Shown here in pieces: positions 1-64,000 of a stretch of DNA of 64,000 bases. Positions within the stretch are counted from its first letter, which is position 1; every line of letters begins with the position of its first letter. The DNA comes from Clostridia bacterium (lineage in GTDB: Bacteria; Bacillota; Clostridia; Oscillospirales; CAG-272). Both the position numbers and the translations under genes were made by a program. A model generated the notes under the pieces. The model was given only the letters and a program-made list of their open reading frames with translations, was not told where the DNA came from and ran no database searches. Location of the stretch: positions 18,660-82,659 of the forward strand of contig JAFXKJ010000019.1 in NCBI GenBank assembly GCA_017531765.1, read 5' to 3'.

Positions 1-29
1 TTGATTTTTAGTATCGAATGGAGTTTGAA

Positions 30-1094
30 ATGGAAATCAAGTTTGTAAAAAGAGAAAACCTGAAGGCAAAGCCCGACGAGTATAACCTCGGTTTCGGTAA
101 GATCTTCACCGATTATATGTTCATGATGGACTACTCAACAGAGAAGGGCTGGTATGATGCCCGCATCGTTCCCTTTGAGAATCTTTCCATCCACCCCGCA
201 TCCACCGTTCTTCACTACGGCAGTGAGATTTTTGAGGGACTTAAGGCGTACCGCCGTGAGGACGGGAAGGTTCAGATGTTCCGTCCCATGGAGAACATCC
301 GCCGTATGAACACATCCGCTGAGCGTCTCTGCCTCCCCGAGATTCCTGAGGATATGGCATACGAGGCTCTCATGACCTTCGTTTCCACCGAGAAGGATTG
401 GACTCCTTCTGCTCCCGGCACGTCTCTCTACCTCCGTCCCTTCATGTTCGGTAACGACGAGACTCTCGGAGTACACGCAGTTCACAACGCAACCTTCGTT
501 ATTATCGCTTCTCCCGTAGGCAGCTACTACAAGGAGGGCATCAATCCCGTACGTATCATGATCGAGGACGAGGACGTTCGCGCAGTACGCGGCGGTACAG
601 GCTATGCTAAGTGCGGCGGTAACTATGCGGCAAGTAACAGGGCAGGAGAGAGAGCCGCACAGAAGGGTTATTCACAGGTGCTTTGGCTTGACGGTGTTGA
701 GAGAAAGTACATCGAAGAGGTTGGCGCGATGAACGTAATGTTCAAGATCGCAGGCGAGGTTGTAACACCTATGCTCTCCGGCTCAATCCTTCCCGGTATT
801 ACCAGAAAATCCATTATTGAGCTTCTCGGCAGAGAGGGTATCAAAATTACTGAGCGACTTCTCAGCATCGACGAACTTGAAGCTGCTATGGAAAACGGCA
901 CACTTGAAGAGGCTTGGGGATGCGGTACAGCGGCAGTTGTATCTCCCATCGGCGAGCTCTGCTACAAGGGTGTTAAGTACGAAGTCGGCGGTGGCAAGAT
1001 CGGCGAAGTGACTCAGAAGCTTTACGACACACTCACAGGAATTCAGTGGGGTAAGGTAGAGGATACCTTCGGCTGGACCGTAGAGGTTAAGTAA
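30..1094 (+). CDS. ilvE: branched-chain amino acid aminotransferase (class IV)
   Basis: Translation has BCAT-typical N-terminus (LGFGKIFTDYMF, YGSEIFEGLKAYR) and full length ~355 aa. Track ORF starts at 18, but ATG at 30 is preceded by GGAG at 20-23, so 30 is preferred. Confidence 0.9.
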   Translation: MEIKFVKRENLKAKPDEYNLGFGKIFTDYMFMMDYSTEKGWYDARIVPFENLSIHPASTVLHYGSEIFEGLKAYRREDGKVQMFRPMENIRRMNTSAERLCLPEIPEDMAYEALMTFVSTEKDWTPSAPGTSLYLRPFMFGNDETLGVHAVHNATFVIIASPVGSYYKEGINPVRIMIEDEDVRAVRGGTGYAKCGGNYAASNRAGERAAQKGYSQVLWLDGVERKYIEEVGAMNVMFKIAGEVVTPMLSGSILPGITRKSIIELLGREGIKITERLLSIDELEAAMENGTLEEAWGCGTAAVVSPIGELCYKGVKYEVGGGKIGEVTQKLYDTLTGIQWGKVEDTFGWTVEVK

Positions 1095-1100
1095 AAAGCG

Positions 1101-1136
1101 AAAGCTGTCGCAGACATCTGCGGCAGCTTTTTTTTG
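1101..1136 (+). terminator. intrinsic terminator after ilvE
   Basis: 13-bp stem aaagctgtcgcag/ctgcggcagcttt (one G-U), 4-nt loop, followed by a T8 run. Confidence 0.8.
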
Positions 1137-1139
1137 GTG

Positions 1140-1330
1140 TGTGTGGAGATGTTCAAGGGTGAGTCGTCGCATTTCGCGTAAGCGGATATGCTACGCCTGA
1201 CCCCTACAAGCCATAACCGAAATCCAAGTATAGCGGGACGAATGGAATCGTCCCCTACAGATAACGGGGATGCTTTCTTTGATTGAAGCGTAAACGTGAT
1301 CCGAGCGAAGCGGCAATATCCACCTCTATA
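1140..1330. repeat. mosaic of short hairpin repeats, including two CCCCTACA motifs
   Basis: cccctaca at 1201-1208 and 1252-1259. Hairpin gggacg-aatggaat-cgtccc at 1235-1255. ccgagcgaag at 1301-1310 recurs at 40667-40676. Confidence 0.6.
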
Positions 1331-1349
1331 CCTATTTCATCGATACGCC

Positions 1350-1378
1350 TTGAAAAAAACTTCACATTATGGTAAAAT
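1350..1378 (+). promoter_or_regulatory. sigma-A type promoter
   Basis: TTGAAA, 17-nt spacer, TAAAAT with TGg extended -10. Located upstream of the 1481 CDS. Confidence 0.55.
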
Positions 1379-1480
1379 ATAATTGTTAATTCACATTTAC
1401 ATCGTGACGGAACTTATGCAAATGCATAAGTTTGTCTGATGCATATTAGCACCAAAGAAAAACTAAGATCGGAGTGGAAA

Positions 1481-2284
1481 ATGGAGATAGGAATCAATCT
1501 GCAACGGAGCGTTGACCTGAAAACTCAGGTGAAGCTCCTTCATCGCCTCGGTATCCGTCACACATTCTTTTCCTCCGACTGGGAGCTTCTTCCCGATGCC
1601 GTTGAACTGTGTAGGGAACACGGTATCACGGTAGACACTCTCCACGCGCCCTTTGACGGGATTAACGACATTTGGCGACCTGACGAGTCCGGCGACAAAA
1701 TGCTTGAGCGCCTGATTGGTGCGGTGGATAAATGCCGCGACAACGGTATTCCCATAGCTGTCGTCCATCTTTCAAGCGGTAAGCCAATGCCCGAGATAAC
1801 TGAGCAGGGAATACACCGCTTTGAGAGGCTGTTTGCATATGCCGAAGAAAAGGTAGTCAAGATTGCTCTTGAAAATCAGCGATTCCTTGAGAATTTGTCC
1901 TTCTTCCTTGACAGATACCCCAAGATCGGCTTTTGCTGGGACGTGGGGCACGAATACGGCTTCACTAAGGGTATACGTTTCATGAAGCTCTACGGTGACC
2001 GCGCGGTGACAACTCACGTGCATGATAACCGATGCGGCGTTGACACGGACGATCATCTCATCCCCTTCGACGGTAAGATCGACTACAAGACGGTTGCCGA
2101 AAATCTTGCGACAAGTCCGTACAACGGTACGCTGATGCTTGAACTTAAGCGATTCCCTAAGGCGAAAAGCGGTGTGAGCTACGAGAGTTACTCAGACAAG
2201 CGTTTTTTTCGCAGAGCGAGGCGGTCCGCAAAGAAACTGATACGTATGACCATAAAGATCAAAAATAAATATAAAGAGGTATAA
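1481..2284 (+). CDS. sugar phosphate isomerase/epimerase (xylose isomerase-like TIM barrel) family protein
   Basis: Motif pattern typical of AP-endonuclease-2/xylose-isomerase-like barrels (HAPF, VVHLSSG, IALEN, CWDVGHE, HVHDN). ATG at 1481 has GGAG at 1471-1474; the track start at 1439 lacks an RBS. Confidence 0.7.
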   Translation: MEIGINLQRSVDLKTQVKLLHRLGIRHTFFSSDWELLPDAVELCREHGITVDTLHAPFDGINDIWRPDESGDKMLERLIGAVDKCRDNGIPIAVVHLSSGKPMPEITEQGIHRFERLFAYAEEKVVKIALENQRFLENLSFFLDRYPKIGFCWDVGHEYGFTKGIRFMKLYGDRAVTTHVHDNRCGVDTDDHLIPFDGKIDYKTVAENLATSPYNGTLMLELKRFPKAKSGVSYESYSDKRFFRRARRSAKKLIRMTIKIKNKYKEV

Positions 2285-2286
2285 AA

Positions 2287-3069
2287 ATGGCATTCATGGA
2301 AATGAAGATCTACTCCGATGCTCTCGGTCACGGAGTAGGCGTAAATGTGGTGATACCACAGCACGGTGAGACTATGATCGGAATGAACAGCGAAGCAAAT
2401 GACGAGCCCACCTATAAGACTCTCTGGCTTCTCCACGGTCTTTCCGACGACCACACCATCTGGTCCCGTCACACCTCCATTGAGAGATATGCCTCCGAGA
2501 TCGGCTTCGCGGTGGTCATGCCCTGCGTTGACAGAAGCTGGTACGCAGATACAGCATACGGTGCGAAGTATTTTACGTTTATCACAGAGGAACTTCCCGC
2601 AATCCTCAGAAAAATGTTCCGCGGTATGTCAGCGAAGCGTGAAGACAACTTCATCGGCGGTCTTTCCATGGGTGGCTACGGTGCCATGAAGGCAGCGTTC
2701 ACTTGCCCCGAAAGATATTTCGGTTGTATCGGTCTCTCAGGCGCATACGACATAGTTGACATGGCGACCAATCTCGTAAACGATGAAGCAAAGTTTATTT
2801 TCGGTTACAACGATCCTTCTGAGCTTAATGGAAGCTGTAACGACGTGTTCCACCTTGTAAAGTGTGCCGTAGAGGCGGGAAAGGAGCTTCCGCGGACCTA
2901 TATGTGGTGCGGCGACAGTGATTTTATCCGCAGTTCAAGCGAAAAGCTCCACAAGCTGTTTTGTGATCTCGGTGTAGAACACATTTACGACGTCACCGCC
3001 GGCAACCACTGCTGGTGCTATTGGGACACCTTTGTTCAGTGCGGAATCAACTACGTTCTTGGCAGATAA
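2287..3069 (+). CDS. esterase, tributyrin esterase EstA / esterase D family (alpha/beta hydrolase)
   Basis: N-terminus and overall layout resemble pneumococcal EstA as I recall it (MKIYS..GVNV, LWLLHG, GLSMGGYG nucleophile elbow, C-terminal H..WYYW-like HCWCYW). Confidence 0.8.
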   Translation: MAFMEMKIYSDALGHGVGVNVVIPQHGETMIGMNSEANDEPTYKTLWLLHGLSDDHTIWSRHTSIERYASEIGFAVVMPCVDRSWYADTAYGAKYFTFITEELPAILRKMFRGMSAKREDNFIGGLSMGGYGAMKAAFTCPERYFGCIGLSGAYDIVDMATNLVNDEAKFIFGYNDPSELNGSCNDVFHLVKCAVEAGKELPRTYMWCGDSDFIRSSSEKLHKLFCDLGVEHIYDVTAGNHCWCYWDTFVQCGINYVLGR

Positions 3070-3070
3070 A

Positions 3071-3718
3071 ATGTTTGATTATATTTTATTCGACCTTGAC
3101 GGAACGCTTACCGATCCTGCGGAGGGAATCACCAATTCCGTGGCGTACGCTCTTGCCAAAAGAGGCATAAAAGTTTCAGACAAACGTCAGCTGAACTGTT
3201 TTATCGGACCTCCGCTGACGGAATCCTTTGAGAAATATTACGGTCTTTCTCAGAAAGAAGCGAAAATGGCGGTGGAAGATTACCGAGAGTATTTTAAGCC
3301 GACGGGGATCTTTGAAAACAAGGTGTATGAAGGTATTCCCGAGCTCCTCTCACGCCTTAAAGCGGCAGGTAAGACTCTTATCGTTGCTACTTCAAAGCCT
3401 GAGATGTTTGCAAAGAAGATACTATGTCACTTTGAACTTGACCACTTTTTCGATTTCGTTGGCGGTGCGACCCTTGATGCTTCAAGAATTAAGAAGGCTG
3501 ACGTTATAAAATACTCCCTTGAAAACTGCGGCATTACCAATTTAGACAAATGTATAATGATTGGTGACAGACTCCACGACATTGTCGGTGCCTCTGAGTG
3601 CGGCATGAAATCTATCGGTGTACTTTGGGGTTACGGGTCAAAAAATGAGCTTGAAGAGGCAGGCGCTCATTATATTGCGGAAAAGGTAAGCGACATTGCG
3701 ACCTTTGTTCTTAACTAA
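3071..3718 (+). CDS. HAD-family hydrolase (phosphoglycolate phosphatase-like)
   Basis: DLDGTLTD motif I directly after ATG 3071; later S/T and GD..HD motifs. The track ORF's first 13 codons overlap the upstream gene and precede the conserved start. Confidence 0.85.
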   Translation: MFDYILFDLDGTLTDPAEGITNSVAYALAKRGIKVSDKRQLNCFIGPPLTESFEKYYGLSQKEAKMAVEDYREYFKPTGIFENKVYEGIPELLSRLKAAGKTLIVATSKPEMFAKKILCHFELDHFFDFVGGATLDASRIKKADVIKYSLENCGITNLDKCIMIGDRLHDIVGASECGMKSIGVLWGYGSKNELEEAGAHYIAEKVSDIATFVLN

Positions 3719-3721
3719 AAT

Positions 3722-3767
3722 AAAAACTTCCGAAATCTTCTGGAAAACGAAGAATTCGGAAGTTTTA
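3722..3767. terminator. bidirectional hairpin terminator between convergent genes
   Basis: aaaacttccgaa ... ttcggaagtttt arms with A-run upstream and T-run downstream. Confidence 0.75.
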
Positions 3768-3770
3768 TTG

Positions 3771-4547
3771 TTATTTTACCATTTCACCCAAAGCGTGTCC
3801 CGCATCAATGCCAAGCTTTTCAAGTCCCTTGGCGCTGTAATGCCCGTGTATCTGCGGGTGCATATATTCGGGAATTTCGTTAAGCTCCGTTGCAATACGG
3901 GTAAGCATTACAAAATCGGGATTCTCAACACAAATCTCATCCTGAGCTGTGATGATCTCGTCATCTTTGGCGTTCATAGTGAATCTTCCCACTCTGATAA
4001 TGCCGAATTTTTCGATGCCAAGCTCAGTTTTCAGTATACTGTTTAACATTTCAAGCCGCGCCTTGTAGACTTCTCTTGACTTTCCTTCAATGGCATCGCT
4101 TTCTCCCTGAAGCCACACAAAGAAAATGCGTTCAGCCTCTGCGTATTTTTTTGCCGCGAGTGCTTTCTTCACAAGAGCGTCAAGGCTTGCGCTTTCGGGA
4201 AGCCAATCCTTTACTGTTGTGCTTCCTTTTGCCGCGTGTACCGCAAGGACCTCTCTGCCCGTTACATGAACGTATTCCTCACAGAATTTCGGCACGAGAT
4301 TTGTGTGACCGTAGCAAGCCGCGCCTAAAGCGTGGTCTCTCAGCCATGCATCCTGATCTGTACCGTTTGTAAAGGTGTACCCTTCCGAAAAATCACATTT
4401 AATGTTCTCGCCAACGGGATTCTTCAGCGGCACTGCGCAACCCGTTAAAAACTTAAATTCAACTGCGCCGTCAACGGGGGTACTGTCTGAGAGACATTCA
4501 CACTGTCCCTGCATATTACTCTGTCCCGAAAAAATTATAATGTCCAT
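3771..4547 (-). CDS. SASA-family (sialate O-acetylesterase-like, SGNH-type) carbohydrate esterase
   Basis: GQSNMQG near the N-terminus and WLQGESD later are the signature blocks of the DUF303/SASA esterase family. No signal peptide. Confidence 0.75.
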   Translation of the reverse strand: MDIIIFSGQSNMQGQCECLSDSTPVDGAVEFKFLTGCAVPLKNPVGENIKCDFSEGYTFTNGTDQDAWLRDHALGAACYGHTNLVPKFCEEYVHVTGREVLAVHAAKGSTTVKDWLPESASLDALVKKALAAKKYAEAERIFFVWLQGESDAIEGKSREVYKARLEMLNSILKTELGIEKFGIIRVGRFTMNAKDDEIITAQDEICVENPDFVMLTRIATELNEIPEYMHPQIHGHYSAKGLEKLGIDAGHALGEMVK

Positions 4548-4589
4548 TTTGCAAATCCTGCTTTCGTTATATTACACTTAAAGTATTTC

Positions 4590-5351
4590 TTATTCCGTTT
4601 TTACGCTGAAATATTCTTCATATACCGATTTGATACAGCGAAGCTCTTCGTCGGTTAAGGGGGGTGTGTCTTTATATGGATAACTTTGTCCCATAGCCTC
4701 GTATTTGGATGTTCCCAGACGGTGGAATGGGATAAGATCAACCTTTGAAATTCCCACCTCACAAAGATTCTCGCACATAGCGTGCACCGAATCGGGATCG
4801 GTGTTGAAGTCGGGGATCAGCGGAATTCTGACCTTGAACGGAATACCGTCTGCCATCAGACGAGCCATATTGTCTTTGACGAGGGTAAGGTTGCCGCCGA
4901 TTTTTTTATATTTCTCGCTGTCAGCGCTCTTAAAGTCGAACAGGTAACCGTCGAGCACGGGATTTGTGACCTTGAAGAAGTCGTACGGTACAGAGCCCGC
5001 AGTATCAACAAACACAGAGATGCCGTGAATTTTCAAAGTTGAAGCCAAGGTGAAAATTTCCTCAGCCTGAAGCATTGGCTCGCCGCCGGAAATCGTAACG
5101 CCGCCACCGCTTGTTTCATAGAAATCCTTGTCTTCAAGAAGCTCGGGGATAATGTCTTCAACACTCACCCTTTTTCCGACGGTTTCTGTTTTACCGAGAT
5201 TTTTATAGTGGAGGCACACGGGATCTGCCGTGAGGTTTTCGGGATTGTGGCACCAGGGACAGCGAAGATTACATCCTTTTAAGAATACCGTCGTTCTGAT
5301 CCCGTCCCCGTCACCCACGGAAAAATGCTGAATATTCGATAGATTTATCAC
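4590..5351 (-). CDS. glycyl-radical enzyme activating protein (radical SAM, PflA-like)
   Basis: CNLRCPWCHNPE radical-SAM CxxxCxxC cluster motif and GGVTISGGEP. At 253 aa it is PflA-sized and lacks the extra ferredoxin-like insert. Confidence 0.9.
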   Translation of the reverse strand: MINLSNIQHFSVGDGDGIRTTVFLKGCNLRCPWCHNPENLTADPVCLHYKNLGKTETVGKRVSVEDIIPELLEDKDFYETSGGGVTISGGEPMLQAEEIFTLASTLKIHGISVFVDTAGSVPYDFFKVTNPVLDGYLFDFKSADSEKYKKIGGNLTLVKDNMARLMADGIPFKVRIPLIPDFNTDPDSVHAMCENLCEVGISKVDLIPFHRLGTSKYEAMGQSYPYKDTPPLTDEELRCIKSVYEEYFSVKTE

Positions 5352-5354
5352 GTT

Positions 5355-7460
5355 TTACTCCTGTTGCGTACGGTTCAAAATGTCGATCTGGACTGATTTA
5401 CTGAGGGTAACGTAGAATGCGGAAAAGCCGGATACACGGACCACCAGATTCTGATAATTTTCGGGGTGCCCCATAGCATCTATGAGAATCTCACGGGAGG
5501 TAGCGTTGATCTGCATTTCCTGACCGCCCTTCTTGAAGTATGTCTTAATAAGGGCGAGAAGCTTTCCACGTTTTGCGTCCGTGAACATCGCGGGAGAGAA
5601 TTTCTGATTTACCACCGTACCGCAGGCAACCTTAGTGTAGTCGGGCTTTGTTACGCTGTTTACGGTTGACGTTGCGCCTCTTTTGTCCCTTCCGTATGTT
5701 GGGGACGCGGCGTCGGAAAGGGGCTCTCCGCGGAGACGTCCGTCGGGAGTTGCGTTGATTTCTCTTCCTGCTCCGATATTGTCCGTGTTTGACGCCGCGA
5801 CCACGTATATTCCGCCGCCGTCACGGGTCTTATATTTGTCAAAAAGAGATGAAAGATAATCGATGAACCATACGGCGTATTTGTCCGCAAAATCATCGTT
5901 GTTACCGTATTTCGGAGCCGCGAGAAGCGTCATGCGAAGGTCTTCGTACCCTTCAAAGTTGCACTTCAAAGCTTCGCCAAGCTGTGAAAGGGTTACAGTC
6001 TTGTCTGTAAACACTACCTTTTCGATTGCGGCGAGAGAATCTGTCATAGTTCCGATTCCCATAAGCGCCGCACCGTGAACTGACGGATATTTTGAACCGC
6101 CGTCGTTAATATCAAGTCCTTTACCAATGCAGTCGTCGCAGAAGCATGATAAAAACGGCTCGGGATAGAATTTCTGATTTATGGAGTTGTTGCGTTTGTA
6201 AAAGCCTGCGCAGTATTCAGAGACACCATAATCAAGCTGAGCCTCAAGGACCTCCATGAAGCGTTCCATTGAGGTGATGTCACTGACGTCTCCCGTATCA
6301 AGTCCGATGCTGTAGTTTGTAGAGCTGATGCCGCGGTTAAAGATATAATCAAAATACCTCGGCGTGTCAAATCTTCCGTCCGACCACGGCGGCTGTTTTC
6401 CTGAAAGGAAGTTTTCGATACATCCTACCATGCAGTAGTCGTAAACGTCATCGTCTTCGTAGCCGAACCTCTTCAGTGCGGCAATATTTACGTCATCGTT
6501 CATGAGAGCAGGGTAACCCAGCCCCGTACCGATGGTTTTAAGACAGTCATCAAGGAAATCGTCGGGTGTGTTAAGAGTATATCTCAGCGACAGATTGGGA
6601 CCCGGAACGTTACAGTTGCCCACAGCCCGAAGAATACAGCGGCTGAGAGGATTTACCTCGCATTCGCCGTATTTGTTCTGACCGCCGATGCAAATGTTTA
6701 CAATGTCATCCTGAAGTCTGATAAATACGTTTTCAAGAAGCTCTACGACCACCTCGTCGGTGATCCTTCCGCTTTCAATGTCGGAGCGGTAGAGAGGGTA
6801 GAGATACTGATCCATTCTGCCCAGTGCCATTGCATACCGTCCTTCCATGAGGAATGCGTTGTGGCAGAACCAAACGAGCTGTAAACCCTCAGCGAAGCTT
6901 TGAGGCTTGCCTTTTACGATGGCGTTACAGTTATTAATGATGAAATCAAGCTTTTCGTGGTCATACCCTTCAAGATCCTTACAAGCCTCAGCAGCGGCGG
7001 CGTGGTTTTCGATCATTTTCTTAAAGCCGCAGAGGGTGCGCCCCATAGCCGCAAGGGTCTCACATTTTTCGGGATCGTTTTCGTGAAGCTTAAGAGAGTG
7101 GTGGATCTCGTCAATCAGTCCGGGTAGACCTACAGCGATGAGATGTCTGTAGTTCGGAGCATAGTGGTCTTTGTTGGTTTCAAAGGAACGCTCGGGGAAC
7201 ATACGGCATATTCCCTTTGCATGATCAAGGAAAAAATTCTCAATATTTGTAAAGAGAAAGTGGAGATTGCCTGCAACCCATTCGTTTTTCAGAATAATTG
7301 GAGTGGGAATTGAGAAAAGGGAGTAAATGCCGTCGGCACGAGCCGTGCACGGTTTTGCCGATAGATTTTTTTCAAGTCCCTGCGCACGAAAATAATAAGG
7401 AGTAAAATCTTCGGAGGGTTTGTTTTTCAATTCAAAGTTCAAAAGTTCAAAAGTTTTCAT
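5355..7460 (-). CDS. glycyl radical enzyme (PFL2/dehydratase-like), substrate unknown
   Basis: C-terminal glycyl-radical motif RVSGFSAFYVTL and Cys-loop MVGCIEN. ATG at 7460 is preceded by AAGGAG; the track start at 7469 is GTG. About 701 aa. Confidence 0.85.
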   Translation of the reverse strand: MKTFELLNFELKNKPSEDFTPYYFRAQGLEKNLSAKPCTARADGIYSLFSIPTPIILKNEWVAGNLHFLFTNIENFFLDHAKGICRMFPERSFETNKDHYAPNYRHLIAVGLPGLIDEIHHSLKLHENDPEKCETLAAMGRTLCGFKKMIENHAAAAEACKDLEGYDHEKLDFIINNCNAIVKGKPQSFAEGLQLVWFCHNAFLMEGRYAMALGRMDQYLYPLYRSDIESGRITDEVVVELLENVFIRLQDDIVNICIGGQNKYGECEVNPLSRCILRAVGNCNVPGPNLSLRYTLNTPDDFLDDCLKTIGTGLGYPALMNDDVNIAALKRFGYEDDDVYDYCMVGCIENFLSGKQPPWSDGRFDTPRYFDYIFNRGISSTNYSIGLDTGDVSDITSMERFMEVLEAQLDYGVSEYCAGFYKRNNSINQKFYPEPFLSCFCDDCIGKGLDINDGGSKYPSVHGAALMGIGTMTDSLAAIEKVVFTDKTVTLSQLGEALKCNFEGYEDLRMTLLAAPKYGNNDDFADKYAVWFIDYLSSLFDKYKTRDGGGIYVVAASNTDNIGAGREINATPDGRLRGEPLSDAASPTYGRDKRGATSTVNSVTKPDYTKVACGTVVNQKFSPAMFTDAKRGKLLALIKTYFKKGGQEMQINATSREILIDAMGHPENYQNLVVRVSGFSAFYVTLSKSVQIDILNRTQQE

Positions 7461-7514
7461 ATGTAACACTCCTTTAGTTACTCGAAAAAAGCCGAGCAGT
7501 ATATACCTAAGGCG

Positions 7515-7543
7515 ATTATAGCACAGGTCTTGTGAAAAATCAA
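7515..7543 (-). promoter_or_regulatory. sigma-A promoter of the GRE operon
   Basis: Minus strand reads TTGATT, 17-nt spacer, TATAAT with TGc extended -10. Confidence 0.65.
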
Positions 7544-7604
7544 TACTCAGATATATAACTGCCGGGCTTTTTGGAAGAATTTCGGAAGAATTTTGGAAGA
7601 GTAG

Positions 7605-8267
7605 TTATCTTTTCTTTCTTATATTAAAGTCTCTTTCGAGGTTTTCTTTCCATTTGGAATTCAAGGGGGCGTCACAGCGGAGAGTGTGGATAGCGGTATT
7701 CATTGCTTCGTAATTAAGCCTTGTTCCCTCGCTGTCGGAATGGTAGTTTACGGCACGGTCAGCGGAGATTCCGTAACGGGAGGCGGTCTCCACGGCGTCG
7801 ATGTTGGCACCGATGAAAATGAATTCCCAACCGTACTTTTCCTTCTGACGGCAGATAAGCTTTTTTACTTCCTCCGCACTGTAAACACGGCTGGCGTTTT
7901 CCATGCCGTCGGTGGTAATGATGAACATGGTGTGTGCGGGCACGTCACTTGGGCGGGCGTATTTGTGGATGTTACCGATGTGGCGTATTGCGCCACCGAT
8001 GGCATCGATAAGTGCGGTACAGGCTCGGACTGTGTAATCGCGCTCTGTCATTTTCGGTACGTCGCGCAGCTTAAGGCGGTCGTGAAGCACCTCGCTTTCA
8101 TGATCAAAAAGAACGGTTGAAACGTAGCACTCGCCCGCCTCTTTCTTCTGCTTTTCGATCATGGAGTTAAATCCGCCGATGGTGTCACCCTCAAGTCCCG
8201 CCATTGATCCGCTTCTGTCGATGATGAATACAAGCTCCGTTAAGTTGTTTCTTTTAGTGTTTTTCAT
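7605..8267 (-). CDS. von Willebrand factor type A (VWA) domain protein
   Basis: MIDAS motif DRSGSM after a beta-strand (LVFIIDRSGSM), later TDG. RBS agagagg upstream. Confidence 0.8.
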   Translation of the reverse strand: MKNTKRNNLTELVFIIDRSGSMAGLEGDTIGGFNSMIEKQKKEAGECYVSTVLFDHESEVLHDRLKLRDVPKMTERDYTVRACTALIDAIGGAIRHIGNIHKYARPSDVPAHTMFIITTDGMENASRVYSAEEVKKLICRQKEKYGWEFIFIGANIDAVETASRYGISADRAVNYHSDSEGTRLNYEAMNTAIHTLRCDAPLNSKWKENLERDFNIRKKR

Positions 8268-8352
8268 AAGTAAAACCTCTCTTTCATTTGGTGACTTAAT
8301 TATACCAAAAGAAAAGAGAGGTTTGGTCGCCCGCGAAGCGACAAATTATTAA

Positions 8353-8925
8353 TCAAAAAGAATACATAACGGCACCGAGTACAGCAGAGATAAGTATCAT
8401 CAGAATCGGGGATGGCTTTTTCTTACGCAGTTTTCCGTAGATCGTTGCAGTAACAAGGAGTATCGCAAAAATTATCAACCCTTTAATGTCAGGCACCCGG
8501 TACTGACCGACATTGGTGAAATTAAGAATGGTACTTAAAAACATAATACCCGCTGTAGCAAGTATAAGTCCCACAACACATGGACGGACTCCGCTGAGAA
8601 AAGCTTTTACTGTTTTATACTTTAAGAAGTTTCTGATAAGCGAGGCTATTATTAGTATGATAATGAAAGAGGGAAGTACGATTCCGAGTGTTGCAACGAC
8701 AGAACCTATGACACCTGCCTGAGATGACCCGACGTAGGTTGCCATGTTTACGGCAATAGGACCGGGAGTGGATTCTGCCACCGCGATCATATTCAGAAGT
8801 TCATTTTCATTAAGCCAACCGTAAAGTAGAGCTTTTTCTCTGATAAGGGAAATCATAGCATAACCGCCGCCGAAGGAAACGGCACCTATCTGTAAAAAGG
8901 TAAGGAATAATTTCAGATATATCAT
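8353..8925 (-). CDS. chromate transporter (CHR family, short half-size subunit)
   Basis: FGGGYAMI and AVAESTPGPIAVN motifs typical of ChrA half-proteins; multiple TM segments. Confidence 0.85.
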   Translation of the reverse strand: MIYLKLFLTFLQIGAVSFGGGYAMISLIREKALLYGWLNENELLNMIAVAESTPGPIAVNMATYVGSSQAGVIGSVVATLGIVLPSFIIILIIASLIRNFLKYKTVKAFLSGVRPCVVGLILATAGIMFLSTILNFTNVGQYRVPDIKGLIIFAILLVTATIYGKLRKKKPSPILMILISAVLGAVMYSF

Positions 8926-9494
8926 TCTTTACTCTCCTTCTTTTGCAGACTGATAATAAGATTTGCAAAAATTCCGATCACACCGGAGATCAGTATATAA
9001 AAGATGGTGGAGAATTTTACAGAGAAAATGGAAAAGACTATCATACATATGCTTACGGAGCAAATGATTACTATGTTAAACGGAGTTTTTTTGATCTGCT
9101 TCAGCATCTTCAGTCCCGCTGAAAGGATGAGATAAATAACACATACCTGTATTCCGCGAAAAGCCGAGGCGATGATAGCGACACTTAAAAAAGAGTCGAA
9201 GAAAACAGATATAATATATATTATTACAAAAGACGGAATGCACATTGCCACGGTTGCAGTGAGTGAACCTGAAAAACCTAAAATCTTGTATCCTATATAA
9301 GTTGCGGAGTTTATTGCAATCGGTCCCGGAGTGGATTCCGCTATTGCTACAAGATCGAGAAACTCGTCTTTATCTATCCACTTTTTATTGGAGACGAATT
9401 CGTTTTCCAACAGCGCGATCATAGCATAACCGCCGCCAAAGGTGAACAGACCGATCTTAAGCATTGTAAAAAACAGTTTGATATATTGCTTCAT
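8922..9494 (-). CDS. chromate transporter (CHR family, short half-size subunit)
   Basis: FGGGYAMIALL and AIAESTPGPIAIN motifs. The conserved start MKQYIKLFF at 9494 is chosen; the 42-codon track extension overlaps the upstream gene. Confidence 0.85.
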   Translation of the reverse strand: MKQYIKLFFTMLKIGLFTFGGGYAMIALLENEFVSNKKWIDKDEFLDLVAIAESTPGPIAINSATYIGYKILGFSGSLTATVAMCIPSFVIIYIISVFFDSFLSVAIIASAFRGIQVCVIYLILSAGLKMLKQIKKTPFNIVIICSVSICMIVFSIFSVKFSTIFYILISGVIGIFANLIISLQKKESKE

Positions 9495-9498
9495 GATC

Positions 9499-9855
9499 TT
9501 ATACTTTCGTCTTTTCTTCCCACTCAGCTTCCCTGAATCCGACAAGGACAAAATCGTCCCCCACAAGTATAGGTCTCTTAACCAGCATTCCGTCACTTGA
9601 GAGCAGACGGAGCATTTCATCTTCGGTCATTTGGGGGAGCTTGTCTTTAAGCTCAAGAGATTTATAAAGAAGACCGCTTGTGTTGAAGAACCGTTTGAGG
9701 GGCAGTCCGCTTTTACGGTGCCAATTTGTCAGCTCGTCAAACTCGGGACGGTTTTCTTTGATGTGGCGCATTTCATATGCGACACCGTTATCGTCAAGCC
9801 ACTTTTTCGCTTTTTGGCAGGTGGTACATTTGGGGTAACAGATGAATTTTAACAT
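9499..9855 (-). CDS. ArsC/Spx-family thioredoxin-fold protein
   Basis: N-terminal CTTC (CxxC) in the beta-alpha unit YPKCTTCQKAKKWL, and C-terminal LVKRPILV as in the ArsC/Spx/YffB family. Confidence 0.8.
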   Translation of the reverse strand: MLKFICYPKCTTCQKAKKWLDDNGVAYEMRHIKENRPEFDELTNWHRKSGLPLKRFFNTSGLLYKSLELKDKLPQMTEDEMLRLLSSDGMLVKRPILVGDDFVLVGFREAEWEEKTKV

Positions 9856-9876
9856 TTTCTCCTCCTATACTATGTT

Positions 9877-10902
9877 TCACGCCCCAAGCAAATTTTGATC
9901 AAAGGCAAACAGAGCCTCGTTAATATCAAACACGTTATATATCCCGCGGGTGATGAAATATTCTATAATAATATCGAACTTGTTACTGTGAGACAGTGAG
10001 AATCCCGCTTTGTTTAACAGATCTTTCGTTTCAGCAAGGGTTAACTCAAGGGAAATTGCAAAGGCGATCGCTGTCTGCTTTGACGGCTTGTATGACGGGT
10101 TACTTCTGATCTTTGAAAACAGCTTGCGGTCGATGTTTGCTTTCTTGTAGCACTCTGCATCGGTCATGCCTTTTTCATCGATCATTCTCAAAAGCATTTC
10201 CGAAAAGCTTTCATCTAAGCTTTTCAGCATTGACTTAAGATCGGTCATGGATGAGACGGTGGGACGCGTTGAGGCACACGGCGGTATTTGGCAAATATCA
10301 TTCTCCGGGACACTCTCGGAGTCACAGCACTGTGACAGCTCACGAAGTCTTCTGCTGTAGTCGTCCCGATGAGCTTCAACGTAAACGTCATCAATAAACT
10401 CCTCGATCTCGAAAAACAGCTTTTCTCCGATGCTGAACGATTTTTTGTCAAAGATCACCATGTACACGTCCATGTCACATTCAAGAAGGAAATCGTATAT
10501 GGTTTTTGTGGCAACGCGCATTGCCTTGTCTTTGGGGTATCCGTAGACGCCCGATGAAATAAGGGGAAAGGCTATGCTCTCGCATTTGTGCTTTGCGGCA
10601 AGCTCAAGGGACTGTCTGTAGCAGGATTCAAGGAGCGCCGCTTCTCCGTGATTTCCGTCGATGTACACGGGACCGACGGTATGAATGACGTACTTTGCGG
10701 GAAGCTTGTACCCCTTTGTTATCTTTGCCATACCCGTTTTACAGCCGCCGAGGGTCCTGCATTCCAAAAGAAGCTCATGTCCTGCGGCGCGGTGGATGGC
10801 ACCGTCAACGCCTCCTCCGCCAAGGAGAGTATTGTTTGCGGCGTTGACTATGGCATCGACTTTCATTTTTGTAATATCGTTTCGTATGATTTTTAACGGC
10901 AT
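9877..10902 (-). CDS. macro domain protein (ADP-ribose binding/O-acetyl-ADP-ribose deacetylase-like) with C-terminal helix-turn-helix-like extension
   Basis: [27 protein letters not shown] macro signature. ATG at 10902 is preceded by GGGAGA. The C-terminal ~110 aa look HTH-like. Confidence 0.85.
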
Positions 10903-11009
10903 GATTTCTCCCACTTGCTGTCTTTGCAAAAAAGACTGTTTTTTTTATATTTTACAACAAAATGCGATACATTTCAACATATGAGAGAAAAATAATCCGA
11001 GAAGGGAGA

Positions 11010-11537
11010 TCACCCGATCCCAAAGGTACCCGTGAGAGGGTCTGAAAAAAGAGGAAGTCGGGGCGGATAAAACGTAAAGATCGCGAACAGTGCGCCAATG
11101 AGAACGATGATTGCCAAAGAAAACCTCTGGGGACACCATGCAAGATCCCGCTTTTCGAATTTTCGTGCCTCGTAAAAGTACGCCGCCGCGGCTGAAATGA
11201 AGAAAATTGCAATGTTTACAAAATCGGGAGACCTTCCGAAGGTACCGTTATACGTGTAAAAAATTACGGGAATGAGGAGTTGCCCAAGAAGGATCCCGCG
11301 AAGCTTTATGCAGAAAAAATCCCCTCTGTCACGGAAAAAGAGGCTTTGGATAAGTGCAAAAACAAACATTGGGAAAAAGAGCAGTTTCATATGCTCCCAT
11401 GTCGATTCGTTTACTCCCGAAAACGGCGCGGCGAAGACTGATCTGCCCGAAAAGTCGTATAAAAAGTGTAATAAAGTCCCCATCACGGAAACTGCGGCGA
11501 ACGCCCACAGACTCCAAAGATTAATTGATTTTTTCAT
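11010..11537 (-). CDS. small polytopic membrane protein (possibly DUF6512-like)
   Basis: Several hydrophobic segments and an HFLYDFS motif. Family assignment is from memory only. Confidence 0.6.
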   Translation of the reverse strand: MKKSINLWSLWAFAAVSVMGTLLHFLYDFSGRSVFAAPFSGVNESTWEHMKLLFFPMFVFALIQSLFFRDRGDFFCIKLRGILLGQLLIPVIFYTYNGTFGRSPDFVNIAIFFISAAAAYFYEARKFEKRDLAWCPQRFSLAIIVLIGALFAIFTFYPPRLPLFSDPLTGTFGIG

Positions 11538-11684
11538 GACCCCTCCGAGGTAATATAAGAGTGTTTTATTATATTACGTGGGAATAAATAATATACAAAA
11601 TTCAGTTTTTTCGGGAGAATCGTTGAAAAAACGGGGAAGCCATGATAAAATAAAAAGAGAAAGCTCGAAGGGAGGACGGAAATT

Positions 11685-12533
11685 TTGGAGAAATTTTGTG
11701 ATCTTCACACACATTCAACCTATTCGGACGGAACTTACACACCTGCCGAAATTTTAGATGCGGCAATAGAAGCACAGCTTTCTGCAGTTGCTCTTTGTGA
11801 CCATAATACCGTCGACGGTCTTTTGGAGTTTGAGAGGTATGCAGAAGGGAAAGATGTTGAGGCTATATCGGGAATTGAGTTTTCTACGGAATTTGAGGGA
11901 ATTGAAGTACACATTCTCGGTCTTTTTCTTCCCCGTGATTCTCATGCTGCGGTCAAAGCTCTCCTTGACGTATATATAAAAGAGAAGGAAAACAGCAACC
12001 GTTGGCTGACAAAATCCCTTGTCCGCGGGGGCTACGACGTGGATTATGATAAAATAAAGGAAAAATATCCGAATGCGATAATAAACCGTGCGCACATTGC
12101 CGCTGAGCTGACCGAAAAAGGATATACCTCCTCGATTAGTGAAGCTATGCGAGGGATCCTGTCACGGGAAGCGGGGCATTACGTACCGCCGAGACGTCTT
12201 TCCGCCATTGAGTGTATAGAATTTATCGGAAAGATCGGAGCTGTATCGGTTGTGGCGCATCCTTTTCTGAATCTTACGGAGGAAAAGCTGAGAGAGCTTC
12301 TTGCCGAGGGTAAAAAGCACGGACTTTGCGGGATCGAGTGCGAGTATTCTATGTACGATGAGGGGACTGCGAAATTATCCGTGGCGCTGTCACGTGAATT
12401 CGGACTTTTGCCAAGCGGCGGAAGCGATTTCCACGGTGCGCGGAAGCCCGAGATTGCCATCGGTACGGGAAAAGGCTCGCTTCGGGTACCGGCGGAGTGG
12501 ATGACTGAGCTTAAAAAAACTGTAAAAGAATAA
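11685..12533 (+). CDS. PHP-domain metal-dependent phosphoesterase
   Basis: DLHTHSTYSDG N-terminal PHP motif, later CDHN and GGSDFHG. TTG start at 11685 with GGGAGGA upstream. Confidence 0.8.
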   Translation: MEKFCDLHTHSTYSDGTYTPAEILDAAIEAQLSAVALCDHNTVDGLLEFERYAEGKDVEAISGIEFSTEFEGIEVHILGLFLPRDSHAAVKALLDVYIKEKENSNRWLTKSLVRGGYDVDYDKIKEKYPNAIINRAHIAAELTEKGYTSSISEAMRGILSREAGHYVPPRRLSAIECIEFIGKIGAVSVVAHPFLNLTEEKLRELLAEGKKHGLCGIECEYSMYDEGTAKLSVALSREFGLLPSGGSDFHGARKPEIAIGTGKGSLRVPAEWMTELKKTVKE

Positions 12534-12555
12534 AAGAGGTTCTGTTATTAAAGAT

Positions 12556-12594
12556 GGGGATAGCGCAAAAAATACGTTATCCCCGTGTTTTTTT
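12556..12594 (+). terminator. intrinsic terminator after the PHP gene
   Basis: ggggata ... tatcccc stem followed by gtgttttttt. Confidence 0.6.
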
Positions 12595-13861
12595 AGTTTT
12601 TCAGCATGATCCTGATGATCTCGCGGTCAGTCTCTGCCATACCGTTCTGAGCAAGCTTGCCTACGTTTTTGATGGTCGCCTCAACACTTCCCGCAACGAT
12701 ACCGTCACCGCTGTAGAATTCTTTTCCGTGCATATACATCTGCATACCCAGGAGTCCCGATTCAACGGCAGATGCGATCTTAGCCGCACAGCTTGCCTTG
12801 GCGCCGTCGCACACAACTCCCGAGTTGATAGCCAGCGCGTTTACCACCGTATGGGATATTTCCTCATATCCTCCGCCGTGGAGATACATAACCCCCGCCG
12901 CCGCACCGCATCCCGCACTGATAGCGCCGCAGTAAGCAGACAGACAACCGATACCCGTCTTTAGGTGAATGGTTGTTAGGTTTGATACAAGGAGCGCGCG
13001 ATACAGCTTGTCGGAAGACACCCGCATTTCCTTTGCGTACACGATTACGGGAAGTGAAGCGGTTATGCCCTGGTTTCCGCTTCCTGAGTTGATGATAACA
13101 GGCATCTCACATCCGTTCATTCTCGCATCCGAGCCTGCGGCAGACCATGCTTTCGCGCGGTTGTGGACCGTGTCGCCGTAGGACATAAGAAGAGTTCTTC
13201 CGATGGCGGCGCCGTATCGTCCCTTAAGTCCTTCTTCGGCAATTGCCGTATTATAAGTGATCTGTCTGTCAAGGAGTTCTTTTACGTCGTCAATATCGGC
13301 ACAGTCGGCAAACTCTATAATGTTTTCGATACTAAGTGCGGAGTGGTCGATGTCTCCGGCATTCTGTTCGATCTCCTTTGAGAAGACGGTAACTCCATCC
13401 ACGACGATCAGGCAAAGTCCCGTGTGGTGCTGAGCTGTGCGAACATAAGTAGAATGAGAGTCCCCGTTAACGGTGATCCCGATGTCGAGGATAAATTCGC
13501 TGACAGATTCGGTGATGTTGATGGGAACGTTATTTATAAATTCCGCGATAGCGGCTTTTTCGCTGTCAGTCATGCCCTCAAGAACTTCAAGTTCACGCTC
13601 GGGATGACCCGCAACGATTCCCGCCGCAGTTGCCGCGGGGATTCCTCTGAGACCGCCCGTCCCCGGTACCATGACGCTTTTTACGTTTTTGATAATATTA
13701 CCGCTTACAGCAACGTCTACCGATTCTATCCTTCCGCCCTTGAAGTGGGATTTCGCAGTAGCGGCAGTAAGGGCAATGGCGATAGGCTCCGTACATCCCA
13801 TGGCGGGGATAAGCTCGGAGTGAAGAATGTCAATATATGTTTTATAAATTACAGAATCCAT
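12593..13861 (-). CDS. UPF0597 / L-cysteine desulfidase family protein (serine dehydratase alpha-like)
   Basis: MGCTEPIAIAL motif and overall Gly/Ala-rich composition of this family. Start chosen at MDSVIYK (13861). Confidence 0.75.
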   Translation of the reverse strand: MDSVIYKTYIDILHSELIPAMGCTEPIAIALTAATAKSHFKGGRIESVDVAVSGNIIKNVKSVMVPGTGGLRGIPAATAAGIVAGHPERELEVLEGMTDSEKAAIAEFINNVPINITESVSEFILDIGITVNGDSHSTYVRTAQHHTGLCLIVVDGVTVFSKEIEQNAGDIDHSALSIENIIEFADCADIDDVKELLDRQITYNTAIAEEGLKGRYGAAIGRTLLMSYGDTVHNRAKAWSAAGSDARMNGCEMPVIINSGSGNQGITASLPVIVYAKEMRVSSDKLYRALLVSNLTTIHLKTGIGCLSAYCGAISAGCGAAAGVMYLHGGGYEEISHTVVNALAINSGVVCDGAKASCAAKIASAVESGLLGMQMYMHGKEFYSGDGIVAGSVEATIKNVGKLAQNGMAETDREIIRIMLKN

Positions 13862-13868
13862 ATTTACC

Positions 13869-14372
13869 TCACATTTTGTCAGATGTGGTATCTTCGTACC
13901 ATTTGATGAAAGCTTCCGTGTTCTTTTCGTCAACGAAATATCCGCCGCGTTTTATTAGTGAAAGCATTGCGTCCTCTTCGGGAGTTCTTTCTTTTTTCGA
14001 CAGCATTTTAACGAGCATATTTATCATAAATCGGTTGATCCCGCGGAGCTTTGCGTGATCCATGCCCCCCTGCATGGTAAAGAGAGGAGTACTTTCGGGG
14101 AGCGATATAGCTTGTCTCACTTCACGCATCATCTCTCCCGTGGGGCAAAGTCCAACTCCCACAACAGCGGATACGGCGTATCGCTTTGCCGCTTTTTTGT
14201 AGCCCTTGATGCTTGATGCGAAAAGCCAACCCATGTAGATTATTTTTGCATCCTTCGGCAGTTTCCGTTTTGCTTCCTTTATTTCAAATACAGGAATGGA
14301 AGTTTTATTTCCCAGAATCTCCGCATAAGCTTTTGTATGACCTGTTTCCGATGTGTATACGATGGCATCCAT
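13869..14372 (-). CDS. flavodoxin-like domain protein
   Basis: N-terminal VYTSETGHTKAYAE resembles the flavodoxin phosphate-binding loop; 167 aa. Confidence 0.55.
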   Translation of the reverse strand: MDAIVYTSETGHTKAYAEILGNKTSIPVFEIKEAKRKLPKDAKIIYMGWLFASSIKGYKKAAKRYAVSAVVGVGLCPTGEMMREVRQAISLPESTPLFTMQGGMDHAKLRGINRFMINMLVKMLSKKERTPEEDAMLSLIKRGGYFVDEKNTEAFIKWYEDTTSDKM

Positions 14373-14397
14373 TTGTTACCTCATGTTTTATTGAAAA

Positions 14398-14991
14398 TTA
14401 TATTTCCGAAAGCACTGCTCTGCACGGTGCGCCGTCACATCCGCCAAGGTTTATGGGAACGGCAGATAACAGATAAACTCCCTCGGGAACGTGGGACAAT
14501 CTGATCCCTTCAAGAAGAACGACTCCCGTACCCAGCAGTTCAAGATGTACCGCCATGGGCGCATCTTCCGGACCGACACTTTGGGACTCGTTACCGAAAA
14601 GTACAACTCCCGCAGAATTCAGTGCCTTGGCGCCTTCGAGAGTTAAAGTGATTTTTCCGCCCACAAGGATACGCTTTGCACTTTCGACATTCGCCGTTTT
14701 GGCTTTTTCTATAATCTCGGTAATTTCCTTCACGCCGGCTTCGCCATCCCCGTGAGCTACGTAAGCGAAACCGAAGGTCTTTTCAAGAGGGATTTTGTCA
14801 ACAGTATCACCGCAGCCGAGAAAATGGAAGGGCGCATCGATGTGAGTACCGTTATGCGCACACATGGAGAATTCCGTCAGGTTGCAGACGTCTCCCTTGT
14901 CCGTTGAGAGTACAGTGCCCCTTGAGGGCGTAGGGTCTCCGGGATAAACACAGCATGAAAACACTTCTTGGGATATATCGTATATTTTCAT
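14398..14991 (-). CDS. cyclase family protein (kynurenine formamidase-like)
   Basis: HNGTHIDAPFHF metal-binding motif typical of the putative-cyclase/arylformamidase family. Confidence 0.75.
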   Translation of the reverse strand: MKIYDISQEVFSCCVYPGDPTPSRGTVLSTDKGDVCNLTEFSMCAHNGTHIDAPFHFLGCGDTVDKIPLEKTFGFAYVAHGDGEAGVKEITEIIEKAKTANVESAKRILVGGKITLTLEGAKALNSAGVVLFGNESQSVGPEDAPMAVHLELLGTGVVLLEGIRLSHVPEGVYLLSAVPINLGGCDGAPCRAVLSEI

Positions 14992-15668
14992 TCTTCCTTT
15001 TTTCCTTTCGGTTTTGTTGTATGCCGAGACTTTTTACTTCCTCCAAGAGAATAGCTTTCATCGATCATGGAAAACACCTTTTCCGTGTCAACGCTTCCGT
15101 CAAGGATCACTGTGACCCAATGCTTTTTGCTCATATGATAGGCAGGAAAGATACCTTCGGCTTCTATAAGAGTAGGTAATTCTTCGGGCTTTACGTGAAG
15201 GTTGATAATGTCGAGTTCGCGGTGAGGTGTTAGACCAAGCCGTTCCGAAGAGATCCTCATGAGAACACCGTACCACTTGCGGTTGTCCTTACGCCTGATG
15301 GCGGCGGCATCGGGGGAGGTGTCCCAAAGATATTCAAAAGAATCACCGTATTTTGTATGGCAGTATTCAAAGATCAAGCTTTTTTGCTCTTTTGGCGAAT
15401 GTTCCGTAATCCAGCAGTTCAGCTTTATGTCATAAATCAGTCGGTCGATCTCATATCTCACCGAGCTGACAAACGGGCCGTCGGCTTTTTCCGCGTGATG
15501 CAGAGTGTAATCGCTGCCGTCAAATGGGTCGATTGCCCGTACTGTAAGATCAGTGCCGTCATGTGTGACAGTCAGAGTAAGTTGTCCGTCAAGTATGTCA
15601 CGTGTCAGCGTATATATACCGCCACTGCTTTCAAATCCGTAAGAAATCAATTTTTCCGTGCTAAACAT
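14988..15668 (-). CDS. MmcQ/YjbR family DNA-binding protein with N-terminal extension
   Basis: C-terminal half (DNRKWYGVLM ... HMSKKHWVTVILDGSV) matches the MmcQ/YjbR pattern. ATGA overlap with the downstream gene. Confidence 0.7.
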   Translation of the reverse strand: MFSTEKLISYGFESSGGIYTLTRDILDGQLTLTVTHDGTDLTVRAIDPFDGSDYTLHHAEKADGPFVSSVRYEIDRLIYDIKLNCWITEHSPKEQKSLIFEYCHTKYGDSFEYLWDTSPDAAAIRRKDNRKWYGVLMRISSERLGLTPHRELDIINLHVKPEELPTLIEAEGIFPAYHMSKKHWVTVILDGSVDTEKVFSMIDESYSLGGSKKSRHTTKPKGKKEE

Positions 15669-15800
15669 AAGCTTGACATCTCATCTCCCGCTTTTGTGAT
15701 CTTCATAGTACTATACCTCCTTTAATTATGACACAACTGTGTTTTTTTGTCAATAAGCTACGAAGGATACTTTGTATTTTGTCGAAATAATAAAATATTA

Positions 15801-15829
15801 TTGCATATTTCGGAAAACTGTGATATAAT
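15801..15829 (+). promoter_or_regulatory. sigma-A promoter
   Basis: TTGCAT, 17-nt spacer, TATAAT with TGa extended -10. An 8-bp leader hairpin gtatttac/gtaaatac follows at 15853-15874. Confidence 0.65.
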
Positions 15830-15887
15830 TTATTGTAATAATTACAGAAAGGAGTATTTACCCGTTCGTAAATACAAGGTGAATACA

Positions 15888-18053
15888 ATGTTTTGCAGAA
15901 AATGCGGTACAAAGCTTGCTCCCAATGCTTCGTTTTGCAGTGTATGCGGTGAAAAAGCAGTAAATGCAAACACAGCTAATCAGCAAGCGCCCCGTCAGGC
16001 GGCACCTGAGACTCAGCCTACTCCTCAACAAGCGCCCCGTCAGCAGGCGCCCCAGCAGACACCCCAGCAGGCACCCCGTCAGCAGACACCTCAGCAGGCA
16101 CCCCAGCAAGCGCCTCAGCCAGCGCCCCAGCAGGGCGGATACGTTCCTCCTCAGACTCCCAATCAGAATTTCAATGCTACAGAGACTCCCGCGCCCGAGA
16201 GTGCTCCCGCTGCTGAAAATCTGACCACTGAGGTTGAAGCAGAACCTAAGAAAAAGAAGCGCAAGCTCCGCATCCCCAAGAAGTTTATAGTTCTCGGTAC
16301 GGCTTTGGCTTTGGTTGCGGCTATTGTACTTTCATTTGCTTTCATTCCCCCCCTCAGAAGATTCTGGGAAAACAATATCTACAGACCCATCGCGGGTTCA
16401 CTGGTAAAGACCTTCGGTTCCGACGAAGACTACTTCCAGTTTGTTGAAAAGCAGGCATTTGATAGCTACGGCGGATACATTAACACAGCAACAAGTGTTT
16501 ACGGCGCGCTCATGGACACAACCATGGGTGACGACACGTACTTTGAAGCATCTGTCGGTGTTAACATCGGTGACGATGCATTTGAGCTTCTTGAAGAAGC
16601 GACGGGCGTTGATATGGATCTCAGCTTCCTGAATGAAACTGAATTCAAGATCAGCGGCGGTAAGTATGAAAATCTCATTCAGTTTGACAGTATTCTTGAG
16701 ATAAACGGTGAAGAGATCATCAATCCCTCCGTTCTTCTCGATATGGACAAGGAAGAGATCTTCATCAGCCTTCTTGCACTCAGCGATAAGTATATCAGAG
16801 CAGATGCCGAGGGTATTGGTATGGATTTCAGCGCCCTGACAGCGGCGAGCGAATCCTTCCTTGACAACGAAGCACTCAAAAAGGCTATCCCCGATGAAGG
16901 AGATCTCAATGACCTTATTGCAAAGTACATTAAGATAGCTCTTGACGAGATCGAGGGCGTAGAGGTCGGTGAGGATGAGCTTGAGGTCGGTGAGATCGAA
17001 GAAAAGCTTACTACAGTAGAGATTGCGTTTACCGAAGAGCTCGGCGTAAAGATGCTCAAGGCTGTTCTTGAAGAGCTCAAGGACGATAAGGATATCAAGT
17101 CCTACATAAATGACCTTGCAAAGGTTCTTGAGGATGAAGATATGCTTGAAGACTCAGAGGAAGTTTACGAAATGTTCGTTGAGAGTATCGATGATGCTCT
17201 TGATACCATGGAAGACGTTGACGCAAGCGACGACGCAATTTTCACTCTCATCGATTACGTAGACTCTTCTCACAAGATCGTAGGCCGTGCAGTGTTTGAA
17301 GGTGACGATACCGATGAAGATCCCATGTTCTTCTATGCAACTGTTCACGACGGTAAGAACTACGAGTTTGAGCTCAGCGTTCCCATGGTAGGTGTAGCAA
17401 TTACAGGTAACGGCGTTGACAAGGGTGGCGAGCTTACAGGTGATTACGTAGTATCTGTAGGCGGTAAGGATTACGTCAAGCTTTCTCTTGAGGAGTTCGA
17501 TGTTACTGCTATCGCACAGGGCAAGATCAAGGGTAAGATCACCGTTTCTCCCTCCAAGGATCTCCTTAAGGAGCTTGGTGTCAGCGGAATGGAGTATCAG
17601 GGTATTGCAATTGCAGACCTTGCTCTCCAGCTTGACCTTGACATAGCTAAGAAGAAGGCTGATATAGCTGTAAATCTTCTCGTTGATAAAGAAGTATTCG
17701 TAGGCATTGAGTTTGCTTATAAGATCAGCAGTGCTCCCAAGTTTGAAGTTCCCTCCGGTAAGGACGTTCTTGACATGGATGATGCAGGTGAGTGGGTAGA
17801 AAGCGTTGACCTTAAGAAGTTCATCGAAACTCTTAAGGATGCAAAGCTTCCCTCCGATATTATCGACTATGCAGAAGATCTGGCATCTGAGCTTGAAGAT
17901 ATGGATCTCAGTGATATGAACTTGGGAGGGTTGATCGGCGGAAGTCAGGTAGCGGTGCCTGGTTACGACGATTATGACGATTACTATGACGATTACTATG
18001 ACGATTACGACGATTACTACGACGACTACGAATACGAAACCTATGGGTATTGA
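15888..18053 (+). CDS. zinc-ribbon membrane-anchored protein with P/Q-repeat linker, large acidic ectodomain and Asp/Tyr-repeat tail
   Basis: MFCRKCG..CSVCG zinc ribbon, QQAPRQ repeats, one TM (FIVLGTALALVAAIVLSFAFI), acidic domain, C-terminal DDYDDYYDDYYDDYDDYYDDYEYETYGY. The track start at 15747 would run across the promoter. Confidence 0.75.
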   Translation: MFCRKCGTKLAPNASFCSVCGEKAVNANTANQQAPRQAAPETQPTPQQAPRQQAPQQTPQQAPRQQTPQQAPQQAPQPAPQQGGYVPPQTPNQNFNATETPAPESAPAAENLTTEVEAEPKKKKRKLRIPKKFIVLGTALALVAAIVLSFAFIPPLRRFWENNIYRPIAGSLVKTFGSDEDYFQFVEKQAFDSYGGYINTATSVYGALMDTTMGDDTYFEASVGVNIGDDAFELLEEATGVDMDLSFLNETEFKISGGKYENLIQFDSILEINGEEIINPSVLLDMDKEEIFISLLALSDKYIRADAEGIGMDFSALTAASESFLDNEALKKAIPDEGDLNDLIAKYIKIALDEIEGVEVGEDELEVGEIEEKLTTVEIAFTEELGVKMLKAVLEELKDDKDIKSYINDLAKVLEDEDMLEDSEEVYEMFVESIDDALDTMEDVDASDDAIFTLIDYVDSSHKIVGRAVFEGDDTDEDPMFFYATVHDGKNYEFELSVPMVGVAITGNGVDKGGELTGDYVVSVGGKDYVKLSLEEFDVTAIAQGKIKGKITVSPSKDLLKELGVSGMEYQGIAIADLALQLDLDIAKKKADIAVNLLVDKEVFVGIEFAYKISSAPKFEVPSGKDVLDMDDAGEWVESVDLKKFIETLKDAKLPSDIIDYAEDLASELEDMDLSDMNLGGLIGGSQVAVPGYDDYDDYYDDYYDDYDDYYDDYEYETYGY
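15975..16135 (+). repeat. in-frame degenerate tandem repeats encoding (Q)QAP(R)Q
   Basis: Repeated cagcaggcgccc/cagcagacaccc-type units visible in the DNA. Confidence 0.8.
17961..18050 (+). repeat. in-frame tandem repeats encoding a D/Y-rich tail
   Basis: gacgattac(tat) units repeated about seven times. Confidence 0.85.
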
Positions 18054-18094
18054 TGGTCTGATTTTCTGATTTAGTATTTCTTATGTGTTATTTT

Positions 18095-18125
18095 CAATGC
18101 CGCTGATTTTTGGTCAGCGGCATTG
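18095..18125 (+). terminator. hairpin after the zinc-ribbon gene
   Basis: 12-bp perfect stem caatgccgctga/tcagcggcattg. The tail is only moderately T-rich. Confidence 0.5.
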
Positions 18126-18159
18126 ATTTATATTGGCTGTAGACTGAATGGAGATTGGT

Positions 18160-18858
18160 ATGAAGATTGAAATATGCGGAATTAGCAAACGTTACGGCAA
18201 GAAGACCGTTCTGAGAGATATATCGTTTAGCGCGGAAAGCGGAAAGTGTATAGGCATTCTCGGAGGAAACGGATGCGGAAAATCCACTTTACTGTCTATT
18301 CTTGCCGGTATACAGAAATGTGACGGCGGAAGCTTTACTTGTTATAACGGGGAATCGGTAAATGATAACTCTGCAAGTATTGATCTTTTAAGGGATACCG
18401 TAGCGAGAAGCAATCTGATCGGGTACGTACCTCAGGGGACTCCGCTAATTGAGGAGCTGACTGCCAAGGACAATCTGTCTTTGTGGTATACCAAAGAGGA
18501 TATGAAGCATGAGCTTGAATTTGGTGTTCTCGGAATGCTTGGTATCGGAGAATTCCTTAAAACTACAGTGTCAAAAATGTCGGGCGGAATGAAAAAACGC
18601 CTTTCCATAGGCTGCTCCGTGTCAAAGAAACCGCCTGTGCTTCTTCTTGATGAGCCTATGGCAGCCCTTGATCTGGTATGTAAAAAGAGTATATCCGAAT
18701 ATTTGAACCACTATAAAGCATCTGGAGGAATCATCATAATTTCTACCCACGACGTAATCGAGCTTGGACTTTGCGACGAGTGGTATATTATGAAAAACGG
18801 TGTTTTGACCCCGTTTTGCTATACCGGGGATATTGACGAGCTTGTGAAGAATTTGTGA
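18160..18858 (+). CDS. ABC transporter ATP-binding protein
   Basis: Walker A GGNGCGKST, signature MSGGMKKR, Walker B LLLDEP. GGAG lies 6 nt before ATG 18160. Confidence 0.9.
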   Translation: MKIEICGISKRYGKKTVLRDISFSAESGKCIGILGGNGCGKSTLLSILAGIQKCDGGSFTCYNGESVNDNSASIDLLRDTVARSNLIGYVPQGTPLIEELTAKDNLSLWYTKEDMKHELEFGVLGMLGIGEFLKTTVSKMSGGMKKRLSIGCSVSKKPPVLLLDEPMAALDLVCKKSISEYLNHYKASGGIIIISTHDVIELGLCDEWYIMKNGVLTPFCYTGDIDELVKNL

Positions 18859-18859
18859 T

Positions 18860-20095
18860 ATGAAAAACTATTTTTTTCTTCAACTTAAGCGTCAGATAAA
18901 GCTTCTTCCGTTGGTCCTGACAGTAACATTCGTACTGTTTGTTGGCATTTCAACTATTCTCACGCTTTTGATAAATATGTTCAACAGCAGCGAAGATCAG
19001 CAGCTATTCAAAATTGCCATTTCGGGAGACACTGACAGCGAATATATAGGTCTCGGATTAACAGCCGTACAGACCATTGACGACACAAGGTTTACAATAG
19101 AATTCCTTGAACTCAAAGAGGAGGAAGCCAAGGCAGCGCTCAAAAGCGGTAATATCAGCGCATACGTTGTGCTTCCCGAAAACTTCATTGATAACGCTAT
19201 TGCGGGAAACGTTGATAAGATCCGTTTTGTAACAACGGCGGGTGATCGGGGAATTACGACCATGCTGAAAAATGAGCTGACCACTCTCATTACCGACATG
19301 GTAGTGTACTCTCAAAAGGGAACCTACGGACTAAATGACGCACTCAAGGATAACGATACTCCGAAAGAGGAGCGTTGGAAACTTGTGGACGATATCAGCA
19401 TCGAATACGTCGAGCTTGTGTTTCACAGAAATGATATGATAAAAGAAGTTGTTATCGGTATTTCCGACGGACTTTCAACCTCTCAGTATTATCTCTGCGG
19501 TATGACAGTGCTTCTGCTTATGCTAATAGGTATTCCTTTTGCCTCGGTATGTGTGAGACGTGACAACTCTCTTGAAAGCTTGCTTGTTTCAAGAGGTTAT
19601 TCCGTCAGACGTCAGATATTGTCGGAGTATTTTGCACACTTTTGTATTCTAACGGGCGTGGCGCTGTTTATGACTGTGTGTATACGATATATGCCGAACA
19701 TAATTGAGCTTATTGGAAACGAAGACTTGATTTCCGAAATGTCAATTCCTTTCGTTTTGCGGATCATAGTGTCAGTTGCGCTTCTTTCGGCGATGAATAT
19801 TTTCATTTTCGAGCTTGTAGATAACCTGGTAAGCGGGGTACTCCTTCACTTCTTTACGGTACTTGCTCTCGGTTACGTATCAGGTCTGTTTTACCCCATA
19901 TATTCTTTCCCCGCGGTAATTCAGAAGCTGTCTTGCCTCTTACCGACAGGAATTCTCAGAAGCTTTATGTCGGGAATATTTGCTGATGAGACATCACTTG
20001 CAAGCTGCGTTTTGGGAATAATGATTTATTTGTTCCTGTTTCTTGCAGGGACCGCCGTACTCAGACACCGTAAGCTTGCAGGAAACAGGGGGTAG
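18860..20095 (+). CDS. ABC-2-type transporter permease-like membrane protein
   Basis: N-terminal TM, ~170-aa extracytoplasmic loop, then 5 TM segments. Adjacent to the ATPase with a 1-nt gap. Confidence 0.7.
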   Translation: MKNYFFLQLKRQIKLLPLVLTVTFVLFVGISTILTLLINMFNSSEDQQLFKIAISGDTDSEYIGLGLTAVQTIDDTRFTIEFLELKEEEAKAALKSGNISAYVVLPENFIDNAIAGNVDKIRFVTTAGDRGITTMLKNELTTLITDMVVYSQKGTYGLNDALKDNDTPKEERWKLVDDISIEYVELVFHRNDMIKEVVIGISDGLSTSQYYLCGMTVLLLMLIGIPFASVCVRRDNSLESLLVSRGYSVRRQILSEYFAHFCILTGVALFMTVCIRYMPNIIELIGNEDLISEMSIPFVLRIIVSVALLSAMNIFIFELVDNLVSGVLLHFFTVLALGYVSGLFYPIYSFPAVIQKLSCLLPTGILRSFMSGIFADETSLASCVLGIMIYLFLFLAGTAVLRHRKLAGNRG

Positions 20096-20104
20096 GTCAA
20101 AACC

Positions 20105-21265
20105 ATGGTCGCAAATTTGAAAAGATATTTGAAATGGTTTCAGATGCTCAGTCTGAGACTGTATAAAAAGCCTTCCTTTATAGCGATTCTCGTAATAATA
20201 CCCATCTGTGTTATCGGTTTCGGGCTTGTGTCAAAGGGAGACAGTGGTTTTCTCCACATTGTTCTCTCTCAGAGTGACAGTGAAGATGAAGTATCAAATG
20301 AGATCATTGAGCAGTTGATGAATGAAGAATCCATTATCCGTTATTCAGTGGCATCCTCTCCCGAAGAGGCAGAAGAAGCTGTAAAGAACGGTTCGGCAGA
20401 TGCTGCGTGGATCTTCCCGAAGGACCTTAACGGAAAGATAAATGAATTTATCGAAAGCTCATATTTCAAAGACGAATTTGTTAAAGTAATTGAACGGGAA
20501 TCGTCGGTTACACTGAGACTGTCCCATGAAAAGCTGTCTGCAAAGCTTTTCGTGACTTTAGCTGAGAACTATTATCTTAACTTTGCAAAAAATAAAACCT
20601 CCTATCTTACAGATATTGAAGACGGGAAGCTGATGGAATATTTTTACGGTGTATCCATAGACGAAGAGCTTTTTGAGGTAACCGACGTGGACGGAAATAT
20701 TGCCTCGGCGAATGGCGGAGGGTCGTATCTGACCTCTCCCATAAGAGGATTACTCAGTATAGTCGTGATTCTCAGCGGCATGGCGGCGGCTATGTTCTGT
20801 ATGCAGGATGATAAAAACGGTACGTTTTCATGGATTTCGGAATCAAGACGGATATATGTGGATTTTGCGTGTATATTCATAGCTGTACTTAATGTTTCCG
20901 TTGCCGCCCTCATCGCCGTTTGCGCGGGGGGACTTTCCACCGGCTTTGTCCGCGAGCTTGCGGCGATGCTCCTTTATGCCGTCTGCTGTGCCGTGTTCTG
21001 TCTCCTGCTAAAGCAGATATTCAGAAGTGCCAAGGTATACGGCTCCATGATCCCTCTTCTGATAATTGTGATGATCGCTGTTTGTCCCATCTTTTTTGAT
21101 TTCAAAAAGCTGGGATGGATAATGTACATTTTCCCGCCAAGCTTGTATATTAAAGCGGCATACGACAATATGTGCTTTGTATATTTGACACTTTATATCA
21201 TAACGGCGGCAGTGCTTTGCATTGCAATAGATAAGTTGTCGCGCAAGAGACTCATAAAAATGTAA
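20105..21265 (+). CDS. ABC-2-type transporter permease-like membrane protein (second)
   Basis: Same topology as the preceding gene (N-terminal TM, large loop, C-terminal TM bundle). Confidence 0.65.
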   Translation: MVANLKRYLKWFQMLSLRLYKKPSFIAILVIIPICVIGFGLVSKGDSGFLHIVLSQSDSEDEVSNEIIEQLMNEESIIRYSVASSPEEAEEAVKNGSADAAWIFPKDLNGKINEFIESSYFKDEFVKVIERESSVTLRLSHEKLSAKLFVTLAENYYLNFAKNKTSYLTDIEDGKLMEYFYGVSIDEELFEVTDVDGNIASANGGGSYLTSPIRGLLSIVVILSGMAAAMFCMQDDKNGTFSWISESRRIYVDFACIFIAVLNVSVAALIAVCAGGLSTGFVRELAAMLLYAVCCAVFCLLLKQIFRSAKVYGSMIPLLIIVMIAVCPIFFDFKKLGWIMYIFPPSLYIKAAYDNMCFVYLTLYIITAAVLCIAIDKLSRKRLIKM

Positions 21266-21311
21266 AAAGTGGCTCTGTACCGTAAAATGTACCGTACAGA
21301 GCCACTTTTTT
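21266..21311. terminator. bidirectional intrinsic terminator
   Basis: 12-bp perfect stem gtggctctgtac/gtacagagccac flanked by aaaaa and ttttttt, between convergent genes. Confidence 0.85.
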
Positions 21312-22126
21312 TAGTCGTTCTTCACGTGAACGTCAAGCTGAGCATAGGGAATTGAAATAGAGAATTTATCGAGAGCCTTCTTTGAGTCCTCGGTAAGATC
21401 AAACTTAACAGCCCAGTAATCGGAATTGTTTACCCATGTGCGGAGCTGAAGCTTGATTGCGGAATCAGCCTGCTCGGTTACGTAAACAACAGGTGCGGGA
21501 TCTTTAAGTACCAGGTCGTGTGTTTCAGCACTTGCAAGAAGCACCTTCTTGGCAAGATCAATGTCAGCCTCAAAGGCAATGGAAACTGTTATGTCAACAC
21601 GGCGTGTTTCCTTTACGGAGTAGTTGGAGATAGCGGAATTGGAAAGTGCGGAGTTGGGAACGGATACTGCAATGTTATCGGGAGTTATGAGCTTTGTATA
21701 GAAAATTCCGATATCGGTAACTGTACCGCTTCCGAGATCGCTTGTAACGTAGTCACCAACGTGGAAAGGCTTGAAAAGCATAATGATCACGCCGCCTGCG
21801 ATGTTGGAAAGACCACCCTGAAGCGCAAGACCGATGGCAAGACCACAAGAGCCGAGGATCGCGATAATGGTCGAACCGGGAACGCCTACTATTTCCACAG
21901 CGATGATTATGATGACGGTGTAGAGTATGATCTTAATGGTGTTTGCGATAAGTGACTGAATGTTGGAGTCAAGCTTTTCAAAAAATGCGCAACGGCGAAT
22001 CTTTTTGATTATCAGCTTGGCAATTGCAAATCCTACGATGAGGATCACTGCGGCGGAGATAAGATGGAGAATGAAGGGGACTGCGTGCTGATTAATAAAG
22101 TTTGAGAGAATTTCTAAAAAATCCAT
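21311..22126 (-). CDS. small-conductance mechanosensitive channel (MscS family)
   Basis: Three N-terminal TMs, a G/A-rich pore helix (GLALQGGLSNIAGGVIIMLFKPF) and a beta-domain, as in MscS. Confidence 0.85.
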   Translation of the reverse strand: MDFLEILSNFINQHAVPFILHLISAAVILIVGFAIAKLIIKKIRRCAFFEKLDSNIQSLIANTIKIILYTVIIIIAVEIVGVPGSTIIAILGSCGLAIGLALQGGLSNIAGGVIIMLFKPFHVGDYVTSDLGSGTVTDIGIFYTKLITPDNIAVSVPNSALSNSAISNYSVKETRRVDITVSIAFEADIDLAKKVLLASAETHDLVLKDPAPVVYVTEQADSAIKLQLRTWVNNSDYWAVKFDLTEDSKKALDKFSISIPYAQLDVHVKND

Positions 22127-22161
22127 GGTAAAATCCTTTCTTTGTATAAAAAATAATTTGT

Positions 22162-24147
22162 TTACTTGGTAGTTTCGAGAACCTTGATACGGTCTCGGAG
22201 ATATGCGGCTTCTTCGAATCTCAGCTCGCGAGCTGCTTTCTGCATATCGCGGCGGAGTTCTTCGATCTTCTTTTGTCTTTCCTCTGCCGTTTTCGGAATC
22301 TCGGAGGTGGGACGGGATGAAGCCGCGGCAGATTTCTTGCCGTCAGGCGAAGCACCTATACTGATAAGTTCACGCACACTCTTCTTTATGGTAGTTGGAG
22401 TGATTCCGTGTTCCTCATTATAGGACTTTTGCAGCTTTCGTCGGCGGTTTGTCTCGTCGATGGCGGCGCGCATGGAGCGTGTTACGGTATCGGCATACAT
22501 GATGACCTTTCCGTCAACGTTTCGTGCCGCCCTGCCGATTGTCTGGATAAGGGACGATTCACTTCTGAGAAATCCTTCCTTGTCGGCATCAAGTATGGCG
22601 ACAAGTGTTACCTCGGGAAGGTCAATTCCCTCACGGAGCAGGTTGATACCTACGAGAACGTCGTAAAGACCCAGGCGCAGATCACGGAGAAGCTCCGTAC
22701 GTTCCATTGATTCAACATTGTGATGGATGTACTTAACGCGAATTTCCTGTTTTTCAAGATATTCTGTCAGGTCTTCAGCCATTTTTTTTGTGAGTGTAGT
22801 AACAAGAGTTCGTTCGCCTTTGTCAACGCGGAGTCTTATCTCACCAAGGAGATCATCGATCTGCGTTTCAATGGGACGGACGTCGATCTCAGGGTCAAGC
22901 AGTCCCGTAGGTCTTATGATCTGTTCAACGATCTGTTCGGATCTTGAAAGCTCATATTCCGCAGGAGTTGCTGACACGGTTATCACCTGATTCAGTTTGC
23001 TTTCAAACTCACTGAAATTCAGTGGTCGGTTGTCGTAAGCCGAGGGGAGGCGGAAGCCGTATTCCACAAGATTCTGTTTTCTTGCAAGGTCACCACCACT
23101 CATTCCCTTGACCTGAGGAAGCGTCACGTGACTTTCATCGATGAACATAATAAAATCATCGGGGAAGTAATCAAGCAGAGTATACGGCGTTGAACCGGGG
23201 CTTCGTCCCGCAAAAATTCTCGAATAGTTCTCAATTCCCGAGCAGTATCCGATCTCGCGCATCATCTCGATATCGTAGCGAGTCCTCTCTTCGATCCGCT
23301 GTGCTTCGATCAGCTTATTCTGCGAACGGAACCATTCAACTCTGTCGAGCATCTCTTCTTCAATTTCGGCAATTGCCTTTTCTTTGGATTCGTGGTCGAC
23401 TACATAGTGTGTGGCAGGGAAGATCGCAACATAGTTGAGATCCTCTATAACTTTCCCCGTCAGGGGATTGATTTCCGACACACGGTCGATCTCGTCTCCG
23501 AAAAATTCAACTCGAATGGCTCTTTCGGTGTAGCCTGAGGGGAACACCTCAAGTGTGTCGCCGCGGAGGCGGAAATTGTTACGTGTGAGGCTGATATCGT
23601 TTCTGTCGTAATTGACTCCTATCAGCTTTGCGGCAAGTTCGTCACGGGAAATCTCCATTCCCGGTCGGATACCGATAACCTGACGCTGATATTCCTCGGG
23701 GGGACCGAGAGAATAGATGCAGGAAACGCTTGCCACAATTATAACGTCCCGACGTTCAAAAAGCGCTGAGGTTGCGCTGTGTCGGAGCTTGTCGATCTCG
23801 TCATTTATTGACGAATCCTTTTCGATGTACATATCCTTTCCGGGCACGTAAGCCTCGGGCTGATAGTAATCATAGTAGGAAATAAAGAACTCAACAGCAT
23901 TGTTTGGGAAGAACTCACGAAACTCAGAGCAGAGCTGTGCGGCAAGAGTCTTGTTGTGTGCGAGAACGAGGGTCGGGCGGTTCACCTCTGCAATTATGTT
24001 AGCCATGGTAAAGGTTTTACCTGATCCCGTGACACCAAGGAGAGTCTGATTTTTATAGCCTTCTCTGATGCCGCGAACAAGCTTTTCAATTGCCTGCGGT
24101 TGATCACCCGTTGGTTTATACTGAGACACAAGTTCAAAATGATCCAT
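22162..24147 (-). CDS. uvrB: excinuclease ABC subunit B
   Basis: [15 protein letters not shown] Walker A, beta-hairpin region and C-terminal UVR domain ([11 protein letters not shown]). Confidence 0.97.
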
Positions 24148-24334
24148 TTTCAGCGTTCATTTACGCGTGTAACAGTTTTACTTTAGTTTCAGACTGTTTA
24201 ACCTTTCGCGCGATCCTCCCTTCTTAAAACAGTTTTTACGTCTGACACTTTATTATATCACATATACGGCGAAAAATAAAGCAAAACAATAATTTTTTAC
24301 ATTTTTCGAAAATATTTTCGTCAAAGATATAATT

Positions 24335-25636
24335 TTATTGGATTTTCTTCAGAACTATCGGAGACAGTGGGGGCGCGTCACTTGAAAAAGTGTAGGCTTC
24401 AAGAACGCGGCGCTGAGCATCGGCGAGCTTTGACGGGTCATTGGTGTACAGAGTACAGATCCACCTGCCGCGAATCACTCTGTCGCCCACGTTTGCGGAT
24501 AAAACTATGCCTGCGGACAGATCGATGACGTCGTCCTTAGTCTCACGTCCCGCACCGAGTACCATGGCTGCGTTTCCGATTATCTCGGCATCGATAGAGG
24601 AAACGTAGCCGTCACATGGGGAAAGGACGTCGTGAGAGAACTTTGCTTCCGTGAAAAGGGATGTGTTGTCAAGGAATCCTACGTCACCGCCTTGATATGA
24701 CACCCATTCCTTCATCTTGGCGAATGCGGCACCCGAATCAAGTGCATTTTCCGCACGGCGGTAAGCTTCGTCCGATGGGATATTCTCAGCCAAAGAAAGC
24801 ATTTCGGCGGCAAGAGCTAAAGACACATCCCGAAGCCGTCCCCAAGTTTCGCCCCGAAGTACCGAAATTGCCTCGATTACTTCAAGTGAATTACCCACGG
24901 CGTATCCGAGAGGCGAGTCCATAGATGTGATCAGAGCAGAGACACGTCTTCCGCAGGCTTTACCGATGTCGACCATCGCTTTGGCGAGAGCTTCCGCATC
25001 TTCAAGAGTTTTCATAAACGCACCTGAGCCGACTTTTACGTCAAGAACGATATTTTTTGACCCTGCGGCAAGCTTTTTGCTCATGATGCTTGAAGCTATA
25101 AGCGGTATACTGCTGACTGTTGCGGTTACGTCGCGGAGCGCGTACAGCTTTTTATCAGCGGGAGCAAGATTACCGCTTTGACCAACAACAGCGACTCCGA
25201 TACTACTGACCTGAGCGAGAAAATCTTCACTTGTTACCGTTGTCTTGTAACCGGGAATGGATTCAAGCTTGTCTACAGTGCCGCCCGTATGTCCGAGACC
25301 TCTGCCCGACATTTTTGCAACCTTCAGTCCGAGAGAGGCGGCAATGGGAGCTACGATCAATGTGGTTTTGTCCCCGACACCGCCGGTGCTGTGCTTATCT
25401 GCAGACAGATCGTCAAATGCCGAAAGGTCTACCATGTCACCTGAATGAGCCATGAGATCGGTGAGAGTGGCACATTCGTCGGCGTTCATCCCCCGAAGAT
25501 ATATTGCCATGAGCAGTGCACTCGTCTCGTAATCGGGCACCTCGCCCGAGGTAACTCCGTTGACAAAATACTGTAACTCTTCTTCAGTTAGGGCGAATCC
25601 GTCCCGTTTTTTTGAAATTATATCATACATTCTCAT
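24335..25636 (-). CDS. pdp: pyrimidine-nucleoside phosphorylase
   Basis: MRMYDIISKKRDG start, KHSTGGVGDKT and SGRGLGHTGGT motifs. The upstream 23-codon extension in the track is rejected. Confidence 0.93.
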   Translation of the reverse strand: MRMYDIISKKRDGFALTEEELQYFVNGVTSGEVPDYETSALLMAIYLRGMNADECATLTDLMAHSGDMVDLSAFDDLSADKHSTGGVGDKTTLIVAPIAASLGLKVAKMSGRGLGHTGGTVDKLESIPGYKTTVTSEDFLAQVSSIGVAVVGQSGNLAPADKKLYALRDVTATVSSIPLIASSIMSKKLAAGSKNIVLDVKVGSGAFMKTLEDAEALAKAMVDIGKACGRRVSALITSMDSPLGYAVGNSLEVIEAISVLRGETWGRLRDVSLALAAEMLSLAENIPSDEAYRRAENALDSGAAFAKMKEWVSYQGGDVGFLDNTSLFTEAKFSHDVLSPCDGYVSSIDAEIIGNAAMVLGAGRETKDDVIDLSAGIVLSANVGDRVIRGRWICTLYTNDPSKLADAQRRVLEAYTFSSDAPPLSPIVLKKIQ

Positions 25637-25646
25637 AATGGAAACC

Positions 25647-26054
25647 TCACAGTGTAAAGGAGCTTGGGAGCAGAGCTCCGATGTTTGTTTCTTCAAAATC
25701 CCCAATCTCGTTTTTTACAAGTAAAATCGGCATTTCGGGAGAACAGAATTCGGAAAGTACCTGACGGCACACTCCGCAAGGGGTCGTTACCGGGGAGATA
25801 TTTCGGTTCTTTCCTCCGACTACCGCGATCATTTCAAAATCCAAGTTACCGTCGCTCACAGCCTTGAACACCGCCACCCTTTCTGCACATACAGTGGGTG
25901 AAAAAGCTGCGTTCTCAATGTTGCATCCCGAGTAGACAATGCCGTTTTTACAAAGCAGGGCGGCGCCTACGTTAAAACCCGAGTACGGCGCATAGGATTT
26001 TTTTGCCGCATCAATTGCGGCAAGACAGAGTTCACGTTTAGTCAAGTCCGTCAC
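25647..26054 (-). CDS. cdd: cytidine deaminase
   Basis: CAER ... PCGVCRQ zinc-binding motifs; 135 aa. Confidence 0.93.
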   Translation of the reverse strand: MTDLTKRELCLAAIDAAKKSYAPYSGFNVGAALLCKNGIVYSGCNIENAAFSPTVCAERVAVFKAVSDGNLDFEMIAVVGGKNRNISPVTTPCGVCRQVLSEFCSPEMPILLVKNEIGDFEETNIGALLPSSFTL

Positions 26055-26788
26055 CCCTGCTTTAATGCAACCTCAAGAGCAAGTGTCATCATGTCGGTAA
26101 AAGACGTTTGTCTTTCATCGGACGACGTTGCCTCTTCCGTTACGATATGGTCGGACACGGTACAGATCGCCAGCGCGTTTTTACCGTTTCGTGCGGCAGT
26201 CATGTAAAGTCCCGCCGCTTCCATCTCAACGGCAAGGACGCCCATTTTCGCCCAAGGCAGTGTGGATGTAAGAGCCTCGGGAACACCTTCGTCATCGTTA
26301 TAGAAGGTGTCAGAGGATAGAATATTGCCCACGTGATAGGGAAGCTTTAACTCCTCAGCGGTATCTGCGGCACATTTTAAGAGTTTATAGCTTGATATGG
26401 GCGCGAAAGTGCCTCGCAGACGGAATTGATCTGCAAACGCCGAATTGGTGCATGCGCCCTGGGCGATAACTATATCTCTCAGGCGGACGTTTTCATTTAT
26501 TGCACCGGCAGAGCCGACACGGATAATATTTTCAACACCGAAAACGTTATATAGCTCATGGGAGTATATTCCGATAGAGGGAATACCCATACCGCTTGCC
26601 ATTACGGATACGGGAACGCCCTTATAGGTGCCTGTATACCCCTGAACTCCGCGTACATTGTTTACAAGGCGGGCATCGGTAAGAAAATTTTTTGCGATAA
26701 ATTCACTTCTCAGGGGATCGCCGGGCATAAGTACAGTCTTGGCGAAATCCCCGGGGACTGCTTTGATATGGGGTGTAGGATAATTCAT
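26051..26788 (-). CDS. deoD: purine nucleoside phosphorylase, DeoD type
   Basis: TPHI, MPGDPLR, GMGIPS and VEMEAAGLY motifs. Confidence 0.93.
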   Translation of the reverse strand: MNYPTPHIKAVPGDFAKTVLMPGDPLRSEFIAKNFLTDARLVNNVRGVQGYTGTYKGVPVSVMASGMGIPSIGIYSHELYNVFGVENIIRVGSAGAINENVRLRDIVIAQGACTNSAFADQFRLRGTFAPISSYKLLKCAADTAEELKLPYHVGNILSSDTFYNDDEGVPEALTSTLPWAKMGVLAVEMEAAGLYMTAARNGKNALAICTVSDHIVTEEATSSDERQTSFTDMMTLALEVALKQG

Positions 26789-26802
26789 TTTTCCTGCCTC
26801 CT

Positions 26803-27471
26803 TTAGTATTCAGAGCTTGAGTTTTGTTTTTTTACGGCGGCAACTATCCTGCTTGTGCCGAGACGGGATGCGCCGAGAGAGATGAAGTCTTCGGCATCCT
26901 TGAGGGATGAGATTCCGCCCGCCGCTTTTATCTTTAAGTGAGGGGATACGTATTTTGCAAACAAAGCAATGTCTTCGCGGGTTGCGCCGCCTCCGGCAAA
27001 GCCCGTTGAGGTCTTGATATAATCTGCACCCGAGAGGGAGACCACGCGGCACATCTCAATCTTTTCTTCATCTGTCAAAAGACAGGTTTCGATTATAACT
27101 TTAAGCACACATTCTCTGCAAGCGCTTCTAACGGCGCGTATTTCGTTAAGAACGGCATCGAAGTTACCTTCCTTCACAAGACCTATGTTTATTACCATAT
27201 CGATCTCGTCGGCTCCGTCTTCCACAGCAATAGCGGTCTCAAGCCTTTTTACCTCAGGTGTGCAGTAGCCGTTGGGAAAACCGATGACCGTACAGATCTT
27301 CAGCTTACCTCCCACGTGATCCTTTGCTTTTTTTACGTATGACGGCGGAATGCAGACTGAGGCAGTGCCGTAGCGCATACCGTCATCACAGACAGCTTTT
27401 ATCTCTTCCCACGTTGCGCTTTGTGAGAGAAGGGTGTGGTCGACCTTTGAAAGTACGTCATTAATGTCCAT
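26803..27471 (-). CDS. deoC: deoxyribose-phosphate aldolase
   Basis: IDHTLL-like start, VIGFP.G and IKTSTGF with the catalytic Lys context. Confidence 0.93.
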
Positions 27472-27514
27472 TTTGCGTAAACCTCCAAGATAATTATATT
27501 AAGTATATTAAATA

Positions 27515-27543
27515 TATTATATCAATTATTTGCGGAATAATCA
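27515..27543 (-). promoter_or_regulatory. sigma-A promoter of the deoC operon
   Basis: Minus strand reads TTGATT, 17-nt spacer, TATAAT (TGa extended). Confidence 0.7.
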
Positions 27544-27563
27544 AGAAATAACGTGTGATTTTA

Positions 27564-27597
27564 CGAAAAAAGCAGACCCCGTTTATCGGAATCTGCT
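27564..27597 (-). terminator. intrinsic terminator after paralog 1
   Basis: gcaga ... tctgc stem with inner ccg/cgg pairs, followed on the minus strand by a U6 run. Confidence 0.65.
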
Positions 27598-27607
27598 TTA
27601 GTTTTTA

Positions 27608-28795
27608 TTACTTTCTGTCGATGCGGTACATTCTCATCTGACCTGCGTAGAGGACCTGACCGAGATTTTCCATGGGGCGTGTTACCGTACCGTTGAAAAG
27701 CACCTCGTTTACGGAGCACTTTTCACTGTCAAATTCAAACTTCCAAGTTGCGAGGAACTGCATAGATGCGTTTACCATACAGATATATTCCTTGCCGTCC
27801 TCTGCGGTGTAGAAGCTTACAACGCCTTCTTCATAGCCGTCGATCTTAACGAGATCGTGAGCGTCATCGGTAAGCATGGGATATACGCCTCTGTCCTTAC
27901 CTGTCATGTAAGTAGACTGTCTCTTGAGGCTCATAAGAAGCTCGCCGTAATGATCGGTGAAGCGTCTTTGTGAACGGCACATACCGTAGTAAGCCTCGGT
28001 CTTGTTACCGTACTCGTCAATGGGAGAGCCGTGGTACTCGTTACCGAGAGCTCTGTCGTACATACGGAACCAGATACCGCCGCGGCAGCCTACAGCCGCA
28101 TTAACGTTGATCTGCCAACGGATGTCAAGCTCGCTTGGAGCACGGAAAGCATCGTGACCGCTGCAGAGCATATTTGCCCACAGCTCAACACCGGCCGCCT
28201 CGGCAGCCTCCACCATGGTCTTGACTTCTTCAAAATGCCAGCCTACGCTTATGTCGTTGATGAGGGGATTGTAAAGGTCCTGGCTGAGTATCTGAACGCC
28301 TGTTTCTTCCTTGAAATACTTGAACCACTCGGTAAGAGTTCTGCCGCCGAAGAATTCGGGACCCTTTCGGGGCATGGTGCCGATAAGATTTGTGTAAGCC
28401 TTAAGCTCGGGAGCGACCTTACGGTTGATCTTGTAGCACTGTACGGTAGCTTCAAGCTCTTCTGCCGAGTCGGGCTCATCGCCTACGTAGAAACCGTAAA
28501 GTGCGGGGTGACCTTTCAGAACATTGTAGATCTCGGAAAGGCGGCGCTCATACTCTTCGGCGCCGATGCGGATGTAATCTCCGTAGCTTACGTCCTCGTA
28601 ATTGATAATAAGCTGCATACCGAGTGCTTCAGCCTTATCAAGCCAAGGGATGAGACTTGTTGGATCGTCCTTGCCGTAGTACATTTTGGGAGTCATGGGA
28701 ACGTTCATGCCCGCATGAGCCCAAACTTCAAGCACGTCGGGAGTGAAATCGCTGAGGGGATTATATATCCATGTGGAAAAAGGATATTTTGACAT
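27608..28795 (-). CDS. uncharacterised cytoplasmic protein, tandem paralog 1 of 6 (glycoside-hydrolase-like TIM barrel inferred)
   Basis: 395 aa with the shared family motifs: YPFSTWIYN, HPALYGFYVGDEP, GCRGGIWFRMYDR, GSPIDEYGNKTE, C-terminal GQMRMYRIDRK. No signal peptide or TM. Confidence 0.85.
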   Translation of the reverse strand: MSKYPFSTWIYNPLSDFTPDVLEVWAHAGMNVPMTPKMYYGKDDPTSLIPWLDKAEALGMQLIINYEDVSYGDYIRIGAEEYERRLSEIYNVLKGHPALYGFYVGDEPDSAEELEATVQCYKINRKVAPELKAYTNLIGTMPRKGPEFFGGRTLTEWFKYFKEETGVQILSQDLYNPLINDISVGWHFEEVKTMVEAAEAAGVELWANMLCSGHDAFRAPSELDIRWQINVNAAVGCRGGIWFRMYDRALGNEYHGSPIDEYGNKTEAYYGMCRSQRRFTDHYGELLMSLKRQSTYMTGKDRGVYPMLTDDAHDLVKIDGYEEGVVSFYTAEDGKEYICMVNASMQFLATWKFEFDSEKCSVNEVLFNGTVTRPMENLGQVLYAGQMRMYRIDRK

Positions 28796-28858
28796 AATAA
28801 AATACCGTCCTTTACAGTATGTCCGAGTTGCCTCGGAACAGATTTTCGTAGTTAGTAC

Positions 28859-28887
28859 ATTATATCAACGCCGATAGTGGTTGTCAA
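28859..28887 (-). promoter_or_regulatory. consensus sigma-A promoter of paralog 1
   Basis: Minus strand reads TTGACA, 17-nt spacer, TATAAT (TGa extended). A leader hairpin tccgag-gcaa-ctcgga follows. Confidence 0.75.
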
Positions 28888-28940
28888 GGCAAAAGAGTAA
28901 AAAATTTTTTGAGTAAAGGAGGGTAACCCCCGAAATGTTA

Positions 28941-30146
28941 TTACTTTCTGTCAATACGGAAGAGTCTCATCTGTCCTACGTGCATTACAACCTCGGAAGA
29001 GCTTTTATCTTTTTCCGTATAAAGATAACGCCACTCGTTTCCGTTCGCATATACTTCAGCTACACGGCACTTTTCGGGATCGAACACAAGCTCCCAAGAT
29101 GCTCTGAATTCAAGTGAAGAGTTGGCAATACAGATATATTCCTTACCGGCCTCATCCTCGAAGTAGCTGATCACACCCTCTTCGTAGCCTCTTACCGTAA
29201 CAAGGTCGTGGTCAGCGGGAGATGGCTGGGGATAAACGTTTCTTTCCTTGTAGCCTGTCATATATGTGCTCTTTCGTTTAAGCGACATAAAGAGTTCACC
29301 GTAATTTGCTCTAAAGCGTCGCTGAGCGCGGAGAATGTGGTAGTAAAGTTCTGTTTTATTGCCAAACTCGTCAATGGGCGAGCCGAAATAGTCAAATCCG
29401 ACAGGTCTGTCATAGAAGCGGAACCACATACCGCCGCGGCAACCGAGAGCAGCCGCAACGTTGATCTGCCAGTTTACCTCAGCCTCGTTTGGCGCGTGGA
29501 AAACGTCGTGAGCACTGCAAAGCATATTCGTCCAGACATCAACGCCCGCTTTTTCTGCCGCTTCAATGATGATCTTCATCTGAATAAGATAATCCTTGAC
29601 GCTGTAGTCGTCAAGCATGGGATAATAGGCATCCTGACTGACGAAATCAACGCCAAGCTTCTTGATTCTTTCAAACCATTCCTCGAGAGTCATGTCAAGG
29701 AGCTGGGAGGGAGTCTTAAACGCCATACCTCCGATGAGGTTTACGTACGGACTCAGCTCGGGAGCAATGGATTTCTGAACCTTGTAGCACTTGTCGCACA
29801 TCTCAAACTCAACTCGGTTATTGGGTTCGTCACCTGTAAAGAAACCGAACAGAGCAGGGTGTCCTTTGAGACACTCGTAGACTTTGCGGAAATTTTCAGC
29901 ATACTTCTCCTCGCCGTCTCTTTTCATGTATTGGAATGTGAAGTCCTCGTAGTTGATGATAAGCTGCATTCCAAGCTCATGAGCCTTGTCAAGATAAGGA
30001 ATCAGAAGTTCGGGCTCGTGCTTATCAATATATGTTCTCGGAGCAAAGGGTACTGTCAAACCTGCCTCAGCCCAGAGTATAAGCTCGTCGGGAGTGAAAT
30101 CGGTGATGGGATTATATATCCATGTGGAAAAAGGGAAGCGTGCCAT
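28941..30146 (-). CDS. uncharacterised cytoplasmic protein, tandem paralog 2 of 6
   Basis: 401 aa: FPFSTWIYN, HPALFGFFTGDEP, GCRGGMWFRFYDR, GSPIDEFGNKTE, GQMRLFRIDRK. Confidence 0.85.
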   Translation of the reverse strand: MARFPFSTWIYNPITDFTPDELILWAEAGLTVPFAPRTYIDKHEPELLIPYLDKAHELGMQLIINYEDFTFQYMKRDGEEKYAENFRKVYECLKGHPALFGFFTGDEPNNRVEFEMCDKCYKVQKSIAPELSPYVNLIGGMAFKTPSQLLDMTLEEWFERIKKLGVDFVSQDAYYPMLDDYSVKDYLIQMKIIIEAAEKAGVDVWTNMLCSAHDVFHAPNEAEVNWQINVAAALGCRGGMWFRFYDRPVGFDYFGSPIDEFGNKTELYYHILRAQRRFRANYGELFMSLKRKSTYMTGYKERNVYPQPSPADHDLVTVRGYEEGVISYFEDEAGKEYICIANSSLEFRASWELVFDPEKCRVAEVYANGNEWRYLYTEKDKSSSEVVMHVGQMRLFRIDRK

Positions 30147-30249
30147 ATTGTTACCGCCTTTTGGATAGATTATTTCAGGAACCTGTCAAACGGGACAGTT
30201 TATTTTTACAGAGGGCTTACTCATATTGGGTACGCCCTCTAAATTAACA

Positions 30250-31485
30250 TTACTTTCTGTCTATTCTGAAGAGTCTCATCTGACCGGGGATAAAAGAGAA
30301 GTCTCCGTAGGGACTGTTAAGGTCGGTAGGCGGGAAGTAGTCTACTCTCTTACCGTTAAGGATCATCTCGTGTACCTTACACTTTGACTCATCGTAGAAA
30401 ATCTTGTGAGATGAGATTCTGTCGCGGTGCATACTTACCATACACATATACTCAACGCCATTCTCGTCCTCGAAGAAGCTTACGACGGCATTGTCGTAAT
30501 TGCTGAGTCTGATAAGGTCGTGTGAGCCGTCAACGAACGCGGGATAAGCCTTGTAATCGATGCCGAGATGGAACGCTTTCTTGAACTTAAGGCTCATGAG
30601 AAGCTCGCCGAACTGATTGTTGAATCTCTGCTGACAACGCATGATAGCGTAGTAGTTTTCGGTTTTGTTACCGAACTCGTCAATGGGAGAACCGTAGTAA
30701 TCGTAACCCTCAACTCTGTCATAGAATCTGAACCACATAGCGCCGCGGCATCCGCAGGCAGCGGATGTGTTGATCATCCAACGGATATCGTTTTCTGTGG
30801 GGATCTTGTAAGCGTAGTGAGCGCTTGAAAGAAGATTATTCCAAACCTCGGGACCGCCAACCTTCATAGAGGTCTCTACCGCACCCTTCATAGCATGGAA
30901 GTAACCGGTGAGAAGGTTGTCGTTGATCATGGGACCGTAGTTGTCAAGAGTAACGAAGGATACTCCGAGATCCTGACCTATGTACTTCACCCATTCCTCG
31001 TAGGTCTTGCCTCTGAACTCGCTCGGCTCAAAGTCGGGAGTCTCACCTCTCAGGTTTACGAAGGGATGAAGCTCGGGAGCGACCTTTTTCTGAATTTCGT
31101 AGCAAAGAGTTACCGCGTCGAAGAACTGAGGACGCATAGGCTCGTCTGCAACGTAGAAGCCGTGAAGCGCGGGATGTGAGCCTATGATCTCATATGCCTC
31201 GCGGAAGAGCTTTTCGTAAGCCTCGGGACCCTGAGTGATAAGAACGGAATGATGAAAGTGTTCGTATGCCGGAAGACCCAGGTGACGGCAGTTTGCAATA
31301 AGCTTGATGCCTCTCTCTTCTGCTCTGTCAAGGAAGGGAATGAGTTCTTTTACCTGTTCGGTGTTGTAAACAGCGGGAGACATGGGGTGTGACATACCGC
31401 AGTCAGCCCACAGGTCAATCTCATCGGGAGTGAAATCGGTGTAGGGGTTGTATACCCACATTGTAAACGGAAATTTCTGTGCCAT
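30250..31485 (-). CDS. uncharacterised cytoplasmic protein, tandem paralog 3 of 6
   Basis: 411 aa: FPFTMWVYN, HPALHGFYVADEP, GCRGAMWFRFYDR, GSPIDEFGNKTE, GQMRLFRIDRK. Only 23 nt after paralog 4, so probably co-transcribed. Confidence 0.85.
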   Translation of the reverse strand: MAQKFPFTMWVYNPYTDFTPDEIDLWADCGMSHPMSPAVYNTEQVKELIPFLDRAEERGIKLIANCRHLGLPAYEHFHHSVLITQGPEAYEKLFREAYEIIGSHPALHGFYVADEPMRPQFFDAVTLCYEIQKKVAPELHPFVNLRGETPDFEPSEFRGKTYEEWVKYIGQDLGVSFVTLDNYGPMINDNLLTGYFHAMKGAVETSMKVGGPEVWNNLLSSAHYAYKIPTENDIRWMINTSAACGCRGAMWFRFYDRVEGYDYYGSPIDEFGNKTENYYAIMRCQQRFNNQFGELLMSLKFKKAFHLGIDYKAYPAFVDGSHDLIRLSNYDNAVVSFFEDENGVEYMCMVSMHRDRISSHKIFYDESKCKVHEMILNGKRVDYFPPTDLNSPYGDFSFIPGQMRLFRIDRK

Positions 31486-31508
31486 GATAGTATTCCTTTC
31501 GAAGAAAG

Positions 31509-32747
31509 TTATTTTTTGTCAATTCTGAAAAGTCTCATCTGACCGGGATAGAGGAAGAAGGTACAATCCTCAGCATCGGGATCATCGGATTTGTAGGGGA
31601 TTTCGGTTTTTCCGTTCATGATAAGCTCGGTGAGAGTGTACTTACTCTCGTCATAGGTGATCTTATATGCGGAATAATACTCTTTAATGAGAGTTGCGAG
31701 AGCAAAATACTCGTTTCCGTTTTCGTCCTCAAAGAAGCTGATGAGAGAATTCTCAAATGTCTTTATATCGAGAGAATCGTAGGTGTTCTTGTCAAAAACG
31801 GGATAAACTCCAAAGTCCTTGCAGATGTGGTAGGTGCTCTTTCTCTTAAGAGTCATCATAAGCTCGCCGTACTGATCGTTGAACATTCTCTGAGTGCGGA
31901 GCATTCCGTAATATGTGTCGGTCTTGTTGCCGTAGACGTCAATAGGAGAGCCGTAATACTCGTGACCCTGAAGTCTGTCGTAGAATCTAAACCACATTAC
32001 ACCGCGGCATCCGCAGAGTACAGCGGTATGAAGCTGCCAACGAAGGTCGATCTCACTTGTCAAGTGATATGCGTAGTGAGCGCTGGAAAGAAGGTTAGCC
32101 CAAACGTCGAGACTGCTGCCGGCCTTTTCGGAAGCGGCAATGTAATCTCTCATTGATCTGAGATATGAGGGGATAAGATTGTCGTTGATCATGGGACCGT
32201 ACTCATCAAGAGTTACGAAGCCTACACCGAGATCGTTGCCGATATAGTCTACCCATTCTTCAAATGTCCTGCCGTCGAAATAGGATGCGGGGAAGTAGGG
32301 AGTACCGTCGCGGTAATTTACGAAGGGATTGAGATGAGGTGCTACCTTTCTCATGATCTTGTAGCTTTCGGTAACTCCGTGCATAAACTGTTCACCGAGA
32401 GGCTCGTCACCGATATAGAAACCGTAAGTTGCGGGATGATTGCCCACAAGCTCAACGGCACGGCGGAAAAGTTCTTCATATCCTTCGGGACCGAGAACGT
32501 AGAAAGAGCTTATGTCAAGCTCCTGTCGTCTGATGAGGGAAAGCTCTTTACAGCAGATGATACACTTAAGCCCAAGCTCATCTGCTCGATCAAGGAAGGG
32601 AATAAGTGTAGGCAGCTCATCTACTGTCATAACCTTGGGGAGCATGGGATGAGTCATACCGCAATCTGCCCAAAGGTTTACTTCATCCGGTGTGAAGTCA
32701 CTTGGAGAGTTATAATTCCACATTGAAAAGGGAAATTTCTGTGCCAT
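31509..32747 (-). CDS. uncharacterised cytoplasmic protein, tandem paralog 4 of 6
   Basis: Start set at the conserved MAQKFPFSMWNYN (ATG 32747). The 37-codon track extension would run into the promoter at 32830-32858. Motifs: HPATYGFYIGDEP, GCRGVMWFRFYDR, GSPIDVYGNKTD, GQMRLFRIDKK. Confidence 0.85.
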   Translation of the reverse strand: MAQKFPFSMWNYNSPSDFTPDEVNLWADCGMTHPMLPKVMTVDELPTLIPFLDRADELGLKCIICCKELSLIRRQELDISSFYVLGPEGYEELFRRAVELVGNHPATYGFYIGDEPLGEQFMHGVTESYKIMRKVAPHLNPFVNYRDGTPYFPASYFDGRTFEEWVDYIGNDLGVGFVTLDEYGPMINDNLIPSYLRSMRDYIAASEKAGSSLDVWANLLSSAHYAYHLTSEIDLRWQLHTAVLCGCRGVMWFRFYDRLQGHEYYGSPIDVYGNKTDTYYGMLRTQRMFNDQYGELMMTLKRKSTYHICKDFGVYPVFDKNTYDSLDIKTFENSLISFFEDENGNEYFALATLIKEYYSAYKITYDESKYTLTELIMNGKTEIPYKSDDPDAEDCTFFLYPGQMRLFRIDKK

Positions 32748-32829
32748 GTTTATAAATTCCTTTCGAGGTTTTACTTTCGCATCAATGGAGCGAATAGCTT
32801 TTTTACGGTAACATTCGCCGTTTGAGTTC

Positions 32830-32858
32830 ATTATATCTGTAACGTGATGGATTGTCAA
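32830..32858 (-). promoter_or_regulatory. consensus sigma-A promoter of paralogs 4-3
   Basis: Minus strand reads TTGACA, 17-nt spacer, TATAAT. Confidence 0.75.
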
Positions 32859-32892
32859 TAGAATAAATGAAATTGCAAATGCTTTTTAATTC

Positions 32893-32930
32893 AAAAAATG
32901 CCCCAAACCAAAGGTAGTGGAGCATTTTTT
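32893..32930 (-). terminator. intrinsic terminator after paralog 5
   Basis: atgcccca/tggagcat stem (one mismatch) flanked by A6 and T6 runs; U-run follows on the minus strand. Confidence 0.7.
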
Positions 32931-32946
32931 GAATATTACTTTAATG

Positions 32947-34161
32947 TTACTTTCTGTCGATGCGGTAGATGCACATCTGACCTGGATAGAGCCACTGACC
33001 GTCCCAGTGATCTTTGGTGTTTCCAAAGTTATAAGGAGAACCCTGCTTTCCGTTGAAGAGAACTTCAATAAGGTCGCACTTCTCACGGTCAAAGAAGATC
33101 TTGTAAACACCGTTGGTGTTCTGATCTGCGTTAACAAGGCACATATATTCCTTGCCGTTTTCATCTTCGAAGAAGCTTACGATACCGTCGCGGTCAGCTC
33201 TGATCTCACTGACCATATCGTGAGTACCGTAGCCGAACATGGGGTATGTCGCTCTCTGCTTGCCGATAAAGTAAGCATCCTTGAATCTGAGAGACATGAG
33301 AAGCTCACCGTAGTGGTCGGCAAATCTTCTCTGACAGCGGAGGAGCTTGTAGAACTGCTCGGTCTTATATCCGTACTCGTCAATGGGAGAACCGTGATAG
33401 TTGGGACCGTGTGCTCTGTCATATAAACGGAACCAGAATACACCGCGACAGCCGAGAGCCGCACCTGTGGTGATTTGCCACATGATCTCGTATTCTGTGG
33501 GAACACGGAAATTGTAGTGCGCGCTGAGGAGGAAGCATCCCCAAATGTCGATCTTGGTGTACTTTGCGGCATCAACAATCGCCTTGATGGACTCGTAGTA
33601 CATATCGATATACTCGTCGGCTACCATCTGATTATACTGACTGAAGCTGAAGCTCATGTGACCCAGCTCGTCGGACAGGTCCTTCATCCAGTTGAAGAAA
33701 CTCTTGCCGCCGAACACTTCCTCGCTGAAGCCGGGAGTATGACCTGAGATGTTCATAAAGGGAGTAAGCTCGGGCGCGACCTTCTTCTGGATTCTGAGAC
33801 ATCTTTCGCTTGCTTCCATTATCTCACGGTTGCCGGGCTCGTCACCAACGTAGAAGCCGTAGAGTGCGGGATGACCTCCGAGAATACCGTATACCTCACG
33901 GAAACGAGCCTCGTACTCTTCATCAGTCATCTTAAGAATATCATAGTTGGTAAGTCCTACGATATTTGCAACCAGCTTGATGTCAAGCTTTTCAGCCTTG
34001 TCGAGGAAGGGGATAAGATCGGCAATATTGTGCTTGCCGTAGAAGGTCCTTTCCGTAACGGACAGAGAGATACCGCATTCCTTCCATCGGTCAAGCTCGT
34101 CGGGGGTGAAGTCACCGAGGACATTGTATATCCAGGTGCCAAAGGGGTATTTTTCAGCCAT
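32947..34161 (-). CDS. uncharacterised cytoplasmic protein, tandem paralog 5 of 6
   Basis: 404 aa: YPFGTWIYN, HPALYGFYVGDEP, GCRGVFWFRLYDR, GSPIDEYGYKTE, GQMCIYRIDRK. Colinear with paralog 6 without gaps. Confidence 0.85.
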   Translation of the reverse strand: MAEKYPFGTWIYNVLGDFTPDELDRWKECGISLSVTERTFYGKHNIADLIPFLDKAEKLDIKLVANIVGLTNYDILKMTDEEYEARFREVYGILGGHPALYGFYVGDEPGNREIMEASERCLRIQKKVAPELTPFMNISGHTPGFSEEVFGGKSFFNWMKDLSDELGHMSFSFSQYNQMVADEYIDMYYESIKAIVDAAKYTKIDIWGCFLLSAHYNFRVPTEYEIMWQITTGAALGCRGVFWFRLYDRAHGPNYHGSPIDEYGYKTEQFYKLLRCQRRFADHYGELLMSLRFKDAYFIGKQRATYPMFGYGTHDMVSEIRADRDGIVSFFEDENGKEYMCLVNADQNTNGVYKIFFDREKCDLIEVLFNGKQGSPYNFGNTKDHWDGQWLYPGQMCIYRIDRK

Positions 34162-34202
34162 GATTGAAAATCCTTTCTTGATAATAATATTTACTGATTT
34201 GA

Positions 34203-34231
34203 ATTATAGCAAATACTCCCCCGTTTGTCAA
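34203..34231 (-). promoter_or_regulatory. consensus sigma-A promoter of paralog 5
   Basis: Minus strand reads TTGACA, 17-nt spacer, TATAAT (TGc extended). Confidence 0.75.
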
Positions 34232-34289
34232 TCGTTTGATAAAAATCGATGAAAAACGGGAACAGCTTTCGGTGAAGAAAAGTCGGGGA

Positions 34290-34460
34290 ATTGAAATAGA
34301 TGGTTCTTAACGTAGGATGATAGATATTACGTAATGTTTGTAAGAACACATTTAGTCGCAACTGTTTCGCAAGTGAAACGATAGATCAACACCTCATCCA
34401 CCATTTCGCCGTCGAAATAGTCCCCCTTCCCCCGCTGGGGAAGGCTAATATGGGAGATGC
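34290..34460. repeat. mosaic hairpin-repeat insertion between paralogs 6 and 5
   Basis: Modules shared with 40.1-40.7 kb. agatggttcttaacgtagg (34298-34316) matches 40201-40220 and 40531-40550. actgtttcgcaagtgaaacg (34361-34380) matches 40181-40200 with 1 mismatch. acctcatccacc plus the ccttcccc/ggggaagg hairpin (34391-34444) matches 40594-40636. Confidence 0.8.
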
Positions 34461-34470
34461 TTGAATGAAT

Positions 34471-34498
34471 AAATCCCCCATGATTACATGAGGGATTT
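34471..34498 (-). terminator. hairpin after paralog 6 (weak terminator)
   Basis: aaatcccccatg/catgagggattt stem (one mismatch). The tail is only partly U-rich. Confidence 0.4.
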
Positions 34499-34510
34499 AA
34501 GAAAACTAAA

Positions 34511-35725
34511 TTACTTCTTGTCGATGCGGTAGATGCACATCTGACCGGGATAGAGCCACTGACCGTCCCAGTGATCCTTGGTGTTACCGTAGTGGTAGGG
34601 AAGGTCCTTCGTGCCGTTGAAGAGCACCTCAACAAGGTTGCACTTTTCACGGTCGAAATAGATCTTGAATACGCCGTCCTTCTTCTGATCGGCGTTTACG
34701 AGAACCATATACTCTGTCCCGTCCTCAGCCTTGTAAAAGCTTACGATAGCTTCTCTCTCAGCCTTGATCATCTCAACGTAATCGTGAGTGTCTGCGCCAA
34801 ACATGGGATAATCGGCTCTCTGCTTACCCATGAAGTACGTGCTCTGACGCTTCAGGGACATGAGAAGCTCACCGTAGTGATCGTTGAATCTTCTCTGACA
34901 GCGGAGGAGCTTATAGTACTGCTCGGTCTTGTATCCGTACTCGTCAACGGGTGATCCGTGATAGTTGGGGCCGTGCGCTCTGTCGTAGAAGCGGAACCAG
35001 TTCATACCGCGGCATCCGCAGGCGGCACTTGTTGTGATCTGCCACATGATGTCGTACTCAGAGGGAACTCTGAAGTGGTAGTGCGCGCTGAGAAGGAGAC
35101 AACCCCAAACGTCCACGTTTGCGGGGTCAGCCGCCTCAACGAGATTCTTGATGGAGTCGAAGTAGAAATCAATTCCTGCGTCATCGTTCATCTGCTCGTA
35201 CTGGCTAAAGCTGAAGTTGGAGAATCCTGTCTCCGCAGCAACGTCGTAGAGCCACTCCTTGAATGTCTTGCCGCTGAATACCTCAGTCTCAAAGAAGGGG
35301 CTTGCACCCTGAATGTTGATGTAGGGACGAAGCTCGGGAGCGATCCTCTTCTGGATTCTGAGACAAGCAACGGAGGCGTCGATCATCTCCTTGGTCGTGG
35401 GCTCGTCGCCAACGTAGAAGCCGTAAAGTGCGGGGTGACCTTTGACGATCTCATAAACCTCAGCGAAACGGCGCTCGTACTCCTCCTCGCCGATCTTAAC
35501 ATAGTCGTCGTTTGTAAGACCGACAATGTTGAAAATAAGCTTGATGCCCTTCTCATTGGCTCTGTCAAGGAAGGGAACGAGAGTTGTGATGTCGTGCTCA
35601 CCGTAGAAGGTTCTCTCAGTCATTGTGACGGTAAGACCGCACTCAGCCCACACGTCAACCTCTGTAGGTTCAAAATCTCCGCGGATATTATAGTTCCATA
35701 CGGAAAAAGGATATTTCTGTGCCAT
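34511..35725 (-). CDS. uncharacterised cytoplasmic protein, tandem paralog 6 of 6
   Basis: 404 aa: YPFSVWNYN, HPALYGFYVGDEP, GCRGMNWFRFYDR, GSPVDEYGYKTE, GQMCIYRIDKK. Confidence 0.85.
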   Translation of the reverse strand: MAQKYPFSVWNYNIRGDFEPTEVDVWAECGLTVTMTERTFYGEHDITTLVPFLDRANEKGIKLIFNIVGLTNDDYVKIGEEEYERRFAEVYEIVKGHPALYGFYVGDEPTTKEMIDASVACLRIQKRIAPELRPYINIQGASPFFETEVFSGKTFKEWLYDVAAETGFSNFSFSQYEQMNDDAGIDFYFDSIKNLVEAADPANVDVWGCLLLSAHYHFRVPSEYDIMWQITTSAACGCRGMNWFRFYDRAHGPNYHGSPVDEYGYKTEQYYKLLRCQRRFNDHYGELLMSLKRQSTYFMGKQRADYPMFGADTHDYVEMIKAEREAIVSFYKAEDGTEYMVLVNADQKKDGVFKIYFDREKCNLVEVLFNGTKDLPYHYGNTKDHWDGQWLYPGQMCIYRIDKK

Positions 35726-35799
35726 GTTTTCAGTTTCCTTTCAAAATAAAAGTGCCGAGTCTGAACGTCGGAGATAAGTGACCGTTTCAGACCGCCATA

Positions 35800-35829
35800 A
35801 TTATATCAAAAGCACTTGCTTTTTGTCAA
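35800..35829 (-). promoter_or_regulatory. near-consensus sigma-A promoter of paralog 6
   Basis: Minus strand reads TTGACA, 18-nt spacer, TATAAT (TGa extended). A leader hairpin gtctgaa/ttcagac is followed by a T-rich tract. Confidence 0.7.
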
Positions 35830-35897
35830 GTACGGAGGGAAAAATAATAAAACTCTGGAAATTTAGGAAAATTTGCTGCTTTTTCTGTATGCCTGTG

Positions 35898-35926
35898 TTT
35901 ACAACCAAGGTGAGATATGGTATAAT
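35898..35926 (+). promoter_or_regulatory. sigma-A promoter of the HD-domain gene
   Basis: TTTACA, 17-nt spacer, TATAAT (TGg extended). Divergent from the paralog 6 promoter. Confidence 0.65.
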
Positions 35927-35961
35927 AAATGTCAATATTTCGGTTGTGAGGGTTAAAGATA

Positions 35962-36555
35962 ATGGATGAAAAAAGATTGAAACAGCAGCTTGATTTTATT
36001 CTTGAAATTGACAAGGAAAAGAACATATTCAGACAAACTCATCTTACCGGATATACCAGGAGAGAAAACGACGCCGAGCACGCGTGGCACATGGCGATAA
36101 TGATATACCTGCTCCGCGAATACGCTGACGAGGACTTTGACGTTATGCGGGCTATGATGATGGCTCTTATCCACGATATCGTTGAGATAGATGCGGGAGA
36201 CACATATGCCTACGATGAAGTGAATCTCGCGACTCAGAAGGAGAGAGAGGACGCGGCATCGGAGCGTATTTTCGGTATACTTCCGACGGAGCAGAAAAAC
36301 GAGCTTCGGGAGCTTTTCCGCGAGTTTGAAGAGGGGAATACGCCCGAGGCGAGATTTGCCCGAGCCATGGACAATCTTCAGCCACTTCTTCTGAACGATT
36401 CCAACGGCGGTGTGGACTGGAGGGTGCACGGAGTGACACGTACTCAGGTCACGTCAAGGCAAAAGCGGACTCTCGGCGCGTCAAAGGTGCTGTGGGATTT
36501 TACCCATCGGTTGATTGACAAGAACGTAGAAGCGGGAAATATCAAGCCTGAGTGA
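35962..36555 (+). CDS. HD-domain phosphohydrolase (YfbR-like 5'-deoxynucleotidase family)
   Basis: ENDAEHAWHMA ... LIHDIVEIDAGD HD motif arrangement. Confidence 0.8.
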   Translation: MDEKRLKQQLDFILEIDKEKNIFRQTHLTGYTRRENDAEHAWHMAIMIYLLREYADEDFDVMRAMMMALIHDIVEIDAGDTYAYDEVNLATQKEREDAASERIFGILPTEQKNELRELFREFEEGNTPEARFARAMDNLQPLLLNDSNGGVDWRVHGVTRTQVTSRQKRTLGASKVLWDFTHRLIDKNVEAGNIKPE

Positions 36556-36599
36556 CCTGCCACTGCATAAAGTTCGGCTGATTATTGTATCTCACTTCG

Positions 36600-36628
36600 T
36601 TGACAATTCATAAAAGCTGTGATACAAT
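36600..36628 (+). promoter_or_regulatory. sigma-A promoter of proBAC
   Basis: TTGACA, 17-nt spacer, TACAAT (TGa extended). Confidence 0.7.
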
Positions 36629-36686
36629 ACCCATTATACAGCTCCCACAACGGGAGAATAGAAAAAATTGGGAAGGATACTTCCGT

Positions 36687-37772
36687 ATGAATAAAAAGCT
36701 GTTTATAATAAAAATAGGTACAAGCTCGCTGACTTCAAAGGGCGGAGACATTGACCGCGAAAAAATAATGAACATAGTACGTCAGGTGTCGGATGTGCGG
36801 GACATGGGACATGATGCGGTGATCGTAACCTCCGGCTCCATCGCCGCAGGATTCAGAGCACTTGGTTATACCACCCGTCCCACCTCCGTTGCGGCAAAGC
36901 AGGCGTCGGCGGCTGTGGGTCAGGGACTTCTCATGGAGGAGTATACGAGATTTTTTTCCGAGAGGGGTTACGTTACGGCGCAGATCCTTCTGACCCGTGG
37001 CGACTTCACCGACAACAGACGGTATAAAAACGCGTTCTCCGCGCTTGAGATACTTCTAAGCCGCGGAGCTGTTCCCATAATAAACGAAAACGATACCATC
37101 GCCGTTGAAGAGCTTCGCGTCGGTGACAACGACACGCTCTCTGCACAGGTTGCGGCTATGCTCCATGCGGATCGTCTCATTCTCATGACGGATACCGATG
37201 GACTTTACACCAAGAATCCGTCTAAATACGACGATGCGGAGCATATTCCCGTAATTGAGCGAATCACACCGGAGATCGAGGCATACGCGGGAGGCGCGGG
37301 AAGCGCAAACGGTACGGGCGGTATGATCACGAAGGTCAAGGGCGCGGCTTTGGCGACCCGCGCGGGAGTTCCCGTGCTTATCTGCTCATCAAAGGACGAT
37401 AACATTATCGTAAACGCAGTAAACGGCACCGCAAAGGGAACACTTTTCAAGGCGGACGGAAGTCTTAAAACGAGACTTCAGTGGATGGCATTCTACGCGC
37501 CGTCCAAGGGTAATATCTTTATCGACAAGGGCGCGGCAGAGGCGCTTATGAGTCACGGAAAGAGTCTTCTTGCGCCGGGCGTTTGCGCAGTTGAGGGAGA
37601 TTTCTCGGAAGGTGACGTAGTAAAGATACTCACATCAGGCGACCACGTTCAGGTGGGACGGGGAGTCGTCGGTATTTCACGTCTCGAGCTTGCGGGACTT
37701 ATAGGAAATCATGACAGTCACAGTGAGATCGTGGTGCATAAAGACAATCTTGTGCTTACCGATCTCGGATGA
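36687..37772 (+). CDS. proB: glutamate 5-kinase (with C-terminal PUA domain)
   Basis: IIKIGTSSLT start block, VTSGSIAAG and NENDT motifs. ATG at 36687 with ggaagga RBS. The track start at 36585 would cover the promoter. Confidence 0.93.
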   Translation: MNKKLFIIKIGTSSLTSKGGDIDREKIMNIVRQVSDVRDMGHDAVIVTSGSIAAGFRALGYTTRPTSVAAKQASAAVGQGLLMEEYTRFFSERGYVTAQILLTRGDFTDNRRYKNAFSALEILLSRGAVPIINENDTIAVEELRVGDNDTLSAQVAAMLHADRLILMTDTDGLYTKNPSKYDDAEHIPVIERITPEIEAYAGGAGSANGTGGMITKVKGAALATRAGVPVLICSSKDDNIIVNAVNGTAKGTLFKADGSLKTRLQWMAFYAPSKGNIFIDKGAAEALMSHGKSLLAPGVCAVEGDFSEGDVVKILTSGDHVQVGRGVVGISRLELAGLIGNHDSHSEIVVHKDNLVLTDLG

Positions 37773-37815
37773 ACTTTTTAGAAAGAAATTTTGAAATAAA
37801 GGCACGGTTAGAAAT

Positions 37816-39063
37816 ATGAACGACGTATTACTCAGTCAGGCTAAAGAAGCACGCACAGCTTCCGTAAGCCTTGCCAAAGCTACAACAGAAGAAAAGAACA
37901 GAGCACTCTGCTTTATAGCGGAGGCTTTGATCGCGGAAAACGAAAAGATCCTTGCGGCTAACAAGCTGGACGTTGACGCGGCGCGTGAGAAGGGAACAAG
38001 CGATGCCATGATCGACAGACTCACTCTCACCGAAGCCCGCATCGCGGATATGGCAGAGGGGGCACGCCAGGTTGCCGCCCTTCCCGACCCCGTAGGTGAC
38101 GAAGTGGAAAGCTTCACAAGACCCAACGGTCTGCGTATCAGAAAGGTGAGAGTTCCTCTCGGCGTTATCGGAATGATCTACGAGGCTCGTCCCAACGTAA
38201 CCGTTGACGCGGCTGTTCTCGCTCTCAAGGCGGGAAGTGCAGTTCTTCTCAGAGGAAGCGGAAGTGCCATAAACTCCAACACCGCCATCGTTGAGGTCAT
38301 GCGAGAAGCGCTTAAAAAGACCGCGATTCCCGAGAGTGCCATCGCTCTTGTCGGCGGCGTGTCACACGATGTGGTTGACGAGATGATGTCACTCAGAGGA
38401 TATATCGATCTTATGATCCCCCGCGGCGGTGCGGGACTAATCAGACGTGTGGTTGACGGATGCCGTGTGCCCGTTCTTGAAACGGGTGTGGGCAACTGCC
38501 ACATTTACGTTGACGCATCTGCTGACGGTGACATGGCTGAAAAGATCCTCATTAACGCAAAGACTCAGCGTCCCGCAGTTTGCAACGCGGCTGAAACTCT
38601 GCTTGTCCACCGTGACAGAGTTGACCTTGCAGTAAAGCTATGCGATGCTCTGAAAAGCGCGGGAGTTACAGTTCACGGCTGTCCCGAGATCTGCAAGATT
38701 TTCCCCGATGCCATCCCCGCTGTGGAGACGGACTTCACCGACGAATTTCTTTCCCTTGACATGGCAGTGAAGCTTGTTGACGGAATCGACGAGGCAATCG
38801 AGCATATCCGTCGCTACGGTACGGGTCACACCGAGGCTATCATCACCTCCGATAGTGAGGCGGCAAGGAGATTTACCCTTGAAGTTGACGCGTCAAGCGT
38901 AAACGTAAACGCATCAACCAGATTCACCGACGGATTCCAGTTCGGATTTGGCGCGGAGATCGGTATCTCAACACAGAAGATGCACGCAAGAGGCCCCCTC
39001 GGACTTCGCGAGATCACATCATATAAATTCATCGTCGAGGGCGACGGCCACGTGAGAGGGTAA
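37816..39063 (+). CDS. proA: glutamate-5-semialdehyde dehydrogenase
   Basis: Typical ProA blocks (GVIGMIYEARPNVT, VCNAAETLLVH, HTEAIIT). Confidence 0.95.
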   Translation: MNDVLLSQAKEARTASVSLAKATTEEKNRALCFIAEALIAENEKILAANKLDVDAAREKGTSDAMIDRLTLTEARIADMAEGARQVAALPDPVGDEVESFTRPNGLRIRKVRVPLGVIGMIYEARPNVTVDAAVLALKAGSAVLLRGSGSAINSNTAIVEVMREALKKTAIPESAIALVGGVSHDVVDEMMSLRGYIDLMIPRGGAGLIRRVVDGCRVPVLETGVGNCHIYVDASADGDMAEKILINAKTQRPAVCNAAETLLVHRDRVDLAVKLCDALKSAGVTVHGCPEICKIFPDAIPAVETDFTDEFLSLDMAVKLVDGIDEAIEHIRRYGTGHTEAIITSDSEAARRFTLEVDASSVNVNASTRFTDGFQFGFGAEIGISTQKMHARGPLGLREITSYKFIVEGDGHVRG

Positions 39064-39067
39064 TAAA

Positions 39068-39874
39068 ATGAAGCTTAACAAAAAAATAGCCTTTATCGGC
39101 GCGGGATTCATGGCGGGAGCAATGATCGACGGTATTTTATCAGGTGAAGTTGCGGATAATACCAATATATATATAATTAATGAAGCGTTCCCCGAGGTTG
39201 CCGCGGAAGCCGCTGAAAAGTACGGAGTCAATCACGGTAAGCCTTCGGATATTGGGGACTGTGAGGTTATCGTTTTCGGCATAAAGCCGCAGGTCTTCCC
39301 CGAAACCGTGGAAATGTACGGAGAGTATTTCACTGCAGATAAGCTGTATCTTTCCATCATGGCGGGAATCTCAACGGAGAAGCTTGAAGCGGCAACAAAT
39401 GACGGCAGAGTTGTTAGACTTATGCCTAATATGCCGCTGTCAGTGGGTGAGTCGGCAACGGTTTACGTTCTCGGCAAAAACTGCACTGAAGCGGAAGGCG
39501 AAATCACCGAGGCTATCTTTGCACCTCTCGGTCTTATCAGACGTGTGGAAGAAAATATGATCTCGGCGGTAACAGCACTTTCGGGAAGTGGACCCGCATA
39601 TTTCTGCAGACTTGCGGAGGCAATGGTAAAAGCGGCTGCGGAATACGGCATGGACGAAAAGTTAGCGCTTGAGCTTGCGGTGCAGACTCTTATCGGTACG
39701 GCTGAGACGATCAAGAAAACGGGTGTTGATCCTGCAACACTCCGTACAAGAGTGACATCGAAAAAGGGAACTACCGAGGCGGCGCTTAACGCAATGACGG
39801 ATACGGGATTTGACAAGTCCGTTGCGGCGGCATTCGACGCGGCACGTAAGAGAAGCGACGAGCTTGGAAAGTGA
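39068..39874 (+). CDS. proC: pyrroline-5-carboxylate reductase
   Basis: IAFIGAGFMAGAM Rossmann start, MPNMP, and the C-terminal SKKGTTEAAL dimerisation-domain motif. Confidence 0.9.
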   Translation: MKLNKKIAFIGAGFMAGAMIDGILSGEVADNTNIYIINEAFPEVAAEAAEKYGVNHGKPSDIGDCEVIVFGIKPQVFPETVEMYGEYFTADKLYLSIMAGISTEKLEAATNDGRVVRLMPNMPLSVGESATVYVLGKNCTEAEGEITEAIFAPLGLIRRVEENMISAVTALSGSGPAYFCRLAEAMVKAAAEYGMDEKLALELAVQTLIGTAETIKKTGVDPATLRTRVTSKKGTTEAALNAMTDTGFDKSVAAAFDAARKRSDELGK

Positions 39875-39908
39875 AAAGACCAAGAAGAGTAAACAGAATA
39901 ACGTAAAA

Positions 39909-39952
39909 ACAAATTAGGGGACGGTGAAGATCGTCCCCTAATTTGTTATATG
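39909..39952 (+). terminator. strong hairpin terminator after proC (member of the CCCCTA hairpin family)
   Basis: 15-bp perfect stem acaaattaggggacg/cgtcccctaatttgt with an 8-nt loop. The GC core ggggacg/cgtcccc is followed by taatttgttatat. Confidence 0.75.
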
Positions 39953-40053
39953 TGATCCAAACGAAAAATTATCGCCAAACGTGCAGGTTGTAAGTAATGC
40001 CCCCGGCTGTGTCATTCTGAGCCTCGAAGAATCTCATTCCAACGATGATAGAT

Positions 40054-40222
40054 TAAACGTACGATTTATAAGCAAAACGTAAGATTTTTCTATATTTTTT
40101 GTTGTCGGAGACAACAAAAAATATAGGGTTAGCCAAAGGAGGACTACTTGGCGGTGCCAAGTAGGGAAACTTCAGGCGTGACTGTTTCGCAAGCGAAACG
40201 AGATGGTTCCTGACGTAAGGTT
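40054..40222. repeat. direct repeat copy 1 (with two extra hairpin modules)
   Basis: taaacgtacgatttataagcaaaacgtaa ... 16-bp AT hairpin 40091-40125 ... gggttagccaaaggagg ... agatggttcctgacgtaagg. Extra hairpins ctacttgg/ccaagtag and gtttcgc/gcgaaac relative to copy 2. Confidence 0.8.
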
Positions 40223-40415
40223 ATAGACACAACGTGCGGTAATAGATCAACGAAACGGACAGTATCGTTTGCTTCGTAAACAGTTATCGTTCAACGCGAC
40301 GTAACAGACCAACGAAACGGGCGATCACATAGGATTTGCCACATTCTCAGAATGTGACAAACACCTGCGGTGCCGCCCCTACAAAAAATCGACGGACGGC
40401 GCGGGAGTTTATTGT

Positions 40416-40552
40416 TAAACATACGATTTATAAGCAAAACGTAACCTTTTCCAATATTTTTGTTGTCGGAGACAACAAAAAATATTGGGTTAGCCAAGGA
40501 GGGAGCGAAGCGAGGAAACTTCGGCGTTTGAGATGGTTCCTAACGTAAGGTA
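40416..40552. repeat. direct repeat copy 2
   Basis: taaacatacgatttataagcaaaacgtaa ... AT hairpin 40451-40488 ... gggttagccaaggaggg ... agatggttcctaacgtaagg. Confidence 0.8.
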
Positions 40553-40858
40553 ACAAAATAACGTGTGATTAGTAAACCAAACACCAACATAATACCTCAT
40601 CCACCGTAAGCGGTCCCCCTTCCCCATTGGGGAAGGTTTAGTTATCGCCTAACGTACAGTCTGTAACCGAGCGAAGTGGGACGACCACATGGGGTCGCCC
40701 CTACAAACGTGGTCGGAACTGTTGGTTACAGACATAACGCGCGATTTTCAGGCAAACCTCACCATTTCTTCGAAACCTTGTTTGCGGGGGGCTAACATAA
40801 AACCATTCTGTTACGTAAAACAGAAATTCAAATAAAAACACCAATCATACAAAAACTA

Positions 40859-40887
40859 TTGTAAAAACACTTGAACCGTGTTATAAT
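40859..40887 (+). promoter_or_regulatory. sigma-A promoter of the candidate sRNA
   Basis: TTGTAA, 17-nt spacer, TATAAT. Confidence 0.6.
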
Positions 40888-40890
40888 AAA

Positions 40891-41115
40891 GTTGTCACAC
40901 AAAATTTAATTAACAAGCAATTTTTACCGGCCGCTTTATTTTTTTCATAGGGGTTTTATTTCCTATACCCATAACCAATACTGAATTTGTAAAAATGCAA
41001 ATTCCACTTGGCTATGGGTTCGGCTGTGCTGATCGCTTGTTAAGTTTTGTGTGACAACAATCGGAGTTTGCGTTTTTTGTGCGTGCGGCTTCGGCTGTGC
41101 GCACTTTTTTATTTT
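40891..41115 (+). ncRNA. candidate structured small RNA (6S-like rod with central bubble; identity unconfirmed)
   Basis: 40891-40918 pairs with 41035-41058 (14 bp, a 4-5 nt bulge, then 9 bp). A distal helix cccataaccaa/ttggctatggg encloses the gaatttg/caaattc hairpin. Asymmetric unpaired central region. Ends in an 11-bp UUCG-loop terminator plus T6 (41079-41115). No ORF. Confidence 0.5.
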
Positions 41116-41230
41116 GTTTTTTCTATGTCCGGTTATAATGGTATCTTGCTTAAATATATTATAAGCTTTTTATGTGAGCAGATGTTGTAAGTATACTTAA
41201 AATAAGTATACGAAATTTTGGGAGATTAAT

Positions 41231-41566
41231 ATGAAAACAGCAGTAATAGGCAGTCGAAAACTAAAAACTGATAATATAGGAGAATATCTTCCCGCAGATA
41301 CCTGTGAGATCGTCAGCGGAGGTGCCGCGGGAGTTGATACCTCCGCTAAAGAATATGCCATAGCGGCGGGACTTAAATATACCGAATTCCTTCCCGAATA
41401 TAAGCTCTACGGCAGAGGTGCGCTCATCGTCAGAAACCGCAAGATAGTTGATTATGCAGACTTAGTGGTGGCTTTCCGGGACGGCAAATCCCGCGGAACT
41501 AAGTGGACTGTTAATTACTGTATATCAAATAATATACCGCTGAAAATAATATACTGTAAAGAATAA
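41231..41566 (+). CDS. SLOG/DprA-like Rossmann-fold protein (DUF2493-like)
   Basis: 111 aa. The pattern IGSR ... VSGGAAGVDTSAKEYA ... RNRKIVDYADLVVAFRDGKSRGT matches the GGAxGxD SLOG signature as I recall it. Confidence 0.7.
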   Translation: MKTAVIGSRKLKTDNIGEYLPADTCEIVSGGAAGVDTSAKEYAIAAGLKYTEFLPEYKLYGRGALIVRNRKIVDYADLVVAFRDGKSRGTKWTVNYCISNNIPLKIIYCKE

Positions 41567-41568
41567 GC

Positions 41569-43080
41569 TTAACTGACGATCAGTGTACCGCCGTTGTCAA
41601 GGCGGGTGATCTTTTCAAGTCGGCAGTGATACTTCTTGCCGATGTCCCACATTTCTTCCCCTTCCTCGGGGAAGTATATCTTCACACAGCTTCCACGTGT
41701 GCCAAGCTCTCTTTCCGAGTCAATACAGCATGAGCTGATATGATCCTCCTTCAGCGCCGCGTACGCAAAGAGTGACAGACAAAGCTCAGCATTTACTGTC
41801 AGCTTATCTCCGTCAAGTCTGCCGTCGGCATACATCACCGATGCTTCGCAGATTACGTTTTTCATACCGTCGCTTTTTTCACAGGGACAGTCGAATTTCA
41901 CGGGGAGATTTACCTCCTCCATAGTTATCTCACCGCCGCCTACCGTTACAACGTATACCGTACAGCTTCCGCTGAGAGACAGCTTTCCGTCAGCAGAGCA
42001 TTCCGCCCGGTCAACTGTTACCTTGCCCGCAACGTGTCCCACGTGCCTGTCTGCGTTTGGCGGAACCTGCTTTGTACCGCTGACACTCAGTCGTGAGTTG
42101 CTGTTTTTCAGACATACTATAGGTGTGAGACTTTCCGTCTCGGTCTCCGTTTCATATTTCGTCGAGTAAATGTCGTCCGTTACTTCAATGTTTCTCTGTG
42201 AAGTGTGAATTACGTCGATATCATATTCCATATTCCAGGTGTAAACTCCTTCGTCTCCTCCACTGACTGTAATGGCGGCACATCTGATGTTTGCCGATGC
42301 GTTTTTTGCTTCTCTGTCTGTGGTCGAAATGTTTCCCACCGTTATGATTTCTTCAATCGGATTTTTTATACGTAAAGTAGCCACGTCCCCTGCGGTATCT
42401 TCTGTAATAAAGTCGAGACATACTTCTCCCTTGACGGTAACGTCGCGGTGACCTACTCTTACGTCTGTGATACCCGCACCGCCGCCGCAAGCGATTATTT
42501 TTGTCCCGGGATGGGTCTTCACTTCCCCCGATACGTCTCCCGTCTGTCTTGTCGATGTGACCGAACTTGATACAGCTTCGTGCTTCTTTCTTTCAAGCGT
42601 CAGCTCGTCAGCGGTGGTTGCACTGTGAGTTCTGCCCTCCGAGGAAACGTTTACCGATTCACGGCAGACATACGCCGAGGCTGAAAATATTTTTGAATAA
42701 AGCCTGCATCCGAGAGACAGCTTTCGCGGTCCCATTGCCCTGCATGAGGTGGACGTTACGCTTGTGCTTGATACGATGCTTTCACGGGAGATTCCGGTCA
42801 TATCGGTGTTGCCGCATCTGATGTTTGCACTGTATTCGCTGTTCAGATGGGCGGCGCTAAGCTTTCCGTCGCAGTCTATGTATAAAACGGTGTAATTGAC
42901 AACGCCCGAAAGCACCACGTCACATCCCTCTACGTATTTGTTTTCAGGGACGGGGGATGCACAGCATGACACGATCCGCCTGACCTCGGGCATATAGTCG
43001 GGCAGAGAAAAGTCCTCGGAGATCTCGTGAGGCATTCCCGTGTCAAGTTTTACGGTAAAAAGCTCATTGGTTGTGCTCAT
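41569..43080 (-). CDS. DUF3794/SPOCS-domain protein (sporulation-associated family)
   Basis: N-terminal LPDYMPEVRRIV block typical of SPOCS/DUF3794 repeats, and a beta-rich repetitive body. Assignment is from memory. Confidence 0.55.
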   Translation of the reverse strand: MSTTNELFTVKLDTGMPHEISEDFSLPDYMPEVRRIVSCCASPVPENKYVEGCDVVLSGVVNYTVLYIDCDGKLSAAHLNSEYSANIRCGNTDMTGISRESIVSSTSVTSTSCRAMGPRKLSLGCRLYSKIFSASAYVCRESVNVSSEGRTHSATTADELTLERKKHEAVSSSVTSTRQTGDVSGEVKTHPGTKIIACGGGAGITDVRVGHRDVTVKGEVCLDFITEDTAGDVATLRIKNPIEEIITVGNISTTDREAKNASANIRCAAITVSGGDEGVYTWNMEYDIDVIHTSQRNIEVTDDIYSTKYETETETESLTPIVCLKNSNSRLSVSGTKQVPPNADRHVGHVAGKVTVDRAECSADGKLSLSGSCTVYVVTVGGGEITMEEVNLPVKFDCPCEKSDGMKNVICEASVMYADGRLDGDKLTVNAELCLSLFAYAALKEDHISSCCIDSERELGTRGSCVKIYFPEEGEEMWDIGKKYHCRLEKITRLDNGGTLIVS

Positions 43081-43187
43081 ATCTTGTTTCCTTTCATTTT
43101 TCGGTTTTGTTTGAATTCAGCCAAGGCATTTATATGCTTTTTTTTATGTTTCCATTCCGAAAAATACGTAAAAATTTGAAAAAACTG

Positions 43188-43216
43188 TTGCTATTCAAAA
43201 GAATATGTGATATACT
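43188..43216 (+). promoter_or_regulatory. sigma-A promoter of the pheS leader
   Basis: TTGCTA, 17-nt spacer, TATACT (TGa extended). Confidence 0.65.
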
Positions 43217-43222
43217 AATCGG

Positions 43223-43485
43223 GTACACATAATATTTCTGATAGAAATCGCTGATGAAGTCGGCTGTGCGGCATCAGGTGTTAAAGAGATACCGTCCTTG
43301 GCTGTGAGACGGTTACACCCCCGTAACTTGCCTTTCCCTTCGGAGTCGCAGGGTGATAAGCCTTGCGCGGGTCTGCCCGTTACAGCGGAAGTGAGTGCCT
43401 GCTCATGCCGGAATTTCGGGTGGTACCGCGGAAAATCTGATTTTTCCGTCCCGCGTTGTTTTAACGCGGGATTTTTTGTTTTTTC
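43223..43485 (+). promoter_or_regulatory. T-box riboswitch leader (Phe-tRNA responsive, by context)
   Basis: Conserved T-box sequence aatttcgggtggtaccgcg at 43412-43430 and an AGAGA box near 43285. Terminator cccgcg-ttgttttaa-cgcggg plus T-run at 43450-43485. UUC triplets at 43334-43341 are specifier candidates. Confidence 0.9.
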
Positions 43486-43560
43486 GCGGGAATTTCACAC
43501 AGCGGATAATATCGGAATTACAATAATATAATAATTAAGCCTATTGAAAGGATACATCAA

Positions 43561-44574
43561 ATGAAAGAGAAACTCAGAAAAATTGCCGAAGAGGCGGCTG
43601 CCGCTATAAGCGAAAGCGGAGCTGACCTTGAGGCTCTCAGAATCAAGTACCTTGGTAAGAAGGGTGAGCTTACAGCGGTACTCCGCGGAATGGGTGCGCT
43701 TTCCGCCGAGGAAAGACCCGTTATCGGTCAGATGGCTAACGAGATCCGTGCAGATATCGAAGCTAAGCTTGAATCCCGCCGCGAAAGCGCTGCTGCCGAA
43801 GCACTTCAGAAAAAGCTTGAGAGCGAAAAGATCGACGTTACCGTTCCCGCAAAAAAGGTGAGTGTCGGTAAGATGCACCCCATCAGCCTCGTTCAGAGAC
43901 AGCTTGAGGAGATATTCCTCGGTATGGGCTACGAGATAGCAGAGGGACCCGAGGTAGAGTACGACTACTACAACTTCCAGGCACTTAACATTCCTGAGGA
44001 TCACCCCGCACGAGACACTCAGGACACATTCTACATTACAGATAATATCCTCCTCCGTTCACAGACCTCTCCCGTTCAGGCGAGAGTTATGGAGAAGACT
44101 CAGCCCCCCATCAAGATCATCTCTCCCGGACGCGTTTACCGTTCCGACGCGGTTGACGCAACACACTCTCCTCTCTTCCATCAGGTAGAGGGACTTGTAG
44201 TTGACAAGGGAGTTACCATGGGTGACCTTAAGGGTACTCTTGAGTCCTTTGCCAAGACAATGTTCGGTGAGGAAACAAGGATACGTTTCCGTCCCCACCA
44301 TTTCCCCTTCACAGAGCCTTCTGCAGAGATCGACGTTTCCTGCTTTGCTTGCGGCGGCGAGGGATGTAGACTTTGCAAGGGCGAGGGCTGGATCGAGATC
44401 CTCGGCGGCGGTATGGTACATCCTCAGGTACTTCGCAACTGCGGAATCGACCCCGAGGTATACAGCGGCTTTGCATTCGGTCTCGGAGTTGAGAGAATCG
44501 TAATGCTCAAGTACCACATTGACGATATGCGTCACCTCTACGAGAACGACGTAAGATTCCTCCACCAGTTCTGA
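43561..44574 (+). CDS. pheS: phenylalanine--tRNA ligase alpha subunit
   Basis: Class II motifs ([28 protein letters not shown]). Confidence 0.97.
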
Positions 44575-44600
44575 TTTCTTTTGTTTAGGAGGCTTCGGAA

Positions 44601-45143
44601 ATGTTTGTTATAGGTATTGCGGGCGGCACCTGCAGCGGAAAGACGACACTTGCAGAGAAGCTGTGCGAAAGATTCGGGGGCACTGCCCGCCTTTTACACA
44701 TGGATTCATATTACCGTCAGCCATTTTCTTATACCGTGGCTCCCATTTCGGGGAAAACCTATGTGGAGCATAATCATCCCGATGCGCTTGAAGTTGACAG
44801 ATTGCAGGCAGACGTGGAAAATGAGTTGTCAAAGGCTGAATATCAACTTCTCATAATCGAAGGACTGTTCGCGCTTCATCTGGAAGAGATTCGTTCAAGG
44901 CTTGACTTCAAGGTGTTCGTAGATCTTGACAGCGACGAAAGACTTGTCCGCCGCATACGGAGATTTACAGGATTCGGTCAAAGCTTTGATGAAGTAACGG
45001 ATAGGTATATAGATACAGTAAGATTCCGTCATAACGAGCTTGTTGAGCCTTCCCGTTGGCACGCGGATATAGTGGTGAACGGAAACTCGGGAGACTTGCC
45101 CGTTGATGTCCTTGAAACATACATCAGAAGTAAACTTAAGTAA
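44601..45143 (+). CDS. uridine kinase family P-loop kinase (short)
   Basis: IGIAGGTCSGKTTLA P-loop, MDSYY, VFVDLDSDERLVRRIRR as in Udk/PRK-family kinases; 180 aa. Confidence 0.75.
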   Translation: MFVIGIAGGTCSGKTTLAEKLCERFGGTARLLHMDSYYRQPFSYTVAPISGKTYVEHNHPDALEVDRLQADVENELSKAEYQLLIIEGLFALHLEEIRSRLDFKVFVDLDSDERLVRRIRRFTGFGQSFDEVTDRYIDTVRFRHNELVEPSRWHADIVVNGNSGDLPVDVLETYIRSKLK

Positions 45144-45195
45144 AAAATAATTATACAGTTAATTTTGTCATACAACTATAGAAAGGAAATCATTT

Positions 45196-47616
45196 ATGAT
45201 TTTATCAATGAAGTGGCTGTCCGATTTCACCGATATGTCGGACGTTTCCATAAAAGAATACTGTGACAAGCTCACTCTCACAGGCTCCAAGGTTGAGGGC
45301 TATGAGACACTCGGTGAGGATATTTCAGGCGTTGTTGTAGGCCGCATCCTCAGCGTTACCCCCCACTCCAACTCCGACCATCTCGTTATCTGCTCCGTTG
45401 ACGTAGGCAGAGAAGCACCTCTCCAGATCGTAACAGGTGCATCAAATGTGTTTGAAGGCGCTGTCGTTCCCGTTGCAACCGACGGCTCACATCTCCCCGG
45501 CGGTATCAAGATAAAGAAGGGTAAGCTTCGCGGCGAGGTCTCCGAGGGTATGCTTTGCTCCATTGGAGAGCTTAATCTTACAACTCACGATATGCCCGGC
45601 GCTGTTGAGGACGGTATCCTTATTCTTAACCACGTAGGTCTCGGTGACACTCCCGTAGGCACGGATATTCACGATGCTCTTGAGCTTTCTGACACAGCGG
45701 TTGAGTTCGAGATCACCTCCAACCGTCCCGATTGCCTTTCCATGATCGGTCTTGCAAGAGAGAGCGCCGTTTCCTTCGGCAAGGAGATGAAGCTCCCTAA
45801 GCTCTCCTTCGGCGAGGATGCAGGTGACGGCGATGACATCGCAAACTACATCGGCGTAGAGGTAGCCAACACCGAAAAGTGCTTCCGCTACTCCGCAAAG
45901 GTTGTAAAGAACGTAAAGATCGCGCCCTCTCCCCTCTGGCTCAGAATGAGACTCCGCGCGGCAGGCGTTCGCCCCATCAACAACATCGTTGATATTACAA
46001 ACTATGTAATGCTTGAGTACGGTCAGCCCATGCACGCCTTCGACTACAAGTGCCTCGACGGTAAGAAGATCGTTGTTAGAAGTGCTGCCGAGGGTGAAGA
46101 ATACGTAACTCTTGACAACATCAAGCATAATCTTAACGGTGATATGCTGGTTATCGCCGACGAGAAGAAGCCCGTTGCCCTTGCAGGCGTTATGGGCGGC
46201 GCCAACAGCGGTATCGCAGACGACACTGTAACCGTTGTATTTGAGTCCGCAATGTTCCATCCCGGCAGTGTTCGCCGCACAGCGAAGGCACTCGGCATGA
46301 GAACCGAGTCTTCCTCCCGTTTTGAGAAGGGACTTGACTCCGAGAACACCATCCCCGCACTTATGCGCGCTTGTGAGCTTGTACGTCTTCTCGGCGCAGG
46401 TGATGTGGTCGACGGCCTTATCGACGTTTATCCCGAAAAGAAGGCTCCCGTAGTGCTTCCCCTTGAAGCAGACAAGATCAACGCTTTCCTCGGTACGGCT
46501 ATCCCGCAGGAGAAGATGGAAGAAATTCTCGCATCTCTCGGATTTACAGTCAACGCAGACGGTACCGTTACCTCTCCCACATGGAGAATCGATATCGAAA
46601 GCATGAACGACCTTGCCGAAGAGGTTATCCGTATCTACGGCTACAACGATATTGAGTCCACCGTTGACAGCGTGTTCGGCACAGGTATGAGAACTCCCGC
46701 CCAGGCGTTTGATGTAAAGGTGCGCGATATGCTTCTCGGTATGGGTATCGACGAGGTACAGACATTCTCCTTCATCAGCCCCAAGTTCTACGATAAGATC
46801 AGAATGGCGAAGGATGACGTCCGCCGTAATTCCGTTGTTATCACAAATCCTCTCGGAGAAGACACCTCCGTTATGAGAACCACCGTTGTTCCCTCCATGA
46901 TGAACGTTCTCTCCGCTAATGCTTCCGTTAAGAACCGCGACGTTTATCTCTTTGAGGCAGGAAACGTTTACCTCCCCTCTGAGGTGGCAGGTCAGCTTCC
47001 CGACGAGAGAAAGAAGATTACTGTAGGCTTCTACAAGAACGGCGCCAAGGGTGCTGATGGCTTCTACGAGCTCAAGGGTATCGTAGATGCTATCATCGAC
47101 ATTGCCGCTATCGCTGATACAAAGTATATCTCCTGCTCCGATGAGAACGCTTTCCATCCCGGAAGATGCGCAAAGGTGCTTGTAAACGGCCGCGAGCTTG
47201 GTGTTCTCGGTCAGATCCATCCTCTCGTTGCCGAGGAATATAACATCGCAGAGCAGGTTTACGTTTGTGAGCTTGATTTTGCCACTCTCTTTGAGGAAAG
47301 ACGCCTTATGATGGATTATAAGCCCGTTCCCAAGTTCCCCGCAGTTGAGAGAGACTTCTCCTTCGTTTGTGAGGAAGCACTTGAGGTTGGCACCATCGCT
47401 GAGGTAATTAAGAACGCAGGCGGAAAGCTCCTTGAGTCCGTTGAGCTCTTCGATATCTACCGCGGTGCTCAGATTGGCGAAAATATGAAGAGTGTATCCT
47501 TTGCCGTAATGCTCCGTGACAGAGAGAAGACCCTTACTGTCGAGGAAGCTGACAAGGTTGCTGCAAAGATCCTCAAGGCTCTTGAAGAAAAGCTGGGTAT
47601 TACTCTCAGAGCGTAA
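45196..47616 (+). CDS. pheT: phenylalanine--tRNA ligase beta subunit
   Basis: MKWLSDF start block, tRNA-binding domain, B3/4 and B5 domains, C-terminal FDIYRG anticodon-binding-like domain. The start may be ATG 45208. Confidence 0.97.
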   Translation: MILSMKWLSDFTDMSDVSIKEYCDKLTLTGSKVEGYETLGEDISGVVVGRILSVTPHSNSDHLVICSVDVGREAPLQIVTGASNVFEGAVVPVATDGSHLPGGIKIKKGKLRGEVSEGMLCSIGELNLTTHDMPGAVEDGILILNHVGLGDTPVGTDIHDALELSDTAVEFEITSNRPDCLSMIGLARESAVSFGKEMKLPKLSFGEDAGDGDDIANYIGVEVANTEKCFRYSAKVVKNVKIAPSPLWLRMRLRAAGVRPINNIVDITNYVMLEYGQPMHAFDYKCLDGKKIVVRSAAEGEEYVTLDNIKHNLNGDMLVIADEKKPVALAGVMGGANSGIADDTVTVVFESAMFHPGSVRRTAKALGMRTESSSRFEKGLDSENTIPALMRACELVRLLGAGDVVDGLIDVYPEKKAPVVLPLEADKINAFLGTAIPQEKMEEILASLGFTVNADGTVTSPTWRIDIESMNDLAEEVIRIYGYNDIESTVDSVFGTGMRTPAQAFDVKVRDMLLGMGIDEVQTFSFISPKFYDKIRMAKDDVRRNSVVITNPLGEDTSVMRTTVVPSMMNVLSANASVKNRDVYLFEAGNVYLPSEVAGQLPDERKKITVGFYKNGAKGADGFYELKGIVDAIIDIAAIADTKYISCSDENAFHPGRCAKVLVNGRELGVLGQIHPLVAEEYNIAEQVYVCELDFATLFEERRLMMDYKPVPKFPAVERDFSFVCEEALEVGTIAEVIKNAGGKLLESVELFDIYRGAQIGENMKSVSFAVMLRDREKTLTVEEADKVAAKILKALEEKLGITLRA

Positions 47617-47632
47617 ACGGAAGGGAATAGCT

Positions 47633-48196
47633 ATGAGCAAAAAATCATATAAGATGACAATAGCGGGACTTGAGCGTGAGCTTATGCTCTGTCCCCTTAA
47701 CGAAAACCTTTCAATTGCGGGATTTATCATGTTCGGTGATACAGAGCTTACAACAGCTTGTGCTGAGGCGCTCCTGAAGAAGGCTCCCGAATACGATTAC
47801 ATTCTCACAGCAGAGGCAAAGGGTATTCCCCTTGCTCACGAAATGTCCCGTCTTGACGGAAACCGCAGATATTGTCTCGCCCGTAAGAAGGCGAAGCTCT
47901 ACATGACCGACCCCGTTGAAGTGAGCGTTCGAAGCATCACTACAGAGGGTGAGCAGAAGCTTATTCTCGACGGCGCGGATGCTGCCATCATGAAGGGCGC
48001 GAGAATACTTATTGTTGATGACGTTATCTCCACAGGCGAGAGCTTGGCGGCGCTTGAAAGCCTTGCGAAAGCAGTAGGCGGCAACGTTGTAGGTAAGCTT
48101 ACCGTGCTTGCCGAGGGTGATGCCGCAAAGAGGGATGATATCATCTACCTTGAAGTGCTTCCTCTCTTCACTCCCGAAGGTGACGCGATTCTATAA
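47633..48196 (+). CDS. type I phosphoribosyltransferase (adenine PRTase-like)
   Basis: PRPP-binding loop ILIVDDVISTGESL. ATG at 47633 follows the pheT stop; the track extension overlaps pheT. Confidence 0.75.
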   Translation: MSKKSYKMTIAGLERELMLCPLNENLSIAGFIMFGDTELTTACAEALLKKAPEYDYILTAEAKGIPLAHEMSRLDGNRRYCLARKKAKLYMTDPVEVSVRSITTEGEQKLILDGADAAIMKGARILIVDDVISTGESLAALESLAKAVGGNVVGKLTVLAEGDAAKRDDIIYLEVLPLFTPEGDAIL

Positions 48197-48270
48197 TTGA
48201 AATTGACAAATTCAGCAGGCACTGACAGCATTTTGTGTATCAGTGCCTGCAACGTGGAACGGAGTTATTG

Positions 48271-48864
48271 ATGAATATAGATCTTTCGTTTTTTGTATTC
48301 AGTATAGGACTCGGATTTAGTCTCGCTATGGATGCTTTCTCCGTATCTCTTGCCAACGGTCTTAACGAGAAGTGCATGAAGAAACCTAAAATGCTTGGTA
48401 TTGCGGGAATTTTTGCTCTTTTTCAGTTTTTGATGCCCATGATCGGCTGGGTATGTGTACATACTTTAGTCGGATATTTTGAGATTTTTGAAAAGTGCAT
48501 TCCCTACATCGCTCTTATCTTACTTGCGTTTATCGGCGGAAAAATGCTCATAGAAGGAATAAAGAACAAGGGTGAATGTGAGGAGAAAATGTGTGCGGCG
48601 TGTCTCGGCGCGTTGCTTGTTCAGGGAGTTGCAACGTCCATCGATGCCCTTTCCGTAGGCTTTACGATTTCTGAATATAATCTTGCGGAGGCGCTTCTTT
48701 CCTGCATTACCATCGGTGCGGTAACATTCTTTATCTGCCTCGGCGGTCTCGCCATCGGCAAAAAAGCGGGTACTCATCTTGCAGGGAAAGCGGGTATCCT
48801 CGGCGGTGTGATTCTCATTGTCATCGGACTTTCCATTTTTATCAAAGGAATTTTAGTCATCTAA
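48271..48864 (+). CDS. mntP: manganese efflux pump MntP
   Basis: Twin SLAMDAFSVSLANG / SIDALSVGF motifs and six TM segments. Confidence 0.85.
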   Translation: MNIDLSFFVFSIGLGFSLAMDAFSVSLANGLNEKCMKKPKMLGIAGIFALFQFLMPMIGWVCVHTLVGYFEIFEKCIPYIALILLAFIGGKMLIEGIKNKGECEEKMCAACLGALLVQGVATSIDALSVGFTISEYNLAEALLSCITIGAVTFFICLGGLAIGKKAGTHLAGKAGILGGVILIVIGLSIFIKGILVI

Positions 48865-48875
48865 GTAATAAAAGA

Positions 48876-48913
48876 AAAAGCTTTGTGTTTTCGTGAAAAC
48901 GCAAAGCTTTTTG
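48876..48913 (+). terminator. intrinsic terminator after mntP
   Basis: 16-bp stem (one G-U) aaaagctttgtgtttt/aaaacgcaaagctttt ending in a T-run. Confidence 0.8.
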
Positions 48914-48953
48914 TGACTTGGTCACAGAAATTAGGTTAAAAATAGGGTATAAT
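48912..48953 (+). promoter_or_regulatory. trxA promoter with upstream Crp/Fnr-like palindrome
   Basis: TGTGAC-ttg-GTCACA at 48912-48926, TATAAT at 48948-48953, no good -35. The palindrome centre is about 41 nt upstream of the predicted start site. Confidence 0.5.
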
Positions 48954-48998
48954 AAAGACGTAAAAAGAAATAAATCAACCAAAGAAAGGATAAATTCT

Positions 48999-49307
48999 AT
49001 GTCAACACTTAAGATCACATCAGAAAACTTCGAATCCGTAAAGAACGAAAATAAACCCACTCTCCTTGATTTTTACGCAGATTGGTGCGGACCATGCCGT
49101 ATGGTAGCTCCCATTCTCGAGGAAATTGCCGACGAGCATCCCGAATACGTGATCGGTAAGATCAACGTAGATAACGAGCCCGCTCTTGCACAGGCTTTCG
49201 GCGTAATGAGTATCCCCACTCTCGTAGTGCTGAAGGACGGTAAAATTGCAAATCAGTCCACAGGTGCGCGTCCCAAGGCACAGATCCTTGCAATGTTAAA
49301 GGGCTAA
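48999..49307 (+). CDS. trxA: thioredoxin
   Basis: WCGPC active site; 103 aa from ATG 48999 with aaggа-type RBS (aaagaaagga). Confidence 0.93.
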   Translation: MSTLKITSENFESVKNENKPTLLDFYADWCGPCRMVAPILEEIADEHPEYVIGKINVDNEPALAQAFGVMSIPTLVVLKDGKIANQSTGARPKAQILAMLKG

Positions 49308-49970
49308 GGCGCGAAGACGCTTCTTGTCGGTGATTCGTACACCCTTGCGGGAAGAGTTCACAATACCCTCTGAACTAAAATATTTAAGCATTCTTGATAC
49401 CACCTCACGGGCAGATCCCATGTATTTGGCGATCTGCTCGTGTGTTAATTCTATAACATCACTGCCCGTGCGTGAGGACTCGTCAAGGAGAAAAATGGCA
49501 AGCCGACGGTCCATACTCATAAAGAGAATCTGCTGAAGGACCCACATTACGTCGGAAAATCTGCTGAGCGCGGTTTCGAGATTAAATATCTTGATATTTG
49601 AGTTGCTTTCGGACACCTTGGAATATGCCCAGCCGCTGATCACGTAGCACTCACTGTTTTCCTCCGCATCAACGTGAACGTCAAAGGTGATGCTCTGCAG
49701 AACGCAGGAAGCAGAAAGCATACAAAGGTTCCCGCTATGCAGACGGTACAGAGTAATTTCTTTTCCTTCTTCGGACAGTATGTAAACCCTGAGACAACCG
49801 CTTCTAATAAATATTACACCTAAGCATTCCTCACCGTCGTGTACGGTTGCTCCTTTTTGGTATGTAAGAGCCTTGGAATTATCACAAATGAACTGCCTTT
49901 CTTCATCAGTGATCCCGTCCCAAAAGGGGAAAAGCTCTCTGAAAGCTTCGCTGAACATTGAAACACCCAT
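49296..49970 (-). CDS. Crp/Fnr family transcriptional regulator
   Basis: cNMP-binding-like beta-roll N-domain and C-terminal HTH (THEQIAKYMGSAREVVSRMLK). GGGAGGA RBS before ATG 49970. Confidence 0.85.
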   Translation of the reverse strand: MGVSMFSEAFRELFPFWDGITDEERQFICDNSKALTYQKGATVHDGEECLGVIFIRSGCLRVYILSEEGKEITLYRLHSGNLCMLSASCVLQSITFDVHVDAEENSECYVISGWAYSKVSESNSNIKIFNLETALSRFSDVMWVLQQILFMSMDRRLAIFLLDESSRTGSDVIELTHEQIAKYMGSAREVVSRMLKYFSSEGIVNSSRKGVRITDKKRLRALAL

Positions 49971-50024
49971 AAAATCCTCCCGAACTCCGTGTAGTTTGTA
50001 AAATCGGCTTTTACACTAAACTTC

Positions 50025-50053
50025 TTGACACAGTATAAAAATTGTGGTATCAT
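50025..50053 (+). promoter_or_regulatory. sigma-A promoter of the sulfite-reductase-like operon
   Basis: TTGACA, 17-nt spacer, TATCAT. Upstream inverted repeat tgtaaaa-tcggc-ttttaca at 49997-50015. Confidence 0.55.
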
Positions 50054-50157
50054 AAATGTGTTGATGTTACTGAAGATTATAGCATTTTTTTCATCCGTTT
50101 TCAATAGTGACAGCAGTTATCAATAAAATTTTGGAAACCTCGAAAGTGAGATTAACC

Positions 50158-51087
50158 ATGGATAATAAAACAGTATTTGAAACACTTGGAATGACCGAAA
50201 AGGTCGGTGAGCTTACGGCTGAACAGATAACAAAGGTCAAAGGACTCGGTTGTCTCAGAGATAAGAGATACCCCGACGTGTTCAACATCCGTGTCATCAC
50301 GAGAAACGGTAAGATCACGACTGATGAAGTAAAGTCCATAGCGGAAGCCGCTGAGCGCTACGGCTCCGGCGAGGTTGCAATGACAAGCCGCCTTACTATT
50401 GAGATCCAGGGTGTTCCCTACGGTAATATCCCTCATCTCGTTCTGTTCCTCAAGGAAAGAGGACTTGAGACGGGCGGTACGGGAGCGAAGGTCAGACCCG
50501 TCGTGTCCTGTAAGGGAACCACCTGCGTGTTCGGTCTTATCGATACATATTCACTCAGCCTGAAGATCCACGAAAACTTTTACGTTAAGTGCCACGACGT
50601 GGCGCTCCCTCACAAATTCAAGATAGCTGTGGGCGGATGTCCCAATAACTGTGTAAAGCCCGATCTTAACGACGTGGGTGTTATCGGTCAGAGAGTTGTG
50701 AAGCCGAAGTACGAGCTTTGCCGCGGATGCAAGAAGTGCGTGATCGAGACGGGCTGTCCCATGAAGGCGGCAAGGGTGGTTGACGGTAAGATCACCTTCG
50801 ACGAAGCACTTTGCAATAACTGCGGAAGATGCTTTGCAAAATGTCCCTTCGGTGTTATGAATGAAGCAGAATCCGGCTATAAGATATGTATCGGCGGACG
50901 CTGGGGCAAGAAGGGCGAGAGAGGCCGTGCTCTTGAGGCTGTGTTCACATCCGAAGAGGCAGTACTTGAGGCGATCGAAAAAGCAATGAATCTCTTCCGC
51001 GACGAGGGTGTCAAGGGGGAAAGATTTGCTGAGACCATTGAAAGACTCGGATTTGACTATGTTCAAAGTAAGATTATTGAAAAGTAA
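50158..51087 (+). CDS. small sulfite/nitrite reductase-like protein with 2x[4Fe-4S] ferredoxin insert (AsrC/small-aSir-like)
   Basis: Siroheme-[4Fe-4S] Cys motifs SCKGTTC ... GGCPNNC. Ferredoxin motifs CRGCKKCVIETGCP and CNNCGRCFAKCP. Confidence 0.7.
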   Translation: MDNKTVFETLGMTEKVGELTAEQITKVKGLGCLRDKRYPDVFNIRVITRNGKITTDEVKSIAEAAERYGSGEVAMTSRLTIEIQGVPYGNIPHLVLFLKERGLETGGTGAKVRPVVSCKGTTCVFGLIDTYSLSLKIHENFYVKCHDVALPHKFKIAVGGCPNNCVKPDLNDVGVIGQRVVKPKYELCRGCKKCVIETGCPMKAARVVDGKITFDEALCNNCGRCFAKCPFGVMNEAESGYKICIGGRWGKKGERGRALEAVFTSEEAVLEAIEKAMNLFRDEGVKGERFAETIERLGFDYVQSKIIEK

Positions 51088-52024
51088 TGCGTTAATTCTT
51101 GTTTTTTCTCTGATATTTTCTGCTTTTTCTCTTATTTCCTGCGGTGACGGTGAAAAAGCCGCCCACTCCGAAACCTCCGTTACCTTCACCGATGCCATGG
51201 GCAGGGAAATAACGGTAGAACGTAATCCCGAGAGGGTCGCGGCGCTTATAGGAAGCTTTGCCGATGTGTGGATGCTTGCGGGCGGTAAGCTGTGTGCATC
51301 TGCAGATGATGCGTGGGATGATTTCGGACTTGATATGGGGGATGCCGTGAATATAGGGGCGACAAAATCCCCGAACACGGAGCTGCTATTGGCTTCAGAC
51401 CCCGATTTTGTTCTGGCAAGCGCATCCACCGCCGCCAACGTGGAAATGAAGGGACTTTTGGAGTCCGCGGGCATCACCGTAGCGTATTTTGACGTTGACA
51501 GCTTTGAGGATTATCTTGAAATGCTGAAGATATGTACGGATATTACGGGAAGAGGTGACCTTTATGAGAAAAACGGCACCAAAGTAAAAGAGAAAATCGA
51601 TAGCTTGATGACTGATTTTGATATGGAAAAGCTGCCGGAGGGAGAGAGGAGCGTTTTGTTTCTCAGAGCTTCGGCAGGCTATATCCGCGCAAAAAACAAC
51701 AGCGGGACCGTGCTTGGTGAAATGCTGTCCGACCTCGGTGCGGTGAACATAGCCGACAGCGAGGAAAGCCTCCTTGAAAATCTTAGTATTGAGAAGATCA
51801 TCGAGCTTGATCCCCATAAAATATTTATCGTTCAGGTAGGGGACGACTCCGATGCGGTCAAGGATAACGTTGGGCGCATGATGGATGAAAACCCCGCGTG
51901 GAAGAGCCTTTCGGCAGTAAAAGAGGGTAGAGTCTATTACCTTGATAAAAATCTTTTTAATCTGAAACCCAACGCAAGATGGAGCGAAGCTTATGAGAAA
52001 CTTTGCAGTATCTTTACGAAATAA
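51059..52024 (+). CDS. ABC transporter substrate-binding lipoprotein (BtuF/FhuD-type, class III)
   Basis: Lipobox LISCG after a signal peptide, and a PERVAAL...ADVWMLAGG pattern typical of iron-complex/cobalamin binding proteins. Confidence 0.8.
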   Translation: MFKVRLLKSNALILVFSLIFSAFSLISCGDGEKAAHSETSVTFTDAMGREITVERNPERVAALIGSFADVWMLAGGKLCASADDAWDDFGLDMGDAVNIGATKSPNTELLLASDPDFVLASASTAANVEMKGLLESAGITVAYFDVDSFEDYLEMLKICTDITGRGDLYEKNGTKVKEKIDSLMTDFDMEKLPEGERSVLFLRASAGYIRAKNNSGTVLGEMLSDLGAVNIADSEESLLENLSIEKIIELDPHKIFIVQVGDDSDAVKDNVGRMMDENPAWKSLSAVKEGRVYYLDKNLFNLKPNARWSEAYEKLCSIFTK

Positions 52025-53018
52025 AAACAGAATAAAGCTTATGTATGTTGCCGCCGTTCTGCTGTTTACAGCAGCGGCGGCTCTGGGCATTTTTTGCGGA
52101 AGTGTAAAGCTGTCCTTCAGTGAAGTAATGAGCACTCTGTTCGGCGCTGACGGAGGAACTTCAGGGAGGATCGTGAGGTACGTTCGTCTTCCCAGAACCC
52201 TGGCTTCTCTTATCGCAGGTGCAGCACTTGCCGTATCCGGTGCAGTAATTCAGAGTGTATTCTCCAATCGCCTTGCGTCTCCCGGTATTATCGGTGTGAA
52301 TGCGGGGGCGGGACTGGCTGTAACCCTTTGCTGCTTTTTCGGAATATACGGTACTTGGCAGATGTCTGCCCTCGCTTTTGCGGGTGCACTTGCTTCTGCG
52401 GTTTTAGTATGTACGGGAGCTAAAAAATGGGGTGCATCCAAAGGGACGGTCATTCTTTTGGGAGTGGCAATGAACAGTGTGCTTAATGCCGCATCTGATG
52501 TTCTTATCGCATTAAAGCCTGAGCTGTCAGTGATGTCGGGAGATTTCAAAATAGGTGATTTTTCGGGAGTAACCTCACAAAAGGTGATCCCCGCCGCACT
52601 TATCTGCACAGTAGCTTTTGTTTTACTGATGCTTATGACAAATGAACTTGAACTACTGAAGCTTGGCGACGAATGTGCCGCGGGACTTGGATTGCGGGTG
52701 AATTTTTACAGATACGTTTTTCTGACCTTAGCGGCTGTTCTTGCAGGATGTGCCGTAAGTCTTGCGGGGCTGTTGTCATTCGTGGGACTTGTGGTTCCCA
52801 ATGCGGTGAGAGGGCTTGGAGTCACGAAAAGCACTCACGTTATACCGCTTTGTGCACTTTTCGGCGGCGGATTTGTAACGCTGTCAGATACTGCGGCAAG
52901 ATGCCTTTTCGCTCCCTATGAAATACCCGTGGGTATAATAATGGCTTTTGTGGGCGCACCCATATTTGTGTATATTTTAGTCAGACGAAAAGGTGGTGTG
53001 AGTTATGATAGAGCTTAA
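51993..53018 (+). CDS. FecCD/BtuC-family ABC permease
   Basis: RLPR, GIIGVNAGAGLAV and the C-terminal P.GIIMAFVGAPIF motifs. The start is uncertain (51993 or 52041). Confidence 0.85.
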   Translation: MRNFAVSLRNKNRIKLMYVAAVLLFTAAAALGIFCGSVKLSFSEVMSTLFGADGGTSGRIVRYVRLPRTLASLIAGAALAVSGAVIQSVFSNRLASPGIIGVNAGAGLAVTLCCFFGIYGTWQMSALAFAGALASAVLVCTGAKKWGASKGTVILLGVAMNSVLNAASDVLIALKPELSVMSGDFKIGDFSGVTSQKVIPAALICTVAFVLLMLMTNELELLKLGDECAAGLGLRVNFYRYVFLTLAAVLAGCAVSLAGLLSFVGLVVPNAVRGLGVTKSTHVIPLCALFGGGFVTLSDTAARCLFAPYEIPVGIIMAFVGAPIFVYILVRRKGGVSYDRA

Positions 53019-53775
53019 AGACGTTTTTGCGGGTTACGGTAAAAAAGAAGTTGTGGGTGGACTGTCTCTCACCGCTGAAAGCAACTGTCTGACGGTAATC
53101 ATAGGTCCAAACACCTGCGGAAAGAGTACGCTTCTTAAGGCGATTGCGGGAATACTGCCCATCACCTCGGGAAAAGTGACCATTGACGGAAAAACCGTCC
53201 CTGCGGGGGAAGAACGTGCGAAGCGAATATCCTATCTGCCTCAAGGGAATCTTACTCCCGAGATGACGGTTGAAGACCTTGTCCTTCAGGGGCGTTTTCC
53301 CCGCCTCAGCTTTCCTAAAAAATACGGAAAAGCAGACAGGGAAGCGGCAAGAGAAGCGCTTTGTCGAATGGGACTGGAGGATTTGGCTGAAAGCTATATG
53401 TCAACACTTTCGGGGGGGATGAAACAGAGGGCATTTGTTGCCATGACAATTGCCACGGGGGCAGATCATCTCCTCCTTGACGAGCCCACGTCTTTCCTTG
53501 ATGCGGCGGGAAAGACTCAGCTTATGAAGCTTCTTCGCAGTCTTGCTGAGGGCGGGCAGTCCGTTGTCTGTGTGATACATGAAGTTGACCTTGCCATGAA
53601 ATACGCTCATAAGATCTGTGTGATGGATAAAGGCAAGGATGTGTTTTACGGGACACCTGACAGGCTTTTTTCGTCTGGGGTTATAGAAAACGTGTTCGGC
53701 ATATCCCTCGGCAGAATTGAAAGTAATGGCGGATACTGTTATTATTACAGCGATATAAAGGAAGGTGAGACGTGA
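53005..53775 (+). CDS. ABC transporter ATP-binding protein (FecE/BtuD type)
   Basis: Walker A GPNTCGKST, signature LSGGMKQR, Walker B LLLDEP. Confidence 0.9.
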   Translation: MIELKDVFAGYGKKEVVGGLSLTAESNCLTVIIGPNTCGKSTLLKAIAGILPITSGKVTIDGKTVPAGEERAKRISYLPQGNLTPEMTVEDLVLQGRFPRLSFPKKYGKADREAAREALCRMGLEDLAESYMSTLSGGMKQRAFVAMTIATGADHLLLDEPTSFLDAAGKTQLMKLLRSLAEGGQSVVCVIHEVDLAMKYAHKICVMDKGKDVFYGTPDRLFSSGVIENVFGISLGRIESNGGYCYYYSDIKEGET

Positions 53776-54347
53776 TGGCGGTGTATTTTCCCATATTTAC
53801 CGATCTCAGAGGTAAGAAGGTCATAATAGTGGGGTCAAGCCAAATTGGCGGTGATAAGGCGAAAAAACTGATGTCGTTCGGCGCTTCGGTCACTTTTTGG
53901 GACGGACCTGTCACCGATCCCGTCCAACTGATTCGAAAGGCACCTGATGCCGTGGTTGTCGTCGACGTGACACTTGTTGATACGACGCGCTTGTACGAAG
54001 AGTGTACGGCTGCACGTATACCCATAAATACGGTGGATGTACCCGAGGCGTGCAGTTTTATTTTCCCTTCAATGACTCAAAAAGGGGCTCTTACCGTGGC
54101 AATTTCAACAGGTGGAGCCTGTCCCGCGGCAGGTATGTGGGTGAAAAAAACGGTGGAGGAGATACTACCCGCGAAAACAGATGATATTATTGAATGGCTG
54201 TCGGGTATCAGAGAAAGCTTAAAGGAAAATGTTCCCTCTGAAACACGAAAACTCATCATACGTGAGTTGACCGCGGCAGCATTTGATGCAAAGTGTCCGC
54301 TTGAGGATACTCAAACTGAGAGAATAATTAACCGCTTTTATCCTTAA
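53772..54347 (+). CDS. precorrin-2 dehydrogenase / sirohydrochlorin ferrochelatase (SirC/CysG N-domain-like)
   Basis: YFPIFTDLRGKKVIIVG start typical of the siroheme synthase N-domain. The Gly-rich loop is atypical (GSSQIG). Confidence 0.75.
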   Translation: MMAVYFPIFTDLRGKKVIIVGSSQIGGDKAKKLMSFGASVTFWDGPVTDPVQLIRKAPDAVVVVDVTLVDTTRLYEECTAARIPINTVDVPEACSFIFPSMTQKGALTVAISTGGACPAAGMWVKKTVEEILPAKTDDIIEWLSGIRESLKENVPSETRKLIIRELTAAAFDAKCPLEDTQTERIINRFYP

Positions 54348-54366
54348 CTTAATCAAATCAATCTTG

Positions 54367-54415
54367 AATTCCCAAAGTAAATTCCACAGCTTTATTTACT
54401 TTGGGAATTTTCTTG
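54367..54415 (+). terminator. intrinsic terminator
   Basis: 15-bp perfect stem aattcccaaagtaaa/tttactttgggaatt followed by ttcttg. Confidence 0.75.
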
Positions 54416-54451
54416 AATAAATCAGGCAAAAACGGTGGGGAATTCTTTTTG

Positions 54452-54480
54452 TTGACAAGACAGTGGTTTCGTAGTATAAT
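54452..54480 (+). promoter_or_regulatory. consensus sigma-A promoter of the marR-like gene
   Basis: TTGACA, 17-nt spacer, TATAAT. Inverted repeat tgttaa-N11-ttaaca immediately downstream is a possible operator. Confidence 0.7.
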
Positions 54481-54581
54481 TATTTTGTTAACTCGTTTTT
54501 TTAACATGATTTGACAGCGTTTTTTTGAAATTTACCGTGTGCGGTCATGTTTTTACAGCATTAGGCTGGATGGAGGTCAAA

Positions 54582-55043
54582 ATGTCAGAAAGATTTGAGA
54601 GATTCTCTCTTGCTATATCGGAAATATCCCGTCATTGGCATAAGCTGACTTCAAACGAAATGGAAAAGTATGGTCTTAAAGGTCCCCATTCCGTTTATCT
54701 CAGTACGCTTGCACGTTACCCCGAGGGACTTACAGGTCCCATGATCTGCGAGCTTTGCGGTAAGGATAAGGCGGATGTTTCCAGGATGATGGGCATTATG
54801 GAGAAAAAAGGTCTCGTTATCAAGGAGAGCACAAACAGAAATCTCTACAGAGCAGTTTTCAAGCTCACACCTGAGGGCTGTGAGGCCGCTGAATTCGTAG
54901 TCCGCCGTGCGACTCTTGCTGTTCATATCGCGGGACGTGATATGGACGATGAGACCCGCGAGATGTTTTATTCCTGCCTTGAGTTGATCTCAGCAAATCT
55001 TCGTGAATTGTGCCGTGACGGCATTCCCGACGATGTGGAATAA
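54582..55043 (+). CDS. MarR family transcriptional regulator
   Basis: Winged-helix pattern (LSTLARYPEGLT ... DKADVSRMMGIMEKKGLV). GGAGGT RBS before ATG 54582. Confidence 0.85.
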   Translation: MSERFERFSLAISEISRHWHKLTSNEMEKYGLKGPHSVYLSTLARYPEGLTGPMICELCGKDKADVSRMMGIMEKKGLVIKESTNRNLYRAVFKLTPEGCEAAEFVVRRATLAVHIAGRDMDDETREMFYSCLELISANLRELCRDGIPDDVE

Positions 55044-55075
55044 TAAAAAAACAAAAGAAAGGGCTCAAAAAGAAT

Positions 55076-57235
55076 ATGCCTCTTTCAGCTAAAAACGTGA
55101 GAGCTCAGCTTTCCCTTGCAAAGCCGATCATCTCAGGACTTTCCCTGAAAATGATACGATGCGGACAAAGCAAGATAGGCGAGATAGCTGAGTCTCGTTA
55201 TAAAGGAAAAGTTATACGCCGTGAGCATCGGTTTGACAACTTCAGCGGTGCGTGGATGATACCCGGCGACGAGAGACGGCAAGGCGTCATTCTCTATATT
55301 CACGGCGGCGGATATGCCTGCGGTGATATTGAATACGCTACGGGATTCGGGGCCGTGATCGCAGACAGATGCGGCTGCAGAGTTTTCTGTCCCGCTTACC
55401 GTCTTGCGCCCGAGAATAAATTCCCGTCGGCGCTTGACGACGTGATAGAAGCCTACAGATATCTTCTGTCCAAGGGTTATACGGGCGAGAAGATCACCCT
55501 GTGCGGCGAAAGCGCGGGAGGGGGACTTTGCTATTCTCTCTGTGCAATGCTCAGGGACCTTAGCCTTCCCCTGCCTTGCGGAATAATTGCAATTTCGCCG
55601 TGGACGGATCTTACCGCATCGGGTGAGTCATACGTTACAAATGAAAAGAATGACCCTTCAATGACCAAGGAGCTTTTGTCATTCTACGCGGACTGCTACA
55701 CGGACAACCGCAAGGATCCCCTTGTGTCACCGTTGTTTCTCAGTCATTTCGGAATGCCGCCGTCGCTGATTTTTGTGGGCGGGGATGAGATAATGCTTGA
55801 TGACTCTGTCAGACTCCATAAGAAGCTTATTGACTCTCACGTGGACAGTAAGCTTATCGTGACTCCCGAAAGGTGGCACGCATACGTTCTCTACTGTCTT
55901 AAAGAGGACAGAGGGGATTTCAGTGAGATGAACAGCTTTCTCAACCGAGTTATGGGTCCCGAACAGAGGCTGAGATGGCTGCCGCTTGATAACGCGGCAA
56001 AGATTTATCCCGCGGCACGGAGAGAGAACTGGAGCAATATTTTCAGAGTGTCCGCTACCTTCACTGAAGAGATAGACACCGATGTAATGCGCGATGCTCT
56101 AAACGTGACCGTACGCCGCTTTCCCTCATTTGCTGTGAGACTCAGACGGGGCGTGTTCTGGTACAGGCTTGAACAGCTTTCGGATGCCCCCGAGTTGTCG
56201 GAAGAATATAGCTATCCGCTGACACGGATGACAAACGCAGAAACGGGGAAGTGCGCTTTTCGGGTTATCGTACACGGGAAACGCCTTGCCGTTGAGATTT
56301 TCCACTCCATAACCGACGGTACGGGTGGAATGATTTTTCTAAAAACTCTGAGTGCAGAGTATTTGAGCAGAAAACACGGGATCAGAATACCGGCACAGCA
56401 CGGTGTTCTTAACAGACTTGACGATCCCGATGAAGCGGAGCTTGAGGATAGCTTCCTGAAATATTCGGGAGATGTTGTCGCAAACAGAAAAGAGCGTACG
56501 GCGTGGCATCTGTCGGGAACTCCCGAAAAGGGAGGACATTTGAATCTGACTTGCTTTGAGATGCCTGCCGATAAGGTGCTTGAAGCGGCACATTTATACA
56601 AGGTCAGCGTAACCGCATTTCTCTGTGCCGTGCAGATGATGGCACTGCAGAGACTGCAAACGGCAAAAGTCCCCGTCAAACGGAAGCGTAAGCCCATAAG
56701 GATACTGCTTCCCGTAAATCTCAGAAATCTTTTTGAGAGTAAAACTCTCCGCAATTTTGCCCTTTACACCACGCCTGAGATACTTCCGAGGTTGGGGGAG
56801 TATACTATGGATGAGATCTGTCAACTCGTAAAGCATCACATGGGTACGGAGATAACGAAAAAACAGATGGCAATGAAGATTGCCGCAAACGTACAGAGTG
56901 AAGAGATGCTTGTTGTCCGTATGATGCCGCTGTTCATAAAGAATATAGTTATGAAGGCTGTGTTTGACATAGTGGGCGAGCGAAAATCATGTCTGTCTCT
57001 TTCAAATCTCGGAGCAGTAAAGCTGCCGAGTGAGATGGATGAGTACGTTGAAAAATTTGATTTTGTTCTCGGTACGCAGGCGACGGCGCCGTACAACTGC
57101 GGTGTTGTATCCTATAAGGATCGAATGAACGTCAGCTTTATTCGCAATATAAAGGAATCGGATTTCGAGCTTGAATTTTATCGCGTGCTGAAAGAACACG
57201 GTATTCCTGTAAAGGTGCAGAGTAACCTGCGCTGA
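55076..57235 (+). CDS. fusion protein: alpha/beta-hydrolase fold-3 esterase (N) + HxxxD acyltransferase/condensation-like domain (C)
   Basis: N-domain has the HGGGY oxyanion motif and the GESAGG nucleophile elbow. C-domain has HSITDGTGG, an HxxxDG motif as in WS/DGAT, PapA5 and alcohol acetyltransferases. Confidence 0.75.
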   Translation: MPLSAKNVRAQLSLAKPIISGLSLKMIRCGQSKIGEIAESRYKGKVIRREHRFDNFSGAWMIPGDERRQGVILYIHGGGYACGDIEYATGFGAVIADRCGCRVFCPAYRLAPENKFPSALDDVIEAYRYLLSKGYTGEKITLCGESAGGGLCYSLCAMLRDLSLPLPCGIIAISPWTDLTASGESYVTNEKNDPSMTKELLSFYADCYTDNRKDPLVSPLFLSHFGMPPSLIFVGGDEIMLDDSVRLHKKLIDSHVDSKLIVTPERWHAYVLYCLKEDRGDFSEMNSFLNRVMGPEQRLRWLPLDNAAKIYPAARRENWSNIFRVSATFTEEIDTDVMRDALNVTVRRFPSFAVRLRRGVFWYRLEQLSDAPELSEEYSYPLTRMTNAETGKCAFRVIVHGKRLAVEIFHSITDGTGGMIFLKTLSAEYLSRKHGIRIPAQHGVLNRLDDPDEAELEDSFLKYSGDVVANRKERTAWHLSGTPEKGGHLNLTCFEMPADKVLEAAHLYKVSVTAFLCAVQMMALQRLQTAKVPVKRKRKPIRILLPVNLRNLFESKTLRNFALYTTPEILPRLGEYTMDEICQLVKHHMGTEITKKQMAMKIAANVQSEEMLVVRMMPLFIKNIVMKAVFDIVGERKSCLSLSNLGAVKLPSEMDEYVEKFDFVLGTQATAPYNCGVVSYKDRMNVSFIRNIKESDFELEFYRVLKEHGIPVKVQSNLR

Positions 57236-57304
57236 CAGTGTTGGTTTCGCCATAACTCAGGCGAGTATCATTATTTCGTAGCCGTTGGCTGAATGGAGAT
57301 TTTT

Positions 57305-58003
57305 ATGTACTGTATAAAATGCGGCGTGGAACTTGCAGACAGTGAAAAAAGCTGTCCGCTGTGCGGGACGGTCGTATACCATCCCGACTTTCCTCTTCGT
57401 GAGACAGAGGGAGAATATCCGAAAAACAAATATCCGTCGGACGGTAAAAAGAACAAGATCTGGCCGACAGCAGTTTTGTCAGGGGCGTATCTCATCCCGC
57501 TTGTTACGGTGTTCATGTGTGATCTGCACGTCAATGGAGGTGTAACCTGGTCGGGGTACGTTATGGGAGCGCTTCTTCTTACTTACGTTATGTTTATCCT
57601 CCCCGGGTGGTTCAAGCATCCAAACCCGGTGATATTTGTTCCCATTTCCTTTGCGGCGGTGGGGGGATATGTTTTGTACATCGACTTGACCTTAAAGGGC
57701 GGATGGTTCTTGTCCTTTGCATTCCCAGTCGTTACCATGCTTGGAGTCTATATTACCGTAGTGGTATCCCTTACAAGGTACCTGAAGAAAGGAAAGCTGT
57801 TTGTTTTCGGAGGATTGTTCGGTCTGCTTGGTGTCAGCGTTCTTCCCATGGAATTCCTTGCAAACTATACCTTCGGTGTGGAGAAATTCGTAGGATGGTT
57901 CGTATATCCCATGACACCTCTCGTGCTTCTCGGCGGATTCCTGATCTTTCTCGGTATCTACCGCCCCGCACGTGAAACGATGGAGAGACTGTTCTATTTT
58001 TGA
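57305..58003 (+). CDS. zinc-ribbon membrane protein (possibly DUF6320-like)
   Basis: MYCIKCG..CPLCG zinc ribbon followed by about five TM segments. GGAG lies 6 nt before ATG 57305. Confidence 0.65.
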   Translation: MYCIKCGVELADSEKSCPLCGTVVYHPDFPLRETEGEYPKNKYPSDGKKNKIWPTAVLSGAYLIPLVTVFMCDLHVNGGVTWSGYVMGALLLTYVMFILPGWFKHPNPVIFVPISFAAVGGYVLYIDLTLKGGWFLSFAFPVVTMLGVYITVVVSLTRYLKKGKLFVFGGLFGLLGVSVLPMEFLANYTFGVEKFVGWFVYPMTPLVLLGGFLIFLGIYRPARETMERLFYF

Positions 58004-58034
58004 TGAATTTATACGTTAAAGAGGTATGCTAACG

Positions 58035-58748
58035 ATGAATATTTCAACCGTGCTTTTTGACCTTGACGGTACCCTCCTTCCGATGGACCAGGATGTGTTC
58101 GTCAAGAGCTACTTCGGAGGCCTTGCCGCAAAGCTTGCGCCGAGAGGGTATGACGCTGAATCTCTCGTGAAGGCGATCTGGGCGGGGACTGCATCAATGA
58201 TCAATAATAACGGCGAGAGAACGAACGATGAGATGTTCTGGGAGTCGTTTTCCTCCATTCTGGGTGACAGAGTCCGTGATGATACTCCTTTGTTTGATGA
58301 TTTCTACAGAAACGAATTCAATAACGTTGCAAAAGTGTGCGGATTCGACCCCCGCGCCAATGAGACTGTGAAATATATCAAAAACCTGGGACTCAGAGTC
58401 GCTCTTGCAACGAATCCTCTTTTTCCTCCCGAGGCAACTGAGGCACGGATTCGTTGGGCAGGACTTGAAAAGGACGATTTTGAGCTTGTGACCACATATA
58501 ATAACTGCAGATTCTGCAAACCGAATCTGAGTTATTACATCGATATCATGGAGAAGCTGGGAACTTCTCCCGATGAATGTCTCATGGTCGGTAACGACGT
58601 GAGCGAAGACATGATCACCGCCGAGCTCGGAATGAAGGTGTTCCTTCTTACCGATAATCTCATCAACAAAAGCTCCGCTGACATTTCAAAATACAAACGC
58701 GGAAGCTTCGGTGAGCTGAGAGAGTATATTGATACACTTGTCGGTTAA
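58035..58748 (+). CDS. HAD-family hydrolase
   Basis: FDLDGTL motif I, ATN (motif II-like), GNDVSEDM motif. Confidence 0.8.
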   Translation: MNISTVLFDLDGTLLPMDQDVFVKSYFGGLAAKLAPRGYDAESLVKAIWAGTASMINNNGERTNDEMFWESFSSILGDRVRDDTPLFDDFYRNEFNNVAKVCGFDPRANETVKYIKNLGLRVALATNPLFPPEATEARIRWAGLEKDDFELVTTYNNCRFCKPNLSYYIDIMEKLGTSPDECLMVGNDVSEDMITAELGMKVFLLTDNLINKSSADISKYKRGSFGELREYIDTLVG

Positions 58749-58785
58749 AAACTCGATAATATATTCGCCCTTACAGGAGAAGACT

Positions 58786-59139
58786 ATGTTTGGCAGAAAA
58801 AACAAAAATCATTGGACAAAGAGTAAAAATCCCGACAGCAAGAGATACAAGCTTGATATGGCGGCGCATCTTCACGGAATGAGCCTGAAATGCGTGACGG
58901 AGAGAATAAACGGAATCGAAGAGATTGTGGGAAAAGGCGGCTCAATCACCTACCGTAACGGTGAGATCATCGTTTTTTCAAGCATGGAGACCGTTTTTCG
59001 CTGTGATGTGCTTCAAATGAATGCATGGGAGCTTATGTCCCTTGACGGAGTTGTTATAACCGCCCCCGATACCGAACACGGCGGGGAAGAGAGAACCATA
59101 ATCGCACATTACAGCTATTGGAGACCCCTTGATAATTAA
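58786..59139 (+). CDS. hypothetical protein
   Basis: 118-aa ORF with AGGAGA RBS 5 nt upstream, abutting rluA-like gene start. No recognisable motif. Confidence 0.5.
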   Translation: MFGRKNKNHWTKSKNPDSKRYKLDMAAHLHGMSLKCVTERINGIEEIVGKGGSITYRNGEIIVFSSMETVFRCDVLQMNAWELMSLDGVVITAPDTEHGGEERTIIAHYSYWRPLDN

Positions 59140-60087
59140 ATGGATATTATAACTGATGAAAAGCTCTGCGGCATGACCGTGCGTGAGGTGCTTCAAAAGG
59201 AGCTGCGATATTCTTCAAATATGATAAAGAAGCTGAAGTTTTCCGACGGCGGAATTCTCGTCAACGGAAGCTTCGTCACAGTCAGATATGAGCTGAAGCG
59301 GGGCGACGTGCTGTCTCTTGCCGTGGAAGACAAGGCAGAGGATGTAAGTCCTTACACCGTGCCGTCGCCGATTCATATTGATATTATATACGAGGACGAG
59401 TGGCTGACCGCCGTAAACAAGCCTCACGCAATGCCCTCCCATCCGTCACTCGGTCATAAAACAGACACTGTATCAAACGCATTGGCATACAGATACAGAG
59501 ATAAAAACTATGTGTTCCGACCGGTCAACCGACTTGACCGTGATACCAGCGGATGTATGCTCACCGCAAATTCCAAGGCGGCATCATATATAATGTATAA
59601 GTCTATGGTAGACGGTGATATAAAAAAGTATTACGTCGCCGTAACGGACGGTTTTCCCGATACCGATGAGGGCACACTCCGCTCGTACCTCAAAAGGGAA
59701 GAGGGGAGCATAATAAAGCGTGCCGTGACCACCGCCGACGACGTAGAAGGAAAGATAGCCGTGACCGAATTCAGGGTACTGTGGCGTGAAGGCTCCCACG
59801 GTGTACTGCTCCTGTCTCCCGTTACGGGAAGGACCCATCAGATAAGGCTTCAGCTTGCTGACTTTGGCTGTCCCGTGACAGGAGACGATATGTACGGCTG
59901 CCCGTCAAGCCATATTTTAAGGCAGGCGCTCCATTCCTTCGTAACAAAGCTTCCCCATCCAAACAGCGGTGAAGCACTGAAGCTGACAGCTCCCCTTAAA
60001 GATGATATGACAAATCTTATACGCGCCGTTTTCAGTGACTCAGATAGGGTGCTTGACAAAATACTTAAAACCGCTCAGCTTCTCTGA
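59140..60087 (+). CDS. RluA-family pseudouridine synthase (with S4-like N-domain)
   Basis: Catalytic motif NRLDRDTSG and HQIRLQ later. Confidence 0.9.
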   Translation: MDIITDEKLCGMTVREVLQKELRYSSNMIKKLKFSDGGILVNGSFVTVRYELKRGDVLSLAVEDKAEDVSPYTVPSPIHIDIIYEDEWLTAVNKPHAMPSHPSLGHKTDTVSNALAYRYRDKNYVFRPVNRLDRDTSGCMLTANSKAASYIMYKSMVDGDIKKYYVAVTDGFPDTDEGTLRSYLKREEGSIIKRAVTTADDVEGKIAVTEFRVLWREGSHGVLLLSPVTGRTHQIRLQLADFGCPVTGDDMYGCPSSHILRQALHSFVTKLPHPNSGEALKLTAPLKDDMTNLIRAVFSDSDRVLDKILKTAQLL

Positions 60088-60122
60088 AAAAAATAAAAAT
60101 CAATTAAGGTAACGTAATTTCT

Positions 60123-61244
60123 ATGAAGATTCTGAAAAAAATCAAAGGATTTTTCCGTAATTGTTTTCCCGTTGTCCCGAGGATATTTTTCGCTCTCGGA
60201 CTCATTTCGGCAGTGCTGTATATAATGTTTATATATAATACTTCTTTTGCCGATTTCTTTAACGATACCGTCAGCCGTTATTTGAGAATTGCATTTGCCA
60301 AGGTCACGTCCGTGCTGCCGTTTTCTCTTGCCGAAGCGATCATTTTTACCATACCCGTGACAGCGTTCCTGTTTCTCAGATGTATATTCAGACATATGGA
60401 TTCCCATCCTCACGGATTCGGCAGAAGCGTGGTTTCCTTGCTGTCTGTGGTTGCGTTGCTGTTTTCTGTATTTACCTTTAACGTGGCGGCGGGTTACAGA
60501 ACGACGACCCTTGACGTGAAGCTCGGATATGTAACGGGGGAGGTTTCCGTGGAAGATCTGAAAGAGACTGCGGAATACACTGTAGAGAGGCTTAACGCTC
60601 TCGCTGACAGTATCGCCTTCACTCCGGGAGGCTCCGTGCGCTCATATACTCACAGTGAAACGGTTAGCAAGATCACCGAGTCCTACGATAAGCTCTCAGA
60701 GAAGTACAGCTTTATCACAAGCTTCAAGGCTCCCGTCAAAAGACTTGCAATCTCTCCTCTAATGACCTATACCCATGTCTCGGGAATTTACACCTTCTTT
60801 ACGGGTGAAGCGAACCTTAATACAAATTATCCCGAATACGTTAACGTGTTTACCATTGCCCACGAAATGGCGCATCAGAGAGGCATTGCAAGAGAAAACG
60901 AGGCTAATTTCATCGCGTACCTGATATGTACCGAGTCCGATGACGTTTATATGCAGTACAGCGGTTACCTCAATATGTTTGAATATCTTGATGAAGCTCT
61001 TTATAAAGTGTTATCCGTTGAGGAAAGAAATAAGCTTTACGAAAAGCTTGATCCCAGAATATATAACGATATCGTCAGCTACATTAAATTTTTTGAAAAG
61101 TACAGTGATTCCACAGCATCCCATGTTACCGGAACTGTAAACAATATTTATCTGCAGAGCCAAGGCACACCGGGTCTTCAGAGCTACGGAATGGTAGTCG
61201 ATCTCGCTGTTGAACACTATAAAGCCATGAGATCTGAGCCCTGA
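60123..61244 (+). CDS. DUF3810-like membrane-associated zinc metalloprotease-like protein
   Basis: N-terminal TM segments and an HEMAHQRG (HExxH) motif. Confidence 0.7.
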   Translation: MKILKKIKGFFRNCFPVVPRIFFALGLISAVLYIMFIYNTSFADFFNDTVSRYLRIAFAKVTSVLPFSLAEAIIFTIPVTAFLFLRCIFRHMDSHPHGFGRSVVSLLSVVALLFSVFTFNVAAGYRTTTLDVKLGYVTGEVSVEDLKETAEYTVERLNALADSIAFTPGGSVRSYTHSETVSKITESYDKLSEKYSFITSFKAPVKRLAISPLMTYTHVSGIYTFFTGEANLNTNYPEYVNVFTIAHEMAHQRGIARENEANFIAYLICTESDDVYMQYSGYLNMFEYLDEALYKVLSVEERNKLYEKLDPRIYNDIVSYIKFFEKYSDSTASHVTGTVNNIYLQSQGTPGLQSYGMVVDLAVEHYKAMRSEP

Positions 61245-61673
61245 GAGGAGTCTCGAACGTGGGTTGTCTACAAGTGCCTATGATCTTAGGCAAAAGTAGT
61301 TGAAATTCGCGATCGTATGTTCGCTTTCGGCGGTCAAGGGTCGTGAAAGTGATTTTTGGCAGTTGACAGAGAAGATTTTCCTATACATCAATCAAAAAGT
61401 GTATACTGTACTGTGTGAAAATACAACAAAAATCCGACTGGTGCCGACGGAAATTATGGTGCAAAAGGACTATTAGTATTAAGTTTGTGAAAATCTCTCT
61501 AAAAACTCTTTCATTTTTGATAAATTGCTGATATAATATTAAATGGCGAATGCCGTAAATATTTATTGAATTACACTTTAGTTTACCATATACACAGCAG
61601 GACGCCCCTGCGTACCGCAGATTTGCGATACAAAAAATTAAAATTGCCGTGAGGAGATCACGGAGGAGCAGTT

Positions 61674-62966
61674 ATGGAAAAAATAGTAATAAACGGAGGC
61701 GCACCGTTACGCGGTGAAGTTGAGATCAGCGGTTTTAAGAATGCCGCCCTGCCCATAATTTATGCGTGCGTACTCGTAAGAGATAAATGTATTATTGAAA
61801 ATGTTCCCAATGTACTTGATATAAACCGTTCTTTTGAGATACTCAGAGGTATGGGTGCAACCATCAAAACCATCGATAGGACAACTGTTGAGATCGATTG
61901 TACAAATGTTGTGAGCGGTACTTCCGATTACAGCCTTGTCAGACGTCTCCGCGGCTCTTATTACCTTTTGGGTGCGGAGTTCGGAAGATTCGGAAAGGCG
62001 AGAGTTGCGTACCCCGGCGGATGTGATTTTGGAGTTAGACCCATCGACCAGCACATTAAAGGCTTCAAAGCTCTTGGCGGTGAGGTTATAACCGACGGTG
62101 GGTATATTGAAATTTCCACAAAGATCGGCAGAGCGAAGGGAACAAATATTTTCTTTGACATGGTAACGGTGGGTGCGACCCTTAACGTTATGCTTGCCGC
62201 AGTTCTCGGCGAGGGCACCACTATAATTGAAAACGCGGCGCGTGAGCCTCATATCGTAGACTGTGCCAACTTTCTTAACAGTTGCGGTGCTAAGATCTCG
62301 GGCGCAGGCTCCGATATAATCAAGATCCGCGGAGTATCCGAGCTTCACGGTTGCAGATACGCCATCATTCCCGATATGATCGAGGCAGGCTCCTTTATGG
62401 TTGCCGCCGCGGCGACGAGGGGCGACGTTACGGTTACAAACGTAATTCCGAAGCACCTTGAGTCTATTACCGCAAAGCTTGAGGAAGTGGGTGTTTCGGT
62501 GGAAGAATTTGATGATTCCATCAGAGTATCCGTTGACGGACCTCTGAGACCCACCAACGTAAAGACCCTTCCTTACCCCGGATTCCCCACTGATATGCAT
62601 CCTCAGATGTGCGCGTTCCTTACCACGGTTCAGGGCGTAAGCTTCATCAATGAGAGTATATATGATAACCGCTTCAAGTATGTTCAAGAGCTTAAGCGAA
62701 TGAATGCGGCAGTAAAGGTTGAAGGACGTATGGTTACCATTGAGGGCGGAGTTACTCTTTCTGCGGCTCCCCTTGTAGCGGTTGACCTGAGAGGCGGAAT
62801 TGCCGTAATTATTGCTGCCCTTACCTGCAGTGGTCAGAGTGAGGTTACGGACATACATCTTATTGAACGCGGATACGACGACCTTGTAGGCAAGCTTAAG
62901 CAGTTGGGAGCTGACATCAAAAAAGTGTATGTTCCCGATCCCGTAGCACTAAAAAAAGCCAACTGA
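61674..62966 (+). CDS. murA: UDP-N-acetylglucosamine 1-carboxyvinyltransferase
   Basis: KNAALPI, YPGGCDFGVRPIDQH (active-site Cys loop), PGFPTDMHPQ. Confidence 0.97.
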   Translation: MEKIVINGGAPLRGEVEISGFKNAALPIIYACVLVRDKCIIENVPNVLDINRSFEILRGMGATIKTIDRTTVEIDCTNVVSGTSDYSLVRRLRGSYYLLGAEFGRFGKARVAYPGGCDFGVRPIDQHIKGFKALGGEVITDGGYIEISTKIGRAKGTNIFFDMVTVGATLNVMLAAVLGEGTTIIENAAREPHIVDCANFLNSCGAKISGAGSDIIKIRGVSELHGCRYAIIPDMIEAGSFMVAAAATRGDVTVTNVIPKHLESITAKLEEVGVSVEEFDDSIRVSVDGPLRPTNVKTLPYPGFPTDMHPQMCAFLTTVQGVSFINESIYDNRFKYVQELKRMNAAVKVEGRMVTIEGGVTLSAAPLVAVDLRGGIAVIIAALTCSGQSEVTDIHLIERGYDDLVGKLKQLGADIKKVYVPDPVALKKAN

Positions 62967-63016
62967 AAACAGATTTGAAAACGTTAAAGAAGTTGAAACG
63001 AAAGGAAAGTTTAATA

Positions 63017-63220
63017 ATGGTAGTAACAAGAGAAACAATCATCGGTGAAGTTCTTGATTTTGATCCCGAAGCAGGACAGTTCTTCCTTGAGATCGGTATG
63101 CACTGTCTCACTTGTCCCGTTTCCCGTAATGAGTCCATTGAGGATGCTTGCGAGGTTCACGGAACAGATGCTGATGCTCTTATTGCGAAGCTTAACGCTT
63201 ATTTTGCAGAGCAGAAGTAA
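63017..63220 (+). CDS. DUF1858-like small redox/disulfide-domain protein
   Basis: 67 aa with IGMHCLTCP and the ESIEDACEVHG pattern of hybrid-cluster-associated DUF1858 proteins. Confidence 0.65.
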   Translation: MVVTRETIIGEVLDFDPEAGQFFLEIGMHCLTCPVSRNESIEDACEVHGTDADALIAKLNAYFAEQK

Positions 63221-63240
63221 GACATAATAAGTAAAATCAG

Positions 63241-63277
63241 CCGAAGCCGGCACTGTCTCGGCTTCGGTGATTTTTTT
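63241..63277 (+). terminator. intrinsic terminator
   Basis: 9-bp perfect stem ccgaagccg/cggcttcgg followed by a T7 run. Confidence 0.85.
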
Positions 63278-63306
63278 AGATTACATATTTTTAGATTACA
63301 TATTTT
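63277..63306. repeat. perfect 15-bp tandem duplication
   Basis: tagattacatatttt occurs twice back to back. Confidence 0.9.
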
Positions 63307-63339
63307 TCTTATCAGATTTTACGAAAGGTGAAAACTATA

Positions 63340-64000
63340 ATGCCCAATAAAATCATGCTTCCAGTGCTTGACGACAGACTTTTTCTTATTGCGTCAATGG
63401 TTCGCGAGGGCGGAGTTCCCCTTGATGTGGGAACAGACCACGCATATGTCCCGATCTACCTTATAAAAAGCGGCATATGCGCTCACGCTGTCGCTTCCGA
63501 CGTAAACCGTCAGCCTCTCACAAACGCTTGCGTAAACGCGCAGAAATTCGGAGTATTCGATAAGATCAATTTCTGCCTCGGAAACGGAATCGCGGATATT
63601 CATCCCGAGCAGTATGAGGTTACTGATATTATCATTGCGGGAATGGGCGGCGAGCTTATCGCTGAGATCATAGATAATTCCGATTACACACGAATTCCGG
63701 GTATCAGACTCATTCTTCAGCCCATGAGTTCTCTTCAGGAGCTGAGAGGCTATCTCGCTGAAATGGGATATGCGACCATTGACGAAAAGCTTTGCCGCGC
63801 GGGGGATAAATACTATACCTGCATTGTTGCTGAGTACGACGGTATCAGACGTGAAGTGCCTCCCGTAAGGCTTCTTCTCGGAGACGTAGCACGCAACGAA
63901 GCCGATCCTCTTGTAAACGGTTTTCTTGAGTTTACCTGCGAAAAGCTTGTTAAGAAAATAAAAGGCAGACGTATGGGAGGTCTGCCTACCGCAAGAGAAG
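63340..64000 (+). CDS. trmK: tRNA (adenine22-N1)-methyltransferase TrmK-like, 3'-truncated by window edge
   Basis: An ORF absent from the track because it has no stop in the window. It reads MPNKIMLPVLDDRLFLIASMV..PLDVGTDHAYVPIYL ... IIIAGMGGELI, which is typical of TrmK. Confidence 0.8.
   Translation, partial: MPNKIMLPVLDDRLFLIASMVREGGVPLDVGTDHAYVPIYLIKSGICAHAVASDVNRQPLTNACVNAQKFGVFDKINFCLGNGIADIHPEQYEVTDIIIAGMGGELIAEIIDNSDYTRIPGIRLILQPMSSLQELRGYLAEMGYATIDEKLCRAGDKYYTCIVAEYDGIRREVPPVRLLLGDVARNEADPLVNGFLEFTCEKLVKKIKGRRMGGLPTARE

Follow-up and report, generated by a model that had tools for sequence, protein, structure and literature searches.

The 64-kb stretch of DNA from a Clostridia bacterium that we analysed (the window) contains 1.36 kb without a credible ORF between proC (39068-39874) and a SLOG gene (41231-41566). 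The last 250 nt of this interval had been predicted to encode a structured small RNA with its own promoter and terminator, laid out like 6S RNA or, failing that, a novel sRNA. Is this a genuine RNA gene, and if so, what kind of RNA does it make? We find that the flagged stretch is a real, self-contained RNA gene. Its relatives form an undescribed and apparently novel family in well over a hundred species of gut Clostridia of the Oscillospirales type. We rate it as a new family of the transcription-attenuating leader kind with an unusual architecture, and we lean towards the view that its members are riboswitch-like transcription attenuators with a putative effector.

Results

Structure of the RNA gene in the window

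The element spans 40859-41110 on the + strand and consists of an extended -10 promoter, a multi-helix RNA of ~170 nt and a UUCG-loop terminator. Its parts, and the gene that follows it, are as follows.

40859-40887, + strand: sigma-A-type promoter, TTGTAA (40859-40864), 17-nt spacer, TATAAT (40882-40887), 10/12 match
40891-40905/41044-41058, + strand: closing helix P1, 15 bp, MFE fold
40910-40918/41035-41043, + strand: helix P1b, 9 bp; strands extend to 40920-40922 (5' side) and 41031 (3' side)
40928-40933/41021-41026, + strand: helix P2, 6 bp
40947-40966, + strand: hairpin P3, ATAGGGG-TTTTAT-TTCCTAT, on the 5' side of the three-way junction
40967-40978/41008-41019, + strand: distal helix P4, MFE fold
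40983-41004, + strand: apical hairpin P5, GAATTTGTA-AAAA-TGCAAATTC, -7.3 kcal/mol
40990-41005, + strand: apical motif UAAAAAUGCAAAUUCC, complementary over 15 bp to the linker at 41063-41077 (pairing X)
41058-41078, + strand: conserved single-stranded linker following P1, C-AAUCGGAGUUUGCGUUUUUU
41079-41110, + strand: intrinsic terminator, 11-bp stem (41079-41104), GTGCGTGCGGC/GCTGTGCGCAC, UUCG loop, T6, -18.0 kcal/mol
41231-41566, + strand: SLOG/DprA-like gene (DUF2493/YAcAr type), 111 aa, starting 120 nt after the T-run

The predicted TTGTAA-17-TATAAT promoter was confirmed, and it also carries the TG of an extended -10 element (40879-40880, reading TGtTATAAT); base pairing in the RNA starts 3-4 nt past its end. 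There is no ORF of 60 aa or more in 39875-41230, and the region folds into a long structure as had been proposed, with an MFE for 40888-41115 of -86.3 kcal/mol compared to -49.3 +/- 4.4 kcal/mol for 200 dinucleotide shuffles (z = -8.5), none of which folded as well. The reverse strand folds nearly as well (z = -8.0), and we assign the RNA to the + strand because of its promoter and T-run and because the family alignments are rich in G.U pairs, which would be A.C on the other strand.

The closing helix, the distal helix, the apical hairpin and the terminator with its UUCG loop and T6 run all lie where the original prediction had placed them, with a 4-nt interruption separating P1 from P1b. The centre of the molecule, however, is not the largely unpaired region that had been described: it holds helix P2 and hairpin P3, which together give a three-way junction, and both recur in a variant of the locus described below. 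Two further candidates were rejected by inspection. A small ORF inside the RNA was dismissed as the reading frames from the apical AUG vary in length and lack an SD sequence, and a K-turn at the conserved GAAU bulge was dismissed as the opposite strand has no GA. The window neighbours of the element are proBAC, the SLOG gene, a SipL-like gene and pheST, and neither a pattern search nor nhmmer found further copies within the 64 kb.

We compared the locus with the known RNA families by cmscan against Rfam 15. At the gathering score, no family, RF00013 (6S) included, matched anywhere in the whole window. At E<=10, the stretch 39800-41300 gave chance matches only (plant miRNA precursors and the terminator portion of the L20 leader), and the 6S, Clostridial sRNA and riboswitch models were absent from this 1.5 kb even at that threshold. 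6S models also failed to match the loci of 18 relatives and, even at E<=10, a tandem array of the RNA (L137); over all these Rfam searches, the only hits were chance ones to miRNA, snoRNA and L20-leader-terminator models.

A family of related RNAs in gut Clostridia

The first clear homologues were two unverified gut 'phage' contigs, found by blastn against phage records. From these we derived a conserved 3' module, TCGGAGTT-N-GTGCG-stem-CTTCGG-stem-GCGCAC-T run, with which we retrieved at least 119 loci from GTDB species genomes. Among the matches listed, the hosts are nearly all uncultured Acutalibacteraceae, Oscillospiraceae, Ruminococcus, Christensenellaceae, Anaerotruncus and related 'Clostridia' of human and animal guts. 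In IMG/VR, neither the strict 3' motif nor a P1-arm pattern had any match and a relaxed motif had only four, three of them identical, indicating that the family is not mainly viral. A plasmid collection gave no match. Full-text literature searches turned up no description of this RNA, although large microbiome catalogues of unnamed motifs could still hold it.

The members fall into two size classes. In type 1, which includes the window copy, the rod is ~150-190 nt, and in type 2 it is ~110-126 nt; the whole leader RNAs range from ~160 to 240 nt across the family. Three loci (L137, L097 and L043) contain tandem arrays in which each unit has its own promoter, and there the promoters are identical while the inner helices differ.

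Sequence conservation in the family is highest in the apical motif UAAAAAUGCAAAUUCC, in the linker (C)UAUCGGAGUUUGCGUUUUU and in the terminator GUGCG..CUUCGG..CGCAC. Because our search pattern fixed the GUGCG/CGCAC base of the terminator stem and part of the linker, the near-invariance of these two elements is inflated and does not count as independent evidence. In contrast, the CUUCGG loop, which is nearly invariant among the retrieved members, and the apical motif were not part of the pattern, and their conservation is therefore independent evidence. In the family alignment, P5 is the best conserved internal block, and there is a conserved G-rich/TATACC block at P3.

Covariation supports the promoter-proximal and distal helices

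Promoters accompany the RNA throughout the family. Among the full-length members in the matches listed, 112 of 115 have a TANNNT box upstream of P1, 65 of these with TG, and the modal distance from the end of the -10 box to the first P1 pair is 5 nt. P1 itself is 13-19 bp long. In an alignment of 61 members it comprises 14 pairs, of which 10 show compensatory double changes, and 97.2% of its cells are paired. Taking P1, P5 and the terminator together, 97.4% of cells in this alignment are paired compared to 29-46% with slid partners; double changes occur at 13 pairs, and the covariation score was reached by none of 500 shuffles. For example, column pair 24/224 is CG in 24 members, UA in 24 and AU in 12, and the middle pairs of the terminator also covary (267/277: GU in 23, UA in 15, AU in 11).

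For P4 we compared the duplex energies of its flanks, since MAFFT alone misaligns the variable helices. In 65 members, the flanks paired at -16.1 kcal/mol with their own partner compared to -5.5 kcal/mol with the flank of another member, and the flanks of different members are only 33% identical. P1, P4 and the terminator, all parts of the original prediction, are thus supported as helices in the family. For P2 and P3, the support is the comparison of the window with the variant that follows.

A sister copy of the RNA at the same locus

The window SLOG protein is found in identical form on eight metagenome contigs. Seven of these are near-identical to the window and one, L007, is a variant. 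L007 matches the window with 100% identity from 41034 onward and retains the -10 box, P1, P3 and the apical hairpin. Its P2 (CGAGAAGACTCT/AGAGTTTTCTCG) and P4 (CTTATTTGGGAA/TTCCCAAGTAAG) are unlike those of the window in sequence, yet both keep their pairing, and its P3 (TATAGGGG/TCCCTATG) is kept as a hairpin. Upstream of the -10 box L007 is unrelated to the window, yet it has a promoter there too (TTGCAA-17-TATAAT). In L007, then, a sister copy of the RNA has taken the place of the window allele, and the right-hand junction lies in the 3' arm of P1. Several contigs of the window species break off at 41034 or 41054, which would be expected of a population in which variants coexist.

Two alternative pairing partners for the linker

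The three most conserved blocks, the apical motif, the linker and the terminator, are mutually complementary. The 5' half of the linker can pair with the loop and 3' half of the terminator to form an antiterminator; in the window, these segments are 41058-41067 and 41088-41097. Across the family, 97.3% of the antiterminator cells are paired compared to 30-48% in slid controls, and the pairing covaries (238/277: AU in 32, UA in 17, UG in 5; 239/276: AU in 51, GC in 3), with a score that none of 500 shuffles reached. The same terminator positions covary with the 5' strand of the terminator as well, so that three strands are linked. In 78 of 88 type-1 members the antiterminator equals or exceeds the terminator in stability (medians -17.4 and -14.7 kcal/mol, respectively), and in many members it is the MFE structure. 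A terminator and an antiterminator that exclude each other have therefore both been maintained in the evolution of this family.

The second partner of the linker is the apical loop. In this pairing, X, the linker segment GGAGUUUGCGUUUUU forms 15 bp with the apical motif. The mean duplex energy is -18.2 kcal/mol compared to -11.2 +/- 2.4 kcal/mol with shuffled upstream sequence, and the best duplex of the linker lands on the apical motif in 108 of 115 members. The apical loop and the linker are both conserved and single-stranded, and the best partner of each is the other. In type 1, 96.1% of X cells are paired compared to 28-61% in slid controls, with no double changes, which is partly because the search pattern had fixed the linker. 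In type 2, X does covary (92/171: UA in 10, UG in 7, CG in 6; 93/170: GC in 21, AU in 2), and again none of 500 shuffles reached the score.

Sibling copies in the same genome, which came from nhmmer and thus lay outside the pattern selection, show compensation in X that is specific to the copy: GCAGAUUCC/GGAGUCUGC in L097b, AAAAGCGC/GCGCUUUU in L127b, CACGGGCUC/GAGGUCGUG in L081b and CUCC/GGGG in L043b. Because these changes differ between siblings of one genome, each linker appears to co-evolve with the apical loop of its own copy, and this speaks for an intramolecular (or homotypic) interaction. One member, L138, has a reverse-complemented apical loop that breaks the loop part of X. X is incompatible with a straight rod: for it to form, the P4-P5 arm would have to bend at the three-way junction and come down to the base of P1.

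Genes downstream of the RNA

Among the matches listed, 101 of 123 copies (82%) are followed within 130 nt of the T-run by an SD sequence and a co-oriented ORF, and in 73 of these 101 only 12-37 nt separate the T-run from the start of the ORF, too little to hold a separate promoter. Thus in the family a co-oriented gene follows the RNA with no intervening promoter, an arrangement that holds only loosely in the window. The remaining 22 of the 123 listed copies have no close downstream ORF.

The downstream genes are very diverse, and two thirds of them encode an N-terminal hydrophobic segment or a lipobox, as in exported or surface proteins. By Pfam, BspA-type LRR_5 repeats are found in 16 of the products; others have Listeria-Bacteroides repeats, SHOCT, collagen, ChW or Ltp domains, and AbrB/MazE proteins, zinc ribbons and EcoRI-type methylases also occur. 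Clustering of the proteins in 8-kb flanks identified no recurrent partner besides the surface proteins downstream and housekeeping neighbours (uvrA, infB, ffh and leuS), and no integrase or transposase recurred there.

About 17 of ~120 loci, among the matches listed, are preceded on the same strand by a tRNA gene at a distance of 90-430 nt, with nine amino acids represented. Estimated by hand, the rough chance level of such adjacency is ~0.5%, far below what we see. In two loci (L019 and L122), a 49-57-nt repeat of the 3' end of tRNA-Val flanks a segment of 1.5-1.8 kb that contains the RNA and its lipoprotein gene. It thus seems that promoter, leader and gene move together as small cassettes that occupy integration hot spots, and such mobility fits the allelic replacement seen in the window species.

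The window copy and the SLOG gene

Relatives of the SLOG protein with 71% and 59% identity lack the RNA and have a divergent ORF of 56-62 aa in its place, indicating that the RNA is not tied to SLOG. There, SLOG is served by a TGTGATATAAT promoter of its own, and the 71%-identical relative also has an operator-like GTATAC repeat. The matching -10 element upstream of the window SLOG gene is degraded (TGTGAGCAGAT), and we infer that read-through from the RNA promoter may matter for SLOG in the window.

The X duplex of the window copy is intact (-18.8 kcal/mol). Its terminator is one pair longer and unusually strong, at -18.0 kcal/mol compared to -11.3 to -12.7 kcal/mol for the antiterminator, which contains one A.C mismatch. 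With a strong terminator and a weak antiterminator, the window copy probably terminates mostly, and it is probably in the main a stand-alone, stable RNA of ~220 nt with its 5' end buried in P1. Whatever SLOG expression this promoter drives would then be due to read-through.

Discussion

A model for attenuation

The helices, the promoter, the terminator, both alternative pairings with their covariation and the linkage to downstream genes are directly supported by our analysis. On this basis we consider a riboswitch-like attenuator the somewhat better bet for the family as a whole. In this model, transcription from the strong promoter would begin at the first base of P1, and the RNA would fold into P1/P1b, P2, the three-way junction with P3, P4 and P5. 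The linker, emerging after P1, would then have a choice of two mutually exclusive partners. If it paired with the loop and 3' half of the terminator, the resulting antiterminator would allow read-through into the downstream gene. If it paired instead with the apical loop, X would serve as an anti-antiterminator and free the terminator, releasing a stable RNA of ~200 nt with a base-paired 5' end. A signal acting on the body of the RNA, which could be a small ligand, an ion, a protein or another RNA, would control the access of the apical loop to the linker, and an effector at the junction, the conserved bulges or the apical loop would presumably set the equilibrium of X. That the pairings are used in regulation, which way the switch works and that there is an effector at all are inferences.

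Several observations count against an attenuator. The great length of P1 is unusual for a small-molecule riboswitch, and so is an expression platform that is better conserved than the putative sensor. The invariance of the linker and of the terminator base is inflated by the search pattern, and X would need the bend of the P4-P5 arm described above. Tandem units with promoters of their own would suit independent sRNA genes at least equally well. In addition, 22 of the 123 listed copies have no near ORF, the window gene is 120 nt away behind a weak antiterminator, and L138 has lost the loop part of X.

Alternative explanations

The RNA might instead be a stand-alone, trans-acting sRNA. The ~200-nt terminated transcript would then be the product and the downstream genes would ride on leaky read-through. 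We think this unlikely, but it is the most serious of the alternatives. Each copy does have its own strong promoter and an efficient terminator, and burial of the 5' end in P1 favours stability. The best argument is the tandem arrangement of complete promoter-RNA-terminator units with differing inner helices, and the window copy, with its dominant terminator and distant gene, points the same way. The apical motif and linker are conserved across copies, so that cross-pairing is mostly possible; the two could even act as seeds, perhaps against the linkers of siblings, and the accumulated product might enforce termination across the whole family, much like plasmid countertranscripts. However, an RBS and a co-oriented gene after the terminator in 82% of the listed copies would not be expected of an independent sRNA, and a covarying antiterminator that is iso-energetic with the terminator would be useless in a pure sRNA. 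Furthermore, the compensation in X is copy-specific (L097 and L127) and some of the changes create mismatches with the siblings. The original interpretation holds in part: in line with its fallback of a novel sRNA, this is a structured RNA with its own promoter and terminator and belongs to no known family, but its anatomy is that of a cis-acting leader or attenuator and not that of a polymerase-sequestering 6S RNA.

We regard it as highly improbable that the element functions as DNA, its inverted repeats making up an invertible promoter, a recombination site (attC-like or hairpin) or one end of a small mobile element, with the RNA-like fold as a by-product. The arms of P1 do form 19-nt inverted repeats, with ends similar to attC core sites (GCCAAAC...GTTTGGC). 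L007 shows the locus to be polymorphic, contigs of the species break at 41034 and 41054, and ~17 of 120 loci in the matches listed are near tRNA genes, two of them in repeat-flanked segments. On the other hand, abundant G.U pairing is confined to the + strand, and the promoter and T-run are both conserved, each in a fixed place. Where attC sites have their defining AAC/GTT triplet, there is often CAC/GTG, and the flanks have no recurrent integrase or transposase. No inverted variant was present among the eight same-species contigs, and the apical motif of L007 has the same orientation as that of the window. Mobility of the whole promoter-RNA-gene cassette is, in any case, compatible with the attenuator explanation and does not replace it.

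Three specific DNA or retroelement candidates were examined and rejected. Integron attC sites have an inverse core RYYYAAC and a core GTTRRRY at their ends and lack a promoter or terminator. In the matches listed, the ends of P1 are GCCAAAC/GTTTGGC in many members and GCTACAC, GTCACAC or GCGACAC in others, and a promoter and terminator are always present. An inverton was rejected since the eight same-species contigs show one orientation and L007 is a replacement. For a retron msr-msd, no reverse-transcriptase gene is adjacent in the window, and the flanks recurrently hold only surface proteins.

The original 6S-like reading, in which the RNA would mimic an open promoter and sequester RNA polymerase holoenzyme, fares worst and is in our view hardly credible: the size of ~200 nt, the long closing helix, irregular internal loops, apical stem and own promoter are all shared with 6S RNA (RF00013), but RF00013 and related models match neither the window nor its relatives at either threshold (gathering score, E<=10), the central bubble gives way to a three-way junction whose helices are backed by compensatory replacement, and the family occurs as multiple copies, in tandem arrays and variable contexts, with a conserved, switchable terminator/antiterminator platform tightly linked to downstream ORFs.

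Comparison with known regulatory RNAs

The attenuator that we favour has its closest parallels in two leaders of Firmicutes, the S-box (SAM-I) riboswitch and the T-box. These similarly have their own promoter, a structured 5' domain and a terminator directly before the ORF, and in them too one strand is shared by the antiterminator and anti-antiterminator, with covariation in both. Unlike these RNAs, the anti-antiterminator of our family is a long-range pairing of apical loop and linker rather than the closing helix of an aptamer, P1 is far longer, and the expression platform is the most conserved part. The family also has no sequence or CM similarity to the Rfam riboswitches and leaders, and its genes encode heterogeneous surface and accessory proteins rather than the enzymes of one pathway.

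A second parallel is found in the rep leaders of the plasmids pT181, pIP501 and pAMbeta1, in which a complementary RNA binds a 'preemptor' strand so that the terminator forms. In our family, in contrast, the complementary segment lies in the same sense transcript and not on the opposite strand, the loci are chromosomal and the genes are not replication genes, and action in trans is a possibility. It is conceivable, and we put this forward only tentatively, that the family constitutes a new riboswitch-like class in which the leader carries its own 'countertranscript', an apical loop complementary to the antiterminator strand, such that effector-dependent compaction of the RNA or pairing with sibling leaders that have accumulated decides termination. 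Such a class would control a large and fast-changing regulon of surface and accessory proteins across Oscillospirales and would spread as a portable cassette of promoter, leader and gene, often near tRNA genes.

As in the riboswitch-derived sRNAs SreA and SreB of Listeria, the terminated leader of ~200 nt, which has its own promoter, could persist and act in trans. In their gene associations, and in these only, the RNAs resemble the c-di-GMP-I and -II riboswitches of Clostridia, many copies of which precede adhesins, surface genes and phage-borne or accessory genes. There is no structural or sequence relation between them (no Rfam match), and a shared ligand would be purely speculative.

Members of the Oscillospirales (Ruminococcaceae, Acutalibacteraceae, Oscillospiraceae and relatives) are dominant in the gut, most of them have not been cultured, and to our knowledge almost nothing has been learned of their gene regulation. 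If the RNA is indeed an attenuator, it would offer a handle on the control of the variable cell surface in these bacteria, and would represent a new orphan class of regulatory RNA in which the apical loop is a built-in anti-antiterminator. The three mutually complementary blocks make this hypothesis directly testable with compensatory mutants. For annotation, the family provides the seed of a covariance model for a feature that is invisible to Rfam-based pipelines and that precedes genes for BspA-type LRR proteins, lipoproteins, collagen-like proteins and proteins of the phage-exclusion type.

Genomic context of the RNA gene

We observed that a tRNA gene lies on the same strand as the RNA, 90-430 nt upstream of it, at the loci listed below (L numbers denote loci and contigs other than the window), with nine different amino acids represented among these tRNAs.

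Loci with an upstream tRNA gene
L019, L027, L039, L041, L045, L052, L064, L066, L069
L070, L085, L111, L116, L122, L134, L136, L137

At L019 and L122, the 3' end of tRNA-Val is directly repeated (49-57 nt) 1.5-1.8 kb downstream, and partial tRNA 3' fragments are found within the spacer in L066, L041 and L089. The tRNA adjacency, the tRNA-Val repeats and these fragments resemble traces left by integration that happened repeatedly.

Replacement of sequence is seen within the species of the window. When positions 1-372 of L007, a same-species variant of the window locus, are compared with window 40500-40878, all sequence upstream of the RNA -10 box is unrelated in this one strain. Within the RNA, helices P2 and P4 are likewise swapped for unrelated sequence, and from 41034 onward the two are 100% identical. 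A recombination junction lies within the 3' arm of the RNA.

Three loci carry two or three complete promoter-RNA-terminator units in tandem, ~290 nt apart.

Tandem RNA units
L137, 5170-6020, minus strand
L097, 97-640
L043, 3700-4240

The promoters of these units are identical and their inner helices differ, and a ribosome-binding site and gene follow only the last unit.

Hairpins and repeats upstream of the RNA

The spacers that precede the RNA promoter in L134, L111, L070, L069, L041, L039 and L066 share a conserved hairpin resembling a terminator, TTGAGTATTCA-(loop)-TGAATACTCAA-T7, which is often followed by a second, ACCCACTATGACAC...GTCAAGTGGGAT-T6. Together the two hairpins may form an insulating module that moves along with the RNA gene. 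Several family members are also preceded by arrays of short GC-rich hairpins (L007 1-170; L069, between tRNA-Thr and the RNA; L027 548-900), each hairpin being flanked by GTATATCATCA ... TGATGATATAC motifs or by ATGATG. In appearance these arrays are a repeat family of these genomes, similar to REP or MITE elements.

The window has a further hairpin, flanked by T-runs on either side, which probably ends the proBAC operon as a bidirectional terminator.

39908-39947: perfect 16-bp hairpin AACAAATTAGGGGACG/CGTCCCCTAATTTGTT, directly 3' of proC
39950-40850: repeat mosaic, upstream of the RNA

Two ~90-nt blocks of the mosaic (40053-40142 and 40415-40502) share 91% identity, and each contains a perfect 17-bp hairpin, CTATATTTTTTGTTGTC/GACAACAAAAAATATAG. 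Additional shared blocks are spaced at intervals of ~330-360 nt, and short AACGT-type motifs appear every 30-60 nt. A search of Rfam returned zero matches for the mosaic (39950-40850). Block 40494-40546 is 96% conserved in another species (L009/L010), where it lies upstream of the SLOG module, and block 40594-40641, a hairpin CCTTCCCC-ATT-GGGGAAGG, also occurs in L034, where it precedes the sister RNA by ~300 nt.

The SLOG gene upstream region and an apical-loop variant

A conserved operator-like sequence, GTAAGTATACTTAAAATAAGTATAC, with a direct GTATAC repeat, precedes the SLOG gene in the window (41185-41215) and in L009 (405-435). Relatives have a divergent ORF of 56-62 aa next to their SLOG gene; this ORF is absent from the window, which has the RNA in its place instead.

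Among the members seen, the sole exception with a reverse-complemented apical loop is L138 (IMGVR_UViG_3300010346_002427).

3678-3699, minus strand: motif match
roughly 3810-3835 in plus-strand coordinates, minus strand: reverse-complemented apical loop, ~110-135 nt 5' of that match

Its loop reads GGAATTTG-CATTTTTAA-CAAATTC, compared with the usual GAATTTG-ATAAAAATG-CAAATTC, and this change removes the portion of the complementarity to the linker that lies in the loop.
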